Of a DNA stretch of 64,000 nt, positions 1 through 64,000 are shown one piece after another. The notes below the pieces were generated by a model that was given only the letters and a program-made list of their open reading frames with translations, did not search any database and had not been told where the DNA came from. The stretch lies in the NCBI GenBank assembly GCA_964016885.1, contig OZ024741.1, forward strand, positions 204,538,001 to 204,602,000. Reading direction: 5' to 3'. The translations under genes and the position numbers were made by a program. Position 1 is the first letter of the stretch. Each line of letters opens with the position of its first letter. The stretch comes from Eledone cirrhosa. Taxonomy: Eukaryota.

Positions 1-317
1 ACCCTCACACCCCCACACCCTCACACCCTCTTACCCACCCACTCTCTCACCAACACACTCATACTCACACACTCTCACTTTTATTCACACACTTTCACTC
101 TCTCACTCATTGTCTGTCTCTCACTCACTAACTGTCTATATCTCTCTTTCTCATTGTCTGTCTGTCTCTCTCTCTCTCTTATTCTCTGTCTGTCTCTCTC
201 TCTCACTCACTTTCTGTCTCTCTCTCTCACTCACTTTATGTCTCTCTTACTCACTCTCTCTCACTCTCTCCCTCACCCAATCTCTCTCTCTCTCCCTCAC
301 CATCTATCTATCTCTCT
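1..317. repeat. (CA)/(CT)-rich low-complexity tract
   Basis: Degenerate cacac/ctctc/ctcact repeats. Confidence 0.9.
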
Positions 318-497
318 AAATAAGGAGAAAGTTAGTTATATTATGAAATTTTGGATTTTAAAATTCTTTCATATCCTAGATATTGTTTTTCAGTAGAAAT
401 ATGGTTATAAAAGGGTTAAATTCTGTTTAAAGTGTCTCAAATTTTGCTAAAATTTCAATATTGTTTTGTTTTTTTCTTTATTCATTTACTTTTTCAG

Positions 498-667
498 ACA
501 ATCCCAAAGAGGTGAAACAAGATTCTTTTGCTGAAAAATTGGCGGCTAAAATTATAAAAAATCTTCAGGTTCAAGTTAGCAATATCCATATTCGTTATGA
601 GGACAATTATACTAATTCAGCACATCCATTTGCTATTGGATTTACTCTTGAAGACTTAATCTTCCAG
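498..667 (+). CDS. VPS13: VPS13A/C-like exon w1 (N-terminal chorein region)
   Basis: ttttcag|AC...CAG|gtttgg; (D)NPKEVKQDSFAEKLAAKIIKNLQVQVSNIHIRYED...LIFQ matches the VPS13 motif IIKNLQVxIxxIHIRYED. Confidence 0.95.
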
Positions 668-711
668 GTTTGGACTTTTACTTCAATATTTGATTTTTAT
701 TTATAATCACG

Positions 712-1135
712 TTTCTTCTTTCTTTTTCTTCTTTCTTCTTTCTTCTTTCTTCTTTCTGCTTTCTTCTTTTTTCTTTTTCTTCACCCACTTATTCCTGAGA
801 AGGTCCTTCCAGAGGGTCCTGTCAGAAGCAACCGTCTCCAACTGATCTGGCTGGATCCCCAAGCGGGACCAGCCAAGCTCATGGATGATGTTATCCAACC
901 ATCTTGCTTGGGGTCTCCTGCCAGTTGGTTTTTGCCTGCAAAATCTGTCCAATGATTCTTTTCTGAGACATTCTAACCACATGTCTATAGACTCAGAGCT
1001 GTGATCTCTTAATTCGGAGAAGTAGCGGCTCTACCTGGTGTAACTCTCTGATCTCTGAGCTGCACATTCTATTGAGTAACATTACTCCAAAGACTCTTCG
1101 GAGGAACCCCATTTCGGCCCTTGTATTTGTGGGTT
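712..1135 (-). mobile_element. Rex3/Expander-like RTE LINE, 3' fragment with (AAG)n tail
   Basis: AEMGFLRRVFG...IRELHQVEPLLLRIKRSQL and KPTGRRPQARWLD...WSRLGI; (TTC)n tract 712-782. Confidence 0.85.
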
Positions 1136-1994
1136 TGACAAAGTACCAGATTGGTGACAAGTGTGAATAAGACCACTGAAACATTTCTTACTAACTCATA
1201 ATTTTCTCCATTCCATTCCCAGACATAAATACTTTTAATAAATTATGTATGTACATATATATAAAATTAATAATTACAATTTGAAATGGTTGTGTCCTAA
1301 TGCAAATTACCATAATAGTTGTTGGTCAGTATAAATAATAGTTGAGAAAATTGGGTAAAGTACTCCTGGAGACAGAAAAAAAGTGTATAGAGATGTCCTC
1401 AAGTAATCTAACCCCACATCTCTGATACTAAATGAGTACATTAACCACTACGCTAAAGAACCAGTGGCCACCATTTCCATCCTTTTAGAAGATTTTAAAC
1501 TAGAAGTGTAAACAAAAGCATTGGTAAAATTTGAAATGTGTGTGCTCCTTGATATATTTTGTAATAGTTTTATATATTATTAAGTATCAGTCTTATATCA
1601 TACATCAAATTCCTAATCACTCATACTCTATTTCAGTGATATGAAACTAAATGTTTTCTCCTTTATAAGTTCTTTCTTTAATATATTATTAACTTTACTT
1701 CTGTTCCATTGGGGTCAGTAGTATGTATGCCACTTGGACAGTGACTAAGGCATGATCATTCTTGTTTGAGTCATCTGGATGAAGCTGTATATTGTAAGAC
1801 CTGAAACACCCAATGTCTTCAGTTTTGACCGAGTAATTACATCTGCAGTTGGATTGCCTGGATGAGGTCATATTTTATAAGACTTGAAACACCCAGTGAC
1901 TCCAGGATACAACACTGATGTGTTCAAGGTTTTGCATATGTAGATGTTTGAAGAATATATTATTTTTGTTCCATGTAACAATTTACCAAAGTTT

Positions 1995-3091
1995 ATAACC
2001 CTTTGGATACCAAACTGCCTGAAATTGCCTCTGGTTCTACGATACTAACTATACTTTAAAGTGTTTATATTTATCTAAAAACCTTCCATCATAATTTTAT
2101 GTAAGAACCTTTCTTCAGTTATGCTCCAAACACCTGTTTAATAATGAGAAAGTTAATTATATTATTAAACCTCTCCTATTCAAACTTACCTGAAAATCAT
2201 AGGCAATGTTTCATTAGAAACTGAACTGCCATGAATTTCTCCAATGATTACAGCACTTATATTTGTATGTTGATATGAAGACAATACTACATAATCTACA
2301 CATTGTATGAATTATATAGAATGTAATGTTATATTTAGTCATGTGGACCATAAAAAAGAGTCAATTCAAATTGCGTTCAGCCACTTACGTTAAGAGGTAC
2401 GGCATCACTGTAAAACAAGATTCCATACATAAGAATAGATGTACACATACACGTACACCAGGTCTGAACACAGAGGAGCCAAACTCCCACTGTCATCGCC
2501 TCCATCTCTCTTACCCACCCCATCTCTCACTATTATGAGCAAATGGGGTCCCACGTGCTGGTCACCCCCATGGCCCCGGCGGACAGAATAGAGAAGGTGT
2601 TTTCATGGAGGATGGTAAGAGAGATGCACTGGAAGAGCATATCTATCTCGCGAGACTCAAACCTGTGGCTAGCCAGCTCAGCGCCAATGGTGGTGAGTAG
2701 GAAGGTAGCCCTAGGGCCAAGGACACCAGAAGTCTCCACTGCTACGGGCTTGACTGCAAACCTGTCAGAGAGCGACTGATACTTGGAGAGTGTACCTTCC
2801 TCAGTCCGAAGTGCAGCTGAGCCTGGGTTAGTTGCAGACTGCACCAGGTTGCCACTGGAAAATGTGTCACTGCATGTGGCATCCCAGCCGAGAGATTTAT
2901 CACTACGGAATGGGAAGATGGTCATGCCGTCTGGCTTTTTGCCGTCCCCTCAGTCCAGCCCCACTGACTTGAGCTGGGAGGGGAAGCCTGCAGCTTCCAA
3001 GTCTTGCTTTATGACCTCATTGAGAGCAGCATGACATGGAAGGTGGCCAAAAGAGTCTATTTCGTTAGAAATATGGTACTGAAAGAGTTAA
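1995..3091 (+). mobile_element. TTAA-MITE family 2 copy, split by the CRE insertion
   Basis: Starts taacccttt.gatacc; body to 2220; resumes at 3060 and ends gaaagagttaa. Other copies or fragments near 3175, 21502, 31235, 35670, 43441, 47540, 51666, 52452, 61680, 62152. Confidence 0.7.
2221..3059 (-). mobile_element. CRE-clade non-LTR retrotransposon, 5'-truncated (restriction-like endonuclease end plus 3' UTR)
   Basis: HAALNEVIK...DGKKPDGMTIFP...WDATCSDT...KY...PVAVETSG; flanking direct repeat TTTC(A/G)TTAGAAA at 2209-2220 and 3060-3071. Confidence 0.8.
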
Positions 3092-3859
3092 ACACAGGTC
3101 AGCACTGATCAAATCTCTCTCCCTTTCTCTCTCTCTATTTATTTACCTTTTATTTTTGCGAGCAAAATGTCCTCTTGTTATGAGAAAGTTTATTATATTA
3201 TTAAATCCCCTCCAAATTCTTTAATTAATTTCAAAATTAATTGCAAATCATAATGTCTTTCATTATAAATATTGTAATGAAAATGTTAACAAGAAAAAGA
3301 AAAGAAATGCAGCATATAAGCTCTCTTTTTGGTTACAACTAATATGTACTAGAAGAATATCATTATTATCTCTGCTTACTTCTGGTAATTTAGAATATAC
3401 AACTGTATAGGAAAGAGACCAGAAAATAAAGCCTATGCTATGTCAACTGTCTCTTTAAAAGCCTAATAGATTTGACCTGCCAAGCGATGCATCAAAACAC
3501 ATCTACACATTTGAACTTATGGTAGATGAGCTGGGTGTTCAAAACCATATCTATTTCTGCATTTTCATTTCCATTACGCAAACTGAAAATCTAGTTTGAT
3601 TTTTATACCCAAAAGCTGGATAAACTATTAATTCTATTCTGGATATCAGTGAAAATCTGATGCAAAATGGGTGATATATGGGATATGACTTGTCAAAATA
3701 TTTTCATTGAATAATAAATGGTATGCTGACCCGTTCAAGCATGGAAAAGTGGACATAAAAATGATGATGATGAATGTTCCGAATAATATTTTAATGAAAA
3801 TTCCCAGAATAAGTTGTTCATTCAGTATTTTACTCTTTTTGTTTTTCTCTATTCTACAG

Positions 3860-3919
3860 ACTACAGATAAAGATTGGAATCCATGTGTTATAAAAGAAGC
3901 AGTCACACAAATTTATAAG
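3860..3919 (+). CDS. VPS13: VPS13 exon w2
   Basis: ctacag|ACT...AAG|gttagt; TTDKDWNPCVIKEAVTQIYK, phase 0-0. Confidence 0.95.
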
Positions 3920-6900
3920 GTTAGTGAATTTTCCCATTATCAATCTTTATTGTAAGTATGCAACAGATAATTTCTTAAATACAGAGGAAGAATTAGAATT
4001 GTATAAAATCTTTCCTTACAAAACAATATTCTAATGTTTGTAACACCATTAAAATCTTATAACACATGTGCAGGTAATTTCTTTTCCTTTTTCAATATAG
4101 TTGTTGTTAATTTCTTTCATTGTTTGAATTACTTTTTTGCAGAACTGTTTCATGACTATACACTAAAAATATTTTCCTTTTATATTGTTTTAAGCATTTT
4201 ACTTTGCCTCCTACCTGGTTATAACCTTGATGATGAACCCAAACTTAGTTCCAGGGGCTTATTTAAAATTAAATGAAGGATGAGTTTAATATAAGTTAAA
4301 ATGCCAAGAAATTTTCTAATTATTATTTTTTTTTTTTTAGACTTTTTTAATATGATTTTCAGTGATATGTTATAATCTTTGCATTGTTCTGTAGCATATA
4401 TTACTAACTTGAACTCTAGGTTAGGTTATTTTCAAAATCATGAGCTTGAAACAATTAACCCTTCAGGCAATATCTTGACTAAACATTAGGCTAGCTGTAC
4501 CATGTTCCAAACAACATTTGTTTTACTCTTGAGAAAGCATTATCTATCTTATTAAGTACCAGTAATTTACTGGGTAATTGCTGACCTTGTGCCAAATGTA
4601 GAAACAATTATTTATCTTATTACACTTGCCTAAAGTATAAGTATTTAATTGATCGAATTAGTAAAGATATAAAATTGCTCTAAATATATTTATATATCTG
4701 TTTTTCAATCATAATTCTACTCATTTTAACGTGTATAAATGGATGTAAAAGAAATCAAAATTTATTATTTTTGTTGTTTTTGATCCATTTCAACATAATG
4801 ATTGTGCCTTTTGAAAAAGGTACTTTTCTGTACTAGAACAATAAAATGCATTGCTTGTAATAATGTTAGATTGTAGTACACTCTAAGAATGTCAACTATG
4901 GTGCTGTACTCTGGTTTTGCATTATAGAGGTTGTTTTTCTCAAGAATCAAGTGACACACTAAGGTTATTAAGTGTGTAAGGATTAGTGTGGCTTTATTGG
5001 TAAAGGAACATTAAGCTAGTTGTTAATGGTTTTCTTTGAATTTCCAGAAAGCTTGCTGCCAGAAAGAGAAACCGTTTTAGTGAATGAGTGAGTTCTGGGG
5101 TGATTAACATTTCAGAAAAAAGGGGGGTTTTTTTTCATTTCAAATGAAACATCTTTCCATAAGTAATTTCAACAAAAATGTAGATGATATAAACTACTAA
5201 TTTACTCAAACTACCAAATTGTTTTTGCTTCATGTTCATTCTTCCATTGTTATTAGAAAAGTTTCACAATTGTTTTCTATAAGAAAGCATCTTTCATGTT
5301 CAAAGTATTTCTGCTTGCATCATCAAATGTTGCTTTCACTCATCTTCTCATTTTCGCTTTTCTTTGTATGTGGCTACAAAATTAAACTATTTTCACATCC
5401 CATCTTTTGAGCATTTTTTCCTATTTAAAGGTTTCATAAACTTCACCTCTGAATTCTAACTCCCATGTTGCAGCATAGAAAAATGGGGAAAAAAATCAAA
5501 TTTTATGTAGCAAAACAACCCTAGAAATATTAATTCCACAGAATAAAATAATTCTGTTGAGAATCATTAATCAAAAACTTTTTGGAAAATTTTCTTTTGT
5601 CATTACTTCTGCATTTCTGATACTTTGGTAATTGAAGTGTAAAATTATGTGATGGTTTAACAATTGTGTTACCTATCAATGTTTAAGTAATATTTATTAC
5701 TTACAAATTCATATAAATACAATCCCACACTTGGGATTTTTTGCCTTTTGGATATTATTTGAAATCATCCAAAATGTTTGCTTGAATTCAAAATAAAATA
5801 CAGAATTATGTGCAACAATATGTGTATTTCAATTTAAACTACACATATTACTGTAGATATTTCAGCATGATGTGATTAAGAAAGTATGCTGAAACTCCTG
5901 TGAGCTATATATTGGTTTTTAAGTTTATCATATGCCTAATGATGGTTATGTGTCTGATATTGAGCTTTGGAGATTTACTAATGATAATATCAATGTGATT
6001 AGATGAAGCAAATATCAATCTTTGTTTGTCATTACTTTAACATCTTCATTGTTTATCATGTATTATTTTCATTTCATAACTCAGAATCAAATTATCATAT
6101 ATCTGATGATCTTTCAAGTCATTATAGAAAGTAATGTTTTAACATGGATTTCATCACAACTGCTTACAGATTTTTTTTGTATTAATGAGGGAAGACAATA
6201 TAATGGGAAAAAATAAAAGCTTAACAACGAATAAGCTATTTTTTTTTCTCACAATGAATGATGAAAATACTTTGTTGTTAGCCATATAAAATTTATTTTG
6301 CTATTTGATTTGCTTCTCAATTGTTACTTCTCTTAATGTTTTGAATTAATATTTTATTAAATATTTTCTTTTCATTTTTAAAACCTGGATATCTATTATG
6401 TTTATTGTGTTAGATTTTCTTCTGTTAGATTGTACATCCCAAGTGATTTAGGATTTCAGTTCTTCAGTTTAAAATTTGTATAGATTCCTCCTTTTCTTCC
6501 CTACAGATTCTATTTCTGTTATTTCTAACCCTTTTCTGTAGATTTAGTGTACAGTTTACAAGAAAAAAAAAAGGTTTCTTAAACTTTTCATCCAAAATGT
6601 TTCCCAATTTTGATATATCATTTCATCCTCCTTCTGATCACCTGACACCCCTTTTTTTGTCACAAGACTTAGTTTCTGTTTGATGTCAGTTGAGAACCCC
6701 TTTTATTTACCTTTTATTTTTCATCTATTCAAATTAGTTCTTTAAAACAAAATTCTAAAAGAAATTTCTCTTAAAATTTCCTGTATTTTAGTGCCCCATT
6801 GACCCTTCATTTTTCGTAGAAAAGGTAAGCACGTCAGATCTCTTAGAACATTATTTTTTTTTCAACTTAAATTCGTAGATAGCTTGTTTCTATTTGTGGT

Positions 6901-7637
6901 AGTGGTTTCACTCGTGCCTTTTTTTTTTTTTTTTTTAGACAGTTTAGTTGTCGTGTGTGTCTGTCTTCATAATATATTGTTGTCTCATTATTCAAATGTA
7001 ATAGCAATTTCTTTCAGAATACAAGTAAAGAATATTGACTATTTTGGCTGAAAAGTGGTAAAGTGCTGCTTTGTTGTGTGGTAGGGTGGTTTCCTTTTTT
7101 ATTTTTGTAGTCTAAAAACTTAAACTCTGCTATAGGTATTAGAGGATTATGTTCCTTTTTATAGTTGTTAGTATTGGAAAAGTCATCCTGCCATATGACT
7201 TGATCCAACAATTAATACAAATATTTGAATTTGTTCACTTGCTCAAACAATCAAGAAACACAAATAAAAAAAATATGTTGAAACTATACCAATTGGAATT
7301 TGGGGTGGAAAGAATAGAAAAATCATTTTACTAATAATTAGAAAATATATTAGTAAATATTTATTCAGGTATTTTTATCTATTTATTTATTAAATGCAAT
7401 TAGAGGCAATAAACTCATAAGATATTGGGTTTTAAAAATAAAAATGCAATAAAATAATATGTGGGGTGACAGTGGATCATACTAGGGCAGAGAAAGAGGG
7501 AGGGAAAGAGAGAGAAATCAGCAATACATGATCTGACGCGAAACAAAGGTGATCAACACTATTGAGACTGTTAATTATTGTTCTATTTTCAAGCCAAATC
7601 TATCTTCAACTATTGTTTATCAATAACTGTATATACT

Positions 7638-7911
7638 TAACAATTACTCTGTGGAAGAGTCATTTTAATAACTTAAAAACAAAAACTCTTAACTTTATAT
7701 ATTTATCATTTATTTTTTATGTCAAAATTTCCATCATACTGTCGGTGACCTAGTCACTCACAAAGTTACTGTGTTGCAGTGGAACTGTGTCCAGTAGCCA
7801 GGTCATGTCATTTCAATAAAAAATTTGACATAAAAAAATAAATGATAAATATATTAAGTTTTTGTGTGTTTTTAAATGACTAAAATGACACTGCCACACA
7901 GTAATTGTTTA
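7638..7911. mobile_element. Fold-back element/MITE with about 90-bp imperfect TIRs
   Basis: 7640-7730 is the imperfect reverse complement of 7820-7908. Confidence 0.7.
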
Positions 7912-8654
7912 ATTTCAACACACAGTCGCAGATTAAGTCACTTGCCAGATTACTCCAACATATATATATATATTTACACTTAGAAAATTGAATTTGGATA
8001 TAGATACACAAGTTCCATGAAATAAAATTCACATGACACACACACGCATGAAAAATCAAGTACTTGTTGTCTCTCTGTTGTGTCCCTAGGTATCTGTATC
8101 TACATTTAGATTATATGTGCAGGAGTTCTTACAAAAATTTTAGTTTAATTTTAATATATATATGTTTTAATAATAATAAAATGTAATAAAATGTATCATT
8201 GGTTTTTATCTCATAGTTCTCTATTCTTTAACAAATTAGATGAGTCTGAAGTTTTCTCTTTCTCTGTATTCTTTAATCTGTTGTCTGCAAAGTTGTAAAC
8301 AGTGATGACCTATACACTAAAATCCTTTTTATTTTGTGTCTTCTATAACAAGGTCATGAGAATATTTTCTTTATCATCATCTGTTTCTCTTTACTTAATT
8401 CTTCTCTTTAATAAGTCGTAGTTGTGAATCATCTGATAACATTTTTACTTCTTCATTCATTTACTTCATAAACTGACCTGAGACAATTTTTGTTTGGAAT
8501 TTTTCTTCTTTTTTTTTTATTTTAAAACTATTTAACCAAACCATCTTGAAAATGTTACTGTTTTATCATCTTTTCCTTCATGCTCACTGCACCATATTTC
8601 TGTATTTGCAACCAACTTAAGGATCCTCTAATGTGCTGTTATCATCTTAGCATG

Positions 8655-8829
8655 TTAACTCTTTAGCATTTACATTACTCTATATTTACTATTATAATAT
8701 CAAATCTATGAGATTTTGTTATTATTTATGTTGAGAACAATACCTTAACATCAGTATGAGTGGCTGGTTACAACCTGTTTGAACAGAAAGAGGTGAGAGA
8801 ATTGTGGCCGGATATGACCGGTTTAAATG
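8655..8829 (+). mobile_element. TTAA-MITE family 1 (piggyBac-type), partial
   Basis: ttaactctttagcatttacattactct...ggccggatatgaccggtttaaatg. Confidence 0.8.
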
Positions 8830-9331
8830 AGAAATGACCATGTTAAAATTCAGTGGACTTAGTCTCTTAATTCTTGTTTTATTCTGAAACCTTGTGAATA
8901 TCAGTGATTTCAGTAGGATTCTGTTAACAGCCTTTTTTTTGTGTGTCTTTCTAATCTTCTCTCTCGTCATTTGCACTGATATCTTCCTTCTCAACACACA
9001 AGAGACATTATGTGTCTCATTTTTAAAGTTATTTCTGTAGTCCTTGATTCTTAGAGAAAATATATGAGGATTGTTTGTTTTTTCTGAATTAGTTTTCATT
9101 ATAAGTTGATATATTGTAAAAATGTCATTGGTTGTACTAAAACAATATCAAGAAATTTCATTCATAAAAAATGTTAATATGGACTTGGACTTCTTATTCA
9201 CTAGCCTAGTTTTTATCAATAACTAAGGAATTGCTGCTAAACTCCATTCTCAAAAGTGGACATATATTTTTGTATAAATGAATACATTCATCTTTTGTTA
9301 ATGAGAGGTGAGTTGTTATTCTGTAATATGA

Positions 9332-11586
9332 ATCATCATCATCATCATCATCATCAGGTTTAGCGTCCGTGTTCCACGCTTGCATGGGTTTGGACGGGGT
9401 TTTCCCACTTGAGGCAAGAGTGGTTGTCTTGCTCGCATAGGACTGTCTGGCGGGTTTTCTACAGCTGGATGCCCTTCCTAACACCAACCACATTTACAGT
9501 GTGGGGCTGGGAGGTTTTTACCGTGTTGCCTACACGGCCACATTACAGCGTGGACTGTCTGGCGGGTTTTCTACAGCTGGATGCCCTTCCTAACACCAAC
9601 CACATTTACAGTGTGGGGCTGGGAGGTTTTTACCGTGTTACCTACACGGCCACATTTACAGCGTGGACTGTGTGTTTTTTTGTCGTGACACCTACACGAT
9701 CTCATTTGTTTCGGCCTGGATGGTGCGGCACCAACATAACTTTACATAGAACGGGGTGGTGTGGATGGGATGGGGGTGGTGGAATTTTGTTAGAGATGCC
9801 TACTGGCTGTAGTAGGTTTTACTATGTATTTAGGTAAGGCGGGTCTTCTCTGTTACTGAGTACTGCCAAAGGTCTCGGTCCAGTGACATTGTCTTGGAGA
9901 GGTGTAAGTGTGTGAGGTCGGAGTTTATCAGCTCGTCCCAGGTTTTTCTAGGCCTGCCTATTCCGTGGCTACCGTCTATCTTTATTGCCCTGCACTTTGT
10001 TATACAGCTATCGACTTTCATGCGCATCACGTGTCCATACCAACGTAGCCTTCTCTCGAGTAAACAACATCTGATCCCTCTTATTTCTAATTTTTTCCTT
10101 AGTTCGTTTATGCTTTGCCGTTCACGTATATTACTGTTACACATCCAGCGGAGCATGCAAGCTTCGTTCCTCTCTAGTCTGCGTATATCCTCTGCACACA
10201 ATGCCCAGGTCTCACTGCCATGCAACATTGCTGTTCGTATGCAGGCATCATACAACCTGCCTTTCATTTTTAGGGAGAACCCTTTAGCAGCTAATAGTGG
10301 TATAAGCTCTGAACTTTTTCCAACCAGTTCTGACTCTAGCTACTGTACTTTCAGAGCACCCTCCCCCACTGCTGATTTTATCGCCCAGGTAACGGAAGCT
10401 GTCCACTATTTCTATAGAACCCTCTGCGCAATTGAAAGAGCTAGTATTTAGTGGGCACTTGCTGCTACTTATTGCACCAGAGCACCGGCCACATGTAAAA
10501 TCTATGTTCTTAGTTAGCTTACCTGTGATCCCACTACATCTTTTATGCACCCATACTTTGCATTGGGGACATAAAATGGAGTTTCTACCTACGCCTTTCC
10601 TACACACTGAGCATGGCCATTTCCCGGAAGGGACCACCGCCTTATTTTCTTTCCTACAAACTAGAACTTTAGTCTTAGCCAGGTTAATTTTAAGGCCTTT
10701 TGATTCTAGGCCGTGCTTCCATGTTTGGAATTTCTTCTCTAGTTCGGTCATTGATTCAGCTATGAGCGTTAGATCATCTGCGTATAGGAGTTCCCATGGG
10801 CAGCCGGTCTTGAACTCCTCTGTTATAGCCTGAAGGGCAATAATAAATAGTAGGGGGCTAAGAACAGAGCCCTGATGGACACCAACTTTTACGCTAAACT
10901 CTTCACTATATTTGTTGTTAATTCTAACCTTACTGACTGTTTCTTTATACATGGCTTGTATAGCTCTCACAAGCCATTCGTCAACACCTAGTTTTCTAAG
11001 AGCCCACCAGATAATGGAACGGGGGACTCTGTCGAAGGCTTTCTCCAAGTCGACAAAAGCTAAGTATAGGGGTTTACTTTTAGCTAGGTACTTCTCCTGT
11101 AGTTGTCGTACAATGAAAAGAGCGTCTGTGGTACTTTTGCCTGACACAAACCCGAACTGCATTTCATCTAGATCAATTCTCTCTCTGATTAGTTGCGCTA
11201 TTACTTTTTCCGTGACCTTCATGACCTGGTCGATTAATTTAATGCCTCTATAGTTACTCCTATCTAGGGCATCTCCTTTTCCCTTATAGCAGTTAACGAT
11301 GATGCTGCTACGCCAGTCCTTCGGAACAACCCCATTCTGTACGACTTGGTTAACTATCCGGGTGACCATGGTGCGTCCCACCGAACCAGATGCCTTCAGC
11401 ATCTCAGCAACTATTTCCGAAGGCCCAGCCGCCTTACCCGTCTTCATATCTTTGATTGCCTTACTTATTGTACTACCCTCGACTAACACTGCTGGTCCCT
11501 CTATTGGGTCGATGTGGGGGAGACTGTCTTTCTCCCATTTATTCTCCTCATTTAGAAGCCTTTCGTAGTGACACTTCCAAGCTACC
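9332..11586 (-). mobile_element. RTE LINE, 5'-truncated and young (RT, PHD-like finger, 3' UTR, (GAT)n tail)
   Basis: 444-aa ORF with FVDLEKAFDRV, GVHQGSVLSPLLF, YADD; one 2-nt deletion near 10310 relative to the 18221 copy; (ATC)n at 9332. Confidence 0.96.
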
Positions 11587-11589
11587 CAT

Positions 11590-11818
11590 GCATGCACATC
11601 TCCTCCTCGCCATGTCACTGTTGTCCAAGGTTGTCACTGTTGCAAAGGCTGATACAGCTTGGTACCAGTGATATCACAACTCCTTTTTTCCAATTGATTG
11701 GACTAGAGCAATGGGAAATAAAGTGTCTTGCTTCAGGACACAACATACCATCCCATCTATAACTCAAACTGAAGACCTGATGAGCTAAGCACCCTAACAA
11801 CTAAGCTACATGCCTTCA
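11590..11818 (-). mobile_element. tRNA-derived SINE (CORE/Meta-like centre), decayed
   Basis: aagtgtcttgcttcaggacacaac...ctaacaactaagctacatgccttc is the reverse of the family at 23755. Confidence 0.6.
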
Positions 11819-12059
11819 CTATGAAGATCAGAGATCATTTTTAAGTTAAGAGATATATAACCCCCCCACACACACACACACACACACACGCTGCCGAAAA
11901 AAAAACAATAACATTATCTTTAATAGTTCAATAGCTGATGTAATTGAAGGTTTTTCAAATAGTTCCTGCTAATATGCCTATGTTGTAAAAAATGACATAT
12001 TCCAATTGAGGTTTTTATTCTATTTCTACTTAATATAATTTAAATTTTAGACTTAGGTA

Positions 12060-12420
12060 CAGGCTTGCTTCTGCGATTAATGTGTTCACTTCACAATCAC
12101 ATGGTTTTGGTTCAGTTCCACATCCACAATGTTGCACTTTAGGGAAATGTCTTTTACTAATGCCTCAGATTGATCAATGCCTTGTGAGTGAAATTTGGTA
12201 GACAGAAACTTTGTGGAAGCCTGTTGTATATGTGTGTCTGTTTTTACATATATTGTTTATGTTCTATAACTTAGCAATTTGACAAAAAGAAATGATTAAA
12301 ATAAGTACCAGACTTGAAAAAAAAAAGTTCCGGGGTCAATATAATTGACTAAAATCCTAGAAGGTAGTAAGTACCCTTGCTTAGTCGCAGTTTAATGAGT
12401 GAAACAAGTAAAAGAATAAA
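12060..12420 (+). mobile_element. tRNA-derived SINE family 3
   Basis: cacaatcacatggttttggttcagttcc...gccttgtgagtgaaatttggtagacagaaact; related copies near 16130(-), 26628(+), 48960(-), 53105(+), 55320(-). Confidence 0.65.
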
Positions 12421-12844
12421 ATAAATATCCCATAGGTAAGTTTTGTTTTTATTTTAAAATTCAATTTTCTCTGATTTTCATCTGGGTTTCAACTGTTTAA
12501 TATGTTCTGTGTACCACTATTTTCAAAAATAGTGATGCAAACGAAGATCAAGCATAATAATGTTTTTGAATTTCATTTAAGTTAAGTGTGGTGCAGTGAG
12601 ACTGATGTGAAGAAAAAGGGGAATAAGTAATGAAGGAGTGTGTGGAAAGGTACTGTGAGTGATGATGAGAATAATTCTAAAGAGTGGTTGCAGCACAAAG
12701 GATGCAATTGATAGGTGAATGGGGAATAGAGGGATATAAGGGCATAGCAGCTAGTACATTAGAAATGGAGGATGGTTGGAGTTTATAGGGGCATATAGGG
12801 CATCTTGCTTTTATACTATTGGTCAGGTAATTTCTAGTATCACA

Positions 12845-13740
12845 TGTTGTCAATCATCGAGGTCCTTTGTCATCTCTGTCATGAGATTCTACTTCTATAG
12901 TCAGTTTTCATCATTTCACCCCATGTCTTCTTGGTTCTACTTCTGCCATGAGACCCATCCACTGTGATTGACCTGCTTTTCTTTATACAGCTGTTATCTT
13001 CATACACATCGCATGTCCATACCAGATCAGTCTGTTCTCTTGCATCATATTTCTCTTATACTAAATCTTTCTCTCAGTTCACATAGGCTGCCATGTTCAT
13101 GCACACTGACATTATACATCCATTGGAGCATCCTAGATTCATTGCTTTCTAGCCTTCATTACAATGTAGCATGACAGTTTGCATGCTGGTATCATAGTCT
13201 ACCCTTCAATCTGAAAGAAAAGCCCTTTGTTGCCTGCAGAAGTATTAGCTCCCTAAACTTCTTCCAGTGTGTTCTTACTTTAATTAGTATGCTTTCGGCA
13301 CACCCTCCTCCACTGCAGATTAAGTTTATTTTCAGGCATTTCAGTTCTAGGTTTTGTTTCCATGTCTGGAATTTTGCCTTTAACTGTTATTTAACTAGGT
13401 TATTAGCATACTGGAGTTCCCACAGACAGTCAGTCTGAAACTCCTCTGTTATGGCCCGGAGAACAATGATAAACAGGAGGTTGAAGACTGAATCATGGTG
13501 GAACCTCATTTGCATGTAAAGTTCATTACTGTACACATTGCCAACTCTCACCTTACTGCTTGCACTTCTATACATGGTTTGCATGACCCTCACATGTCAT
13601 ATTTCCCATCTGTTTACAGATTGAGGAACACTGTCAAAGTCTACCACTAGATCAACAAATGCTAAGTACAGAGGGTTACTCTTAGCTAAGTACTTCTGCA
13701 GTTATTTTATGGCAAAGAGGGCATCAGTGGAACCTCTTCC
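12845..13740 (-). mobile_element. RTE LINE, decayed RT/3' fragments
   Basis: LLFIIVLRAITEEFQTDCLWELQYANNL with many stops and deletions. Confidence 0.8.
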
Positions 13741-14077
13741 TGACTGTATGGATTCATATTTTCTGATGATGGCTACCTTTTTTTTTTTTTTTTTTTTTTC
13801 CATATCATATAGATATGCCTACATGCTTTGGAGAATAGTTAATTACATAAATATTCACATACATACATGTATTCATACAAGTGTGCATACACATACATAC
13901 ATACATACATATACATGTTCATACATTATCACATTTGCATAAGCTTGTTCATGCACACATGTGTTCACTCACATTCATTCATGTGTGTGATTTTAAAAAA
14001 TAAAACTGTTATTGGAAATTTTGTAGTCTTCTGTAAGCTACATCATTTCTTCCAAACAAAATAAAATGAAATGTGTA

Positions 14078-14122
<45 letters not shown>

Positions 14123-14861
14123 ATCAACAGTAATAAGGGTATATAAACAATGAAATACTAGAAGTTGTGAAATTGTTAATCTGTGATCATGTATGGGGTG
14201 GGGGGGGGGGTCCAAGAGTTGAAATAAAATACTTATACAAGTGAAGCTAACTATTTGAAAACTATTGACATGAAGAAAATCATGCAGTAAATCTCTAATC
14301 AGCCAAAACAGAAAATACCTTTACTTGTTAACAAAAACTTTAAAATATTTTGAATGCCATTGTTTTAACCTACATCATCTAAGAAATTATTTTCTTTAAC
14401 TTATCAGATTATTTTGTTTTCACTTCACTTGTTTTTCTTTCTTTTTTTTTTTCATACAAAATAACATTTTGTTGTCTTGGTGTTTTAAAATGTTTAATTC
14501 TTTTTTAAAAATGAGAAAAAATGATTATAAATTAGTAACTTCTATTTTATCAAACCCATTAATTAATTTTTACATACTGACAGGAATGTTTTGTTTTTTT
14601 TTTTAAATTTTAAGTATTTTCTTTTTTTTTTAGCTGGATACTCTTCCTGCTGATAACTGTAAAGTAAGAGTGGAACCTGCTTTCAATAAAGCAGACCAAG
14701 ATAATCAGGGCTATATAGGTGGTTCAGAGACATCTAGTCATACTAAGATTAGACTTCATAACTTCATAGCCATTATCAATGGTGATAATTAGGTTTTATC
14801 TTCTCACTTGATAATTTCTAGATAATTGTTCTTGACAGTTTAAAATTCTATACATAAGTGT

Positions 14862-14980
14862 GAAGGTGCATGACCTAATGGTTATGGTGTTGAACTCATG
14901 ATCATAAAGTCATGGGTTCGATCCCTGAAACAGGTGGTGCATTGTGTTCTGGAGCAAGCAAGACGCTTAATTTCATATCG
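14862..14980 (+). mobile_element. tRNA-derived SINE head (CORE/Meta-like family)
   Basis: gaaggtgcatgacctaatggtta...ggttcgatccc (A/B-box-like), then tgtgttctggagcaag. Confidence 0.65.
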
Positions 14981-15517
14981 CTTTTCCTATGACTAGGAAC
15001 CCTATCGTGAAAATAACTGAGAAACCTCCAAAGTGATGCAACCATGTAGGAAGCCAGCTAAGCCTACATAGGTGTGAGCTGTAAATTTCCTTTTTTTATA
15101 CACATTTTCTGCTAAATCATTACAGTATGTTAAGAGTTCACATATGGAGCAAATTTGCTTAACTGTTCTAAATTAAAAACCAAAATTATTCATGCCCTAT
15201 TTATAAAATGTACATGTCACTGTTAAATCAACTTAAATAGATCATTCAGCTGTTGAAGGTAAATAAGTAACATTTATTTATATAGATTCCAACATCTTGC
15301 AAAATGTTACCCTGCTCGATTTAAATTACTATAAAAATAGATGGCAAGATTAACCATCCATAATTTCATCTCTCATACAATTTTTATTGACTTTCTTAGA
15401 ATGTCAGACTTCCTCAGTTTATTTCTATCTAATGTCAAAATGTATAAAGTTTTATACTTGAATAATTTTCATTTCCTTCTCTTTTTTTCTTTTTCTATTA
15501 TTGGTTTAAGGTTAGCA

Positions 15518-15800
15518 TGATGGATTGTAGAATCCTTTGAATGCTGGACAAAATGCTTTGCAGTATTTACATTCTGTTAAAATACTGCTTTGGTCAATTT
15601 TGCATTTCATCCTTCTGGGGTCCATAAAATAAAGTACCAGTTAAGTACTGGAGTTAAGTTAATCAACTTTCCCTTCTCCCCAAATTGCTAGCCTTGTATT
15701 TAAACAAGAAAGTACCAGTTAAGTACTGGAGTTGAGTTAATCAACTTTACCCCCTCCCCAAATTGCTAGCCTTGTATTTAAATTAGAAACCATTATTAAT
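15518..15800 (+). mobile_element. Nin-domain-like SINE with duplicated 3' tail
   Basis: tttgcatttcatccttctggggtccataaaataaagtaccag; tail of about 78 bp repeated at 15631 and 15709. Confidence 0.75.
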
Positions 15801-16698
15801 TTAAGGTCAAATGTATATGTTGAAAACCTGTTGGGGTTTTTTTTTATGTAATAAAATGAGCTGTGATTTTATTTCTTGTGGTCATTTGCCATTACTATAC
15901 ATGCTGTGTTGTTTTGTTTTTAGACATGGCTGTGATGTTAATAGATTCAAGTTGATGTTCTTATAGATAGTTGGGTGTATTTTATTTCATTAACTATTTT
16001 CATATTTTCAGTTCAGTGATTTTCCTTAGGGCGGTTTTTCTAATCTCTGTTTTATTCTTATTATGTGGATGTTAGGTATATATTTAAAATTTTAGAGAAA
16101 ATCTCCAACATATGTATTACTTTATTATTTTACTATTTTTAGTCATTGAACTGCAGTGATGCTGGGGCATCACTTTCAAGGATAGTGACCCTAGTACATA
16201 TTTTAGTCTAGTGTCTATTTTATTGATCTCTATTTGTGAAACTGCTAAGTTACAGGACATAAAGGAACAAACAGAAAAAAACGGTTTTTACACCATGAAC
16301 ATAAGCAAAAACACATACATACAAACATGAATAGCATCTGCACAATTTCTATACACCAAATTCCACTCAAAAATTATTAGACAACCCAGGGCTATAGTGT
16401 GATGAAACCCAGAACAACATAGTTGTGCCATGAATTACTTAAATGCATAGTTCTCAATAGATTATTAGCTCATCACTGAACACCTCATATTCATATTGAG
16501 TCTGCTCGAGCAGAGCTGACTTTAGGTTTCAAATCATCTTCGTCATCGGTGAATCAGCTAGACTACAACATCACTCTTCGGGTTATATGACTGGAAATAT
16601 CATTTACAAGAAGCTGAGTGAAATAGATCAACCAGAAATCCAACCTACAAGGCAGACTCAGTTTACCAGGAGTTGAGCACCACGCTACAAGACTCACA

Positions 16699-16916
16699 CA
16701 TTTAAACCAGCCATATCCGGCCAGAATTCTCTCACCTCTTTCTGTTCAAACTGGCCATAACTAGTTGCTCATACTTATATTAAGGTATTGTTCTCAAAAT
16801 AAATAATATCAAAATCTCATAAATTCAATATTATATGAGATAGTTATAGTGAGATAAAGATTTTACTGTGAAAATACAATAGTAAATATAAAATAATGTA
16901 AATGCTAAAGGGTTAA
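16699..16916 (-). mobile_element. TTAA-MITE family 1
   Basis: catttaaaccagccatatccggccagaattctctcacc...aatgctaaagggttaa. Confidence 0.85.
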
Positions 16917-18220
16917 ACCTAGCAAGTAGTTGCTTGACATATGAGAACAATGTTTTTCATAGATGAAAGGATGCAAGATCAAGATATATGGAGTGTTTGC
17001 GTATTGCAGACCTGTTCAGCCCATGCCATCATAGAAAAACAAACAAGGAAACTGTAATAAAGCATTGTTATTTCTATACTATATTATTACAGCTTAAAAG
17101 GCATATCCAGATAGTATATTCATTTTATTAAAAACAAAACTCAATATAAGGAATATAATTTACAATAGATATAAATTTTTAAAAAATTAATCAGAAAACA
17201 AGAAAAAACTGAAAATATCCACACTCAATTACACCCTAAAACAGGGCTACTGAAATTTTTGTCTAATAGCTTTTGAGGTAAGCCAAGACACTTGCGGTAT
17301 TGCTGCAGATGATAGCAAGGCTTAGGTGTTGGAAAAGTCAAGAACCCTCACAAGCATCACCTCATATGTCAGTAAGACGAATTGGCAACAATAACAAAAA
17401 CTTAGTTGTCAGTGGCCCAACTCCTCAATCTTCTTAAGTGCCACTGGCTGAAAAAAGTTTGCCAATAATTCATGGTATTTCAGAATTTTATTTTATTATA
17501 ATCTAAAAAAAAATTATTATTATTAGGTACCTTTATTTGATGAAATGTTTGGTTAACAATTATGTAACCCTTTTCACATATATTACATATATTTCTTAGT
17601 GTCAATTTAGTCAAGTGAATATTATTTTTCCTTTTTAATTCATTCTGTGAATCCTATTAGAAAGAAGGTCATCTTGATTATTAGACTCTTCAAAATTTCC
17701 TGTTTTCTTTTTTCTACACCTTTTAAGATTTACTCTGTCATGTTTGAATTACTTTTCTTTGTAAAGGCTCATACTCTCTCAAGCTGCCCATCTATCAATT
17801 TAATCTTAGTGTTTTATGAGGCTCTGGATATTTTGTTAAATTCTGGATTGAGTTCATATCTGTCAAAATTGCTTTCCTTTGGATACATTTCTGAATTGTT
17901 TGCGTAAATATTTATCTTTTCCTGTTTTCCATGTTTTACAGTATGCATAGAATCTAGTTCTTAATTTGGATTTTCATTTTATTATTCATGCTAAAATCTT
18001 GTTGAAAATCACTTGTCTGCATGTTCACTTTTGTGATCTATGTATCATCTATGCACAATGTTCTTTTTTATTCCTCCCATGGCATAGATATCTTTACCAT
18101 ATCACCATACCTTTTTTATCATTCATCTTATATTTCCTACTTACAAATTATTCATTGTAAATCTAATATTTCTATTTAAGCAAAGGAAAACAAACCTAGT
18201 AAATTTTTGCCAATTGTTTA

Positions 18221-19085
18221 CAGTAGCTAGAGTCAGAACTGGATGGAAAAAGTTCAGAGAGTTTATACCACTATTGGCCGCTAAAGGTTTCTCTCTAAAA
18301 ATGAAAGGCAGGCTGTATGATGCCTGCATACGAACAGCAATGTTGCATGGCAGTGAGATTTGGGCATTGTGTGCAGAGGATATACGCAGACTGGAGAGGA
18401 ATGAAGCTTGCATGCTCCGTTGGATGTATAATAGTAATATACGTGAACGGCAAAGCATAAATGAACTAAGGGAGAAATTAGGAATAAGAGGGATCAGATG
18501 TTGTTTACTCGAGAGAAGACTACGTTGGTATGGTCACGTGATGCGCATGAAAGACGACAGCTGTATAGAAAAGTGCAGGGCGATAAAAATAGACAGTAGC
18601 CACAGAGTAGGCAGACCCAGAAAAACGTGGGACGACTTGATAAATTCCGACCTCACACACTTACACCTCACCTCTCCAAGACAATGTCACTGGACCGAGA
18701 TCTTTTGCGCTACACAGTAATACAGAAGACCCGCCTTGCCTAAGTACAAAGCGAAACCTACAGTCAGTAGGCACCTCTTAACAAAAATACACCCCCACCC
18801 CATCCACACCACCTCTTTCGATGTAAAGTTATGTTGGTACCACAACATCCAGTCCAAAATAAATGAGGTCGTGTAGGTGTCACGACAAAAAAACACACAG
18901 TCCACGCTGTAATGTGGCCGTGTAGGTAACACGGTAAACGTGGTTGGTGTTAGGAAGGGCATCCAGCCGTAGAAAACCCGCCAGACAGTCCTATACGAGC
19001 AAGATGACCAATCTTGCCTCAAGTGGGAAAATTCCCGTCCAAACCCATGCAAGCGTGGAAGATGGACGTTAAACGATGATGATGA
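18221..19085 (+). mobile_element. RTE LINE 3' fragment, same subfamily as 9332-11586
   Basis: VARVRTGWKKFREFIPLL...RRLRWYGHVMRM; (GAT)n tail; TGTTTA on both flanks (18215-18220, 19086-19091). Confidence 0.93.
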
Positions 19086-19088
19086 TGT

Positions 19089-19304
19089 TTAACCCTTTAG
19101 CATTTAAACTGGCTGTATCCGGCCAGAATTCTCTCACCTCCTCCTATTCAAACCGGCCATAACTGGCTGCTCATACCAACATTAAGGTATTGTTCTCAAA
19201 ATAAATAATATCAAAATCTCGTAGATGCGATATTATGTGAGGTAAAGCCTTTACCACAACATTACTACAGTAAATATAGAGTAATACAAATGCTAAAGGG
19301 TTAA
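19089..19304 (-). mobile_element. TTAA-MITE family 1, complete
   Basis: TTAACCCTTTAGCATTT...AAATGCTAAAGGGTTAA terminal inverted repeats. Confidence 0.92.
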
Positions 19305-20495
19305 AGAATAAATCTTTTATGCATGAACATACTGCCATAAAAGGATTAATTCAAGTCTTCTACATATTTGTCTGCTTTCATAAGAGTTAAACCACAAACA
19401 TTTGTTTTAACTGTATGTTAGCAGTTGACTCTAATTACTAATATATTAAACCTACGTAACTCTGTCCTATCATTTTCCACAATACAAGGCATGTAATATA
19501 CATCATATCCAACATATTTTTCAAAGTGATTTTCAAAATGTCATCCACCCCATTTTGTGTGTGTATGAGATGAGAGAGAGAGTTGAATTTCTTTTTTTAC
19601 TTGTTCTTTTTTTACTTGTCCTTTTTTTACTTGTCCTTATAAATTAAAATATACTGAATTTTTCCAAGGTAGCAATTCATTTTTTGTTGCATCTGCTATC
19701 CAAATTTCTTTAACTGCTAATATTTGATTATCTTTCCTTACAACCCTTCATTCCTAACCCAGCAAAGCATGCTTCCCAAAACTAGTCTTCCTCCTCAGTG
19801 CCAGAAAATACTTCAGTTATCTATAAATTTCAATTAACACGCACAATGAAGTACTGCTGTCACATTTGGTATGGTATGGTATGGTATAGTGCTGCTGCTA
19901 CATACACACAAACCTCCAAACCATGATGATCTGACCAAATGGTAAAAACTCACTCACCAAACACACTACAATACCTAACCAACAAACAAGCAGGTCTAAA
20001 AAATAAAATGTTTCCTAAATTTCGTAGCACTATATTGTATGTTCATTCAGTTATTGTAATATATGCTAATATTTTAAAATTTGAAGTGGACTTATATAAA
20101 TATTTTAAAATTGATGTTTAATTTCAGAAAACTTTTTGTGTAATGAAGATTCTGGGTTCACAATTACAGATTCTTCATTGTACATACTGTGTGGAACTTC
20201 AAATAACAGATTCATCACATAATTACTAAGAGACAGTCATAAGCTGATTTGCAATGCGTGGCATACAAGCTTATCTTGTTTTTTGTTGTTTTTCTAAATC
20301 TACTTCTTCATATCATTGAAATGATGAAATTAACATTCATTGTCAGCAGCCAATATTTCATTGATACTTTCCTACACAGAATATTTCCAGCTATTTTTCT
20401 TGTAGTTTTAACATATTTATTTTGTTTTTTTCTTATTCAATTGTTTCTTATCAATTTTTCCTTTCTGTTTTCTTTTTTATTTTATATATATATAG

Positions 20496-20576
20496 CTTAT
20501 ACGGCTTGATTCTCTCTCTTTATACTGGAATAGCAGGACTGAGTTATATGAACATTTTGTAAGGGAAAAGGCTTTA
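20496..20576 (+). CDS. VPS13: VPS13 exon w3
   Basis: tatag|CTT...TTA|gtaagt; LIRLDSLSLYWNSRTELYEHFVREKAL, continues the conserved YK-LIRLDSLSxYWN. Confidence 0.95.
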
Positions 20577-20971
20577 GTAAGTGCATCTACTTTTAATTTT
20601 CTTAATTTCATAACCTATTAAAGAATATATTTAACTATTGTGTGTTTTTTTTTTCTTTCTTTCTTTTTGTATATTAGAAACATAGTACATATTACCAGTG
20701 CTTGCAGAATTTCCAGTTATTTTGATAACTAAGTTTGCTGGAAGTTTATAGAGAACTGCAAAATACTAGTGTCTTTTTGAAATTGTATTTTCTGAAGTAT
20801 TTGGGACTTAATTAATGTGATATAAAGTCGATATAGGTAGCACTCAAGGTGCAGTCCTAAGAGAAAACATCTTTGAAAACTATATTATTTGTTATACACT
20901 TGTCACTCCTGGAGTTCAGCTCCCCTGCGTTCAGATCTGGTGTACATGTGTGCGCATGTTTACTTCTATTC

Positions 20972-21143
20972 ATTGGCAGTATCGGTAGAGAGTCGGACAC
21001 CATGAGTTACGGCCCTTTATGGTCTGAGTTCAAATCTCGCCGAGGTTGACTTTGCCTTTCATCATTACGGGGTCGATAAAATAAAGTACCAGTAATGTAC
21101 TGGGTAATTGCTGGCCTTGTGCCAAAAAGTAGAAACAATTATT
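20972..21143 (+). mobile_element. Nin-domain-like tRNA SINE
   Basis: attggcagtatcggtaga...gagttcaaatc...gttgactttgcctttcatc...gtcgataaaataaagtaccag...agaaacaattatt. Confidence 0.85.
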
Positions 21144-21619
21144 GTTATCTTTACATCAAGAGATAAACATACTCTAGAAAGAAAATTTTGGTTCACTTTA
21201 CTTCAATTTTTCAGTGTTATTATGGTACTAAAATTATTGAAAATGTTGAAAAAATAATGAATGAAGCAAACACTTTAAATAATCTTAACTATGGAGTGTA
21301 ATTAAAGACATAGTCTATCTATATTGTTATGTTACATATACAACTATATTGGTAATGTTTTAATAAATCTTAATATGCTGTGCTACATTATTCTTTTACT
21401 ATCACTTGATCCCCTAGTCCAAGTTAGTGAAATTCAGTAGTTGCCCCACAGAGTTGTGCATTCTAAAAAGTATATATTAGTAATATGTATATCACATTTA
21501 ATTTAACCCTTTCAATACCAACCTGCCTAAAATCACCCCTGTCCATTTTAAAGTGTTAGATTAAAACTTTCCATTGTAATTTTGTGTAAGAACTTTGTTG
21601 TCGGGTTCTTAACACAAAG

Positions 21620-22685
21620 AGCCAGTAACAAATTTAGAGGTATGTTGCTCGATGCTTTTGACAGTAAGGAAGAGCAAATAGAGGCATACAATATAGAGGA
21701 GTAGTGGGATTTCCTGAAAGATAACTTACTGAAGGCGATACTGAAGGCAACAAATGAAATCTGTGGTTGGAACAGGTCTCTAGGGAGAAGGAGAGTGACT
21801 TGGTGGTGGAACAGTAGGGTGAAGAAGACAATTAAGACCAAAAGACAGGCATGGAAAGAATGGCAGGATGGGGGAAGTAGAGAACACTACCACGAGGCTA
21901 GGAGCAAAGCTAGGCAACAAGTATACCTTGCAAGAAGGAAAGCAGAAAATGAAAAATGTAAGCATGTTTTGCAACACAAGAATCAAAGATGGGAAGTGTT
22001 CAGGATTATGAGACAATGTGTCAGGGAAAATTGTGATGTTGTTGGGGAGAAGTGTGTCCGTGATGATAATGGAGTACTTGCCCTCACTGATGCTGAAAAG
22101 AAGGTAGCATGGAAGTGCCACAATGAAAGACTACTAAATGAAGAGAATGAATAGGATGAAGATAGTTTTCTCCAAGCTGACCCAACAGAAGGACTGGCTG
22201 TACAAGTTAGTTGTATAGTAAGCAAGACAATCAAGGATATGAAGACAGCAAAAGCAGCTGGACCTTCGGGAATAGTTACCGAGATGCTGAAAGTATCTGG
22301 GATGGTGGGTCACACCATGGCCACCTGTATTGTAAACAAATTAATACAAAACGGTGTCATACCCAATGGCTGGCTGAGCAGCATCATTGTCAATTGATAC
22401 AAGGGCAAAGGAGTTCTTCTAGACTGAGAAAACTGTAGAGGCATTAAGTTAGTTGACCAGGTCATAAGGAACCGAGTTAACCTAGATGAAATGCAGTTTG
22501 GACTTGTGCCAGATAAAAGTACCATGGATGCTCTCTTCCTTTGGAGGCAACTGCAGGAGAAGTACCTAGCTAAAAGTAAATCCCTCTACTTAGCTTTTGT
22601 TGACCCAGAGAAAGTCTTTGACAGAGTCTCCTGTTCCATTATCTGGTGGGCTCTTAGAAAACTAGAAGTAGATGAGTGGTCAACC
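21620..22685 (+). mobile_element. RTE LINE internal fragment, decayed
   Basis: TWWWNSRVKK...AWKCHNERLLNEENE; RQLQEKYLAKSKSLYLAFVDPEKVFDRV. Confidence 0.88.
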
Positions 22686-22965
22686 AAGGGACCAACAATA
22701 GCTACTATATAGATTAGATGTTATGTGAAGTTTAGGACAGCTTTTGTTTTTTTAACGTTTACATTACATGTGACCATTTAATATTGGGAAATATATGAAT
22801 TTATCATAGATTGTGAATCACATGTTTTCCAACAACTACATTAACGTTAACTTCTAGAATAAGTAGCAGTTTGTTTCAATTCAAAATCATCATCATCATC
22901 ATCATCACCATTATAATAATCGCCATCATCAGCTTCACCATCATCATTATCATTACCATCATAGT

Positions 22966-23145
22966 GTGGTGGATTGGCAGTATCGGTAGAGTTTCAGACA
23001 CCATGCTTTGCATTATAGTTATGACCTTTATGGTCTGAATTCAAATATCCACTGAGGTTAACTTTGCCTTTCATCCTTACAGGGTCGATAAAATAAAGTA
23101 CCAGTAATACACTGGGATAATGTGTCAAAAGTAGAAACTATTATC
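22966..23145 (+). mobile_element. Nin-domain-like SINE inside an (ATC)n tract
   Basis: Same head and centre as 20972; (ATC)n on both sides. Confidence 0.8.
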
Positions 23146-23273
23146 ATTACCATCACCATCATCACTATCATTATCATCATTAAAATCATCTTAATCTTTT
23201 TCTCAGTTTTCCATGACATTCTTTTTATGTATTTTATTTATACATACATTGCTTGACTTTTTTTTTTTTTTAG

Positions 23274-23328
23274 AAATGTTTGAAAGAAAATATTGCTGGT
23301 TCAAAGAATACTACAAAATATACATACA
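23274..23328 (+). CDS. VPS13: VPS13 exon w4
   Basis: polyT-tag|AAA...TACA|gtgagt; KCLKENIAGSKNTTKYTY, phase 0-1 fits neighbours. Confidence 0.88.
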
Positions 23329-23754
23329 GTGAGTTTATGAAATATATATGTACTATCGTGAATCATTGATGCAATTACACAGCAAAGGCTATGTATTGTC
23401 ACAGTTATAATGAATTTTGAAACATATTATTTTCCTCAAGTCTACAAAAATAGAAATCTGCAATATTTCTACATTATTCTAATTATGTTAATGATGTTTA
23501 GCCATTAAAAATCTAAAAAGAAAACCCACAGATCTACAAATTTCTTGCTAATTAAATTAGGAGAGTAACTATGAAATAGATTAATTTCTTATAAAGTTTA
23601 GTTTTCTTCTATTTCATTGGCAGTTAAAATTTGTCTTATATAATATAGGCACAGGATGACTGTGGTTAAAGAGTTTGTTTCACAATCACATGGTTTCGGG
23701 GTTCACTTGCACTATATATATGTATGTGTGTATGCACTATATATATGTATGTAT

Positions 23755-24142
23755 GGAGGCACATGGCTTAGTGGTTAGAGCATTGGCCTTGCAATCGAAA
23801 GGTTGTGAGTTCAATTCTCAGACCGGGTGATGTGTTGTTTCCTTTAGCAAGACACGTTATTTCACATTGCTCCAGTTTACTCAGCTGTAGAAATGAGATG
23901 ATAGGACTGGGGGTCCCTATCATTCCACTGCAAAGTGGTTGTGGAGGTGCCACAGCAAAAAAGCACCCAGCCCATACTGTAAAGTGGACGTGTAGGCGGC
24001 ACGGAAAAAAAAGCACCCAGCACTCACTGTAAATGAGGTTGGTGTTAGGAAGGGCATCCAGCTGTAGAAATCAAGCCAGAATCAGTTCCCGTCCCACCCT
24101 TGAAAGCAGGGAAAAGCGGACGTAAAATGATGATGATGATGA
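23755..24142 (+). mobile_element. tRNA SINE head fused to an RTE-type 3' UTR and (GAT)n tail
   Basis: ggaggcacatggcttagtggttagagc...tgagttcaattc, then aaaaagcacccag modules, ttaggaagggcatccagc and gcggacgtaaaatgatgat. Confidence 0.8.
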
Positions 24143-24648
24143 TATGTGTATGTGTTTGTTTACTGTTTCTTTATGTTCCATAAGACAAAACGAGATTAAT
24201 AAAATAAGTGATGTAATGACTAGAACTAGTCCTTAGATTTGTATTTCAGTCCATAAACAAAACTCTAGGATAACCTTCTAGCAATGATTTCATTTTCATT
24301 CTTTATTGGTTGATAAATCAGTGTAGCTATGCTAAACCGTATCAACTACTATCAATAGTACATATGGTGTGAGGCATCAGTTTTGACATACAAGAAAATA
24401 CAGTTAAAAAATACAGAAATGATTAAACTACAAATAAACTCATAACTGAATATCACTAAGATATACAATACTCTGCAATTTGGAGAGATGAACATGTTGT
24501 TATGCCATAATATAGATAGTGCTACTGATGCTAATCCACCTGATATTAGACAGTTGTTGAACAAAATAAAATGCCAAATATGACATGAGGTATTTGCTAT
24601 GCATTTTTCTTTTCCTCAAATAATTATCTTCTGTTTTCTTTCATCTAG

Positions 24649-24779
24649 TGATCAAACCTATATGCTCTGTAGCACACCTGCGACTACATACAAAACCAGA
24701 AGAAGACAACTTCTCGATTCCTAAAATCTTTCTTACTGTAATATTTGATAACATTGTACTTTCTTTGTCTAAACACCAG
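24649..24779 (+). CDS. VPS13: VPS13 exon w5
   Basis: tctag|TG...CAG|gtaagg; (M)IKPICSVAHLRLHTKPEEDNFSIPKIFLTVIFDNIVLSLSKHQ. Confidence 0.93.
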
Positions 24780-25151
24780 GTAAGGTGAAATTTAATTGAA
24801 ACTTCTTATTGGTGCTACCAAAATCTTTTAAATGATTTCAAAATGTTGTTTAGGTCTTTATTGATCAGACCTATGGTCAAAGATATTTCAACCATATACA
24901 TCCTGTCTATATTTCATGTATAATGCATTTAGAACCACTTTATCAAAATGTTTTTCCTTTGCTATCTCTTGCAAGTTAAGCAACCATGTATGAGCACTTT
25001 TGCTGCTTTACAACATGCTTAAATATTTTGTAGCTCTGCTTTTGTCAAACATTATGAAAGTTTTTGTTTGATTGACTTTAAATTGAATTCCACTAGAGTG
25101 AAGAACTGGGTTTTGATGTATATAAAATGTCATTTATTTACTTATCTATAC

Positions 25152-25410
25152 AGTGGTTAGGGTGTTGGACTTTTATCATAATATTGTGAGTTCAATTCCT
25201 TGACCAGGTTGTGGGTTATGTTCTTGAACAAAACACTTCATTCCATGTTGTTCCAGTATACTCAGCTGAAAATGAGTATCAACAGTAGCTGGGGTTTAAC
25301 CTTGTGATGGACTGACATCCTGTCCAATGGAAGTCCTTGTATCTTCAGTCACCAAGGTAACCAGGTTAAGCACTGACCTTATTAGCTTCCAGGCTTGAGA
25401 TTGACGTTAG
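25152..25410 (+). mobile_element. tRNA SINE (CORE/Meta-like family)
   Basis: gtggttagggtgttggac...ttcttgaacaaaacacttcattccatgttgttccagtatactcagctgaaaatgagt. Confidence 0.75.
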
Positions 25411-25529
25411 TAATAAGTAATAAAAACATGATAGCACTATATATTAGCATGTCATTGTTCAATAAATTGATTCAATAGAGACCAGTTATACAACTTTGTT
25501 CATGTTATGTATTTAAAAGGTGATAGATT

Positions 25530-25730
25530 GAAAGTATTGGTAGAACAGCAGACAAAATGATTTGCAGCACATTGTTATGGCACTGCACATTCTGAGTTAA
25601 AACCCTGCTGAGATCAACTTTGCCTTTCATCCTTCTGAGGCTGATAAAATAAAGTAACAGTGAATTACTGGGTTGATTTAATTGACTTTCTCCTTCCATT
25701 CAAATTTCTTGCTTTGTTTCTTAAGTAGAA
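25530..25730 (+). mobile_element. Nin-domain-like SINE, decayed
   Basis: tcaactttgcctttcatccttctgaggctgataaaataaagta. Confidence 0.7.
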
Positions 25731-25916
25731 ATTTTGTTTATTAAAAAATTAATTATTGTTTTTTTTTTCTATACTTGAAAAATTTGCTTATATCAAATGG
25801 AAGTAGGCTTTTCAGTGAACTAAATCATTGACTCGTGTATGAATCTCCAGTGACATGTATTTAAGCTTCTGTGCATTTTTCTTGTTGTTTCTTTTTAAAC
25901 TACACATTTCATGTCT

Positions 25917-26134
25917 TTAACCCTTTAGCATTCATATTACTCTATATTTACTATTGTATGTTCAAGGTAAATGCTTTACCTTACATAATTATCTCACATA
26001 ATATCAAATCTACGAGATTTTGATGTCACTTATTTTTAGAATAAAGGTATATTAATATAGGTATGAGCAGCCAGTTACGGCTGGTTTGAAGAGAAAGAGG
26101 TGAGAGAATTCTGGCTGAAATGCTAAAGGATTAA
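25917..26134 (+). mobile_element. TTAA-MITE family 1
   Basis: ttaaccctttagcatt...aaatgctaaaggattaa. Confidence 0.88.
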
Positions 26135-26805
26135 ATGTTTCCCTACCGAAGGATATATTCTGCTAGGTTGAATTGACATTGATGCTTTATTTGAAAATGT
26201 TGTTGCCTAGTCACAAGTCAGTATCCATCAACCAGACTTATGAATCAAAGGCATTCCAACCTTGGCCATCTTGTCTTTCTTTTCTAAAATATATCTAGGA
26301 CTGCATTATCCTAGTCTGTCGTTTGAGGTAGATTTAGCTATTTTTAGTAAATCAAGTGACATGCAGAATCTCTGTTATTGGCTTCACATGCAAATATAGA
26401 TTATAGTGATGGTCTCAACAATCCAATAGATTATTGGATCATTCAGTTAAGATCCTTCATATAATTAAGCTACGAATTTATGGATTATCATGCATGACAA
26501 GAATCAAGAATGACATGATTTTAATTTTAAAGACACACTCATAAAATAATATTCATGTGTCAAAAAAGCATTCTTTGAATTTAAAGATTTATTTTGTAGT
26601 AGTTGAGGATAAGTATATGTGTAATGAAGGCATGACTGTGTGGTTAAACATTTTACTTTGCAAATATGTGATTCTGGGTTCAATCCTGGTATATGGCACC
26701 TTGGGCAAGTACCTTCTAAAGCCTCAGGTGGACCTTGTGAGTGGAATTTGACAGAAATTGTAAGATAGCCTGGCCTGCTCTGTCTCTCTCTACATATATA
26801 TATAA

Positions 26806-26938
26806 TCATCATCACCGTTTTATATCCATTCTTCCACACTAGCATGGGTTAGATGGGTTGTCCTGTTGTGGGCAGTGTCCGGTCGGCTGACCTTCTCTTG
26901 CTCATACGGGAACTGATTCTGGCTTGATTTCCATAGCC
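26806..26938 (-). mobile_element. RTE 3' end, inverted, abutting the next LINE
   Basis: atcatcatcaccgttttatatccattcttccacactagcatgggttag is the reverse of the tails at 31960 and 56990. Confidence 0.8.
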
Positions 26939-26939
26939 T

Positions 26940-29241
26940 GGGGAAGAATGTACCCCACAGCATAGGTTAGTCGTTAGTGACATCTCAGAAAGCATGAAAA
27001 AGAATGAGACATACAGGATGGTGTGGAAAAGAAAGGTCTGGAAGCTAAAAGACCTTTCATTAAAATATAAATTTAGCAAAGCCCTTCAAGACGTGTACGG
27101 CAAAAAAGAAGACGATTTAGAGTTGTATGACATAGATGATAACTGGAATTCCTTGCATGACAACTTACTGCAGGCTACTGAAGATACTTGTGGTTGAGGC
27201 AGAGCTTCAACCAGACAGAGAGTGACCTGGTGGTGGAACAGCACGGTAGATAGGGCCATTAGAGACAATAGACTGTTATGGAAGGCTTGGAAAAATGGTG
27301 GGAGTAGGGAAGGATACACAGCCGCTTAGAGAGAAGATAGACGTCAGGTGTACTTAGCATGCAGGGAGGCTGAGAGTAGGAGGTTTGCCAATGTTCTGTG
27401 ACAGGAAGATGAGAGACGTGCGCTGTTCCGCATTGCAAGGCAGTGTGTCAGTACAAATCAGGATGTTGTTGGAGATAAGTGTGTCCGGAATGATGCCGGT
27501 GTACTTAGTGCCACGAATGATAAAAAAAAGGAGGCCTGGAAATGTCACTATGAGAGACTGATGAATGTGGAGAACGAATGGGACAGAGAGAAATTATCCC
27601 CAGTAGACCCAACAGAGGGACCAGCTATTGAGATTGACGAATATAGGGTACAAGAGGCAATTAAGGAAATGAAAAATGGTAAGGCTGCTGGACCATCAGG
27701 GATAGTTGCTGAGATGCTGAAGGCATCAGGAGAAGTAGGCACTAAACTGGTTGCACGCATCATCAATCAAGCTATATATGGTGGTGTCATACCCAAAGAC
27801 TGGTGCAGCAATATTCTCATAAATTGCTACAAGGGTAAAGAGGATGTTCTAGAAAGGAATAATTATAGGGGCTCATGGATCAGGTTATGAAAGTGGCAGA
27901 GAGAATATTAGCGCAACTGATTAGAGAAAGGGTCAAATTAGATGAGATGCTGTTTGGTTTTGTGCCCTGGAAAAGTACAACAGATGCTCTCTTCTTAATG
28001 AGGCAACTACAAGAGAAGTTCTTAGAGAAGAATAAGCCACTATACTTAGCTTTTGTTGACCTATAGGAGGCCTTTGATAGGGTACCCCGATCTATCATCT
28101 GGTGGTCCCTAAGAAAACTAGGTGTAAAAGAATGGCTTGTGAGGACAGTGCAAGCTATGTACAGGGGTGCTGTCAGTAAAGTGAGAGTAGGCATGGAGTT
28201 TAGTGAGGAATTCCAGATACAAGTAGGTATACATCAGGGTTCGGTCCTCAGCCTGCTCTTGTTCATTATAGTCCACCAAGCCATAACAGAGGAATTTAAG
28301 ACTGGATGCCCATGGGAACTTCTCTATGCTGATGATCTGGTTCTTATAGCAGAATCAGTAGAGGAGCTAGAGAATAAATTCTGGCTATGGAAACAGCAGT
28401 TCGAATCAAGAGTCCTGAGAGTGAGCATAGCTAAGACAAAAGTGTTAAGTACAAGAGAGGACAATACTCTGATTCCATCAGGGAAATGGCCATGTTCAAC
28501 ATGTAGGAAAGGAACTGGCATAAATTCCATAAAATGTACCCAATGCAGATCTTGGGTACACAAGAGATGTAGTGGGATAGCAGGAAAACTAACAGGTAGG
28601 GGAAACTTCATATGCAGTAGATGTACAGGGAAAGTTGGCAGTAGTAATCGCTGTGATAGACACATTTTTTCCTATGCAGGTGGGTTCTATAGAAGTGGTT
28701 AATAGCTTCCGGTACCTAGGTGCTCAGATTAGCATGCGAGGTCATAGTATCTAGAATAAGGACGGGTTGGAAGAAGTTTAGGGAGCTGCTTCCTCTGTTG
28801 ACAAAGAAGGGTTTCTCCCTGCGTGTGAAAGGGTGGTTATATGATGCCTGTATGAGATACGCGATGCTGCATGGCAGTGAAACATGGGCAGCAACAGCAG
28901 AGGATATGCGCTGGCTGGAGAGAAATGAAGCAAGTATGCTCTGTTGGATGTGCGTGAAAGACCAACCATAGACGAGTTGAGAAAGAAACTGGGTATAAGA
29001 GGGATAAGTTGTGGTGTGCAGGAGAGAAGGCTGAGATGGTAAAGAAGTGCCAAGAAATCCCAGTAGAAGGAAGTCGCAGTAGAGGTAGACCACAAAAAAC
29101 ATGGGGGGAGGTGGTGAGGCGCTGAATCTCACTGAGGAGATGACGAAGGACCATGACAAGTGGAGAGATGCTGTGCTGAATAGGACCCATGCAACCCTTG
29201 CAAGCAGGGAAAAGCGGATGTAAAATGATGATGATGATGAT
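26940..29241 (+). mobile_element. RTE LINE, 5'-truncated, with stops and frameshifts
   Basis: GKAAGPSGIVAEMLK, RQLQEKF, GIHQGSVLS, LLYADDLVL, PHD-like finger, LHGSETWA; (GAT)n tail. Confidence 0.94.
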
Positions 29242-29243
29242 AA

Positions 29244-29341
29244 GGTGTCCACAAAAAATGTATACACACTTGGATTACCTGTACAGGCAATATTTATTAG
29301 AATGCTGTTGAAGTGTGTGTACATTTTTGGGGGACACCCTG
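29244..29341. mobile_element. Tc1/mariner-type MITE
   Basis: ggtgtccacaaaaaatgtatacacactt / aagtgtgtgtacatttttgggggacaccctg inverted ends. Confidence 0.7.
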
Positions 29342-29351
29342 TGTATATATA

Positions 29352-29389
<38 letters not shown>

Positions 29390-29657
29390 AATGTTTACAT
29401 TGGCCCAAAATTCTGTGTTGGTATTTAGATCATGACTCTAGCAACTGGACAAATAGAAATTAATAAAATATGTACTAAACATAAATAGGTGCTAGTGTTG
29501 GCATGATTGATTAAAAAGCCCTTGAAGTGGATGTCCTAGCATAGCCATTGTCAAATTGAATAACTAAACCACAAAAAGAATATTGGAAGATTGTGTGTAT
29601 GTGATCGTTCTTTTACATCCGTTTTGGATGGTAATGATGATATGTATATGTTTATTT

Positions 29658-29890
29658 GCGAAGGTGCATGGCTGAGTGGTTAAATTGGATTCTCAATCGT
29701 GAGGTTGTGAGTTCGATTCCTAGACTGAGCGATGTGTTATCTCCTTGAGAAAGACACTTTATTTCACGTTGCTCCTTCTGCCTGGATTTGTGACTAGTAG
29801 ATAGAATTAGTAATTGGAAAGACCAATGGAAACATTGTTTCCTCGGTCTGATTTGACGAGGTCTTGGATCTTGTCGATTGACTGTCGATA
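29658..29890 (+). mobile_element. tRNA SINE (CORE/Meta-like family)
   Basis: gaaggtgcatggctgagtggtta...gagttcgattcc...agacactttatttcacgttgctcc. Confidence 0.7.
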
Positions 29891-30161
29891 TGTTTATTTA
29901 TGTTGCATTGATTAATATTTTAGTTAATACTATTTTATGAACAACTTAGGAAATCCTAATCTGAGGTAATTAATTTTTTTTAATGCATGGTAATTACTAC
30001 TATTATATGAAGGTAAGCTTCATATGAGACTGACTATTGTTTTCAGTTGTATGTTTCTCTTGGTATTAATGCCTTTAAGAAAGATATGAAAGTATATAAT
30101 TTCATTTCTTTTTGAGCCTATGTAATAAGGCTGTGGGTGTTTTTTTTTTACTGAATGAACT

Positions 30162-30377
30162 TTAATTCTTTAACATTTACATTACTCTATATTTACTGTT
30201 GTATTTTCATGGTAAAAGCTTTACCTCACATAATATCGAATCTATGAGATTTTGATATTATTTATTTTGAGAACAATGCCTTAACATCAGTATGAGCAGC
30301 CAGTTACAGCCAGTTTGAACAGAAAAAGGTGAGAGAATTCTGGCCGGATTTGGACGGTTTAAATGCTAAAGGGTTAA
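30162..30377 (+). mobile_element. TTAA-MITE family 1
   Basis: Family body; ends aaatgctaaagggttaa. Confidence 0.88.
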
Positions 30378-30835
30378 ATGTTCAGTGACAACCTTTGAGT
30401 CGAGGTTATTTTTTGTTCTTACTTTATAGTTGGGGAGGAAAGAGTAGTGCTCATGACCCTCATCATGTCCTCCTAAACTGATGGGAGATAGAAAGGTCTT
30501 CTCAAACGGGATTTGGCCCAAATGCTTGCAACAGAGTACACCATACTAAAGGCTCTAAATAATCCAATTATCATTAAAATGATAAATGGATTATGTTTCT
30601 CACCCAAATATGATTGGAACAATCATTCACTGTTTAATCTTTCCCACTTCAGTGATCACCACTGATATCTCTGTAGAGCCAGATTTCCTGAAGAATTGTC
30701 TTATACCACTCAACAATGATCTGTCCTTTGAGAACTTGAATTAATACTAAAAATAAAAATGGGCCTTTCTCAGAATATTTATATTTACAAATAGAAACAA
30801 AATATTTAATAAACAGTGCTATTATTTGAAACAAC

Positions 30836-30943
30836 AAATCCCGCCGAGGTTAACTTTGCCTTTCACCCTTACGGGGTCAATAAAATAATAAAGTACCAGT
30901 AATGTACTGGGTAATTGCTGGCCTTGTGCCAAAAGTAGAAACA
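30836..30943 (+). mobile_element. 5'-truncated Nin-like SINE with 15-bp TSD
   Basis: ATTATTTGAAACAAC at 30821-30835 and 30944-30958. Confidence 0.88.
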
Positions 30944-30977
30944 ATTATTTGAAACAACTTTTATTTCCACATTACAG

Positions 30978-31084
30978 TATGATGATGTTCTGGAACTACT
31001 GGAATCATTTGAGAGAATGTCGATTTCGTCTTTGTATCGCAAATATCGACCAAGTGTTCCCCTCAAGTCTAATTACTCCACATG
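30978..31084 (+). CDS. VPS13: VPS13 exon w6
   Basis: ttacag|TAT...TG|gtaagt; YDDVLELLESFERMSISSLYRKYRPSVPLKSNYST(W). Confidence 0.95.
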
Positions 31085-31380
31085 GTAAGTTCCAGATTCT
31101 TTTCATGTCTTAAATCACAATGTATTCATGGAAATAAATTAAGATAATTTTTAAAGCCTAATATTTCTTAAATGATAATAAATTGAGATAATAGCTAATA
31201 CTAGAAGTATTGTATTTGACTGGTGTATTTATATTTAACCGTTTCAATACCAATCCACCTCATTTTAAAATGTTCATATTTGTATTAAAACCTTCCATCA
31301 TAATTTTAAGAAATTTTTGTTAAATCGGCTTACTAAGGAAAAGGTTAATTATCTCATTAAATTCTTCAAATTTTCAAAAT

Positions 31381-32154
31381 TACTATATATATTTGAATAT
31401 AAGTCGATCTGAATATGTCAACCCCCTATTTTGTGTCTGAGAAATGGGCAAACGTCCAAACCCTGTGTATAAGCTGAGGCAGCTAATCAACAATGTTTAG
31501 ATGCTGCAGTTTTGAAATGATTATATGAGTGGAGAATATATTTATGAAGTTTAAATATTTAGATATTTAAAATGTTTTAAGTGTACAGTTTTTGTTTCAA
31601 CTCCATTATGTAATAATTTTTTACCAATATCTGATCGTTTTTGTGACCTCTGGCATCACGCAGTAATACAGAGTACCCAACCTCCCATGGGTACAAGCTG
31701 AAGCATATAGACAGTATGCCCCCACACCCTCCCACAGCAAGGTGGTCGTGGAGGTGCCACGGCAAAAAAGCACCCAGCTACCACTGTAAAGTGGATGTGT
31801 AGGCGCCACGGAAAAAGCACCCAGTACTCACCGTAAATGAGGTTGGTGTTAGGAAGGGCATCCAGCTATAGAAATCAAGCCAAAATCAGTTCCTGTATGA
31901 GCAAGGCATGGTCAGCCGACCAGGCACTGCCCACAACAGGACAACCCGTCTAACCCATGCTAGCATGGAAGAACGGACGTAAAACGGTGATGATGATGAT
32001 GATTCATTCAAAACACATTTAAAAAATAAGGAAACAAATTTCATCTCCAAAGTGAAACCAGTGTAATAGTCACCTCAAATATGTCGACCCCCTTTTACCA
32101 TTGATTTTTTTTATTGTCACATATTTCTCAGATTATATACGAGTATATATGGTA
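31381..32154. mobile_element. Tc2/pogo-type non-autonomous element, decayed, hosting an RTE tail
   Basis: tactatatatatttgaatataagtcga ... tcagattatatacgagtatatatggta imperfect TIRs. Confidence 0.55.
31643..32003 (+). mobile_element. RTE 3' UTR and tail
   Basis: Near-identical to 56678-57037; (GAT)n tail. Confidence 0.9.
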
Positions 32155-32659
32155 ATTAATACACGTTGGCAGTGTATTTCATTAGAAATATGATAACAAA
32201 AGAATTAATAATATAAAAAATGTCCCAGAACATTAGCCTGTATCTTACCACAAAGTTGTGATTTAGGTTACTGGCTTGTGATGATTCATAGGCTGCCATA
32301 CCCAGTAAATTAAACTGCAAACATCTCTTTCACAAAACTGCTTTCTAAAGTTATAAGTATTTTCTTAAGTGACAATGCTTATGAATAGTGGTAAGAAACT
32401 CTCAGGAGAGCTGGACAGCTGAAGGTCTTCAGAGAAGAAACCCTCCTCAAACAAATGTTTCATCATATAAAAAAAATCTAGTGATATCACTTGACCATGC
32501 ACATAAACTGGTTGATGTGTGCTCCCATTGCTGCTAGTTGGTTATCACATTACAGGAGTTATGTTTTCTCCTTCTTCACTTTGTTTTGTAGTCTTTCAAC
32601 ATTTGCACCAGCTTCTATTGATAAAATTACAATTCAAGAACTTTTCTCTATTCTTCTAG

Positions 32660-32831
32660 GTGGAAATATGCTTATACATGCATATTGGAGGAAACTGTTC
32701 GGCGTCGAAGGAAGATGTTTTCCTGGAATCATATATCAAATCACAGATCTATTATGAAAAAATACAAGGAAGCTTACGTTAACAAACTTACCCAGAAATC
32801 AGTTGCAGCAAATATTGCAAAAACTATTGAG
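32660..32831 (+). CDS. VPS13: VPS13 exon w7
   Basis: ttctag|G...GAG|gtaagc; WKYAYTCILEETVRRRRKMFSWNHISNHRSIMKKYKEAYVNKLTQ...IE (WWKYA motif). Confidence 0.95.
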
Positions 32832-33574
32832 GTAAGCTTTTATAAATCCTAATTAACAGCATGGGGTTATTGTACAAGCCACTTTATTTTTGTTTACATT
32901 ATATGGTAGTTAAAATTGATAGAATGTGGGGATAACTTTTTCTTTCATTTATACTTTAACATTAATATCTTCAATTTTTTTTTTTTAGATGAGTTATAGA
33001 TAGGCAGAATGTTTCACAGAGTTGTTCCTTGGGTTGATCAATAGTGAATATGACCATGTAATTGAAGTAGGGAAACCGATTTCCCCAAAGCATTAGTATT
33101 TGAGTGTATAAGGATCATGAAGGAAACAGAATTAACTTTGAAATATTTATTGCCAGCCATACTACAAAACCATATTCACTCTACATTAAAATAGATTCCA
33201 CAGAAAGTATTTTCTCTGTAATGTATGAGCTTAGGTGAAGTTGTATTGGGGTGGGAGGATAATTTGCTTTGTGTATACTGTTTACAGGGAAAAACAGACT
33301 AAAATATGAGAGTAGAAAAATAGAACTGACAGCTTCTGACTGGCCCAAAATACAGTCACAACTAGCATACCCCAAGCATTATATTTTGCTTGGTGTATTC
33401 TTCAAACTTCTTGTGTTTTATTCTTATATATAAATATTTCTTTTATTAAATGAGAGCCCTAAAATTAGAGGGAGTGAGTGAAAGCCTGGGGATGCAGACA
33501 ATAGGGAAAAACGAAAAAGTTTGTCATGGGGACTGCAATGCTAACCCTTGCTTTAGAAAGGAAGGAAGACTTTC

Positions 33575-33756
33575 TTAACCCTTTAATGTTCAAACAGGCC
33601 AAAACCGGCCAGAATTCTCTACCTTTTTCTGTTGAAACTGGCTGTAACTGGCCACTCAAACTGATTCAATATTATGTGAGATAATTATGCGAGGTAAAGC
33701 CTTTACCATGAAAATATAATAGTATATATAGAGTAATGTGAATGCTAAAGGGTTAA
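33575..33756 (-). mobile_element. TTAA-MITE family 1, internally deleted
   Basis: ttaaccctttaatg...aatgctaaagggttaa. Confidence 0.85.
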
Positions 33757-34574
33757 AACACTTGTCATTGTTTTTGTATTATTAAAAGAGAGCTCAATCT
33801 CTAAATCCAACATTGACTTTAATATACTATGGGTGTCTTGAAATTAATTTAAATATCATTTGACTAGTGATTGACTTACTTCTGCTTTAGAAGTAAGTTA
33901 TGAGTTTAAATTCTGTCAAAGAATGTGTTTATTCATTGCAATATGATTGCTGAAAATGATCAGATAATATACCAATAAAAGCATAGTTTAAAACCTGAAA
34001 ACATAAATCATAAGGTCAGTTGTTCAGGAATATCAAGCTAGACCTATCATTATCTGTAAAGTAGTATTTCTGAACAACTGACCATATCATTTATTAAATC
34101 AGTATCAGTAATAGTATCATTTTATCATTTTATTTAATTGAATTGACTGAAATGCATACAGTAATATGTCTTTCTATTAGATATTACATTCAATCTTCAA
34201 ATGAGGAATATTAGTCTTTTAACTTCTATAATAATAATTATGAGCATTTTTGACAGGAAGTGGTTATTTAGATCTGTGTAGATCTATTATGAAAGTGGAT
34301 CCCTGAGCTATAAAGAGCAACAAATAAATAAATATTTCAAGGCCATTTTCTCTGCTAAAACAGGGTTAGCATTGTGTACAGTCTTCATCATACTCATGGT
34401 TTCTTTTTTGTGATAGCATTTTAACAACTGGATGCCTTTCCTGTCAACAACTCTTTCAGTTGCCTCTTATGACATGCAGGAATACAGTGTATTTATTCTA
34501 AAACTGGAATTTATACAGTACGATTCTTTATCCAAAACTAAAATGAAATTTCCTTAATGATGATTCATTTGTCA

Positions 34575-34765
34575 TTATCAGTAGAGTGTCGGACAACATG
34601 CTTTAGGGCATAGAGTTATGGCCCTTTACGTTCTGGGTTAGCTTTGCTTTTCATCCTTATGGGGTCAATAAGATAAAGTATCAGTAACACACTAGGGTTG
34701 ATTTAATTGACTTTCGCCTTCCCCAGAATTGTTGGCCTTGTACCTAAATTAGAAACCATTATAAT
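34575..34765 (+). mobile_element. Nin-domain-like SINE
   Basis: tttcatccttatggggtcaataagataaagta...tagaaaccattat. Confidence 0.75.
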
Positions 34766-34792
34766 AATTAGTTACTACTAATTTCATTTCAG

Positions 34793-34855
34793 GATTCAGA
34801 ATACTATCTGGATGTCTTTTGTATTCTTATGATGAGACAGCAAGCAGAAGTAGAG
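34793..34855 (+). CDS. VPS13: VPS13 exon w8
   Basis: tttcag|GAT...GAG|gtatgt; DSEYYLDVFCILMMRQQAEVE. Confidence 0.94.
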
Positions 34856-35019
34856 GTATGTATTTCACTCTTCAAGAATCTTCTTGTTTTTTATTAGTTA
34901 AGAGAAAGAAATTCAGAAAGTTTCTTTTTATATTTTATAAACAAGATTATAAGGCATACCCAGACATAATAAGATAATAATAATAATAATACGATGCCTA
35001 TATTTTCATATCTAAGTCT

Positions 35020-35353
35020 AAAGTTTGTCTTAAGCCAGATGGCTCATTTGGCCGGTACTTATCCCGGTTTCATGGAGTGAAGTGACTGAGAGTACAAGAC
35101 TCTCCCCTGGACAGGATGCCAGTCCATCGCAGGGTTAAATCCCCAGCTATTGCTGGTATTCATTTTCAGCTGAGTATGTCCAAACCCATGCAAGCGTGGA
35201 ACACGGACGTTTAACGATGATGATGATGATGATATACTGGAGCAACATGAAATGAAGTGTTTTGCTCAAGAACACAATATGCAACCCAGGAATCGAACCC
35301 ACGACATTACGATCGTAAATCCAACACTCTTACCACTAGGCCACGTGCCTCCA
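35020..35353 (-). mobile_element. tRNA SINE (CORE/Meta-like) with a 56-nt RTE tail inserted at 35178-35233
   Basis: cagctgagtat[gtccaaacccatgcaagcgtggaacacggacgtttaac(gat)n]atactggagc...ggaatcgaaccc. Confidence 0.85.
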
Positions 35354-35762
35354 CATATTTTCATATAGGGACTCAAATAAATATCAATTTTTTTTCTTGA
35401 AAGCTATAAAATCTAGGTATTTCTGTCTCTTATTTAATAATCTTTCTGTAGTGTCTTGTATTATCAACCTCATCTTTGACAGTGGTTATTAGTATTACTT
35501 TTGTGTAGTAAAGAGAAACCATAATAGTAATCCTTCTCTTGCATTATTGATTATTTGATGTTATTGTTACTGACATAGTCACTTTGAAAGCTGCCAATAG
35601 TACTGGGTAAATTATTTGCTATGTTGGCTGCAGCCCAGAGCTCCACAATATAAAGAGTCTGCTTCTATTTTAACCCTTTTGTTTCCATATTTCTAATAGC
35701 ATACAATGTATTTTATTAAATTGAAGAATTTGGAAAGATTTGCTAAAGTTATTATTTCATTA

Positions 35763-35978
35763 TTAACCCTTTAGGATTTAAACCAACTGTATCCAGCCAG
35801 AATTCTCTCACTTTTTTCTGTTCAAACCGACTGTAATTGACCACTCATATTGTTGTTAAAGTATTGTTCTCAAAGTAAATAATATCAAAATTTCATAGAT
35901 TCAATATTATGTGAGATAAAGTATTTACTGAAAAAATACCATAGTATATAGAGAGTAATGTAAATGCTAAAAGGTTAA
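35763..35978 (-). mobile_element. TTAA-MITE family 1 nested in a family 2 MITE
   Basis: ttaaccctttaggattt...aaatgctaaaaggttaa inside 35670-39071. Confidence 0.85.
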
Positions 35979-36094
35979 GATAGTATTTGTAACAAATGGT
36001 TCTTGTATAAAATTATTTTGGAAAATTTCAATTCAAATAGAAATCATATAAAATGGATAGTTTTCTTTCATAAGATCAGAGCCAGGTTAGTATC

Positions 36095-39060
36095 TTCTTT
36101 GCCTACTTATTCCTCGGAGGGTAGTGGGGACAATGAGTCCTGTCAAAAGCAACCATCTCTAATTGATCCAGCTGAGTCTCCTACCAGTTGTTTTTGCTTG
36201 TAAAATCCATCCACTGATTCTTTCCTGAGATATTCTAATCACATGTCTGTAATATAGGAGTTATGATTTCTCAATTCGGAGAAGTAGCAGCTCCACTCAG
36301 AGCAACTATCTGGTCTCCGAGCTATGCACTCTATTGAGTAACTTTACTCCAAAGACCCTTCGGAGACACCCCATTTCAGCCACTTCTATTCAGAATCATA
36401 TTCTTGCAGTCATTATGCAAGATTCATGACTATTGGTAAGGGTTAGCATGAATACCTAATTGAAGATAGCGAGTTTGGCTTTTACACCTACCTCCCTTCT
36501 GATCACCAAATGCGGAAGTTGGTGTATTACTGCACTAGCTTCTGCAATTCTTGCACTTAATTCAGCCTCCTGCCTTCCATCACTTGTGAACACAGCCCCT
36601 AAATACTTGAAACTCTCCACCTGCTTCAGTGGAACTTCACTTATATGAAGAGTGCACTGTGCAGGCTTCCTTGACAGAACAAGTTTCTCAGTCTTCACAG
36701 CACTGATTTTCATTTCTGCTGTGCAGCACTTGGCATCAAACCTCTCAAGTGCATGTCGGAGATCACTTTCTGTTGAGTTAAGCAATACCATGTCATTTGC
36801 AAATTCCAGCCATCAATCCCATACTCTTGCAGAACAACAGGTTCTGTGGGATATGGCCATAGGCTTTTTAAAAATTTATGAAACAAGCATGCACGTTTTG
36901 CAATACTCTCAAAGACTTTCCACAATATGAATATTTGGTTGGCTATACTGTCTTCAGGATGAAAACCACACTGTTCATCAGTTAGCTTGGACTCGTCAAT
37001 GCCCCTACATCTCTCTGCCAGACATAGACTTTACCAGGGATACTTAACAAGGAGATCCCTCTATAATTGGAGCAATCTCTCTTGTCTCTCTTTTTGAAAA
37101 TTGGGATTATCTCTCCTGATTTCCATTGTCTAGGTTCCTTTTCAGAGATCCAGGCCACCTGGCACATGAGTCATCCAGAGAATACCTTCTCTATTTAAGG
37201 CTTTTAACATCTCAGGCCAAATTTCTACCTCCCCAGTAACCTTACCACATTTGAACTCTTTAATTGCTCTTGTGACCTCAACCTCCAAGAGATTAGTCAT
37301 CACTCCCAAATGCACTTTGTGTACATGAAAAGATGCTGTTGTGATTAGGTTTAGATCAGCAAAGTATTCTCTCCACCTCATGAGGATATTAGGATACACC
37401 TCTCTGAAGAGAGAACTCCAGAAGCATTCCTGATAACAGGCATGGAGAAGGACTTCACATCACAAAGTCAGTGCATGGTCTTCTGAAACACTTTATTTGC
37501 TAATCTGAAGTCAGATTCCAGCTTAACCTTAAAGTCCTCCCATGTCTTAACTTTGGATGCTTTTACTGACTACTGTGACTGTTCATGCCTGCTTGTACCG
37601 CAAAGGCAAGAAGGAAGACTTTTTTCCAAGCCAAGCTTTGTATCTCCATCTTTGCTTGGATGGCATCTTTGACCATTTGATTGAACCAAGGAGTCCTCTT
37701 GTCACCCTGCAACACACCAAGCTGCTCTCACCCACAAGATTTAACAGCTGAAGCCAAAACAGTCGAGCTGAACAGTCTCTTAGCCATTTCAAAGTCCTCA
37801 GTTTACACAGTGAGTTCTCTGAATTTGGATGCAATAGTATACACAAACCTTTTCCTGACTTTCTTCCCACTTTATCCTGAAGATTGAGTTGGACTTCCAA
37901 GTTGTGTGGCCTTTCTTAGCTTTAGGTAGTCTCAAATTGCATATAACTAGATGGTGATCAGTTGACAGCTCAGCCCCTCTCTTAATGCATACAGCACAAA
38001 ATGAAAGATATCAGAGACAATAACAAAATCAATTATTGATCTTTGTCCCTGATTTCTCTTACACTATGTGTATTTATGGATGTCTTTATGCTGGAAAAAG
38101 GTATTCATAATAGAGAGTCCATTTGTATAAGGCCTCTCCATTTGTATTTAGATTGGGATCACTATTCCTTCCATAACTGCATCTAATGCTGCAGTGACTT
38201 CATCAAAGAAGGGTCTATATTTGGGCTCTCTGTTTGGCACATATACCTGCACCACCCACAAACACATTTCTTTCAGCCTAAGCTCTATGAGGCAAATCCT
38301 TCCTCCCTTATGGGATCCAGTCCATAACACATTCTGACCGCGGGGGACTTGTGAGTATCTCCCCTCCCATCTCTACAGTCTTTTCTGGTGTCACACCTGA
38401 ATAGTGGAGTGTCCATCCTATATCCAAATCTAGTGTACCAAAGCCACAGAACTTTGTTGAGGAAATCACAACTATATCAAGCCAGTAGCCCTTGGCCTCC
38501 TCCACTAGTTCTTGCTCCTTTTCTGTAAAGGTTGTCATGTTCCAATTATCAACTGTCAAGGTTTGCCCCTTCCAGACCCTCTCTAGAGTCTCAGGATACG
38601 TAATCTTTGTGCTTCTATCCCATGCCTCCCAGGATAGGTTGCAGGTGCATCACCAGTTTTTGTATCATTGGGTGGAGACTGCTATGTCTTTTTCAAAGAG
38701 GCTCCTCTACCTAAAGCCTGAACGCATCTCTTGTTATCCTACATGATGGGTGTTTTTGCTATTTCCGGCCATATTGCAGTGTTTTGGTGGTCTCGTTTGT
38801 GCCAGTCACCAATTTGGTACTTTTATCAGATCCTTGAAGACTAGGCTTTTTTAGAGGCAGCCTTGAAATAGCTACATCACTAAGTTGTGATAATTTTCTT
38901 GGGAACTAACAGTGTCACCCATTGCTCCATCTCTCCTAGTAGTTTACCACTGTTGGTTGAGTTTGCTTATTTGTCTTGCTTATATGACAACTAACCATCA
39001 TATCTAGTGGATGTATCACTGTCTGCCACCTGTGACCCATTCTCTAACAGAACATCTCTG
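36095..39060 (-). mobile_element. Rex3/Expander-like RTE LINE, near full length, decayed
   Basis: Endonuclease (WNMTTFTEKEQELVEEAK), RT (IIPIFKKRDKRDCSNYRGISLLSIPGKVY; QVESFKYLG) and C-terminus in order. Confidence 0.88.
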
Positions 39061-39199
39061 CCAAGGGTTAAATATATATATTAAAATATAACTTTGAAAT
39101 GCATTGTTTTCAAATTTAGAATATAATTTTTTTCAAAATACCCTTTTTTTAAAATCCTGATAGACTTCATTAACAGATGATAATTACTTTGTTTTAAAG

Positions 39200-39308
39200 G
39201 CTGCCAAACTAGAAATCGTAAAATCCCAGAAAAAGAATCAAGGGTGGTTTGGAGGTTGGTTCAGTTCAGAAAAAGCAGGCCCACAAAAACAAGAAAACAA
39301 AGGAATAC
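39200..39308 (+). CDS. VPS13: VPS13 exon w9
   Basis: ttaaag|GCT...ATAC|gtgagt; AAKLEIVKSQKKNQGWFGGWFSSEK... (GWFxxW motif). Confidence 0.93.
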
Positions 39309-40065
39309 GTGAGTTTTTATCTTTAATCCCTTTTCATTTCAATAAGAGCAGAGCTAAATGTAAATAATATTTAATTCTTAAGAGTTTGTGAATCCTTAAA
39401 GATATTGCTTTACAGTTTGAGATTTTGTGATAAAAACATTTCAATTTTTAGATATTCTGTAAATGAATGGTTTTATAAAATAAACCATAACATGGCAAGA
39501 ACAAAAACTAAAAGAAAATATTTTGTTTTATATAGCTCCTATGAAGCTTTGTAGACATGAGTAAAAACATATTGGGATTAGTTTCTCATCTTAATTTCTT
39601 GGGGAATTTGTTTCAATTTTGCAGAAGCTGTAACTGATAAGGATTTTAATATCCTTAAACCCATATTTATTTCTTACATAGATTTAGATTTACCATGGTT
39701 TTCTTGAAACAATGTTTGTCAGCAGTTTGTCTCTACTCACTGGCATTTACCATGAAATTGTTAAATTATTCCAATAATTTTCCTTTTAATTTGCTAAAAA
39801 AATGGATTAATTCCAGAAAGGTTAATCACAAATCAACAATTCACACAAATATTTGAATTTACCTGCATCTGTTTATACAAAAAAATGCATACATAAGTAT
39901 TTAAACAGAAATAGTTCCGATGTTATGATTTTTGCTTTTTAGATTTGATTTCACTTTTTGTTTTTGTAAACTGTTATTTCAGTCAATTAATTTGTTTTGC
40001 ATTTTTTAAAGCTGTATTTATGTAAATGAGCTTGAGCTGGAATTGAAAGCACATAGTTTTCTTTT

Positions 40066-40243
40066 GGATTGGCAGTATCGGTAGAGGGTCGGACGCCATG
40101 CTTTGCAGCAAAGAGTTACGGCCCTTTATGGTCTGAGTTCAAATCCTGCCACGGTTAACTTTGCCTTTCATCCTTACGGGGTCGATAAAATAAAGTACCA
40201 GTAATACACTGGGATAATTGCTGGCCTTGTAGAAACAATTATT
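40066..40243 (+). mobile_element. Nin-domain-like SINE, young
   Basis: ggattggcagtatcggtagagggtcggacgcc...gagttcaaatcc...agaaacaattatt. Confidence 0.88.
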
Positions 40244-40728
40244 AGACCATGCTTTATCCATTGGAACCACAGCCTAATGGAGAAGTCCATTAGAATTGTG
40301 TGTGAAATAGTTTAAGAATTCAATCTCTGTGTAAGCACATGTACATAAACATATGAACTTTGTTGAACTAATAGAGGACCCTTTAGTGGTTGTTTTGACC
40401 TGTTAGAGATTGCAGCCAAATCTCTTTCAAATCTCATCTTTAAAAAAGGAGGCATTGAAGACTGTAGTTATGGATATACAAAACAAATTAAAATAACATG
40501 TAGATGTTCATAGTTTGGATGCCTTTGCTCCTAGGCCTGGTCAATTAAGTCTGACTCATGGCTAAACATCAAATATGGCACCTGATACTAAATAGAGATC
40601 AAACTTTAAAACACTCTCAGTAAACAGAAAATTTGAAGTTGAAAATGTTATTCCATTAATATGAAACTAATTTTTTTTAATTTGTCAAAAATAATTCTGA
40701 TGTCTTTGATATATTCTGTTCTTTGTAG

Positions 40729-40829
40729 AGGATCAGTTCTATGAATTGTATACACCTGAAGAAAAGGCTCGTCTCTATGACGCCATTGGTTATGAAGAAA
40801 ATGTCAATGAAGGCATTTTCCCGAAGGAG
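40729..40829 (+). CDS. VPS13: VPS13 exon w10
   Basis: ttgtag|AG...GAG|gtaatg; (Q)DQFYELYTPEEKARLYDAIGYEENVNEGIFPKE. Confidence 0.95.
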
Positions 40830-41340
40830 GTAATGTTTTGTTTAATCCATTAATTGTATTAAAATTCGTTTTAGGGTGAAAGAGAAATAGTTAATCTTCT
40901 TACTGTCCATCTCAACTTTGTCTTTTTTTCTTGATTAGCATTATGTTTGCCATAATTCCTCATTTGCCTTAGATGGTCAAGTACATGTCTCGGTGTACAT
41001 ATGTATATTATGTTGAATGAATCTGATCAATGTTGAGTAAAATACCTGTTACATCTACAGTCAGATGTCTTCACAAGTATTCAAAATCCTATACAGGTAG
41101 ACAAGTGAAGTTGTGGTGTATAAAAAAACATCATCTATATGACATAAATAACACCTATATTTGCCAAATTCTGTTGAATTTTGAAGTTAATTCAATAACA
41201 GCTTATGCTTTTCCATCATTTCAAATATTTTTTCAAAAAAATAAGTGAGTGCGTGAGAGAGAATTAATGACAAAAAAGATTTGTTCAGAATCATTTTGAA
41301 TATTTCAATTGAAGTGTTCAATTCTCTATTTAACTTTTAG

Positions 41341-41408
41341 TATGTTGCTGTCCAACTGGTCACTAAACTGAACTGTCTAGCTGTTGTCATAAAAGATGAT
41401 AACAAAAA
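41341..41408 (+). CDS. VPS13: VPS13 exon w11
   Basis: ttttag|TAT...AA|gtaaga; YVAVQLVTKLNCLAVVIKDDNK. Confidence 0.92.
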
Positions 41409-41552
41409 GTAAGAACCTTTTTTTTTCCCACTCTTTTAACATAATTTCACTTGAAGACCTATGATGTATTTTCTCAATATGTTCAACTTATTTTAATGAA
41501 ATTATTTTTGTTTTATACACCATTTTATATTTTTGTAATTTCTTCTTTACAG

Positions 41553-41630
41553 TCACTTTGATATTATGAAGCTACAACTGAATGAAGTATTTGCATCTGT
41601 TGCCCAGAGACCATCTGCTAATGCCCTTTT
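41553..41630 (+). CDS. VPS13: VPS13 exon w12
   Basis: ttacag|T...TT|gtaagt; (N)HFDIMKLQLNEVFASVAQRPSANAL. Confidence 0.93.
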
Positions 41631-41879
41631 GTAAGTATTTTGTGATGTTTTTTCCTTACCATATTTGTAATGAGAGACATTGTATATGATTTTGAATATC
41701 AATGATATAACTTTCTCATTATTGTTTGGCATATAACCCAGTCAGGATGAGCTCTGCATCTCCATTGCACTCTGAGTGGGAGCTGATGTCTGGTCAAGCT
41801 AAACCTGATCATTAAGTGAACCTTAGCTTGGATAAATATCCCCTCAGTTCTGAAGCTGGCTGGATTATCCAGAATTAAT

Positions 41880-42100
41880 GAGAAAAGACCAGATGGTTTT
41901 AACCTTTGTCCCTGGATAAGAGGCAGATGTCTCATCTGGGACGCTACAGTCAGTGACTCTTTTGCTCCTTCCTACATCATGGATGCCATGGTAAACAGCT
42001 TCTGTTGCCAAACAGAATAAAATCCCAAAATACCAGGAACTATCAAACAATTATTTTTTTCCAGCCTGTGGGATTCAAGACGTCTGGAGTTGGGCTACCA
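41880..42100 (+). mobile_element. CRE-clade endonuclease fragment (second, divergent family)
   Basis: EKRPDGFNLCPWIRGRCLIWDATVSDSFAPSY...ASVAKQNKIPKYQELSNNYFF / QPVGFKTSG with frameshifts. Confidence 0.78.
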
Positions 42101-42360
42101 ACTTATCTACTGGACCTACAAAAACTCAGTTCCGAATATATGGAGCATTATAAATATTTTATATAAAATGAAAGTGCATCGTATCTACATACATGAGTAT
42201 ATATATGGCATTTACATTGTGGTTGTTGTATTGTCTTTTTTCTCATTACCTGGTAAACCTTTTTATAGAGTGATTAAAATCTAATTAAATAATTTATTAT
42301 AACAGGTTGTAAATATTTGGCTGGTAATTTTTAACCATTTTCTTTGACTTTTATTATCAG

Positions 42361-42559
42361 GGTCAATACCTCTATGAAGCAATTAACAATATTTGGTTCA
42401 CCACAAAATAAACTTGTCCCAAAAATGATGAACTCAAAGATGAGTGATGTTGAGTCATCTGCTCTCTTATCTGTCAAATTTGAAACCAATCCTCTTGATG
42501 GTAACTGTGATACTAGAGTTATTGTGAATTCTGAACCACTGCAGATAATCTATGATGCT
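42361..42559 (+). CDS. VPS13: VPS13 exon w13
   Basis: tatcag|G...GCT|gtaagt; ...LLSVKFETNPLDGNCDTRVIVNSEPLQIIYDA (FETNP motif). Confidence 0.96.
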
Positions 42560-42692
42560 GTAAGTTATTTTTTTAAATATTATTTACTATCAAGTATTTA
42601 ATTAATTATATGCACATTTTTGCCTAACTCTTTCTGTCTTTTTCAGTTTGACATTGAACTTGTCTATATATTTTTTTAACGTTAATTTAAAC

Positions 42693-43009
42693 CAGGGGTG
42701 TGCAACTGGCGGCCCATGGGCCACAATCCAGCCTGCCGGACCAGTCAGAGTGGTCCGCAATAACCATTTTTAATTTTTACCTTGTAGTAATTTAGAACTT
42801 TTTCCGTAACCATAATATAATTTTCTGTTAGTTGACCTATACTAAAGGGCTTCACTGATAGGGTTATGTGTGTTATAATTTTCCAGTTCCATGTTATGGA
42901 AAGAAGTTGTGGTGAATCTTTGGAATAGTGCTTAATAAATATCAATGGCCCTAATAGTTGTTCCAATGTTCAAAAGTGGCCCGCCAATGGAATATGTTGC
43001 ACACCCCTG
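42693..43009. mobile_element. hAT-Charlie-type MITE
   Basis: CAGGGGTGTGCAAC ... GTTGCACACCCCTG perfect 14-bp TIRs, internal ggccc motifs; decayed 8-bp TSD atttaaac/attcaata. Confidence 0.85.
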
Positions 43010-44703
43010 ATTCAATATTTTTAACCCTCAATATTTTTAACCCTCCAAAGAACATTAAAATTGACTGTGATAGTACTATTATACTATAAATTCTGTATAA
43101 CTAGAATCAGCTTTGTCTTCCATTATTTTGATAAAATAAATGGCAGCTATCTAAAGGTTTTGTTTCAATTAACTACATCATTCTTCTACGGAACAAAAGA
43201 GAACAAAATTTGCTGTGCACTTAGTTTATAAAATTGATTAAAAGAATTTTTTTATGATTAATGTATTTTACAATTTATTTCTTAATACTGGATGGCTGAG
43301 ATTAAGTTCAGTGGCTGTTAGTGTTTGATAAAGAAGAAATGTTATTTGAAAAATATCCCTAACGCTCAAGCAAAATGTCAAGATTAAAATATAATCCATT
43401 GTGATAAATAACACTACACTTTGCAAATTCCTCAACAATGTTAACCCTTTAGTTACTATATTTCTCATGAAATATAGTAACTAAAGGGTTTGAAGTTATG
43501 ATTGAAGAATTTGGAGGAATTTACTAAAATTGTTTCATTAAGATGCTATTTGTAACAAACATAACTTAACAAAAGGTCTTTATATAAAATTATTTTGGAC
43601 AATTTTATTTAAATAGGAACCTGTTAAAATGATGGTTTTGTTTCATAGAACCAGAGGTGATTTGGGGCAAGCTAGTAGCTACCAAATCAGAAGTGTCAGG
43701 AATGCAAGAATTGTACCTATAACATCCCATACATTTATGAAATGTCTTACAGAAGAGTGAGTGAGCAGAATTTGACGTTTAGAATAGGAAACAATTGGAA
43801 ATCCTTAATGACAGGAGAAATGCCAGTTGAATATATATGGTGCAAGGAAGGAAAACATAACATTAAGAACTGAAATGTTCATACACTTGTTGATAACAAA
43901 ATAAAAACCATTGTTACTATTACTAAAAGATCATTACCATTACCGTTTTACATCTATTTTCCATATTTACATAGGTTAAGCAGGTCATCATGATTGCATC
44001 TTACTCATATATTCCAAAGATAAAGTTAAATAATCTTAACTATTTGTACATGTACCATTGGCTTATTCAATGACTTTTGAATCCAGCCTGGGACAATGTT
44101 CATATTTATAAATATGAGACATAATGACTGCAGATTGAACTAATAAAAAATTGATTATAATGTAAACGTTGTAAATATACACTCTAAAGATGAAGTTAAT
44201 AGCTTGAAAAATTATCATCCTAAATAAAACTTCATAGAATTTTTAAATCACTATCACTTTCAACACTACAAGGGAGTCTATAAAAATGGCACCTGAAAAC
44301 AAAATTGGATTACATTGGTCAAAATATAGTTTTATTTTCACAAAAATGAACAGGTTAATGGTCTGAATAACCTTTTGATAGTTTAGAAGTAATTCATCTT
44401 CTGAAACAACAAACCAAAACACAGTCCATCTATCATGTAATAATGAGGTTTCAGTTCAAGATTTTGAATTTAAATTTGAACACTTTAATAGACATTTTGG
44501 GGCATGTTGGTATTGAAATAGTTAAAAAAATTAAATACAAACCATTTTCTTTCTCTTTAAAACCATGTATATTTTCTTTAGTTATTTATATATACTAAAA
44601 GTGAAATCCTATTTTATAATCCTTTTTTTTATAATGTGCATTGTTTTGTTATTTATATATTTAAAACCAAACATTTCTCTAATAGCTTTTTTTTTCTTTC
44701 TAG

Positions 44704-44762
44704 GTGACTGTCAATGCATTGACTGTATTCTTTAAGCCTCCTGAATCAGTCTATTTAAAACA
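44704..44762 (+). CDS. VPS13: VPS13 exon w14
   Basis: ttctag|GTG...CA|gttagt; VTVNALTVFFKPPESVYLK(Q). Confidence 0.93.
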
Positions 44763-45126
44763 GTTAGTATGAGTTATTTATTTTAAGTATTACAGTTACA
44801 TTTTTTGTCAGATGAAAAAGTACTGAATAAAGAAATAAGTAGAAAAACTGATTTCAAAAATCAAAGGAGATTTATTCAATATATCAATCAATGTAATAAT
44901 AGATGAAGAAAGAGGTTAGGTATTTTTGTGAGTTTCTGAAAAGTGGGGATGGATAGCTGCCAGAAATTGTAGATATACACAAAAAAAAGAGCAAGCAGCA
45001 ACAGTTGGTGTGTGTATTGGTCAGCATGAGTATGGAGGAAGGAGGACAACTGTATGAGCTGAAGGAATGAGTAGTGTGAGTGTGTATGTGTGCAAGGAGA
45101 GTAAATGGAGACAAGGATTTAGAAAA

Positions 45127-45220
45127 ATAATTGTTTCTACTTTTGACACAAAGCCAGCAATTACCCAGTACATTACTGGTACTTTGTTATCGACCTCGTA
45201 AGGATGAAAGGCAAAGTTAA
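45127..45220 (-). mobile_element. Nin-like SINE 3' half
   Basis: aataattgtttctac...aggatgaaaggcaaagttaa. Confidence 0.8.
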
Positions 45221-45776
45221 ATAATGGTTGCTGATACTAGGAGAGAAGTCACTCAGTTGAAAAATCAGTCATTATTCACAAAGCAGTTTAGTGGAAGTGG
45301 ATCAGCGTATTGTTATAGAAAATTGAAGACAAAACAGTGGTGAGAATGGTCTTAGGAGTTTAAAAGGTACCTGGCACATTCACCGGTTCTAGGGTTGTTG
45401 TGACATACACCAAGCAGATGCTCTCTAAACCAATTTCTCCTACCATATTCTCTATCTCTTAACATTTTGTAATAAGTTAGTAGAGAATATCTAAAAATAG
45501 CTTTGTTAATTCAAGTGTCTATAGTATCTTTACTGGTAAACAGATTATTGTAAGAACTTGCATTGCTAAAGTAAAGACTTTCATTTTTAATGTGATGCAG
45601 TCATAGTGCTGCATTATTTGTACTTTTTGAGAATGTCATGTTAATATAATTTCATGTGATACAGGACATTATGAGCTAAAATACACAAATCAAATTTGTT
45701 TTAGTCAGGAATTTGTTCCTTCTTGTAGAATACAAAAGCACTGTAACTTTTCCTTTCATTTTTAATTTCAATGCAG

Positions 45777-45929
45777 GTTATCACAGGCAGCAATGGCTAA
45801 ATTTAATGAAGTAAAACAGCTGTCTACCACTGGACTAAAACATGCAATTGATCAACACAAATTCACCGATATTTGTGTTTATTTGAAGTCTTCTTATGTA
45901 ATCGTGCCTGAAGGTGGCTTCAATCGCAA
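45777..45929 (+). CDS. VPS13: VPS13 exon w15
   Basis: atgcag|G...AA|gtaatt; LSQAAMAKFNEVKQLSTTGLKHAIDQHKFTDICVYLKSSYVIVPEGGFNR. Confidence 0.94.
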
Positions 45930-45997
45930 GTAATTATCTATTCTTAATTAACTAGGAGATTTATTTTATAATATGTATTAAAAACAAGAATTTGCCT

Positions 45998-46226
45998 TTA
46001 ACCCTTTAGCATTTAAATCGGCCATATCCAGCCAAAATTCTCTAACCTCTTTCTGTTTAAACCGGCTGCAACTGGCCACTCGTACTGATATTAAGATATT
46101 GCTCTCAAAATAAATAATATAAAAGTCTCATAGCTTCGATATTATGTGAAATAATTATGTGAGGTAAAGCCTTTACCACAAAAATTCAATAGTAAATATA
46201 GAGTAATGTAAATGCTAAAGGGTTAA
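45998..46226 (-). mobile_element. TTAA-MITE family 1, complete
   Basis: TTAACCCTTTAGCATTTA ... TAAATGCTAAAGGGTTAA. Confidence 0.92.
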
Positions 46227-46437
46227 AGAGTTTCCATTCAACATCTATTTCTGATGGAAACACTAAAAGTATTCCATAACACTTAGTGAACTTATATATA
46301 TGAGGAGTAAGAAAAGTGAATTGATTCAATTAGGAATCAGTCAAACAGATACAGATAGGCAAGAACTTACCTACAGAGCAGACAGTCTGATAAATATATT
46401 ATTGTTTTAAAGCATTACTTTATTTTTCTTCAGTTTA

Positions 46438-46925
46438 AATAATTGTTTCTACATTTGGCACAAGGCCAGCAATTATCCCAGTGTATTACTGGTACTTTAT
46501 TTTATCGACCCCCGTAAGGATGAAAGGCAAATAATAATTAATAAACTAAGTCGATATTGGCTGCCTGACATGGAAAGGAGTGATTGGAAGGAATGGCAAC
46601 CCTGATCTAAATACGAATGAAGAGGCCTTACTAGACTTCTGTTCTAGCAATGGACTCTCTATTATAAATACCTTCTTCCATAAATATACATGGTATAAGG
46701 GGATTATAGCAACAAAACTTTACTAGTACTTTATTTTATTGACCTTTGGAGGATGAAAGGTAAAGTTGACCTCAGTAGGATTTTAATTCAGAATGTAAAG
46801 AGCTATAATTGTTTCTACTTTAGGCACAAGGCCAGCAAATTACCCAGTACATTACTGCTACTTTATTTTATCAACCTCGTAAGGATGAAAGGCAAAGTTA
46901 ACCTCGGCGAGATTTGAAATGTAAA
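46438..46925 (-). mobile_element. Cluster of three Nin-like SINE fragments (46438, 46725, 46806)
   Basis: Repeated ggatgaaagg(c/t)aaa motifs; atgtaaagagctataat flanks the third copy as a TSD-like repeat. Confidence 0.78.
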
Positions 46926-47663
46926 GAGCTATAATGAAATACAGTGATAATTAAAATAATGAGCCAGTATGTTTTGTGTTCTTTCAGTAGCACTTTCCTG
47001 TATTTCATTACTTTGCAATAAATGCTCAACATGAATCCTCCTGCGAGCAAACTCTGTGATAATCTTCATATACAATCCAAGCAGAGAAGTATCTCTCAAT
47101 AAAGCCCATAAGAAAAGGATGTGAGAGGTTTATCCAGCGCATTGTTAAGGGTCCAGAAAGTCATGGTGGGGGCCTATAAATATCTGACAACCTCCACCTC
47201 AAAAAAACACTTTCAGCTCCCTTGAATTTTTAGAAGAGCCCTTTCATCTACAAAGAGCCTGAAAGCAGCTTTGTTCCACCTTACAAAGTTTCATTCAAAT
47301 GCTCTATCTCTTAACTACTTAGTACATTGAAAACTGATGTTAGCTGTGATATTTCCCAGTAAGTATAGTGGATAAAAAGACAAGATAAATATTTACTTAA
47401 ATATTTTCACAAGTGGAAATTGCATAATATGAAAAACTTCAACTTTTGATACTAACTTGCCTCAAGCTTCTCTTAGTTTTATGATACAAAAACGTTTGCT
47501 TTGAAGTATTTATATGTATCTAAAAAAACTTGCATCAGTAAGAAAGTTAGTTATATTACTAAATTCTTTCAAATTCTTGATTATTTTCAAAATTAATTTA
47601 AAATCATAAATTATATGATAATGAAAGGGTTAACTTCCTAACCTAATTTTACTTCTTATCTAG

Positions 47664-47745
47664 AAATGCTCGTCGGCTTATCCTAGACCTTGGTAACCTG
47701 AAAGTAAACAGTGAGAAAAACACCTCAGATTTCAGTGCATCACAG
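47664..47745 (+). CDS. VPS13: VPS13 exon w16
   Basis: atctag|A...CAG|gtaaat; NARRLILDLGNLKVNSEKNTSDFSASQ (LILDLG repeat motif). Confidence 0.94.
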
Positions 47746-47944
47746 GTAAATAATATATATTTCACAATATTGCAAAATTTAACAGGGTTTTTTAAATAAT
47801 TTTTATTTCAGTAATTGGAATGTTGTTGATCACAGGTAGCTTGTCTGTTTAAGGCTTAGGAAGTAGGTATAAAATTTAATCTTGAAGGTAGGTGTAGAAG
47901 CTATCTTCAATTTAGTATTTATGCTGACACTTAACTAAGACCAT

Positions 47945-48320
47945 AAATACAAGCATCCAAAATGAGGTTCTTCCGAAGAGTCTGGAGTAATATTACTTGG
48001 TAGCTTGGAAATCAGGGAGTTGCTCTAGGTAAAGCCACTACTTTTCTGTATTGGGAGATCACAAGCCTAGTACTATAAATATGTAGGTAAAATGTCTAAG
48101 GAAAGAATCACTGGACAGATTTTACAGGCAAAGCCAACTGGCAGTAGACCCAAAAGTGGAGCATCAGAAAGATAGTTGGATAACATCCATAACCTAGATT
48201 AGTTCTACTTGGAGATCCAACGAGATCATTTGGTCATGGTTTCTTCCCTCTGGGAGATGTGTCTGAGGGTGGTGCCTCCATGACCCTATTAGGAATAAGT
48301 GGGCAAGAGAAAAAAAGTGG
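47945..48320 (+). mobile_element. Rex3/Expander-like 3' fragment
   Basis: aaatgaggttcttccgaagagtc...aggcaaagccaactggcagtagacc...ggaataagtgggcaag; homologous to 712-1135. Confidence 0.75.
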
Positions 48321-48838
48321 ATCATAGGTCAACTCAGTAAAAGTGAACTTTATCTTGAAGAATAAAACTTTAAAATTGCTTCGCATAGTTTCTATTTCGG
48401 AGATAAAAAGTTTGTTAAAGATTTGATTGTTTACATTGAACAAAGCAACTATGTAAAATTACAAAAGGTGAGTTAAGGAAAATAACTCGAGTGGGCTAAT
48501 GGCATAAATCCAGATCTGGATGATGTATGCAAAAAAATTTAATGATTAGAAATTGGGCTTTTAGTTGGAGAAAGAAAATAAAAACCTAGTGGCAACAGTT
48601 AGCAACTTTGAAAGAAAAAGGGAGATAATTTTACGAAATTAAGTATAAAGTTCACAGAAAATTTAATGTTCATGCATATGGAGAAATATCTTATTTTTAT
48701 CAACAAAACAATGTTTTGGCTATGTTATAAGCATGATTTTAGAACATATTGAAGTATGGAATATCCAGCAGGTAAAACCTATACATACTTATGTCCTTTT
48801 ATAATGTTTAAACCTCTTATAACATTTCTACGTTCTAG

Positions 48839-48920
48839 TCAACAATCGAATTGCTTCAGTCAGCCTACGACAAGTTCAGTATTAAACTAGATAATATTCA
48901 ACTGCTGCTTGTTAAGCCAG
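48839..48920 (+). CDS. VPS13: VPS13 exon w17
   Basis: ttctag|TCA...CCAG|gtaaga; STIELLQSAYDKFSIKLDNIQLLLVKP (AYDKF motif). Confidence 0.94.
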
Positions 48921-49516
48921 GTAAGATCTTTTAGAGTATTTTTTATTCTTTTAAAATATTCTGTCATAAGACTACAGCCATACCGGAACAGTACTGGTGC
49001 TTATTTTATCGATTTCATTTTGTCAAACTGCTAAGTTACAGAACATAACTACACACACACATATACAACAAGATTCTTTAGTTTTCATCTACTAGGTTTC
49101 ACATGCAAAACATTGGTCAAGCCAAGACTGTAGTAGAAGACACATGTCCAAAGTGCCATAGTGAGAGTGAACCCAAAACCACATGATTCTGAAGCAAAGA
49201 GAGCCATGCCTGAATTTTATATTTTCAGTATCCCAACCCTTCATTTTTTTTTTTTTTTTTTTAGTTTATTTGGAATTATATTAAATATTGTGGCACATAA
49301 AATTTTACAATCCAAAACCAAATGCCTTCTTGTAATGGTAAACTTGTACTTCAATTAGTTTTCATCTCTGTAAATAATTAAGAAGCATTCAAATATGCAG
49401 GCAGAGCAATGGGATTAAGAAGCTTGTTTCACAATCATATTGTTTTAGGTTCAATCTCACTGAGTAAATTTTCTTTCATACGGTTGGAATTGAATATTCT
49501 ATAGGTCAGACCTCCT

Positions 49517-50730
49517 CATCATCATCATCCTTTTAACATACATTTTTCCTTATAGCAGGACCAAATCAGTAATGAAACAAAGCTACTGATCTCCCAGGCA
49601 TGCCAGGGATCTGTGTCTCACCTTTGACACAACTGAGGGTTCTCCCAACCCTTGGCAACATTTCTACAGCTGGGTGCATTTATCATTGTAAATTACCATG
49701 ACCTTGGCATGACTGAAGGGTCCACTCGGCCCTTTCTTTGGCAAGCTCTCCATGGCTGAATGTTATTCCTATCACCAACTATCAGCACTTCACGGGATCA
49801 GGGCAGCAGCTGCAAGAAATATGGGGGGGCTATTGAAGTAGTGATGTTGTGAATAGCTGTTAGAGAGTGTTAGTCATGGGGGGGGGGGGGGGGTAGGTCA
49901 GGTCAGATCATATTGTATGCTGCAGGTTGGGTCTTCTTCGGTACTGAATAGCACCAGCCCTTGTGATCTTTCATCATTCATGTTGCCAGGTTTAGCTTTT
50001 GTAGGTCAGCCTTCACAAGTTCATCCAATCTGCCTCTTCCGCAGGTCCCAACCACTGGGTTTTCTCTGCATTTCTTTATGAAGCTGCTATCTTTCATGCA
50101 CACCACATGTCCATACCAATGCAATCTTCTCTCTTGTACACTACATCCAATTCCTCATCTGTCAAGTTTTTTCTCTGTTTGCTATGTCACTCATGCACAC
50201 TAACATTACACATCCATCAAAATATACTTGACTCATTTCTTTCTAGTCTCCGCAGGTCTTCTGCAGTCAAGGCCTATGTTTCACTGCCATGTAGCATTGC
50301 AGTTCACATAAACATCATACAATCTACCCTTCACTCTGAGAAAAAAGTATTTTGTTGTAGTAAAAGTTGTCAACAACTTTTAGAGAGCTCCCCTGTGCAT
50401 CTGCTGCATATAAAGTCTATCTTTTCCGATAGCCTACCTGCAATCCCACTACATCTCTTGTGTGTCCATAATTTACATTGTGTGCACCTTGTGGAATTTC
50501 TGCCTCCCTTCCCCCATTCTGACATATTGAACAAAGTCACTTTCAGCAAGGAACATTCCTACTCTGCCCACCATGTTTTTGCCACCCATCCAGAAGAATT
50601 TGTCCCGGTGCTCCTTGTCTGTGATGAATCTTACTGCCTCACTTCTTGCACACAGCTACTCTTCCCCTCTCTAACATCTCCACAGTCTCACTGCACTTAC
50701 CTCTCATTGTTCTGATATTTAGTGTGACAA
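49517..50730 (-). mobile_element. RTE LINE, decayed with large internal deletions
   Basis: (ATC)n tail; WYGH, PHD-like and endonuclease-start (LRFVTLNIRTMRGKCSETVEML) remnants. Confidence 0.75.
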
Positions 50731-51178
50731 ATCTGAGATCCCATGTTTGATGGGAAAGGGGCTGCAAGGCTGTCTTTCTCTTTTCCTGGATTTTAGGGGT
50801 AGGAGGGGTACCCAAATGTTTGGGGATTTTCATGCATGTCAGGTTCTTTTGTTTTGTATTGTTTTGTTTGTCACACAAATGTATGTGGTCATCCCCTGTA
50901 CCAGCATCAGCAGTAGCCACAACCCTTCACTAAATCTTTTGAACCCTAAATGATGTTTCCAATGGAAGCTAATTTCTTTCCATGATAATGTTTAAAGCTC
51001 TCTAAAAATAAGTTTGAAAATTTGAGATTTATTTTCTTATATTATAAAAAGCTGCCACAATTCACATAATGACTATAAGATGGTTGAATAAGTTAGGTAA
51101 ATTCCCATTGGAGATTGAAAAAAGGTGGACACTAAGTTTAATAAACTGTTATTTCTTTTTTGTTTAATATATTATAAG

Positions 51179-51296
51179 GCGAGGATTGGCAATCTGCCAG
51201 ACAAGCAGGAAAATCCAAAATGCACATCTTGGAGCCTATTTCGATCAACTTGTTATTCCAAAAATGCATGTTTGATAATCAAGTACAACTTGCTAA
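51179..51296 (+). CDS. VPS13: VPS13 exon w18
   Basis: tataag|GC...AA|gtaagt; (G)EDWQSARQAGKSKMHILEPISINLLFQKCMFDNQVQLA. Confidence 0.94.
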
Positions 51297-51444
51297 GTAA
51301 GTGCAGTCATGTTTTCTTTATTTATTTTATTCATTCAATTAAAAAATAATCAAGTTTTATTTCGATGGTGGACTTTCTAGATTGGTTATGTGTTATTCCA
51401 AGAAATAAAACTAGAATAGTATTTGTTTCAAAGGATCACTTACT

Positions 51445-51669
51445 TTCACCCTTTAACATTTAAACCAGCCATATCCAGCCAGAATTTTCTCTCCTCTTTC
51501 TGTTCAAACCAACTGTAACTAGCCACTCATACTGACATTAAGGTATTGTTCTCAAATTAAATATCAACATCTCAAGATTCGATATTATGTGAGATAATTA
51601 TGTCAGGTAAAGTGTTTACTGTGAAAATATAATAGTAAATATAGATTAATGTAAATGCTAAAGGGTTAA
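51445..51669 (-). mobile_element. TTAA-MITE family 1, sharing its TTAA with a family 2 MITE (51666-51823)
   Basis: ccctttaacatttaaaccagcc...aaatgctaaagggttaa. Confidence 0.85.
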
Positions 51670-52017
51670 ACTTTTTGATACCAATTCACCTAAAACCACC
51701 TCTCTTGTTATGAAACAAAACCACCCATCTTAAAGGGTTCCTACTTAAATTAAAACCTTCCGACATAGTTTTATGTAAGAACATTTTGTTGTTACAAATA
51801 CAAATAGGTAATGAAAGAGTTAAAAAGTTTCATTTTTCGATGTTATAAGCTTGTTGCATTTCTTTTTTATAGATATATAATCAGTAACCCTACAAAAATA
51901 TATTTTTATACTACCTCTTTCTAATTCATGTCTTCTTCACTGTTTGTAAATCTAGTGTACTTTCATTTACGAGTAATTTAAATAAAATAGTAATGTATAA
52001 TAAATATATTTAGTTAA

Positions 52018-52189
52018 ATAATTGTTTCTACTTTTGGCACAAAGCCAGCAATTACCCAGTGCATTACTGGTACTTTATTTTATCGACCCCGTAAGGATGA
52101 AAGGCAAAGTCAACCTCGGCGGGATTTGAACTCAGATCGTAAAGGGACGTAACTATGCTGGAAAGCATGGCGTCCGACCCTCTACCGAT
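52018..52189 (-). mobile_element. Nin-domain-like SINE, young
   Basis: Reverse complement of the 40066 copy, CpGs retained. Confidence 0.88.
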
Positions 52190-52766
52190 GTCATTTTAAC
52201 ACACTCGGTACACCAGTACATTTTAACTCTAAACATCTGAATATATGAATTAACAAACATGCTTTTAGATATTTCCAGATAATAATTCTCTTTTAGAAAA
52301 GGTATTTCTCATGCCATTTTCTGATTACCTTATTTTTTAAATGTTATTAGTGTGTACTCTAGTGGAAGATAATTTCTATATCTAACTGAATTGAGCAAAA
52401 CCTGGTGTAATAGAATTACATTCTTGAAATAAGTTTAATCTTCCTATTTATTTAACTATTTTGATATCAAACCACCTGAAACCTCCCCCAATTCGATGAT
52501 ATAAAACTGTTTATTTTAAAATATTTACTTTGACTTAAAAACCTTCCATCATGTCATGTAGGAACCTTTGTTGTGTTGCATACATCAGCTTGATAATAAG
52601 AGTTATATTATTAAATCTCTCCAAATTCTTGATTATTCTCAAAATTAATTGAAAATTAGTCAGTGTCTTTCATTAGAAATATGGTTACAATGTTTAGTAA
52701 GCTAAAGTAAAATCTACATTCTGCTTTTCAATTTTATGAATGAATAATTAATGTCTATTTGATTAG

Positions 52767-52899
52767 AATGAAAGCCTCTGGAGAGCTGCCATTACTGAGT
52801 ATGAGTATCTCTGACCAAAAACTACAAGCAATTCTTCAACTTCTTCAGAGCATTCCTTTTCAACAGTCTGAACCTCCACCACCAGAAGACATGTTTAAG
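52767..52899 (+). CDS. VPS13: VPS13 exon w19
   Basis: gattag|A...AAG|gtgagt; MKASGELPLLSMSISDQKLQAILQLLQSIPFQQSEPPPPEDMFK. Confidence 0.95.
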
Positions 52900-53608
52900 G
52901 TGAGTTAAAATAATAAAAAAAGAGATCAATAAAATAAGTACTGGAGTCAATACCATCAAATGAACTCCTTTAAAGCAGTGACCCAGCATGAAATGAAAAA
53001 AAACTTAAATAACAAAAATAAGAGGAAGGAGTGAATAGCAAACTCTACACCCCAGCAGAGAAAACTACCAATTTATGTTTGTGTGTTTGTGTTTGTGCAT
53101 TATGGCCAAATGGTTAAGGAGTTTGCATTGTAATCATTAACTCCCAAGTTTGAACCCACTGCATGGTATCTTGGACAAGTGCCCTTTACCTTGGGTCGAC
53201 CCATGCCTCATGAGTAAAATTGGGTAGATGGAAACTGTTTGGAAGCCAATCAGATGGACTGTATCTGTAAAATGGCCAGCCTTGTTGCACTATGTGTTAT
53301 GCTGAATCATTTTGAGAATTACTTTAAGTGTATGCATGTCTATGGATGTTCAGTCACTTACACATTAGTTGTATATGCATGTTGTTCCGTTGATCAAACA
53401 ACTGTAACACTCATTGTCAAAATCAATGTAGATCCATTGATCAATCATGTTTGTGTGTGTGTTTGTTTGTTTTTGAGTGATATATAAATGGTTACAATTA
53501 GAAATGAAAATTAAATGACATTGAGAATTTGCCTCTAATCTACTACACTTAGATAATAAAGATATTTAAACATTTTTTACATGTATCTTTCATTTTCTAT
53601 ATCTTTAG

Positions 53609-53656
53609 GGCCCCAGTCTACTGCCAAGTGAAAACATTTCAACACTTCCTTTACAA
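53609..53656 (+). CDS. VPS13: VPS13 exon w20 (linker)
   Basis: ctttag|GGC...CAA|gtgagt; GPSLLPSENISTLPLQ; phase 0-0, good splice sites, poorly conserved linker. Confidence 0.72.
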
Positions 53657-53799
53657 GTGAGTTATATGAATTTGTGTTTATTAGAGATTATATGAAGAGG
53701 ATTAATCTCTTAATTTTTAAAGTCCAGTTATTATTTTTTAGTCTAATCTTGTTACACTTAATTTTTAAGTAAATATACTAAAAAATTAAGTAAATTCAT

Positions 53800-54165
53800 C
53801 ATAATAATTTTTACATCTACCTTTCCATGTTTACATAGACTGGATGGGACTTCTTTGACACAGCTTCAATCCACTTGTGTTCCTTCATCATCTCTTCTGT
53901 GAAGTTCAACATTCTGACTAGCTTTTCTTTAGTCATCCTCGCTTGCAACTTTCTTCCTCTGGGAACTCTTGACCCTTCTTCATCCAATGATCATCCTCCA
54001 TGCACATTACATGCCCATACCAGCACAATTTTCTCTCTTGCACACTGCATCTAATTTCTCTTATGCCCAGTACTTTTTTTCTCAACTCAGCTATATTACC
54101 TTGTTTATGCACACTAACATTACACATCCAACAGAGCATGCTTGATTCATTTCTGTCTAACCTTC
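53800..54165 (-). mobile_element. RTE 3' fragment, decayed
   Basis: MLCWMCNVSVH...VQERKLCWYGHVMCM. Confidence 0.78.
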
Positions 54166-54374
54166 ACACAGTCCTTATGACCAAATTCTCCTCAAAAGTT
54201 TCAAATCTTAAATCAATTCAAATTAATCGTTCTACTACTTTAACTTGAATTGCAACATTGAACTTCTTTTTGGACACCCATAACAACAGCTTTTAACTTA
54301 TTATTTGCAATAAATAGTACTAGAAAATATTTTCAATAGATTGACTATACAAAAACCTTATTTTGTTTGTCTAG

Positions 54375-54467
54375 CAACAGTCAGAAATTAAAAAAAGACA
54401 ACTCCGAAAAACTACATCAGAGTATGTCAACCTTATTGACATGGAACTGAATTTCGAAATCAAAGAG
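54375..54467 (+). CDS. VPS13: VPS13 exon w21
   Basis: gtctag|CAA...GAG|gtaaat; QQSEIKKRQLRKTTSEYVNLIDMELNFEIKE; a second in-frame AG lies 6 nt downstream. Confidence 0.88.
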
Positions 54468-54565
54468 GTAAATAACTTCAGCTCCTTAATTTCAGTCCAT
54501 TATTTCTACTGCTTATCATGATAGTTCCTTCTTTTACTTACTTGAATTATCCGTATTTCTGTCAG

Positions 54566-54722
54566 GTCCGACTAAAGATTGCACAGACAGTAAACACCCA
54601 AGAACTTCCACTTCTAAATTTTTTCGTGCTATCTCTTGGTACTAATGTAGTCCTGAGAACATTTGATATGTCAGTCGGTGCTTATCTTGGTGGAATTTAC
54701 CTTCAGCATCAGGATTTTTCCT
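54566..54722 (+). CDS. VPS13: VPS13 exon w22
   Basis: tgtcag|GTC...TCCT|gtgagt; VRLKIAQ...LGTNVVLRTFDMSVGAYLGGIYLQHQDFS. Confidence 0.93.
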
Positions 54723-55846
54723 GTGAGTACACTAACTTTTTTCTATTTAAATTAGAAATGTAATTTGTTATATCTGAATAGAAAATCATGCAAAATTCCA
54801 GAGCTTTCTCCTATAATTTCTTTTCTCTATCCATTTTGAAAAACTGGATATATATTCATGGAATTAGTGCTATGGTCACATATTATTCTTCATACTAATT
54901 ATTTTTTATGTTGGTCAGCTAGTGAAAGTTGTGCTGCTTTTAAACGAGTAAAATATTTAACATAATTCTTTAACTTGTAAGGTAAAAATCTAAATTGATA
55001 TACCCACCCTGAAGAGCATAAGTGTATTAACAGTTGTGCATATGAATATATTTTAAATGATTTCTTCTATTAGCTTAGATCGTCAGATTTATAATCTAAT
55101 TACTAGTTCTTATTTTATACACTCTGGTAGGATTTATATTTAGGACATAGAAGGATAGAACTAAATATAAAAGCCCATTTAATCTGTTTTAAGAGCTTAG
55201 TCAGAGGAGAAGTAGTGTCCAAATGGTTTCAATAGAGTGGACTCTGATAAAGACCCCAAGACTTAGCTGGTGTTGTTAAACTGGGTAATGGATTAATCTG
55301 CCACCTAAAAGCAATTTAGTGTGTTTGTATACAGTTTCTGTCTACTAAATCGCACTCAAGACTTTTTTTAACATGGGGTTATGGTAGAAATCACTTGAAG
55401 AAGGTACAGTTTAAAAACCTTGAAGTTACAAAGCAAACTTCTTACCCACATAGCTGTATCTGTACCCATATTAGTATCTGTTGAGATCATACATTGGTTA
55501 TCATATTAGATGTATATTTAGTTATTCCTAGGGTTTTAATCTAAATTAAATTGAACATAATAAGTTCAAATTTCAAGAAGTAAAAAAATGGGCAGTGACA
55601 GGACTTGAACCCTTGGCATTAGTATTACCAATTGCACGAGAGTCAACTGTCATTTTTCTCTCTTTCTTCCCAGCCACTACAAATCTATTGTTTCTGTTAT
55701 TTTAACTGTGATATTCTGTTTGCATAAGATAATATAGTTGTAACAAAATAGCCTAGTTAACTAATGCCTAGCATATCAAGCTGTCCTGCTGTGCTTGCAA
55801 TGAGAAATAACACCACAAATCATGTTACTGATATCATTTATCATAG

Positions 55847-57037
55847 CAGGGACTAGAAAGAAAGGGTCTCAAAGTCAACCTGACAAAGACTAAGGTCCTT
55901 GTAAGTAGACTAGAAAACAGAACCCAGATCCCCTCAGGGAAATGGCCTTGCTCAGTATGTAGGAAAGGTGTAGGTAGGAACTCCATTCTCTGCCCCAAAT
56001 GCAAACAATGGGTACACAAGAAATGTAGCGGGATCTCAGGAAGCTTAATTAAGAATGTAGGTTTCACATGTAGCAGCTGTGCTGGGACAGCAAACAGCCA
56101 CAGGAAACAAGTACCACCAATCTCTGGGAGGGCTCTGTAGAAACAGTAGACAGCTTCTGCTACCTAGGTGACCGAATTAGCAGCAGAGGTGGGTGTTCAG
56201 AAAGTACAATAACTAGGGTAAGAACGGGATGGAAGAAGTTCAGGGAACTACTACCACTGCTAGCTGCAAAAGGCTTTTCCCTCAAAATGAAAGGCAGACT
56301 GTATGATGCGTGTATACGAACAGCAATGTTACATGGTAGTGAGACCTGGGCGCTGAAGGTGGAAGACTTACGTAGATTAGAAACAAACGAAGCCTGCATG
56401 CTCCGATGGATGTGTAATAGTAATATACGCGAACGGCAAAGCATAAACGAATTGAGAGAGAGACTGAGCATAAGAGGAATCAAATGCTGTGTGCAGGAGA
56501 GGCGGTTGCGTTGGTATGGACATGTGATGTGTATGAAGGATGACAGCTACATAAAAAGGCGCAGAGCTCTAGAAGTCAATGGAAACCACTGAGTGGGGAG
56601 ACCCTAGAAGACCTGGGATGAGATGATAAAAGCCGACCTTACCCAATTACAACTCTCAAAGGCGATGACACACGACCGTGACCTCTGGCGTCACGCAGTA
56701 GTAATACAGAGTACCCAACCTCCCATCGGTACAAGCTGAAGCATATAGACAGTATGCCCCCACCCCCTCCCACTGCAAAGTGGTCGTGGAGGTGCCACGG
56801 CAAAAAAGCACCCAGCCCACACTGTAAAGTGGATGTGTAGGCGCCACGGAAAAAAAGCACCCAGCACTCACTGTAAATGAGGTTGGTGTTAAGAAGGGCA
56901 TCTAGCTGTAGAAATCAAGCCCAAATCAGTTCCTGTATGAGCAAGGCATGGTCAGCCGACCAGACACTGCCCACAACAGGACAACCCGTCTAACCCATGC
57001 TAGCATGGAAGAACGGACGTAAAACGGTGATGATGAT
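55847..57037 (+). mobile_element. RTE LINE, 5'-truncated
   Basis: GLERKGLKVNLTKTK, PHD-like finger, MKGRLYDACIRTAMLHGSETW; 3' UTR modules; (GAT)n tail. Confidence 0.94.
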
Positions 57038-57271
57038 ACAAGCCATATCTCACTCACCAAATGAAACATTGAATAAAGTTTGTATATTTATATCTGCCAT
57101 TTATAACTTTATACATAGACATAAAGATACTTTCTTTCACACAAAGGTTACATAGTATTGTCAAAATTGTTAATCATTAGGATCTGGAGCTGATTAGATA
57201 TTCAAATACAACAGAGATTAATCTATTGGAATTTTTGTTAAGTAACTGTTAATAATTAAAGTATTAGAGAG

Positions 57272-57490
57272 TGGTGGGTTGGCAGAATTGGTAGAACATT
57301 GGATAAAATGCCATTGTGGTATTTGTTCTGGCTCTTAACATTCTAAGTTCAAATATCACTGATGTCAGCTTTGCCTTTCATCCTTTTGGTGTTGATAAAC
57401 TAAAGTAACAATGAAGTACTTGAATTTATTTAATCAACTTTGCCCTTCCCCGATATTTGCTGGTCTTGTACCTAAATTACAAACTAATAT
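57272..57490 (+). mobile_element. Nin-like SINE, decayed
   Basis: gtggtgggttggcagaattggtaga...ctttgcctttcatcctttt. Confidence 0.72.
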
Positions 57491-57639
57491 CTAAAGTATT
57501 AATTTTTGCCCATTAGTTATTTCTGTTTTATTTTCTTAAATATTAAGTTTTATGAACTTGTGTTAAACTGATTTGATTAAATGGTGTAGCAAATTTGTTT
57601 CATATTAAATTGTATTACATAATACATTCTTTTTTCTAG

Positions 57640-57728
57640 CTGATCCAAATGGTAAAGTTATAAATCTAATTCACACACCAAATGCTGATAATACAGACAA
57701 CAAGTTATTGATTTTGGATTACCTTAAG
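57640..57728 (+). CDS. VPS13: VPS13 exon w23
   Basis: ttctag|CT...AAG|gtatac; (S)DPNGKVINLIHTPNADNTDNKLLILDYLK. Confidence 0.9.
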
Positions 57729-58297
57729 GTATACTCTTTTACAGTATCTCTTGATGTATCTGGGATATGTGAGGTTTTAATCTATTGCTTGAAATATTTT
57801 GGAAACTGGCTCGAAATTGTTTCCATTTCTCCAAATAACAATCTAAAAATGTAAAGTCTTTAGTTCTTTAGTTCCTTTTACTCCTCCAGAAATCTATTCC
57901 ACACAATTGCAAGCCCTGTCAAGGGCCTGCTCTCAAACAAGGTATCTGTCATTTCTGTAGCAGTGGAGGTAAGTTGCTAGCCTAATGCTCCATCCCTCCT
58001 CTATTCTCAACATAAACTGAAAACTAACCGAGCATTTTAAAGTCAAGATGGGAGAAGGGGTTTATAACCCTGGATAGGAGCTTACTTCAAGTACTGAAGC
58101 CAGAGCCAGCTGAGCCTGGGACCCATATCATCCATTTCTTCAAATCACTTTACTCTCTTTTCAAAGTAACAGAATATAAAATACCTGAAGAAAAACCTTT
58201 ATAAAAGACCTTTAAAAAACTAAAATTAAATGTGCCTTTGCTTTTTGTTTGTTTTTGTTTTTTTAGCATTGTAAACAAATAATTCTTTGTTTTACAG

Positions 58298-58580
58298 GCT
58301 CATCTTAATGCTCCTGACTTCAAAACGATCTACCATAACACTGAACAATCAATATCAGTCTCTTTCTCGATGCTAGAATTACTGCTTGACCAGACTGCAA
58401 TCATTGACCTTTTACAATTTGCTCAAAAAGTATCACCCCCTGCATCTACTGCAAATGTATTACCACCTATTACAGAAAAAAGTGTTCCAGCTTTAAAAAC
58501 TAATATTAATCAAACTGACAAAAAAACAAAACTAGAAAACAAAGAAAATAAAAAAGAACCTGAAAAGAAGCCTATCAAGA
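58298..58580 (+). CDS. VPS13: VPS13 exon w24
   Basis: ttacag|GCT...AAGA|gtaaga; AHLNAPDFKTIYHNTEQSISVSFSMLELLLDQTAIIDLLQF...PIK. Confidence 0.93.
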
Positions 58581-58789
58581 GTAAGATTTTACTGTGTTGT
58601 GGGGTGGTAGGGTATGTGAATGTAAATGTGTGTGTGTATGTATATATATATGTGTGTTTGTATATATGTATGTTTTTCTTTGTGTGTTTTTCTACATTTT
58701 TTGTGTAAAATTTATTGCTTGTACTCGAAGTCTTGTCTTTTCCATGTCAAAGCCCATACTAAATTTTTTTTTATACTGAATCCCAATGC

Positions 58790-59133
58790 ACCTCGCCCAC
58801 CTAAGTCCCCAAACCACACTGTAAAGTGATCATTTTGGTGCCATGACAAAAAGCGCCCTGTCCACACTGTAAAGCGGTCGTGTAGGTGTCACAATAAAAA
58901 TTCCCAGACCATATTGTAAAGTGGTAATGTAAGTTTCACAACAAAAACACCCAGTACACACTATATATATGGTTGGCATTAGAAAGGGTATCCAGCCATA
59001 GAAACCAAGCCAAAATCAGTTCTATATGAGCAAGACACAGTCATCCAACCTGGTTTGTCTCACAACAGGAGAGCTCGTCTAACCCAGGCTAGCATCGAAA
59101 ATGGATGTTAAACGGTGATGATGATGATGATGA
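58790..59133 (+). mobile_element. RTE 3' UTR and tail, decayed, four tandem modules
   Basis: cacactgtaaag modules, ttagaaagggtatccagcc, (GAT)n tail. Confidence 0.8.
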
Positions 59134-59258
59134 CTAAAATCATTCAAAGATATATCCAAATATTACTTTTGTATATTTTATACTACCACTATCACTTTTA
59201 TTTATCAATAAGAGAAAAAACTTTGTCAAATTAAGATTGTGTCCTTTATTTTTAATTA

Positions 59259-59432
59259 ATAATTATTTCTACTTTTGGCACAAGGCCAGCAATTACTCCA
59301 GTGCATTACTGGTGCTTTATTTTATCGACCCCGTAAGGATGAAAGTTAAAGTTAACCTCAGCGGGATTTGAACTCAGAACATAAACAGCCATAACTCTTT
59401 GCTGCAAAGCACAGTGTCTGACGTTCTACCGA
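59259..59432 (-). mobile_element. Nin-domain-like SINE
   Basis: ataattatttctacttttggcacaaggccagc...gatttgaactcag...ctaccgat. Confidence 0.85.
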
Positions 59433-59696
59433 TTAATAATATTAATTAGAAATTATTAATATTTAATAATAATTATATTACCATATCCATCTATATATAA
59501 TATACACTTATGCATAACAACTTTACATTACTCTGATGTTTAGAATTCCAAACATTTTACATTATATCAAATTTCGTTCCTTCTGAGGTTGATAAAATAA
59601 AGTATCAGTGGAGTACTGGCGTCATTGATAATGCCTCCTGCACCACCACACAAAGATTGTTGGCCTTGTGCCTAAATTAGAAACCACTATTACCAT

Positions 59697-60074
59697 TAGT
59701 CATTTTCAGCATTTAAAACTGTATATTTTAATTGATTTGATCTCTGATTGTAACCAGCTGTCTTATTTCTGGATATATTTATCTTAGCAGACTGGATTCG
59801 GATTAAGAAGCTTTATGTCTAAACTAATGATAATAATTGTTTCTACTTTTGGTACAAGGCCAACAATTACCCCAGTGCAACATAAAGTACCAATAATTCA
59901 CTGGGGTAATTGCTGGCCTTGTGCCTAAATTAGAAACCCTTATTACCATTAGTTTAGACATAAAGCTTCTTAATCCGAATCCAGTCTGCTAAGATAAACA
60001 TATCCAGAAGTAAGACAGCTGGTTACAATCAGAGATCAATTAAAATGTACAGTTTTAAATGTTGGAAATGACTA
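59697..60074. repeat. Long inverted repeat (arms about 180 bp, 21-nt loop)
   Basis: 59697-59877 is the near-perfect reverse complement of 59899-60074. Confidence 0.92.
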
Positions 60075-60337
60075 CCAAGTAAGCCACTAAATTCAATTTA
60101 AGTAACTAGGTCCATCTCCAGCAAAAACATGGCCTTGTATTTTATTAAAAGATACCATATTTGATGTATAAAATTATTCTATTTTGAAATGAACAAATTT
60201 ATATATATATATATATATATATTTATTAAAATAACAGATTAAAGTTTAAGCAAAGATTGCTGCTTTCACTCTTAACGGGATCTTCTGAAACTAACAAAGT
60301 ATATATATATATACATATACATATATATATATATACA

Positions 60338-60373
<36 letters not shown>

Positions 60374-60682
60374 TGGCTGCCAACTCGTTTTCGAGTATGG
60401 CCACTACTTTATATCCATGTAGGAGAACTCCTACCGATGCGCTGAACGAGTGTGACTTTTTAGTCCAGGCAGCGACTTGAAAACTCTGGTACAAACACTA
60501 CACTTGTGACAATTATTGACACACAGTGCTGGGCCCATGGTACCATGTGACAACAAGTGCAGAGAGATCTCCAGATATAAAGCAATGCCTGTGCCGTGAA
60601 GCTTTTATAGTGAGCAAAGGCACTGCACAAAGCCAGTCCCACTCTCTTAACCAAGATGATATTTACCAAAAAGAAGAACATG

Positions 60683-60724
<42 letters not shown>

Positions 60725-60728
<4 letters not shown>

Positions 60729-61082
60729 AAAGTTATATTTAAAATTGTTGGGTTACAACTAGTAAATATTTATAACTGATATAAAAGCACTCGACAAATA
60801 TTTGGAGTATATTTACAATATTAAATAAATGGAAACTATATTTATAAAACCATATTTATTTCATTATATATATTTCAGGGATATCATATTAAAAATATGG
60901 TATGCCCTCTTCAGACAATTTGACTTGGTGTCCTTGAAGTGTGTATAATGAGGTAGGTATGGTTTTATAAATGTGGTTTCCATTTGTTAATATCATATGT
61001 TTACTCCAAATAATTGTTGAGTGCTTTATACCAGTTGTAAGAGTCTTTGCTTGTTGTGTCCCAACAATTTAAATAGAACTTT

Positions 61083-61127
<45 letters not shown>

Positions 61128-61468
61128 GCAAAGGTTTTATTTAAAATTGTTGGGTTACGAGTAGATATTTTGTAACTGATATGGGAGCACTCAACAGGTT
61201 TTGGAGTATTTTACGATATTAAACGGGTGGAAGCTACATTTGTGGAACCATATTTGTTTCATTGTGTGTATTTCGGGGATATCATATTAAAAAATAACTT
61301 TTTAAATGGAAGTTGTAAAATTTTTTAAGGTATGTCAAATTTATTTATAAAACTGTTTATATATTGTCTGAAGAGGGCATACCATATTTTTAATATGATA
61401 TCCCTGAAATATATATAATGAAATAAATATGGTTTTATAAATATAGTTTCCATTTATTTAATATTGTA
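60725..61468. mobile_element. Four-copy inverted repeat complex in (TA)n tracts, probable Penelope-like terminal repeats
   Basis: A 60725-60919, B 60926-61085 (inverted), (TA)n, C 61127-61295, D 61363-61468 (inverted); CTGAAGA-stem-GAAA motif in D. Confidence 0.7.
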
Positions 61469-61533
61469 TATATATATATATATACATACTATATATATAT
61501 ATATATACATTTTTTATCTCTCCCACCTTGCAG

Positions 61534-61650
61534 AAAAGGGAAAAGCAAGAGATCCAGAAATTATCGACATCAAAGTTATAGCTCGACTTGATACAATATC
61601 TATTGGCATTTCCTCACCGACTCAACTCATTACTAAGATCAAGGTGAAAG
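61534..61650 (+). CDS. VPS13: VPS13 exon w25 (gene continues beyond the window)
   Basis: ttgcag|AA...AAAG|gtatgt; KGKARDPEIIDIKVIARLDTISIGISSPTQLITKIKVK(G). Confidence 0.9.
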
Positions 61651-62399
61651 GTATGTAACTTTATTTTATTTAACATGTTTCTTCAATTAAATTATAATCT
61701 TCCAACATAATTTCCTATAAAAACTATATGCTATGTTACAAATGCCATTTTAATAATGAAATCATTTTTGTAAATACCTCCAAATTCTTCTTTCATCAAC
61801 TCAAATACAGTGTATTTTATTAGAACTATAGTAATGAAGGGGTTAGCTTTCTCTTAGTGTCTCACTTGTATTTTATTGCTCATAATTTTCACTTCACTTC
61901 ACTTTTGAAACTCATCCTTGATGGTAGTGTCTCTGTTGGTTGTCTGTCTTAAGAAGGGAAACATGAGCGATATATCAATTATATGAATATTATATTTTGT
62001 TTTAATTAGTTTACTTGAAAGAAGTATTGATCTTAGTGTCTTCAGCACTTGGGAATTGGGATAACTAGATGATGATGTGGTTGGGATCAGTTTGAGTTCT
62101 TGAAGCCAATTAGTCATTAGAAAGAAATTATTGTTCTGAGAGATGAAAAATTAACCTTTTCATTACCATATTTCCAATAAAAAACAGTGCCTATGATTTT
62201 CAAATAATTTTTTAAATAATCAAGAATTTGAAGGGATATAACCCACTTTTTCATTATTAATCTGGAGTTTGGAGTAGAACTTCACAAAATTTTCACAAAA
62301 CTTGCAAAAAGGAGTAACATTCTGATTGATGTGTAATTAGCTTGACTTATATATATTGTTAGACTTATAAACAATATATAATTCATATGTAAATCACAT

Positions 62400-63907
62400 T
62401 AGGGTGTTTCATATTTATAGGGAAAAATTCTTTTTGTTGGAATCACCTCATGTCAGTTGCGTCATGAATCTATTTCACATAAAATCTACACAGGCGAAAA
62501 TATAAGAAGGTACAGATATATTTAGGGGTTACAGTTTGGTGCCTTTGGAATGATATGCCAAAAAAAAATGAAAAAAATTTTCCTTCAACACTTGTTGATT
62601 GTAGCCAGGTTCCTCTATACCACCAACACTACCAACTACACCTCTGCCACTACCCCTAGCATTATACCACCACCATCAAAACTACCATTATAACACAACC
62701 ACTGCCAATACCATTATTACTCTACCATCACCTACACCACCACCACCATCAATTTCACTCCCACCACCATTACCACAAGTGTTCTTGTAGTTTCTGTACC
62801 ACCACAAACTTGGAGAGAGGACAATTTCAGTTGCCGTAAAAGACACTAGCAACAAGATTCAGGAAGTGTGGAGAAAAGCAAATATCCCTAACAAAACAGA
62901 AAAAAAACATCGCACTTCAATCAAGAAATTGTATAAGGAGTATCAAGAACAGAAAAAAGAAAAATATAGGATGACTGACAAAGCAATTGTTAAGAGTGAG
63001 ATTTGGAAAGATGATCTCGAGGAAATTTTGCAAGCCAGGACATTTGAATGAAAGGATGTCCCATCTGAAAACAAAGCTTTCCTTGAGACACAACAAGAGG
63101 ATCAGATGTCTTCATTCCTGACTGGTGTTGATACGGAACACGTGAGAGACATTTAGAAGAAAGAAAAGAAGATTCCCAATATGAAAGTAAGAAAGAGAAA
63201 GCAGGATGAAGAAATCAAGATGTCCAAGAAAGTAGCTCTTGAAAGTTCATCATCCAGCTGATCTATTAATGATGACGATGATGAAATCTTCAAGTCATCA
63301 CCACCTTTAAAGCCGACTCTCAATGCCACTCTTGTTGCCATGTGGGAACGGGAGAGACTATCGATACGACAAGCAAGTCCTTCTTACATTAAAATTGCGA
63401 AGAGTCGTGGTCATGACTAGCAGATTTACCCGGCGTTGCCCGGGGTTTGAAATGCAACAAAGAATAAACAAGAAACAAACGATAATATTAGTGATTTATC
63501 TTCAAATGAATCTGATGTTTATATTTCTTTCAATAAAGTTGGTTATCTCCCTTACATCAATTTTGCTACGATAATTTGGATATCGATTTTTTATTGCTCA
63601 ACGTGGGTCGATTTGAAAAATGTTTGTAATGTGACCATCTTAGCGATCTGTGCAATGTGCACAGAAAATTTGGTCAAATTCGGTTGGTAATTGTAAAAGC
63701 TTTAGGTATCCAACGTTGTACACAGACACACACATCCTTGCTTTTATATATATAGAAGATGTGTCTGAACTCTCCATTTCCCCCTCAACTGTTTACCGAG
63801 CAAGAACCAGTCAGCATGAGAAGTTGGCTTAGGAAAATGATTTATTCGCTTTCCCACATAAAGACAAATCCTGGCTAGTCCTTCACTGGGATGGAAAATT
63901 ATTACCA
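62400..63907 (+). mobile_element. hATm DNA transposon relic (left end plus transposase pseudogene)
   Basis: Begins TAGGGTG; VWRKANIP...IKKLYKEY...FLETQ...TGVD...SPSTVYRAR...LVLHWDGKLLP (catalytic D motif); stops; (ACC)n tract 62619-62777. Confidence 0.82.
63417..63759 (-). mobile_element. Non-autonomous Helitron
   Basis: Minus strand: A^TCTTCTATATATATAAAAG ... CCCGGGCAACGCCGGG hairpin ... CTAG^T; no TSD. Confidence 0.88.
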
Positions 63908-64000
63908 CTGTAAAGTGGTTGTATAGGCATCATGGCAAAAAGCACCCAGTACTCACTGTAAATGAGGTTGATGTTGTGTATATATATATATATATGGATG

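Follow-up and report, generated by a model that had tools for sequence, protein, structure and literature searches.

The window analysed here is a stretch of 64,000 nucleotides from the genome of Eledone cirrhosa, and the structure under study lies in it within a plus-strand intron of a VPS13-like gene. The intron is flanked upstream by a predicted exon at 58298..58580 (+), recognized by its AG/GT borders and open frame, and downstream by an exon at 61534..61654 (+), which recurs without mismatch as a block of 121 nt within a contig of 7,318 nt from the RNA-like run X2. An exon on the same strand at 42335-42598 matched the Pfam family VPS13_N with an E-value of 4e-8, below the curated cutoff. 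Introns of the gene also hold, at 55834-56592 and 49967-50926, ORF fragments that we take by resemblance to be those of an RTE-like LINE. An inverted repeat of a different family (146 nt, 92% complementary, 21-nt spacer) is found at 59732-60044, and another young repeat occupies 60372-60684, between TA runs and next to the host structure (40 scored copies, 98-100% identity). The latter segment was tried as a left-flank probe for haplotigs and set aside as uninformative, being itself a young repeat.

Along the window the parts of the structure follow each other in the order (TA)n, A, B, (TA)n, C, x, D, (TA)n. The outer parts are a host insertion, an inverted pair of ends of a Penelope-like element (PLE), and the inner parts form an insert (60917-61367, 450 bases) nested centrally in that pair. 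The host lies in a target run of (TA)n (60685..60726 on its left, an interrupted run at 61475..61508 on its right), identified from the sequence and from the residence of family copies in (TA)n. Arm A (60727..60919, minus strand) is an antisense PLE end, or pLTR, including a tail of about 80 nt (60727-60807); it is 98% identical to an arm in the related locus L202 and 95% identical to both pLTRs flanking the ORF of L202. Arm D (61363..61474, +) is a sense PLE end without the tail, contains a hammerhead-like CTGANGA..GAAA motif and is a 99% inverted copy of A, so that A and D make up a 112-nt inverted pair, 99% complementary, with the two members 443 nt apart.

Within the insert, B (60917..61085, +) is a sense PLE end with its tail, from a sister subfamily, and C (61126..61293, +) is an antisense PLE end with tail; between them lies a (TA)n centre (61086..61125), and C is followed by x (61294..61363, +), a segment without a long duplex partner. 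The initial annotation had placed a hairpin at 60926..61295, with B and C folding on each other around the (TA)n centre, and both the position and the fold hold (predicted energy -182.6 kcal/mol, z -22). The left end of the insert coincides with the base of the predicted B/C stem. At the left junction (60917..60919, +) the host arm and the donor described below share a microhomology of 2-3 nt, and at the right junction (61363..61367, +) one of 4-5 nt; the right junction can alternatively be read as a deletion of 7 nt, the crossover then lying at any point up to 61442.

The family to which these arms belong is abundant, an exact 23-nt motif of the arm occurring 29,240 times in the genome. In L202 a pLTR, an ORF of 748 aa, a UTR and a pLTR with tail follow each other. 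By motif reading, this ORF contains YRDD, a cysteine-rich linker and a GIY-YIG-like end, and the succession of a reverse transcriptase (RT) YxDD motif and a GIY-YIG endonuclease (EN) in a single ORF was found both there and in a 789-aa ORF at L154; a CxC..CP..C motif between RT and EN was read by eye in the PLE ORFs. The Atlas neighbours of the ORFs were GIY-YIG/RVT_1 proteins (0.96-0.97), and Pfam and PDB searches with the PLE ORFs gave no relevant match. The pLTRs are arranged directly in L200 and L202, and L190, L191 and numerous short copies have them in inverted orientation. In two subfamilies a predicted hairpin is bordered by CTGANGA and GAAA (z about -1); Rfam returned sub-threshold matches only, mostly to microRNA-type hairpins, with no hammerhead among the matches listed. 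The tail of about 80 nt is present on one end only; of 30 clonal copies, 10 have it on the left and 20 on the right. As judged by these sequence motifs, the family is an EN+ Penelope-like retrotransposon with an RT ORF, and the copies L203-L232 are a non-autonomous hairpin derivative of it that spreads as whole units. A foldback DNA transposon or MITE was considered and dropped, given that the ends are asymmetric, that the arm flanks an RT ORF and that the tail switches side, which among clonal copies is not expected of a cut-and-paste element.

Genome searches with B and with C led to adjacent matches on contig C9, which is a different chromosome from that of the window. The locus found there (L036, G000:C9:35419680-35420104) has the same B-(TA)n-C-x order, is unedited and is unique; the rearrangement junction between C and x (61278..61309, +) matches the genome at two places, namely the window and this C9 donor. 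Compared with the donor, the insert shows 31 A>G changes, all on a single strand (+), among the 126 As of the hairpin arms, together with four other substitutions. In B, 13 of 58 As are changed to G and three other substitutions are present; in C, A>G affects 18 of 68 As, with no other substitution and a 3-nt deletion; in x, counted over 61294-61366, none of 27 As is changed and there is one C>T. The differences other than A>G comprise G>A, T>C, A>C, C>T, the 3-nt deletion and a longer TA run: the centre has about 20 units, versus about 7 in the donor, carries no A>G and likely expanded after editing. Judged by this alignment, the insert is an edited copy of the C9 locus inserted within an unedited host of the same family. 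Two heuristic scans of 160 kb around the C9 locus yielded no convincing donor exons.

These comparisons bear on several claims of the initial annotation. For C against A it had given about 20 A>G changes, and 20 were counted, along with seven other substitutions. Its report of A>G on the plus strand of B is borne out (13 against the donor), but B is not the reverse copy of A for which it had been taken; it belongs to the sister subfamily, and 4 of the 17 A>G differences between B and the reverse of A are subfamily differences. The Gs had been read as derived, which agrees with the other family copies, among which the best 40 of 90 loci per arm differ by 11-18 A>G from B and by 18-20 from C. 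The family state at the edited sites is A, not G, and the spectrum is A>G-enriched in the alignment.

The arms of the host tell when the changes arose. Relative to their nearest relatives, A>G changes number 0/78 in A and 0/39 in D, and from 61443 on D matches A, not the donor, at the diagnostic sites. Because A and D form a 99% duplex of 112 nt in the same intron and carry no A>G, editing preceded insertion; their unedited state also argues that editing took place on donor RNA and not on the pre-mRNA of the host gene. Counting against the editing account, pairing within B and C is equally frequent for edited and unedited As (28/31 and 85/94 paired in the predicted fold), and in x 12 of 27 As pair in short predicted stems.

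Further edited copies were sought genome-wide with three motifs, each requiring two Gs. The motif of the edited C arm has its sole match in the window, and the two motifs of the edited sense arm gave 8 and 41 matches, 44 of them distinct: 7 single hyper-edited loci (the window, L117, L118, L119, L120, L123 and L144), 26 matches in one edited lineage and 11 weak or unrelated ones. Among the latter, L137 was dropped as unrelated sequence, L133-L136 and four matches on contig C27 for having few A>G, and L121/L122 as diverged despite 10 A>G. Mismatches between the two arms of one hairpin (G:T/A:C/other) were 56/0/0 in L117, 47/0/1 in L123, 33/0/1 in L119 and 43/3/9 in L118, compared with 0-2 G:T mismatches in six comparison hairpins. 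L118 at 1420-2150 (G000:C3:172.16 Mb) is a second composite, with an edited arm-(TA)n-arm layout like that of the window insert.

L117 (C2:369.87 Mb) comes with its own controls, as its hairpin centre is common to 30 dispersed copies (L203-L232), all near-identical inverted hairpins. Over 375 nt it has 56 A>G and is otherwise unchanged, and 27 of 29 sisters show 0-1 A>G; the other two, L212 and L232, aligned poorly (22-23 other mismatches) and were scored neither as edited nor as unedited. L117 was picked for its editing, so the unselected rate is 0/29. The related hairpin L123 has 49 A>G, of which 35 are shared with L117 versus 19 expected at random; the two may therefore not be independent, and either site preference or shared descent may account for the overlap. 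Such differences might be put down to ordinary mutation, to divergence between subfamilies or to gene conversion by a G-rich subfamily, since part of the contrast between B and A is indeed subfamily divergence and 29,240 arms will give a few two-G motif matches by chance, as the 11 weak or unrelated matches out of 44 illustrate. This explanation is refuted for the present locus by the ratio of 31 A>G to 4 other substitutions against the donor, by that of 56 to 0 against clonal sisters, and by the single genome-wide occurrence of the edited C-arm motif.

For a pooled spectrum, 14 arms were each compared with the closest fetched copy, picked without A/G bias, which gave 252 A>G, 11 T>C, 8 G>A, 7 C>T and 35 transversions. 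Sorted by 5' neighbour, and with L118_c, the L152 arms, tails and controls left out, the edited As amount to 130/380 (34%) after T, 97/325 (30%) after A, 20/121 (17%) after C and 3/93 (3%) after G. The avoidance of a 5' G that had been attributed to the hairpin is thus present in the pooled arms (3/93, p=4e-10) but not established by the window locus alone, where As after G are edited in 0/10 cases (p=0.066) and those after C, in 2/16, are also disfavoured.

Three unpaired tails contain no edited A (0/34, 0/36 and 0/30). This matters for deamination at the level of DNA, either by ADAR on an RNA:DNA hybrid or by a deaminase acting on an intermediate of fold-back DNA. Same-strand changes on both arms would likewise be expected if a single DNA strand folded back on itself. 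We know of no animal deaminase for DNA:DNA hairpins. ADAR activity on RNA:DNA hybrids has been published (cited in PMC12925331); a hybrid, however, would span the tails and x, and yet the counts there are 0/27, 0/34, 0/36 and 0/30. Family RNA edited in this way is moreover found in the RNA-like run X2, and we regard a DNA-level origin of the changes as highly improbable.

The edited lineage is carried by a second young PLE, that of the 789-aa ORF (L154), in the 3' region of which the edited hairpin sits; the 26 matches noted above belong to it. Across 17 carried units at 14 loci, 11 of the 12 variable columns that at least two loci share are A/G columns located in the paired arms, L152 and its duplicate having been left out of the count for their longer, differently edited hairpin, and the carrier ORF has a symmetric spectrum (A>G 10, T>C 7, G>A 9, C>T 10). 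The alignment suggests that the carried hairpin gains further A>G in later rounds. L152 (G000:C13:18.74 Mb) is a carrier copy with largely different A>G sites in its longer hairpin and may represent an earlier or independent editing event. In L124, L129 and L151 the edited arm stops at its own tail and the downstream flanks are unrelated, which suggests re-mobilisation from the internal edited pLTR.

Some other features were observed at these loci. The sense strand of L154 at 6401-8360 (G000:C2:55.129-55.131 Mb) has microsatellites with counts of TG 277 and CA 27, and of G 353 and C 83; this TG bias in the carrier 3' region may be the outcome expected of repeated editing of a (UA)n hairpin, and other causes are possible. 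An AT-rich, coding-like segment upstream of the edited arm in L153 (1150-1490; G000:C13:18.743 Mb) resembles, by eye, a mitochondrial insertion. L160 holds an F-box-like ORF segment at 5196-5726 on the minus strand (Pfam E-value 1.9e-5), close to an inverted element that is duplicated on C27.

The window allele was also compared with sequencing runs by the share of insert words in each run, with half of the words as the threshold. No examined run reaches half; the best shares, 0.24 and 0.20, both come from sample S1, and the unedited insert words alone would account for 0.25-0.26. Shares of 0.07-0.13 in unrelated runs carry no evidential weight and were discounted. S1 is of the same species, its flank at 61525-61900 being identical, and its contigs have a depth of 0 at 61256-61281. 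The S1 test is a weak one, because contigs drop rare paths within a very deep repeat and because a young insertion may be polymorphic; the zero depth would fit a polymorphic insertion, simplified contigs in the deep repeat or an artefact at this one locus. The RAD run X22 has no coverage of the locus. When reads were aligned to 61126-61900, with 61457-61524 left out as repeat, the edited core reached depths of 870 and 158 in the RNA-like run X2 and of 0-2 in the DNA-like runs X1/X21. The X2 depth fits edited family RNA, and it also keeps alive the view that the window allele is an assembly artefact, produced by RNA reads in polishing or gap filling or by a cDNA chimera.

That view draws on the absence of the edited words from same-species DNA contigs and their presence in the RNA-like run, and on the fact that the plus strand is the sense strand of the host gene. 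Polishing in place, however, should also have altered the A/D duplex, where 0/78 and 0/39 As are changed, and the long TA centre. The left junction overlap of just 2-3 nt is with a locus on another chromosome, and compared with the donor the insert shows four further substitutions, a deletion and a longer run of TA. Edits elsewhere also bear on this view. In the inverted duplicates of L149 they appear as 11 A>G and as 11 T>C, these being the sole changes, the antisense arm of L154 has 14 T>C, and L144 has 14 A>G versus 6 T>C. Polishing with RNA would leave both arms with A>G on the transcribed strand; the T>C mirrors therefore show that the Gs are DNA. Nor can polishing produce edits that dispersed copies share and that are mirrored as T>C. 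We consider it very unlikely that the window allele is an artefact, and should it fall, the shared and mirrored edits at other loci mean that the phenomenon would stand.

Taken together, the observations make it rather likely that a transcript of the C9 hairpin was edited by ADAR and that the PLE enzyme then reverse transcribed it into an inverted insertion from the same family, at the centre of that insertion. The initial annotation had proposed that an edited hairpin RNA was reverse transcribed and inserted into the genome, a proposal that now finds support in the donor, in the limitation of the changes to the duplex, in the pooled 5'-G avoidance, in the RT ORF and in the other edited copies. 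The plus strand of the C9 locus would have been transcribed and folded, and ADAR would have turned about 25% of the arm As into inosine. As the edited RNA corresponds to the top strand, the cDNA would be the bottom strand, which implies priming from the D side. The RT making arm D probably jumped onto the edited RNA at the 4-5 nt microhomology and would then have copied x, C, (TA)n and B in order, after which the cDNA would have joined arm A where the B/C stem has its base, through the 2-3 nt microhomology. Such an event would fall in the germ line or the early embryo, with the expansion of the TA run and a few ordinary mutations coming afterwards. The same route could give the insertions of whole edited hairpins at L117, L119 and L123, as well as the edited hairpin riding in the 3' region of the second PLE, the latter likely with new A>G added later.

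The junctions could also result from two steps, in which a pre-existing A/D palindrome broke centrally and was patched by edited RNA or its cDNA through microhomology, by another RT activity; the enzyme would presumably be a LINE RT or polymerase theta. Consistent with this, the ends of A and D are symmetric, with one additional matching base in common that the family continuation lacks, both junctions show microhomology and no poly(A), and RTE-like RT ORFs are common among the fetched loci. Ordinary family copies, however, often have near-symmetric centres, and the edited hairpins that are complete and have proper PLE ends, like the mirrored arms elsewhere, show that the PLE route does copy edited RNA, so that we judge a two-step patch unlikely. 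Reverse transcription of the edited transcript by the PLE enzyme remains our preferred account. The ADAR-type signature is real and strong and has an identified donor, and the PLE is a plausible writer.

The locus and its relatives record in sequence how RNA editing became DNA in an animal, outside retroviruses; the donor, clonal unedited controls and mirrored copies are found together in one genome. The rate becomes measurable, at about 8 independent events versus 29,240 unedited arms, a lower bound given by two narrow motifs. Where a copy is edited, an RNA intermediate is proven for that copy, and this intermediate bears on the poorly understood mechanism of PLEs, namely on the mobilisation of whole hairpins, on template switching and on tail formation. 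More tentatively, and in our view less likely than not, PLEs might be a standing channel for ADAR edits into heritable DNA, in which edits would build up over successive rounds in a lineage that still moves, would help to change (TA)n into TA/TG microsatellites and, with template switching, would allow edited transcripts from any part of the genome to be captured. If this were true, the channel would add mutational input to the known A-to-G excess at edited sites.

Templated insertions at double-strand breaks and endonuclease-independent retro-insertions likewise combine a distant donor and microhomology junctions with the lack of poly(A); unlike in those, the edits here mark the template as RNA. 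Mutagenesis by a deaminase together with an RT has reportedly been proposed in earlier studies (PMC11817618, PMC12941027 and PMC5704389). The full-text literature searched, a body of text with few subscription journals and no supplements, contained no account of PLE or hairpin insertions edited by ADAR in a germ-line genome. In cephalopod evolution edited adenines are more often replaced by G, which PMC7703385 explains by selection; the accessible text of that study does not mention reverse transcription. RNA write-back offers a mutational alternative to selection for this excess, and no action of it on coding exons was seen here.

The elements resemble Neptune-type EN+ PLEs, as far as these are described in PMC8557442, PMC11167929 and PMC4209133, in the pLTR-ORF-pLTR arrangement, the inverted 5'-truncated pairs, the tail on one end, the (TA)n targets, the order of RT and GIY-YIG-like EN and, putatively, the hammerhead-like motif; the Neptune-type label is putative and based on the cysteine linker motif read by eye. 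They differ from the canonical EN+ PLEs of those accounts in the length of the tail (about 80 nt versus 30-40), in the spread of inverted hairpins as whole units (30 copies with one centre) and in the presence of ADAR-type edits in copies. In the part of a retrozyme preprint that was accessible (10.64898/2026.07.22.740005), ADAR is not mentioned. Hyper-editing has been described for Penelope and palindromic repeat RNAs, PLE RNA of a lizard being a heavy ADAR target with 5'-G depletion (PMC5625713), with edits in RNA reads only in the portion available, whereas here they stand in the DNA sequence; 5'-G depletion is treated as a mark of ADAR there and in PMC2873906.

APOBEC-edited retroelements, as presented in the accessible text of PMC2873906, are alike in that rare hyper-mutated copies occur among unedited sisters and show one substitution type with a neighbour motif; the changes there are G>A on cDNA, whereas those described here are A>G, limited to RNA-duplex parts and with 5'-G avoidance. 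In that survey, DNA clusters of A>G/T>C served as a comparison class. ADAR hypermutation recorded after reverse transcription has been reported for Rous-associated virus as well as for avian leukosis virus (PMC12925331, in the text available), which share with the present case clustered A>G in an inverted-repeat region of an RNA copied by RT. Unlike in these avian retroviruses, the edits here are found in a non-viral retrotransposon family, in a non-coding hairpin passenger and in a chromosome assembly, and they are represented by several independent edited copies and one multi-copy lineage.
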